Below are positions 1 through 15,398 of a stretch of 15,398 bases of DNA, in pieces; the first letter of the stretch is position 1; the number at the start of each line of letters is the position of its first letter. The DNA is taken from NCBI GenBank assembly GCA_043798915.1, contig JAZDOG010000069.1:1-15398 (forward strand), read 5' to 3'. The position numbers were made by a program, and so were the translations under genes. The notes beneath the pieces are model-generated. The model saw nothing but the letters and a program-made list of their open reading frames with translations, ran no database searches and was not told the DNA's origin. This stretch comes from Pseudomonadota bacterium. GTDB taxonomy: Bacteria; UBA10199; 2-02-FULL-44-16; JAAZCA01.

Positions 1-68
1 AAGGAATAACTGGTTGGTTAAATTGCACAGCAGCCGATTACGATCTTCACGCGAAAGCGCAAGGCAAA

Positions 69-209
69 TTATACGAATCTGTCGAGAGCAAATGCGACAT
101 CCTCGAAGATGACCAGCTGCTCTCCCCAACGCTGATCGTGCTTTACCGCTTTGGGCAGGAGACGTCCCCCGCAGATTGCGCATTTATTATTTTTATTTTG
201 TTTCTTCAT
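69..209 (-). pseudogene. Truncated YgiT-type zinc-finger protein (antitoxin-like), 46 aa
   Basis: Manual translation (below the ORF-track size): MKKQNKNNKCAICGGRLLPKAVKHDQRWGEQLVIFEDVAFALDRFV*. It has the first CxxC and the 'LVIFEDV' strand typical of YgiT-type fingers. The expected 'PAxxCxxCGE' second knuckle is missing. Confidence 0.6.
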
Positions 210-300
210 ATTTTTGCCGCAAACCCATTCGTTTTCTGGCGTGGGCCGTCATCTCCCATCTCCCTTTTCTCCACATTTGGCGTATGACTTCAATTTTCAT
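193..300 (-). pseudogene. DUF4258-family (toxin-like) remnant, 35 aa, internally deleted or truncated
   Basis: Manual translation MKIEVIRQMWRKGRWEMTAHARKRMGLRQKYEETK*. The 'T.HA.KRM..R' N-terminal motif resembles DUF4258. It overlaps the start of the YgiT-like ORF, the usual gene order for this pair. Far shorter than the ~100 aa expected. Confidence 0.55.
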
Positions 301-393
301 GGTGGCCCGCAATGTAGTCTAAAGGATAGCATTTTTTCAAGAAAAAAGACGCTTTTTCAGTTCCTGGGACCCTTGGAAGTCCCGTTTCTCCAC

Positions 394-981
394 TCATTGC
401 AATGACAACAGCTTCGCAATCAGGCCATCCGTTTTTTCGATGAAGGCAAATCCATAGGAGAGGTTTAAGATCGACGCGCGGTGGTGCTCCGGCGTGTTTG
501 CGGCGCATGCGTCCTCCACGACGGCAGGCTGAAAATCCCTAATGAAGGCGTGCCGCGCGGTCGTCTCCACGCAAAGGTTGGTCATGACGCCGCAGATGAC
601 GGTCGTCGTGACGCCGTTCTTCCTCAAGTGCTCTTCCAGCCTCGTGCCCTCGAAGGCGCTATAGCTCGTCTTCGCGATCAGGAAGTCGCCGTCCTTTGGC
701 GCCAGCTCACGGATGAGTTCGGCATCCGGCGTTCCATCCCATGGGAGTTTGTCATTCCACCAGCGACCCATCTGGCCCGTGGGTTCGCCTTTTCGATGCG
801 CTTGGCGGGTGAACGCGACCGGCAGGCCGGCCGCCCTGAACGCCGCAATGAGTTTCAGGATGTTCGGCAGTATGGCCGGAGCCCCCTCCAGAAACGCCCC
901 TCCATCCGGATCAAAAAAATAGCGCTGCACATCGATGATGAGCAGCGCCGATCTTTTGTAGTCGATTTTATTCTCCCGCAT
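394..981 (-). CDS. Isochorismatase-family cysteine hydrolase (nicotinamidase-like amidase)
   Basis: 195 aa with the D-K-C triad motifs ALLIIDVQ, IAKTSYSAF and GVMTNLCVETTARHAF, plus DACA. Confidence 0.92.
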   Translation of the reverse strand: MRENKIDYKRSALLIIDVQRYFFDPDGGAFLEGAPAILPNILKLIAAFRAAGLPVAFTRQAHRKGEPTGQMGRWWNDKLPWDGTPDAELIRELAPKDGDFLIAKTSYSAFEGTRLEEHLRKNGVTTTVICGVMTNLCVETTARHAFIRDFQPAVVEDACAANTPEHHRASILNLSYGFAFIEKTDGLIAKLLSLQ

Positions 982-1429
982 TGTCTTCCTTGTCGGCCCC
1001 CCAGAGGAATTGCCAGTACGGTTTTTCGTAGAGGATGAGATTCATCCGGAATCGCCCCGTTCCTGTGATCTCCGGCGGCACCTCGCCGGCATCGAGGAGG
1101 ATCAGGCCGGTCTGGGGGTCGATCGATCGGATCTCAGTCGCCGTCCTGAAGATATTGCCGCTCGGAAGGACGAATTCCGCGGACAGGTGGGTTGCCGAGT
1201 GGAGGCGCATCGTGTCCTTGCGCGCGATCTGCAGCTCGATGCTTCTCGATTCAGGCGATGTCAGCGCGCCGGATCCCTCGACCCTGCATGTGAAGGTCGT
1301 GGCCATGAAGGCCACCCCGCCCACCGCCGTGGCTATGCAGACGGCCAGGCCGAAGAGGATCACTCCGCGGACGCGCAGGCGCAGCTCATGTGCCGAAAAA
1401 GAGTCTATGAAACGGTCGAAAAGATTCAT
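968..1429 (-). CDS. Hypothetical single-pass membrane protein, possibly a minimal membrane-fusion/accessory subunit of the ABC exporter
   Basis: 153 aa. Hydrophobic segment GVILFGLAVCIATAVGGVAFMA, then VEGSGAL, a beta-rich body and a C-terminal ILYEKPYWQFLW. ATGA overlap with the ABC stop and a 14-bp overlap with the hydrolase start indicate a real coupled gene. Confidence 0.7.
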   Translation of the reverse strand: MNLFDRFIDSFSAHELRLRVRGVILFGLAVCIATAVGGVAFMATTFTCRVEGSGALTSPESRSIELQIARKDTMRLHSATHLSAEFVLPSGNIFRTATEIRSIDPQTGLILLDAGEVPPEITGTGRFRMNLILYEKPYWQFLWGADKEDNAGE

Positions 1430-3657
1430 GCCTTTCCTCCCGGGCCGAAGCGCTTTGCGAGCTCTTCCTCGTCGATCACAAGCGAGAGGAGACCCGGTTC
1501 CATCGCATTGGCGGCATCCGTCAGGGCGTGGAGTATCTCCTCCGGCGTCCTGAAGAGCCGTTTCGATACGCGCGTGCCGATGAAGCGGAGGTCCTCTTTG
1601 GCCAAGGCGTATGGCAGATCCGTCCCCGCCGGCCTCGGCATCAGACTGATCATGCGATTGAAGAAGAGCTTCAGCTGGTCGGAGTCTATCTCAGGCAGAA
1701 TGATAAGGATGATGTCCCTGTCGAGGATCGCCGAGTTGTCGCCCATGCGGATGCTCTTCTTGAGCAGAAAGTCCACGCCATCCATAAACTTCCCCGCCGC
1801 ATCCGTTCCTTCGGCGGATTCGATCTTCTCATAGCTTTGCACCTTGAGCACAGCCAGGCAGAATTTCGAGCCATAGCGCGCGGATCGCTCGAGCTCCAGG
1901 TCCATCTGCTGGCGGAACGTGGCGAGCCCTCCGAACTGCCGCCAGTAGAAGCGATAGAATGCGCCGCGCCGCTCGATCAGGTCTTCGAACTGCCCCTCCT
2001 CAACGAATTTGCCGTTCTCCAGGACCAGGATGTTGTCGGCCGTCTTTATCGTGGAGAGGCGGTGGGCTATCACGATCACCGTCTTGGTCCTGCGGAGCGC
2101 CGATATCGCATCCTGTATGCGGTATTCGCTTTCGGCGTCGAGGGCGGATGTCGCTTCGTCAAAGACGATGATCTGCGGCTCCCGGAGAAGGGTGCGCGCT
2201 ATCGCCAGCCGCTGGCGCTGTCCGCCCGAGAGGTATTCGCCGCCAGGCCCCACTGGCGCGTCGTAGCCGCCCGGGAGCCTCTCGATGAAGTCGTGCGCGC
2301 CGGCCTGCCTCGCTGCCCGCATCGCGTCGCCGCGCTCCTTCCCCTCGTTTCCGTAGAGGATGTTGTCCATCACCGTGCCGTCGAAGAGCGTGGAATCCTG
2401 CGACACTATTCCGACCTTGCCCCTCAAGTCGTGGATGCGCACCTCGGAGATGTTCTGGCCGTCCACGATGATCATGCCATGGGAGGGGTCGAAAAACCTG
2501 AGCAGCAGATTGACGAGGGTGCTCTTGCCGCTGCCCGATCCTCCGACTATGGCCGTCATGTTCTTCGAGGGGAACTTCACCTCGATATCGTGCAGGACCT
2601 CTTCGTCTTGTTCGGCATAGGCAAACGAGAGATGGGCGGTTTCGATGGAGCCGTCTTTGATCGAGAGGTCCTTCCGGCCGGCATCCTGAGTCTCTTCAGT
2701 CGGCTGTTCCAGAATTTCGTCCAGGCGCCGCATCGAGACGAGGTTTGTCTTCCACTGCGTAAAGAGGTTGATGAACGAGCGCACCGGATCGCCCAGCTGG
2801 TCTATATAGAGCATCAGCGCGACGATCTCGCCGATCGAAAGCGTGCCCCGCACGACCTGGTAGCCCAGATACCATGTCAGGAAGACGCTCCACATCTGGA
2901 GCGTTATCGAGTTCGTGAATGTCTGGATGACATTGAGGAGCCTGCCCTTGACCGCCACCTTGTAGCGGCGCCTGATGAGCCCCCCGAAGGAGAGCGTCTC
3001 GTTCCTCTCCTGCCCGAAGGCCTTTATCGTCTTGATGCTGGAGAGTTTCTCCTGCGCGCGGCTGTAGATGTCGGACTCGACGGCGATGGATTGGCCTTCG
3101 ATGTCGGCGATCCGCCCGGCGTAGAACCGCGCCTCGAGTATATAGAGGGGGATCGACACGAGCGCCAGGAGCGTCAGCTCCACATTTATGAACAGCGATA
3201 TCGCAAGAATGACGAAGAAACGCCCGCCGTCGATGATTATTATGGGAAGGACGTTGGTGACCATCCCCACCGTCTTCGCGACGTCGTCGGTGATGCGGAT
3301 CATCAGATCGCCGGTCTTCTTGCTGAGATGGAACTTCAAGGGGAGGCACTGTATCGCGTGGAAGACCTTCTCCGTGAGATTGGCGTTCGCCTCCTGATGG
3401 ATGTATATCTGAAGATAATCCGAGGCGACGCTCAGGAAAAAATAAAGGAAATACACGACGACTATCGCCACAATCGTCGTGTTGAGCAGCGTCAGGTCGC
3501 GATAGGGATATGCGTAGTCGAAGAGCGCCCGCGTGAAGAGCGGGGTCGTCAGCCCCAAAAGGGTCATGCCGATATCGAACAGGATGGCGATCAGGAACGT
3601 GCCCAGATAGGGTCTGAGAAGGCGATGATACTTTTGCAATACCTTGATATCGCTCAT
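1426..3657 (-). CDS. ABC exporter (TMD+NBD fused) with C-terminal degenerate GGDEF-like domain
   Basis: 743 aa. N-terminal multi-TM domain, Walker A GGSGSGKS, Q-loop VSQD, signature LSGGQRQR, Walker B IIVFDE and H-loop IAHRLS. An extra ~165 aa C-terminal extension follows the GGDEF-domain pattern. Confidence 0.92.
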   Translation of the reverse strand: MSDIKVLQKYHRLLRPYLGTFLIAILFDIGMTLLGLTTPLFTRALFDYAYPYRDLTLLNTTIVAIVVVYFLYFFLSVASDYLQIYIHQEANANLTEKVFHAIQCLPLKFHLSKKTGDLMIRITDDVAKTVGMVTNVLPIIIIDGGRFFVILAISLFINVELTLLALVSIPLYILEARFYAGRIADIEGQSIAVESDIYSRAQEKLSSIKTIKAFGQERNETLSFGGLIRRRYKVAVKGRLLNVIQTFTNSITLQMWSVFLTWYLGYQVVRGTLSIGEIVALMLYIDQLGDPVRSFINLFTQWKTNLVSMRRLDEILEQPTEETQDAGRKDLSIKDGSIETAHLSFAYAEQDEEVLHDIEVKFPSKNMTAIVGGSGSGKSTLVNLLLRFFDPSHGMIIVDGQNISEVRIHDLRGKVGIVSQDSTLFDGTVMDNILYGNEGKERGDAMRAARQAGAHDFIERLPGGYDAPVGPGGEYLSGGQRQRLAIARTLLREPQIIVFDEATSALDAESEYRIQDAISALRRTKTVIVIAHRLSTIKTADNILVLENGKFVEEGQFEDLIERRGAFYRFYWRQFGGLATFRQQMDLELERSARYGSKFCLAVLKVQSYEKIESAEGTDAAGKFMDGVDFLLKKSIRMGDNSAILDRDIILIILPEIDSDQLKLFFNRMISLMPRPAGTDLPYALAKEDLRFIGTRVSKRLFRTPEEILHALTDAANAMEPGLLSLVIDEEELAKRFGPGGKA

Positions 3658-3669
3658 AAGTTGGACCGG

Positions 3670-3698
3670 ACTATATCTGCAATAAAAGGCCTGGGCAA
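3670..3698 (-). promoter_or_regulatory. Putative sigma70-type promoter for the ABC operon
   Basis: Minus strand TTGCCC-N17-TATAGT, ending 12 nt before the ATG at 3657. No Shine-Dalgarno in between. Confidence 0.45.
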
Positions 3699-3719
3699 GG
3701 CTGTATTTGCGCTGATCCG

Positions 3720-4814
3720 TTATACATTGAATCTGAAGTGCACGACGTCCCCCTCTTTTATCACATAGTCATGTCCCTCGACACGGACGCGACCATCCTC
3801 GCGCAATTTCTGCTCCGAGCCGGCCTTCAGGAGATCTTCGTACGGATAGACCTCCGCGCGGATGAATCCCTTTTCAAAATCGGTGTGGATCTTCCCGGCC
3901 GCCTGAGGGGCCTTCGTCCCGGCCCTGATGGTCCATGCGCGGGCCTCAGGTCCGTCCTTCGTGAAGAACGTGATGAGGTTCAAGAGCTTGTAGGCGGCGT
4001 GGATGAGGCGCGGCAGTCCCGGTTCCGAAAGCCCCAGGTCGTCCAAGAAGGCCCTCTCCTCGTCGTCGGAGAGATCGGCCAGCTCATCCTCGATGGAGCC
4101 GCAAATCTCTATCGCCGGCGCGCCCTCTTTCTCCGCATATGCGATAGTCTGCTTCACCCTCTCGGAGGGATGCTTCACGTCGTCCTCGTTCACGTTGAGG
4201 ACGTAGAGGAGCGGTTTGATCGTCAGGAGCGCGAGCGGCGAGGCGATTTCAATTTCCTCTCCCGCTAACCCAGCGTTTCTGGCGGGGGTCCCTTTTTCAA
4301 GGGCGGCCTTGAGCTTCTCCAGGACCGGCATCTCCTTCCGGGCTTCCTTGTCGCCGGTCTTCGCCGCTCCGCGTATCTTGTCTACTCGCTTCGTGACTAT
4401 CTCGAGGTCGGCGAGTGAGAGCTCCGTCGCCACAATCTCGATGTCGTGGACGGGATCGATCTCGGCGTAGCTGTGCACGACGTTTCCCGCGTCGAAACAG
4501 CGCACGACGTGGGCGACCGCATCCACCTCGCGTATGAAACCCAGGAACTTGTTCCCGAGGCCCTCGCCCTTGTGCGCGCCTTCGACGAGCCCTGCGATGT
4601 CCACGAACTCGACCTGCGCCGGCACCACGCGCTCGGGCTTGAATATCGCGGCGATACGGTCAAGCCGACTGTCCGGCACGGCCACCATGCCGGTGTGATG
4701 GTCCTTGGTGCAGAACGGATAGTTCTCGGCAGGGACGTGCGCCGCCGTCATTGCGTTGAAGAGCGTCGATTTGCCGACGTTTGGCAGACCCACTATGCCG
4801 CAGTTGAACCCCAT
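3720..4814 (-). CDS. ychF: Redox-regulated ribosome-binding ATPase YchF (Obg family)
   Basis: 364 aa with GIVGLPNVGKST, NYPFCT, FVDIAGLV..A.KGEGLGNKFL, KAPQAAGKIHTDFEKGFIRAEV and the C-terminal FRFNV. Confidence 0.98.
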   Translation of the reverse strand: MGFNCGIVGLPNVGKSTLFNAMTAAHVPAENYPFCTKDHHTGMVAVPDSRLDRIAAIFKPERVVPAQVEFVDIAGLVEGAHKGEGLGNKFLGFIREVDAVAHVVRCFDAGNVVHSYAEIDPVHDIEIVATELSLADLEIVTKRVDKIRGAAKTGDKEARKEMPVLEKLKAALEKGTPARNAGLAGEEIEIASPLALLTIKPLLYVLNVNEDDVKHPSERVKQTIAYAEKEGAPAIEICGSIEDELADLSDDEERAFLDDLGLSEPGLPRLIHAAYKLLNLITFFTKDGPEARAWTIRAGTKAPQAAGKIHTDFEKGFIRAEVYPYEDLLKAGSEQKLREDGRVRVEGHDYVIKEGDVVHFRFNV

Positions 4815-4926
4815 GGTTCGCGAGCCTGCCAGAGGGGGGTGTAGAATTCAATGGGAATGTCGGCATTTTTTGCCTTGGGTTCATTTCCGCGATGAGTTAA
4901 CATCAGCAGGGAAAGGGGAGGTTGGA

Positions 4927-6264
4927 ATGAAATTCTTCTGCAAATTTCCCTTGGGCCTGCTTGCCGCGATTGCCTTTGCCGCCTGCGGGAGTTCGGCGAC
5001 GTTCAGCGTGAGCTCTGTGACGCCCTCCGGGGGCTCGACGCTCGGGGGCACGAGCGTCACGATTTCCGGCCACGGATTCACGGCCGGGGCGACCGTTAAA
5101 TTTGGCAGCCGCTCCGCCACGGTCGTGAGCATTTCGAGCACCTCCATCTCCGCGACCGCGCCCCAATCGGACAGCACCACCGGCGCAGTGGACGTGACCG
5201 TCACACTCTCGACCGGCTCGAGCTCAAAGCTCTCGGGCGGCTACACCTACACGAGCATGCTCGCGGTGGCGAACCGGGATTCGGCAGAGGTCGACAACTT
5301 CAGCGTCAACCGGCAGACGCCGTCGATAACGAAGTTTTCAACCTCGCCGATCTCGGTCGGCGGGATGTTGCCGCGCTCCATCGGCGTCGATGGAGCGGCG
5401 GCGTTGATGTTCGTCGTCAACTTCGGCTCCGCGAACGTGTCGTCATTCCTGTATTCGATGGCGGATGGCAAGATGACCGCGGCGACGGGTTCGCCGTTCT
5501 CGGTCAGCGGCACGGGCCCTGTTGCGGTGGCGGTGGATACGGTCAACCACCTCATCTTCACCGCCAACTCGACCTCCAACGATGTGAGTTCGCTGTCGTA
5601 TGATGCTTCGACCGGCATCCTGACGCTCGTCGAGACGGAGGTTGTGGTCTCCTCCGGCAGGGCTCCGGCCGATGTCGCCGTGGACCCGGTCCTGAGGCTC
5701 CTCTTCGTGCCGAACTCCGACTCCAATACGGTCGCTGTCTTCTCCTACACTGCAGCCGGCGACATGACCCAGGTTGGCACAGGCACTGGCGCCGGCGGCA
5801 CCACGCCATATGCGGTGATTCTCGACACGGCCCGTATGCTCGCCTTCGTGGCGCTCAAGGGGTCGAACACCATCTCGGTCTTCTCATACAAATCGGACGG
5901 CACGATTACGGCTGTATCGGGCTCGCCCTTTTCCGCCACCGGGACCGGGCCGGCCGACATCGCCGTCGACGCTGCGTCGAGCCTCATTTTCGTCGTCTAC
6001 TCCTCGAGCGCTACGGTCGGGGCATACAGCTATGACACAGCGGGTTACCTGACTCCTGTGACGGACACCCCGCCCGGGACGGACGGGACAACGCCGCTGT
6101 CGCTCGATATCGACACGTCGAACCATGTCGTCTTCGTGGCCAATACAGGTTCCAGCGTCATACAGCTTTTCACCTACGACCAGTCGTCGGGCGATCTCAC
6201 CGCCGCGGGCAACACGGTCTCTTCCGGCGGGACCTCGCCTTATTGGGTTGCGTTCATACCGTGA
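4927..6264 (+). CDS. Lipoprotein with IPT/TIG domain and lactonase/YVTN-like beta-propeller
   Basis: The true start is likely ATG 4927, after a GGGGAGG RBS. Signal peptide MKFFCKFPLGLLAAIAFAA-C (lipobox). IPT/TIG motif VTPSGGSTLGGTSVTISGHGF...GAVDVTV. About seven repeats of the type GSPF..GTGP..xAVD....FVxN..SN.VSxF.Y. Confidence 0.85.
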   Translation: MKFFCKFPLGLLAAIAFAACGSSATFSVSSVTPSGGSTLGGTSVTISGHGFTAGATVKFGSRSATVVSISSTSISATAPQSDSTTGAVDVTVTLSTGSSSKLSGGYTYTSMLAVANRDSAEVDNFSVNRQTPSITKFSTSPISVGGMLPRSIGVDGAAALMFVVNFGSANVSSFLYSMADGKMTAATGSPFSVSGTGPVAVAVDTVNHLIFTANSTSNDVSSLSYDASTGILTLVETEVVVSSGRAPADVAVDPVLRLLFVPNSDSNTVAVFSYTAAGDMTQVGTGTGAGGTTPYAVILDTARMLAFVALKGSNTISVFSYKSDGTITAVSGSPFSATGTGPADIAVDAASSLIFVVYSSSATVGAYSYDTAGYLTPVTDTPPGTDGTTPLSLDIDTSNHVVFVANTGSSVIQLFTYDQSSGDLTAAGNTVSSGGTSPYWVAFIP

Positions 6265-6271
6265 TATCTCA

Positions 6272-7588
6272 ATGACCAAACTCCATTTCATCTCGCTCGG
6301 CTGCCCCAAGAACCTCGTGGATTCGGAGGTGATGCTGGGCGATCTCATCGCAAAGGGCTTCGTCCTGACCGACGATCCGGCCGAGGCCGAGGCGATAATC
6401 GTCAACACGTGCGCGTTCATAGAGGATGCTAAGAAAGAGGCGATCGACACGATCCTCGAGATGGGCGTGCACAAGAAGAGCGGCCGCTGCCGGCTGCTCG
6501 CGGTGGTCGGCTGCCTTCCGCAGCGCTACAGGGATGAGCTCGCCGGCCTCCTGCCTGAGGTGGACCTATTCGTGGGGGCGGGCGAATTTCCAAAGATCGC
6601 GGAGTTCATGAAGTCGTGGAACGGCGAGCAGGCCGTGCATGTGGCGAGGCCCTCATACATCTACGACCACGAGACGCCGCGCCTCCACACGACGCCGAGG
6701 CACGTGGGCTATCTGAAGATCGCCGAGGGATGCTTTCATCCCTGCTCCTTCTGCGTGATACCCCGCGTCCGCGGCAAATTCCGCTCGAGGCCGGTCAAAT
6801 CGATCGTCGAGGAGGCGCAGGGCATGCTCGGGCACGGCGTGCGCGAGCTGAACGTGATTGCGCAGGATGTTACGGCCTATGGCCGCGACATCGGCGCCGA
6901 CATCGCGACCCTCATGGAAGAGCTGGCCAGGCTCCCCGGCCCCAAGTGGATTCGCCTGCTCTATGCCTACCCGCACGGTTTTCCGGCGGGCCTCGTCGAT
7001 GTCATCCGCGATAATGTTGGCATCTGCAAATACATCGACATCCCGATCCAGCACATAAGCGGCAGGATACTCAAGTCGATGCGCCGCGGCGGCGGGGAAA
7101 GGGAAATCCGAGATCTCCTCCGCCTGATCAGGCGCGAGGTGCCGGATATCTCCTTGAGGACGAGCTTCATCGTAGGCTACCCCGGCGAGACAGAGGAGGA
7201 GTTCGACGAGCTCGTCGACTTCGTGTGCGAGGAGCGCTTCGATCATGCGGGCGTCTTCGTCTTTTCGCCGGAGGAGGGGACCCCGGCGGCGGCCCTCAAG
7301 AAACGCGTGCCTCCCGACGTCGCGGAGGCGAGGAGGGCGGAGCTGATGGACGCTCAGCGCGAGGTCTCGCTCAGCAACAACATGCGGTTCGTGGGAAAGA
7401 GGCTCAATGTCCTGATAGAGGGCCCCTCCGCCGAGAGCCCCCACCTCATCCAGGCGCGCCACGAAGGCCAGGCGCCGGACGTCGACGGCGTCGTGTACAT
7501 AAATGAGGGCAAGGCGACCGCCGGCGAGTTCGCGGAGGTTGAGATAACGGAAGCGCAGGAGTATGATCTGATCGGAAAAGTTGTTTGA
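6272..7588 (+). CDS. rimO: Ribosomal protein S12 methylthiotransferase RimO
   Basis: Start at ATG 6272 (MTKLHFISLGCPKNLVDSE). Motifs: VNTCAFIEDAKKE, GCLPQRY, radical-SAM YLKIAEGCFHPCSFC, WIRLLYAYP and the TRAM-domain QAPDVDG. Confidence 0.97.
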   Translation: MTKLHFISLGCPKNLVDSEVMLGDLIAKGFVLTDDPAEAEAIIVNTCAFIEDAKKEAIDTILEMGVHKKSGRCRLLAVVGCLPQRYRDELAGLLPEVDLFVGAGEFPKIAEFMKSWNGEQAVHVARPSYIYDHETPRLHTTPRHVGYLKIAEGCFHPCSFCVIPRVRGKFRSRPVKSIVEEAQGMLGHGVRELNVIAQDVTAYGRDIGADIATLMEELARLPGPKWIRLLYAYPHGFPAGLVDVIRDNVGICKYIDIPIQHISGRILKSMRRGGGEREIRDLLRLIRREVPDISLRTSFIVGYPGETEEEFDELVDFVCEERFDHAGVFVFSPEEGTPAAALKKRVPPDVAEARRAELMDAQREVSLSNNMRFVGKRLNVLIEGPSAESPHLIQARHEGQAPDVDGVVYINEGKATAGEFAEVEITEAQEYDLIGKVV

Positions 7589-7624
7589 TTCCCCTCCTTT
7601 GTACGGGGTGTTTCCGAAGTCATC

Positions 7625-7645
7625 CTCCCCCTTTGTAAGGGGGAG
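7625..7645. repeat. Palindromic hairpin downstream of rimO (REP-like; possible terminator)
   Basis: CTCCCCCTT-TGT-AAGGGGGAG is a perfect 9-bp stem, followed by TTAGAGGGGG. A degenerate copy CCCCTCCTTTGTACGGGG lies at 7591-7608. There is no U-tract. Confidence 0.55.
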
Positions 7646-7668
7646 TTAGAGGGGGTAGACATCGCAAT

Positions 7669-7751
7669 TGTCATCCCGAGGCGCGGGTTGTGCCGTGAAA
7701 ATCGTGGCAACTGATGGGCGCCGTGGGGATCCCATGAAGCCAGCTTGCACC
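7669..7751 (+). repeat. 83-bp extended REP-like element, left copy of a long-range inverted repeat
   Basis: TGTCATCCCGAGGCGC...GCGCCGTGGGGATCCC...GCACC. Ungapped 75/83 identity to the reverse complement of 14443-14525. Confidence 0.9.
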
Positions 7752-7821
7752 GCCTTTCCCCGAGAATCGACCTTTTCCCCCAAGTCCGGCAAAACCCCAC
7801 AGATCGGCTCAAAGCGAGGCG

Positions 7822-7850
7822 TTGCACTGGCCCCCATGGCGGCGTATAAA
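7822..7850 (+). promoter_or_regulatory. Putative sigma70 promoter of the restriction-modification gene
   Basis: TTGCAC-N17-TATAAA, 43 nt before ATG 7894. GAGGA RBS just upstream of the ATG. Confidence 0.55.
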
Positions 7851-7893
7851 TTGCGAAACTTGATTCGTTCCAAGTTTTTTTTCGAGGACTTTA

Positions 7894-10800
7894 ATGAGCA
7901 ATAAAGCGATTATTAAATTCAAAAATATTCTTGAGAATTATGCCGAAAAAGCGACCTCTATCTTTAAGCTACCAGTTTCTTTTAACCCCGAAGACCAACT
8001 CAAAAGTTTAGCGGCAGATATATTCAAACAAGGCGGAGAGCTGCTTGATTTTAACGTCAATGTTGTTACCGAAGTGACTCCTGAAGGACTTCATGGCCGA
8101 CCCGACATGGGTGTTACGGTAAACGCACTCCTTGCAGGGCACGTGGAGCTCAAGGCCCCGGGTAAAGGGGCCGAGCCGAAGAAATTCAATGAGGCCGACA
8201 AGAAGCAATGGGAAAAGTTCAAGTATTTGCCGAATGTCATTTATACCGACGGAAATGAATGGGCCTTGTATCGTAATGGCGATAGAGTAGGAAAACTTAT
8301 TAGATTTTCAGGTGATGTTTTCGTTGACGGGAAAGCAGCTGTTGATGAGAAGAATGCGCAGGCTTTGTACGCGGTGATAAATGATTTCCTGCGGTGGGAG
8401 CCTATAGTACCATCAACGCCTCGCGCGCTCGCGGAAATGCTCGCGCCAATCTGCCGGTTGCTGCGGTTGGATGTTCTCGCCGCATTGCAGGACAATAATT
8501 CGAATCTGAGTACCCTCGCAGTTGATTGGCGCCAATATCTCTTCCCCAATGCCGATGATAAGCAGTTTGCAGACGCGTATGCGGAGACGTTGACCTACGC
8601 CCTCCTGCTGGCGAGGCTTTCAGGGGAACGCCACATATCTGTCCCGAACGCTGTTCAGACAATCAAAAAAGGCCATGCCCTTCTCTCCGAAGCACTGAAG
8701 ATACTGGGCGATGAGGCCGCGCGAAAAGAAATTTCAATTTCGGCAGGTCTCATGGAGCGTGTCATCGGGGCGGTGGATGTGGCAGCCCTCACCAAGAGAG
8801 GCAAGGAGGATCCTTGGCTCTATTTCTACGAAGATTTCCTCGCTGTCTACGATCCCCAAATGCGGAAGTCACGCGGTGTGTACTACACGCCGGTGCCCGT
8901 TGTGCAGGCCCAAGTTCGGCTCGTTGCGCAACTACTTGAGGAACGGTTTAATGCCGAATTTTCTTATGTAGATCCTCGGGTGATCATGCTCGATCCGGCC
9001 GCCGGGACTGGAACGTATATCTTGGCCGCTGCCAAGTATGCAATTGACAAGATAGCCGATGCAAGGGGTGAAGGCATGCGGAAGCAGGCGGCGACCGCTG
9101 CGGCTAATAACCTCCACGCATTCGAGATACTAGTTGGCCCCTATGCAGTGGCGCATCTGCGACTCACCCAGCAAATTTTTGCGGAAGGCGGGACGCCACC
9201 TAAGGACGGCGTCCATGTTTATCTCACCGACACGCTCGAATCACCGGAAGCTGCCCCGCCCGGCCATCTCCCGCTAGCGCTGAAACAGCTGGGTGAGGAA
9301 CATCTGCGAGCCCAAGAGGTCAAGGCTAAGACGCCCGTGTTCGTCTGCATGGGCAATCCACCTTACGACCGCCAGTTGATTGGGATAGAAGACCAAGAGA
9401 TCGTACATCGCAAGGGTGGCTGGGTTCGCTATGGTGGCGGTCACAAGAACGACCGACCGATTCTTCAGGACTTCATCGATCCTCTGAAGAAGCTAGGGCT
9501 CGGGGCCCACGCGAAAAACCTATACAATGACTACGTCTATTTCTGGCGGTGGGCGCTGTGGAAGGTCTTCGAGAGTAAAAAGGGCCCGGGCGTCGTCAGC
9601 TTTATCACGGCATCGTCGTATCTGCGGGGCCCCGGGTTTTCTGGCATGCGCCGGGTGATGCGCGAGACGTTTGACGAACTGTGGATCATTGACCTTGAAG
9701 GAGATAACCTCGGGGCGAGGAAGACGGAAAATGTTTTTGCGATCCAGACGCCCGTAGCGATCGCGATTGGCGTCCGCTTTGGTGAACCAAGCCCAGACAA
9801 AATCGCAAAAGCACATTATACTAAAATCGAAGGCACCCAGAAGGAAAAATTCGACACCTTGAGTGGCATTGCTAAATTTGATGATCTTGAATGGAGCGAT
9901 TGTCTCTCTGGTTGGGCAGAACCGATATTGCCCCGGAGCGATAAAGATTATTGGCGGTGGCCGTTATTGACGGATGTGTTTCCGTGGCAGGAATGTGGGA
10001 TGCAATTCAAGCGGTCATGGCCTATAGCGGAATCAAAAGCTGTCCTTGAGAAAAGGTGGAAAGCGCTCTTAAAATCTGATGATAAAATACTATTATTTAA
10101 GGAGACGCGAGACCGTAAGATTAACAAAGAATATCCTTCGCTGACTCATTCGGGCGTCAAGCTGACAGCCATTTCAAAGCTCACACAGGATAAAGTCTTT
10201 CCCGATATCGTAAGGCTAGGGTACAGGAGCTTCGATCGCCAATGGGCCATTCTCGATAATCGCGTCGGCGATTACCTCAGACCGACGCTGTGGCGATCGT
10301 ATGGTAATCAGCAAGTTTTTTTGACAAGTCTTTTGACGGATGTTCTGGGTGAAGGTCCGGGAGCGGTTGTAGTGGCTTATATGCCAGATATGCATCATTT
10401 CTGTAATAGAGGCGCGAGAGATATAATACCACTTTGGAAAGACGCTGACGAATCGCGGCCAAATATAACACAGGGAATATTAGAAGCACTCAAAAAACAC
10501 TACGGCAAGCGAATCAAAGCTGAGGAACTGTTTGCTTACTGCTACGCGCTCCTCGCAACGCCGCGCTATGTCGAAACATTCTGGGATGAGTTGTCCATAC
10601 CCGGCCCACGAATCCCCATAACGAAAGACGCGAAGCTCTTTACTGAAGCTGTCGATCTCGGTCGCCGTCTTATCTGGCTCCACACCTTCGGGGAGCGGTT
10701 CGTCCCTAAAGGAAAGAAGCGCGGTCAGGTCCCGCAAGGAACGGCAAGGTGCAAGGTCGGCACCCCGGCGACACAAGAGGAATATCCAGACTCATATTCT

Positions 10801-11202
10801 TACGACGAAGCAGCGCATGAACTTCGCGTCGGCAAGGGTGTCTTTGAACGTGTCCGTCCCGAGGCGTGGCATTTCAGCGTCTCGGGGCTGCAGGTTGTCA
10901 AGTCGTGGCTCAATTATCGTATGCGAAAGCGCGCTGGAAAGAAATCCTCCCTCCTCGACGAAATTCGCCCAGAACGCTGGGAATTCGACGGAGAACTGCT
11001 TGATCTGCTATGGGTCCTGGATGCGACTGTTAATCACTATCCAGATATGGAGCGCATCTTTAAGGTGGTCCTCAAGAGTGCTCTCTTCCATGAGGGTGAT
11101 TTTCCCAAACCGATCGAAGCGGAGCGGAGTAATGCCCCTGCCGCAGTTAGATTTCAGGCGGCTGTGCGTGACTATATGCATAAGGCTGGTGATGATAATT
11201 AA
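7894..11202 (+). CDS. Bifunctional restriction-modification enzyme: PD-(D/E)xK nuclease + N6-adenine MTase + type-ISP-like C-terminal specificity domain (type IIG-like, no helicase)
   Basis: 1102 aa. N-terminal GRPDMGV...HVELKAP, YFYEDFL..YDP..RK.RGVYYTP, motif I LDPAAGTGTY, motif IV GNPPY (9355-9366), NLYNDYVYFWRWA and YRSFDRQW, plus C-terminal PRIPIT and W.FSVSG.QVVKSWL.YR. No Walker A or DEAH helicase motifs seen. Confidence 0.88.
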   Translation: MSNKAIIKFKNILENYAEKATSIFKLPVSFNPEDQLKSLAADIFKQGGELLDFNVNVVTEVTPEGLHGRPDMGVTVNALLAGHVELKAPGKGAEPKKFNEADKKQWEKFKYLPNVIYTDGNEWALYRNGDRVGKLIRFSGDVFVDGKAAVDEKNAQALYAVINDFLRWEPIVPSTPRALAEMLAPICRLLRLDVLAALQDNNSNLSTLAVDWRQYLFPNADDKQFADAYAETLTYALLLARLSGERHISVPNAVQTIKKGHALLSEALKILGDEAARKEISISAGLMERVIGAVDVAALTKRGKEDPWLYFYEDFLAVYDPQMRKSRGVYYTPVPVVQAQVRLVAQLLEERFNAEFSYVDPRVIMLDPAAGTGTYILAAAKYAIDKIADARGEGMRKQAATAAANNLHAFEILVGPYAVAHLRLTQQIFAEGGTPPKDGVHVYLTDTLESPEAAPPGHLPLALKQLGEEHLRAQEVKAKTPVFVCMGNPPYDRQLIGIEDQEIVHRKGGWVRYGGGHKNDRPILQDFIDPLKKLGLGAHAKNLYNDYVYFWRWALWKVFESKKGPGVVSFITASSYLRGPGFSGMRRVMRETFDELWIIDLEGDNLGARKTENVFAIQTPVAIAIGVRFGEPSPDKIAKAHYTKIEGTQKEKFDTLSGIAKFDDLEWSDCLSGWAEPILPRSDKDYWRWPLLTDVFPWQECGMQFKRSWPIAESKAVLEKRWKALLKSDDKILLFKETRDRKINKEYPSLTHSGVKLTAISKLTQDKVFPDIVRLGYRSFDRQWAILDNRVGDYLRPTLWRSYGNQQVFLTSLLTDVLGEGPGAVVVAYMPDMHHFCNRGARDIIPLWKDADESRPNITQGILEALKKHYGKRIKAEELFAYCYALLATPRYVETFWDELSIPGPRIPITKDAKLFTEAVDLGRRLIWLHTFGERFVPKGKKRGQVPQGTARCKVGTPATQEEYPDSYSYDEAAHELRVGKGVFERVRPEAWHFSVSGLQVVKSWLNYRMRKRAGKKSSLLDEIRPERWEFDGELLDLLWVLDATVNHYPDMERIFKVVLKSALFHEGDFPKPIEAERSNAPAAVRFQAAVRDYMHKAGDDN

Positions 11203-11483
11203 CCAGGTAAACCCCCGGCTCTGCCGGGGGACTCCCAGAGTTTGACATTTGCGGGAGTATGTATTTTTGACGAGCCTGTTATACAAAGTGGTCACCGTGT
11301 TTGTCATCCCAGCGAAAGCTGGGATCCCTGGTACTTGATGACATGGGATTCCTGCTTTCGCAGGAATGACAAACGAATATGACAAAACAGATTTTAAAGT
11401 TTTTGATTTTGAACGATTGCGATTAGGCCCCTTTGAGGGGCCAGCAGTCGTAAAGCCCCCCCGCTTTGCGGGGGGATACTTAC
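11200..11483 (+). mobile_element. Non-autonomous IS200/IS605-like element (both ends present, transposase absent)
   Basis: Left end TAACCAGGTAAA-CCCCCGGC-TCT-GCCGGGGG-ACTCCCAGAGTTTGACA. Right end GGCCCCT-TTG-AGGGGCC...TAAAG-C-CCCCCCGC-TTT-GCGGGGGG-ATACTTAC. Subterminal hairpins with no terminal IR and no target duplication. Excision rebuilds a site that matches 14833-14872. Boundaries are +/-1 bp. Confidence 0.72.
11299..11374. repeat. REP doublet (REPIN/BIME-like)
   Basis: GTCATCCCAGC-GAAA-GCTGGGATCCC (11303-11328) and an inverted partner (11345-11370; reverse complement GTCATTCCTGC-GAAA-GCAGGAATCCC). The outer IR extends to GTTTGTCAT/ATGACAAAC. Confidence 0.88.
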
Positions 11484-11520
11484 TCCGGGGACACGAGGCT
11501 TGATTCGTGGAGTCGCCGAT
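11484..11520 (+). repeat. Direct-repeat junction site, copy A
   Basis: TCCGGGGACACGAGGCTTGATTCGTGGAGTCGCCGAT. Positions 11487-11520 are 26/34 identical, ungapped, to 14839-14872. Contains CACGA-N8-TCGTG. Confidence 0.65.
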
Positions 11521-11584
11521 CCCTGGTAAACATTTGAAGCTCCTGATTTTCAGGATTGTTTGTTAGACAAAGAATAACAACTCT

Positions 11585-13162
11585 ATGCCCCTGCCCATCA
11601 ACATCCCTGACGTCCTCCACGGAAAAACCGTGGAATGGGAACGTCTTGAATTTAAGAGGGGATGGAATCCCGAAGATGTCCTGCATACGATGTGTGCGTT
11701 TGCCAATGATGTTCACAATCTTGGCGGAGGGTATGTTTTTATCGGCATTGAAGAGAAGGACGGAAGTCCTGTATTGCCCCCTAAGGGAATTCCTGCGAGC
11801 CAAATTGATAAAATACAAAAAGAGATATTGAATCTCGGTCATCATGCCATACAACCAAGTTATCACCCTCTGACGGCGCAGTATCAAGTCGACGGAAAAA
11901 ATATCATGGTTATTTGGGTGCCGGGCGGAGAAACGCGGCCATATAAAGCCAAGGCGAGTCTTTCGAAAAAATCGAAAGAATGGCGGTATTTTATCCGAAA
12001 ACAGTCGAGCACGGTCCGGGTAAAAGGAACAGATGAAAGGGATTTGATCCGCCTTGCCAATACGGTGCCATTTGACGACCGCTACAATCAATCGGCGACG
12101 GTGGAAGACCTTTCTCAAAGACTGATGGAGGAGTTTTTAAGGGAAATCGGCAGCGATCTTTTAAAAGAGGCAAAGAATCTTTCAATAGAAGCTTTAGGAA
12201 GGCAAATGAATGTTGTGGGCGGGCCGTCCGAGTCAATATTTCCTAAAAATGTTGGGCTGCTTTTTTTTAACGAACATCCGGATCGATTCTTTCCAGTCAC
12301 TCAAATTGATGTGGTGTGGTTCCCAGAGGGTGCAGGTGGGGATCGTTTTGAAGAAAAGATATTTAAAGGGCCTCTTTCGCGGATGACCAGGGACTCGCTC
12401 GCGTATATTCAAAGAACATTTCTCAAAGAAACGGTTATCAAGCACCCTGACAGGGCGCAGGCTGAACGGTTCTGGAATTTTCCTTATGCCGCGATCGAGG
12501 AAGCGATTGTCAATGCGGTCTATCATCGTTCCTATGAAGTGAGAGAGCCAATCGAAGTGCGAATTTCGCCAGAAGACTTTGTGGTTTTAAGCTTTCCGGG
12601 GCCGGATCGCTCAATTCGTATGGAGAGCCTTCGTGCCGGGAAAGCGGTCAGCCGTTGTTATCGGAATCGCCGTATCGGAGAATTTTTAAAAGAGCTGGAT
12701 ATGACCGAAGGGCGTTCCACCGGTATTCCAATAATTTTAAGAGCCATGAAGAACAATGGTTCTCCAAAACCTGAATTTGAGACGGATGAGGACCGCCTGC
12801 ATTTTTTGATCCGCCTGCCTATTCACCCCAAGGCAAATAAACCGACGGTGGAGCAATCAGGCGCACAACAAGAGTCAGGGGCCCAGTCAGGGGCCCAGTC
12901 AGGGGCCCAGTCAGGGGCCCAGTCAGAGCAGGTATTACATGCGCTTGAAGTATCCCCCTTATCTATGTTTGAAATCGTTCATGCGCTGAAGTTAAAAAGC
13001 AAAACTGGTGCGTTAAAGAGGGCGGTGAATGAATTGTTCTCCGAAAAATACATTGAATACACTATCCCCGACAAGCCTAATAGCCGTCTGCAGAAATATC
13101 GGCTCACGGAAAAAGGCCGCAGGTGGCTCAAATCCCAAGGGGAGATAGGCAGCAAAAAATAG
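11585..13162 (+). CDS. AlbA_2 (Schlafen-like) + HATPase_c_4-like + C-terminal winged-HTH protein
   Basis: 525 aa. AlbA_2 motifs EWERLEFK, CAFAND....GGGYVFIGI. RecG-C/HATPase_c_4-like motifs YAAIEEAIVNAVYHRSY and YRNRRIGEFLKEL.MTEGRSTGI. The C-terminal IEYTIPDKPNSRLQKYRLT resembles the HTH tail seen on Fic-like proteins. Confidence 0.87.
   Translation: MPLPINIPDVLHGKTVEWERLEFKRGWNPEDVLHTMCAFANDVHNLGGGYVFIGIEEKDGSPVLPPKGIPASQIDKIQKEILNLGHHAIQPSYHPLTAQYQVDGKNIMVIWVPGGETRPYKAKASLSKKSKEWRYFIRKQSSTVRVKGTDERDLIRLANTVPFDDRYNQSATVEDLSQRLMEEFLREIGSDLLKEAKNLSIEALGRQMNVVGGPSESIFPKNVGLLFFNEHPDRFFPVTQIDVVWFPEGAGGDRFEEKIFKGPLSRMTRDSLAYIQRTFLKETVIKHPDRAQAERFWNFPYAAIEEAIVNAVYHRSYEVREPIEVRISPEDFVVLSFPGPDRSIRMESLRAGKAVSRCYRNRRIGEFLKELDMTEGRSTGIPIILRAMKNNGSPKPEFETDEDRLHFLIRLPIHPKANKPTVEQSGAQQESGAQSGAQSGAQSGAQSEQVLHALEVSPLSMFEIVHALKLKSKTGALKRAVNELFSEKYIEYTIPDKPNSRLQKYRLTEKGRRWLKSQGEIGSKK
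12873..12926 (+). repeat. 12-bp in-frame tandem repeat (AGTCAGGGGCCC x4.5) encoding SGAQ
   Basis: Four perfect units at 12873, 12885, 12897 and 12909 plus AGTCAG. A degenerate SGAQ unit lies just upstream. Confidence 0.95.
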
Positions 13163-13204
13163 GGTAAGGTTTGAAGAATTACGGAATGTGCAGCGTAAGG
13201 AGAA

Positions 13205-13546
13205 ATGAAAATGGGACGGCATATCGACATCAACGGTTTGTCTGAAGACCGGCTGATCGAGCTTAACCACCGCATCATTGAAAGACTCAAGTTTTTATCG
13301 AGGACTCGCAGCGTGAAACAGATGGGCAAATTCAACGTCGGCGACCGTGTGTGGTTCGAGGGACACGATGGCGAAAAGATTCGCGGGATTGTTACGCGCC
13401 TCAACATCAAAACGGCGAGTGTGATAACGAGTGCTCACAGGTGGAACGTCTACCCGCGATTTCTTCATAAGGCAGATGAAGTTGACACAGACGATGCCGC
13501 AAGGGATATCCAGGAACCGCTTAAGCTGATAGAATTCAAGAGGTAA
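13205..13546 (+). CDS. Hypothetical protein, probable SH3/KOW-like beta-barrel
   Basis: 113 aa with an AAGGAG RBS. An N-terminal helix (LSEDRLIELNHRIIERLKFL) is followed by FNVGDRVWF...GIVTRLNIKTASV...WNVYPRFL. Confidence 0.75.
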   Translation: MKMGRHIDINGLSEDRLIELNHRIIERLKFLSRTRSVKQMGKFNVGDRVWFEGHDGEKIRGIVTRLNIKTASVITSAHRWNVYPRFLHKADEVDTDDAARDIQEPLKLIEFKR

Positions 13547-13659
13547 GAAATGAATTTCGGTTTCATGAAACAGAATGAGGCATTCAGGGTCTTTCAGAAG
13601 GGGCTGATACCGTATATTCCCCACGGCGGGTCGAAACAACAGTGACGGAAACATTGCAC

Positions 13660-14172
13660 ATGACGACCGATTATCAAAGGCAGCTGGAAAAAAGGGTGGC
13701 GAGGGCGGCAGGCGAGGCGGTCGATGACCACGGTTATGTCAGTGCGATCGAAGTTTTCACTGGCATCGGGTGGCTCGATCCGGTTCGCATCGCAGACTGG
13801 AGAAAAGGCCGGATACCGTATCTGGAGAAGGTCATCCAGACAAACTTGAGCAAGATATCCCGGGCCATGAAGTCGTTTCGTGCGTGGGCCGAGCGGGCGG
13901 GCCTCAAACCGAGCGAGACCGCCTACCTGGCGAGGACCTGCGGGCCCAAACGGCATCTTCGTTTCAGTATAAGCGGCGATCCACACATCGAAAAGGCCTG
14001 GCGGACGCACTTTGTTTCGAAACGCTTGTCGGAATCGAAACAAAAGCGGCTCCATGAACGATTGGGTTGTTTCACCGAACTGGTGGGCGGAAAAAAACAG
14101 GGTAAAGTATGGGAGGCGTTTTATGACTCGGATCAAAGCCGACATGGATTCCCCGGCGATGGATTACCGTAA
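13660..14172 (+). CDS. Conserved-looking hypothetical protein (C-terminus possibly read-through or degenerate)
   Basis: Start at ATG 13660 or GTG 13642. The protein-like core GYVSAIEVF..GWL....DWRKGRIPYLEKVIQTNLSKIS...LKPSETAY...LRFS.SGDP.IEKAWRTHFVS runs to ~14063. The tail overlaps the next gene by 50 bp. Confidence 0.7.
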   Translation: MTTDYQRQLEKRVARAAGEAVDDHGYVSAIEVFTGIGWLDPVRIADWRKGRIPYLEKVIQTNLSKISRAMKSFRAWAERAGLKPSETAYLARTCGPKRHLRFSISGDPHIEKAWRTHFVSKRLSESKQKRLHERLGCFTELVGGKKQGKVWEAFYDSDQSRHGFPGDGLP

Positions 14173-14397
14173 TATGTCGGATGAAGATTTATTCCTGCTC
14201 CCGCTGACGGAGGAGGATCGCCTCCCGCGCGATGCGGCGGACGAGATCATCAGGCGCGGCGATGTGAGCGTTGGCGCGATGAGGGCAATCATCGACGAGG
14301 AGTCGTTGTGGAAGGGCCGTCTTCCTGAATGGTGGGCAACCGTCCATGTGGCAGCGGTAAGAAATTCAAGAAGTGTTGTCTTGAAAAGTTGCACTGA
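14123..14397 (+). pseudogene. Internally deleted SEC-C-motif gene (DUF1186-like N-terminus fused out of frame to a SEC-C C-terminus)
   Basis: GGGAGG RBS before ATG 14123. The first frame reads ...MSDEDLFLLPLTEEDRLPRDAADEIIRRG...WWATVH. From 14341 a different frame reads RPCGSGKKFKKCCLEKLH*, a SEC-C motif lacking its first Cys. Confidence 0.75.
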
Positions 14398-14442
14398 CAG
14401 GCTTGAAAAAAGGGGACGTTCTCCGAGCCGCCCGCCCTCAAA

Positions 14443-14525
14443 GGTGCGAGCTGGCTTCACGGGATCCCCGCGGCGCCGCTCGGTTGCCACGATCTTCATG
14501 GCACAACCCGCGCCTCGGGATGACA
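14443..14525 (-). repeat. 83-bp extended REP-like element, right copy of the long-range inverted repeat
   Basis: Reverse complement is 75/83 identical to 7669-7751. Confidence 0.9.
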
Positions 14526-14553
14526 GAGGGGAATCCCTAGCCATGGAGTGATG

Positions 14554-14604
14554 GCGCATAAACTCGAAAAGAAGATCAGGGATGACTGGAAAACTATTGT
14601 ATAA
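14554..14604 (+). pseudogene. Possible 3' remnant of a type I R-M methyltransferase (HsdM-like C-terminal helix)
   Basis: Reads AHKLEKKIRDDWKTIV* and stops 6 nt before the RhuM start. Resembles HsdM tails, and RhuM genes often lie within hsd operons. Only 16 aa. Confidence 0.3.
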
Positions 14605-14610
14605 AAACTT

Positions 14611-14937
14611 ATGAAAAAAATACCAGATAATCAGATCGCTTTCTATCAATCTCCGGACGGCTCGGTAAATATTGAAGTATTATTTGCCGAAGAGAATATT
14701 TGGTTAACTCAGAAAAAAATGGCCGAGCTTTTTGATTGCTCGACAGATAATGTTTCACTCCACTTAAAGAATATTTATAAGGAAAATGAGGTTGATCAAA
14801 AATCAACTACCGAGGAATTCTCGGTAGTTCGAAATTCGGGGGGCACGAGACTGAATTCGTGGAACCACCGGTTACAGTATGTAGCTCAGGGCGCGGCAAT
14901 TCGTGACGGAGCAAGGAGCCTGGAGTCTATAATATGA
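14611..14937 (+). pseudogene. Truncated RhuM-family protein (N-terminal DNA-binding portion only)
   Basis: FYQSPDGSVNIEVLFAEENIWLTQKKMAELF.....VSLHLKNIY.E.E....TTEEFSVVR is the RhuM N-terminus. The expected continuation (EG.R.V.R....YNLDAII.VGYRV) is replaced at ~14833 by unrelated sequence. Confidence 0.8.
14833..14872 (+). repeat. Direct-repeat junction site, copy B
   Basis: AATTCGGGGGGCACGAGACTGAATTCGTGGAACCACCGGT begins at the point where RhuM similarity ends. Contains CACGA-N8-TCGTG. Confidence 0.65.
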
Positions 14938-15398
14938 AACTCGTCAAACGATTGGATAATCAATTCGCCGAAGTTGTAAGGATGATTCATGAGGCCCGGT
15001 ATAATGCTATCAAGAGCGTCAACACCGAGCTGGTCAAACTATATTGGAGCATAGGCGGGTATATCAGCAAAAAGATCAAATCTGCAGAATGGGGCGATGC
15101 TGTTGTGGACAGCCTTGCCGATTTCATTCAAACTAACCACCAGGAATTTAAGGGTTTTACGCGACGGGGCCTTTACAGGATGCGCCAGTTTCATGAAACA
15201 TACCCGCAGAAGAAATTTGTGTCGGCAGTGCTGACACAAATTAGCTGGACCAACCATCTGCTCATACTCTCTAAAACTAAATCAATAGAGGAGCGTAAAT
15301 TCTATCTGATGTTATCCGTGAAGGAAAAATATAGTTCGCGCGAGCTTGAGCGTCAGATAGACAGCGGTTATTATGAACGAGCAATGCTTTCCAGGAAA
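14934..15398 (+). CDS. YhcG/DUF1016-family PD-(D/E)xK nuclease-domain protein, 5' part (runs off the window)
   Basis: Not in the ORF track because it has no stop. Manual translation: MKLVKRLDNQFAEVVRMIHEARYNAIKSVNTELVKLYWSIGGYIS...WGDAVVDSLADFI...KGFTRRGLYRMRQFHETY...ISWTNHLLILSKTKSIEERKFY...SSRELERQIDSGYYER. GGAG RBS at 14922-14925. Confidence 0.9.
   Translation, partial: MKLVKRLDNQFAEVVRMIHEARYNAIKSVNTELVKLYWSIGGYISKKIKSAEWGDAVVDSLADFIQTNHQEFKGFTRRGLYRMRQFHETYPQKKFVSAVLTQISWTNHLLILSKTKSIEERKFYLMLSVKEKYSSRELERQIDSGYYERAMLSRK

Follow-up and report, generated by a model that had tools for sequence, protein, structure and literature searches.

An ABC exporter fused to a GGDEF domain with a degenerate active site and conserved I-site residues, a candidate c-di-GMP-gated transporter

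Can a GGDEF domain whose active site has decayed serve an ABC exporter as a sensor of c-di-GMP? This question is raised by one open reading frame (P0001) in the window, by which we mean the whole stretch of 15,398 nucleotides analyzed here (contig JAZDOG010000069.1, phylum UBA10199). An initial annotation had read its product as an ABC exporter running on into a catalytically dead GGDEF-like domain that retains the RxxD motif, and had proposed that this domain is a c-di-GMP receptor or a protein-docking module. Receptors of this kind are of general interest: many bacteria have several c-di-GMP synthases and few known receptors (PMC12448109). Automatic database names already give both domains of the protein, exporter and GGDEF. 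Among the matches listed in our searches of open-access papers, none describes such a fusion.

The proposed architecture was borne out. The protein combines an ABC_membrane domain with an ABC_tran domain that has a Walker A motif, Q-loop, signature, Walker B motif, and H-loop, which places it among ABC exporters, and all of these motifs are intact (Walker A, residues 372-379; Q420; signature, 476-480; Walker B, 497-501; H532). Residues 580-673 match the GGDEF family PF00990: the score is 25.4 bits for the full-length protein and 28.3 bits for the domain searched alone, both above the Pfam cut-off of 23.8 bits. The coordinates of the gene, its parts, and its neighbor are collected below. The promoter-like element in the table is one of three sigma-70-like matches, a number not above chance (1.5 +/- 1.2 in shuffled sequences).

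Table 1. Positions in the window of the fusion gene, its predicted functional elements, and adjacent features
Feature	Positions	Strand	Basis
ABC exporter-GGDEF fusion gene (P0001), 743 aa	1426..3657	-	ORF call, Pfam, AlphaFold, Foldseek
Transmembrane domain, ABC_membrane, residues 22-291	2785..3594	-	Pfam PF00664, E 3.7e-37
ATPase domain, about residues 336-575	1933..2652	-	PF00005, E 4e-30 (ABC_tran 355-504), and motif table
FGG joint, residues 575-577	1927..1935	-	Homologue alignments and secondary structure
GGDEF domain, predicted catalytically dead, about residues 576-737	1447..1932	-	Pfam, profile alignment, motif table, AlphaFold
R591 and R594, predicted secondary I-site arginines	1876..1887	-	Alignment to DgcR/PleD
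RxxD, putative primary I-site, R637-M-G-D640 (DgcR R206xxD209)	1738..1749	-	Profile alignment
DRDII, residues 646-650, where the GGDEF signature is expected	1708..1722	-	Varies within the family
R668, putative extra primary-site arginine (DgcR R237, PleD R390)	1654..1656	-	Alignment
Coupled partner gene, 153 aa, 4-base overlap with the exporter stop	968..1429	-	ORF, model, fold comparison
Weak sigma-70-like promoter match, 9/12, between ychF and the exporter gene	3670..3698	-

The two halves of the protein meet at a short FGG joint. In the secondary structure of the model, this joint connects the final ATPase helix directly to the first GGDEF helix, and the DxLT turn that usually lies ahead of GGDEF domains is absent there. 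Many GGDEF domains are preceded by a conserved Asp-Arg hinge (PMC3032553); in the fusion protein this hinge is missing and FGG takes its place. The joint is kept in 58/58 close homologues, and its two glycines are frequent farther out (G576 in 42/52 and G577 in 40/52 distant rows). The AlphaFold monomer as a whole is of limited confidence (mean pLDDT, 76; pTM, 0.53) and is weak in the ATPase domain and the joint, with pLDDT below 50 at residues 565-575.

That the C-terminal domain has the GGDEF fold is indicated by several comparisons. It can be aligned with the diguanylate cyclase 3IGN over a gap-free stretch of about 95 residues; a profile of the family matches 3IGN (E 5e-17) and DgcR (6ZXM; E 6e-16) with RxxD in register; and AlphaFold reproduces the order of GGDEF strands and helices across the domain, with pLDDT values of 77-91 by block. 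The predicted sequence register, RMGD followed after five residues by DRDII, was found at residues 637-640 and 646-650. The catalytic residues are lost: K605, Q607, and E613 stand where 40/40 active cyclases of the phylum have D, D, and N. The protein thus lacks a GG(D/E)EF signature, the metal-binding Asp, and the guanine-binding Asn that characterize active diguanylate cyclases, and the signature is intact in 0/51 distant homologue rows. Judged by these residues, the GGDEF domain of the exporter is catalytically dead.

The residues of the I-site have fared differently. We mapped the DgcR residues through the profile alignment after subtracting 20 residues, the shift in numbering that the R206A/D209A variant chains imply. 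The alignment places R637, D640, and R668 on the primary I-site and R591 and R594 on the secondary I-site of DgcR and PleD. R594 aligns with DgcR R163; R591, three residues ahead of it, we take to be the position of PleD R313. Four of the five (R591, R594, R637, and D640) are invariant in the 58 close homologues, and R668 is present in all 57 that reach its position. Among the distant homologues, 52 rows drawn from the best 150 cluster representatives cover both the ATPase tail and the domain; after removal of an active cyclase (P0162), RxxD is kept in 47 of the 51 and all five residues in 37, counts that are partly circular since the set was chosen by a GGDEF-domain profile. The 26 fusion copies found among 93 genomes of the phylum have a mean pairwise identity of 33% (minimum, 14%), and all five residues are invariant in every one of them. 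They make up five of the eight invariant columns of the domain, and only 6/42 charged positions are invariant; these counts come from related, non-independent sequences and carry no statistical test. In three homologues of about 900 aa the domain occurs twice, and the additional, more diverged copy again has all five residues.

The annotation had leaned on RxxD, and its expectation that the motif would be conserved was correct (58/58 close homologues and 26/26 phylum copies). As evidence for a receptor, RxxD alone is nevertheless weak because it is kept just as strictly in the 40 active cyclases of the phylum, a control set drawn mostly from two or three orthologous groups. The R594 equivalent is likewise present in 40/40 of these enzymes and that of R591 in 33/40, so that RxxD and R594 may have been inherited and be partly structural. 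Only the R668 position separates the two sets, with arginine in 26/26 fusions versus 8/40 active cyclases. The case for a receptor is thus one of contrast within the sequence, the I-site persisting while every catalytic position drifts. The invariance of R591, R594, and R668 strengthens the earlier picture of an inactive cyclase that keeps its I-site, and the domain likely binds c-di-GMP. The messenger could come from two intact GGEEF cyclases encoded in the same genome, and GGDEF proteins are present in 93/93 genomes of the phylum.

The fusion itself is found in 26 of the 93 genomes, one copy each. A profile built from the membrane domain only of 16 fusions recovered exactly these 26 genes; orthologs lacking a GGDEF domain were absent from its matches in the 93 genomes, and the three matches next in rank, at E 3e-38 or weaker, belong to other exporters. 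The metagenome-assembled genomes that carry the fusion are variously labeled Deltaproteobacteria, Myxococcales, Bdellovibrio, or Pseudomonadota, and the lineages named for distant family members are Omnitrophota and Bdellovibrionota. An Atlas search with the whole protein returned ordinary exporters only, and in a plasmid search the ABC core alone was matched in the best 8 of at least 5000 matches. The fusion is the only PF00664 match in 17/26 carrier genomes and, being the sole exporter of its fold found there, is likely to act as a homodimer.

One neighbor is conserved. Downstream of the exporter gene, a small membrane protein with this same layout is encoded in 32/35 loci and in 24/26 genomes of the phylum; of the remaining loci, one shows the start of the gene at a contig edge and two have no partner. 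A profile of the long form was found in 18/93 genomes, all of them carriers, and the distant forms of 64-84 aa are assigned from position and layout only. The other neighbors are housekeeping genes that vary beyond the taxonomic order, and the neighborhoods examined contain no polysaccharide or peptide cluster around the fusion gene. The partner in the window is modeled (pLDDT, 88) as an amphipathic helix, one membrane helix, a beta-barrel, and a short C-terminal helix. Its best structural match is BesA (Z 8.5; rmsd, 4.0; 99 aligned residues), with unrelated barrels at 8.0, and EmrA and MacA follow at Z 7.7, aligned across their lipoyl/hairpin insert. Foldseek returned nothing for the partner at E 0.001, and there is no significant match to solved sequences; in the Atlas it reaches TM scores of 0.56-0.67 to short clusters named HlyD (HlyD/LcnD-like), and 1 of 14 family members has a weak HlyD_3 match (E 0.014). 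We infer that the partner is likely a reduced HlyD/LcnD-type adaptor without lipoyl or hairpin domain. Adaptors contact TolC through the hairpin, BesA being a hairpin-less exception (PMC8277102).

The exporter core gives less away about its cargo, being about equally near PCAT1, MsbA, and HlyB. Foldseek with the whole protein ranks PCAT1 first, MsbA just after, and HlyB within the top 15, all through their ABC cores, and such a search does not tell the three apart. The membrane domain begins at residue 22 and there is no PF03412 match, so the protein has no N-terminal C39 domain and is not a PCAT. The full adaptor of type I secretion, with lipoyl and hairpin domains, is not what the 153-aa partner provides; the neighborhoods examined contain no linked TolC or RTX-type cargo, and a simple pattern scan found no ORF with at least two GGxGxD repeats. 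Four TolC-like genes lie elsewhere in the genome. The nearest non-fused paralogue in the same genome sits in a radical-SAM peptide-type cluster, and, together with the adaptor-like partner, this makes a peptide or protein the most likely cargo.

We also modeled a complex of four c-di-GMP molecules with a pair of domains (residues 576-735 each), the ligand itself being unscored. The complex scored 0.72 versus 0.01 for the best of three controls; of solved structures, 20 of 30 pairs and 1 of 23 single chains reach the score mark. Across runs, contact agreement was 100% and pLDDT at least 91. Residues 591, 594, and 595 of one copy contact 637-639 and 655-656 of the other, a secondary-to-primary pairing that would account for the invariance of Y595 and P655. 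The score may reproduce the solved PleD and DgcR dimers.

On balance we favor a model, which we hold to be probable, in which c-di-GMP clamps the tails of a predicted homodimer and gates the exporter directly. Stacked c-di-GMP would link R637, D640, and R668 of one subunit to R591 and R594 of the second, the arrangement seen when DgcR and PleD are inhibited; the presence of both I-sites suits such self-cross-linking. Because the last ATPase helix continues through FGG into the helix that bears R591 and R594, the cross-link would determine how far apart the two ATPase domains lie. In OpuA, transport is blocked when c-di-AMP on the CBS tails holds the ATPase domains (PMC7673798), and by analogy we give stalled transport a slight preference over stimulated transport. 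The small partner, as an adaptor without a hairpin, would sit on the membrane domain and, since it could not reach a TolC channel, cargo would be released into the periplasm.

Pure gating does not explain one observation. Among 85 full-length homologues, a set enriched for divergent proteins, 14 have broken ATPase motifs, 9 of them without Walker A, and all 14 retain the five I-site residues. An alternative built on this finding is that the protein is chiefly a membrane-anchored c-di-GMP receptor or scaffold, its tail recruiting or cross-linking another protein, such as an active cyclase through that enzyme's own I-site, with pumping secondary and repeatedly lost. A quick tree built from the membrane and GGDEF domains of 48 homologues out of these 85 requires four changes for the broken state, a count that comes with long-branch warnings; many lineages have a putative adaptor of only about 70 aa; and a heterodimer with an intact subunit was rejected because three genomes that are 98-100% complete (G009, G032, and G003) have no PF00664 match other than the damaged copy. 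One could then picture an exporter turning into a receptor, the cross-linked tail remaining under selection while the ATPase is discarded in about four lineages, leaving a ligand-gated scaffold or a passive conduit with a miniature adaptor. Against this, full ATPase motifs are present in 71/85 homologues and in 23/26 phylum copies, the present one included, and broken in 3/26. The broken copies also have long branches in the membrane domain, which meet in the quick tree and also fit plain decay. We regard the scaffold as unlikely and view the evolutionary course toward it with the same reserve.

A more skeptical reading dispenses with the messenger altogether and makes the domain a constitutive dimerization or stability module beneath the ATPase domains, its conserved residues holding the fold or the interface. 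The same Arg and Asp positions are indeed common across GGDEF domains, Y595 and P655 fall within the modeled protein-protein interface, and degenerate GGDEF domains need not bind the messenger, as the case of TmoK illustrates (PMC4877007). We give this reading little credence: four facing arginines would probably pack badly against each other in the absence of an anionic ligand, the residue set equals the DgcR/PleD ligand contacts exactly, and R668, invariant and enriched over active cyclases, lies outside the named protein contacts. More improbable still is that c-di-GMP gates an MsbA/PglK-like flippase of a lipid or lipid-linked glycan, or that the protein regulates polysaccharide in the manner of PelD. 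Such a role might be read from the NCBIfam scores, in which MsbA is best at 399 bits and level with HlyB (388), from the near-top Foldseek rank of MsbA, and from the I-site receptors PelD and BcsE, which control polysaccharide export (PMC7439463). The MsbA score nevertheless falls far below the cut-off of 602 bits for that family (TIGR02203), LpxC is found in 0/93 genomes and LpxK in 0/5, and we rejected a lipid A flippase. There is also no conserved glycosyltransferase neighbor, and both the adaptor-like partner, typical of peptide and protein exporters, and the setting of the nearest paralogue point elsewhere.

If direct gating is correct, the fusion would be a c-di-GMP receptor built into a transporter, a direct control on an ABC exporter that is the counterpart of c-di-AMP on OpuA, with the self-inhibition clamp of the cyclases re-used as a mechanical switch. 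Although the organisms are uncultured, the system lends itself to tests in a laboratory host: two genes make up the whole unit, the residues to mutate are precisely defined, and naturally occurring ATPase-dead variants can serve as controls.

Compared with known systems, the fusion belongs to neither the PelD/BcsE nor the OpuA type, nor is it a PCAT, a type I secretion system, or MsbA. It resembles PelD, BcsE, and SgmT in combining a dead active site with a kept RxxD (PMC7439463 and PMC4877007), and differs from them in its fusion to an exporter ATPase, its full GGDEF fold, its primary and secondary sites, and the lack of a linked polysaccharide synthase or kinase. The annotation's analogy to PelD accordingly stands for the binding site and goes no further, because there is no polysaccharide operon and the sole conserved neighbor is a small adaptor-like membrane protein. 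With PCAT1 and HlyB/HlyD it shares the core fold and a coupled adaptor-like gene; it differs in that the exporter is devoid of a C39 or C39-like domain, the putative adaptor lacks both lipoyl and hairpin domains, and neither TolC nor cargo is linked. LapD/LapG offers another degenerate-domain receptor that brings type I secretion output, the adhesin secreted by LapBCE, under c-di-GMP control, but LapD binds through its EAL domain and, separate from the transporter, acts on a protease after secretion (PMC3032553 and PMC11139211). The inhibited dimers of DgcR (6ZXM) and PleD (2V0N) use the same five positions, and the fusion dimer is likewise modeled secondary-to-primary; those proteins are active enzymes immobilized by their own product (PMC8041772), whereas the fusion is predicted to have no catalysis and to carry an ATPase dimer as its load. 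In placing a predicted cyclic-dinucleotide sensor C-terminal to the ATPase domain, the fusion resembles OpuA, though OpuA is an importer with CBS domains that bind c-di-AMP (PMC7673798), and the fusion pairs an exporter fold with a non-homologous GGDEF sensor.

The neighborhood of the fusion differs between near and more distant relatives. An isochorismatase-family gene lies close by in 9 of the 21 fusion loci clustered, all nine within the order. Among the class-level loci, four (L079, L080, L082, and L083) carry TPR-repeat genes beside or near the fusion, with no orthology among these genes implied, and at L079 the TPR-repeat gene lies upstream of the fusion and is coupled to it.

The fusion itself also varies. 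Three homologs (P0005, P0009, and P0020) reach about 900 amino acids and carry a second dead GGDEF domain in tandem, which retains RxxD and the three further arginines. ATPase motifs are lost or damaged in the full-length fusion copies at loci L045 (G009:C12), L084 (G032:C32), and L036 (G003:C1), and the partner gene is missing at L045 and at L047.

Elsewhere in G000, the genome of the window, the cluster that ends with the nearest nonfused paralog of the exporter core contains, as assigned by eye, three radical-SAM open reading frames (ORFs) and one each of PqqD-like, signal-peptidase-like, and short precursor-like ORFs. Another G000 protein, in which the GGDEF part is followed by an apparent HD-GYP-type domain, is possibly a second dead-GGDEF sensor.

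Features of the window and of genome G000
Feature	Location	Strand	Remark
Isochorismatase-family gene	window 394-981	-	overlaps partner gene
IPT/TIG domain and lactonase-type beta-propeller protein	window 4756-6264	+	probably exported
Defence-island-like stretch	window 7894-15398	+	
N6-methylase with Type ISP specificity domain	window 7894-11202	+	no helicase match in this gene
AlbA_2/HATPase_c_4/Fic-like_C protein	window 11585-13162	+	
DUF1016 gene		+	last gene of defence-island-like stretch; truncated by contig end
GGDEF protein	G000:C12:12307-13983	+	signature GDNEF; RxxD present
Nearest nonfused paralog and cluster	G000:C99:3118-10260	-	

With respect to the cell envelope, LpxC was detected in none of the 93 phylum genomes and LpxK in none of the five genomes searched, yet G000 has four TolC-like genes. 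Taken together, these observations suggest that the phylum is probably both diderm and devoid of lipid A.
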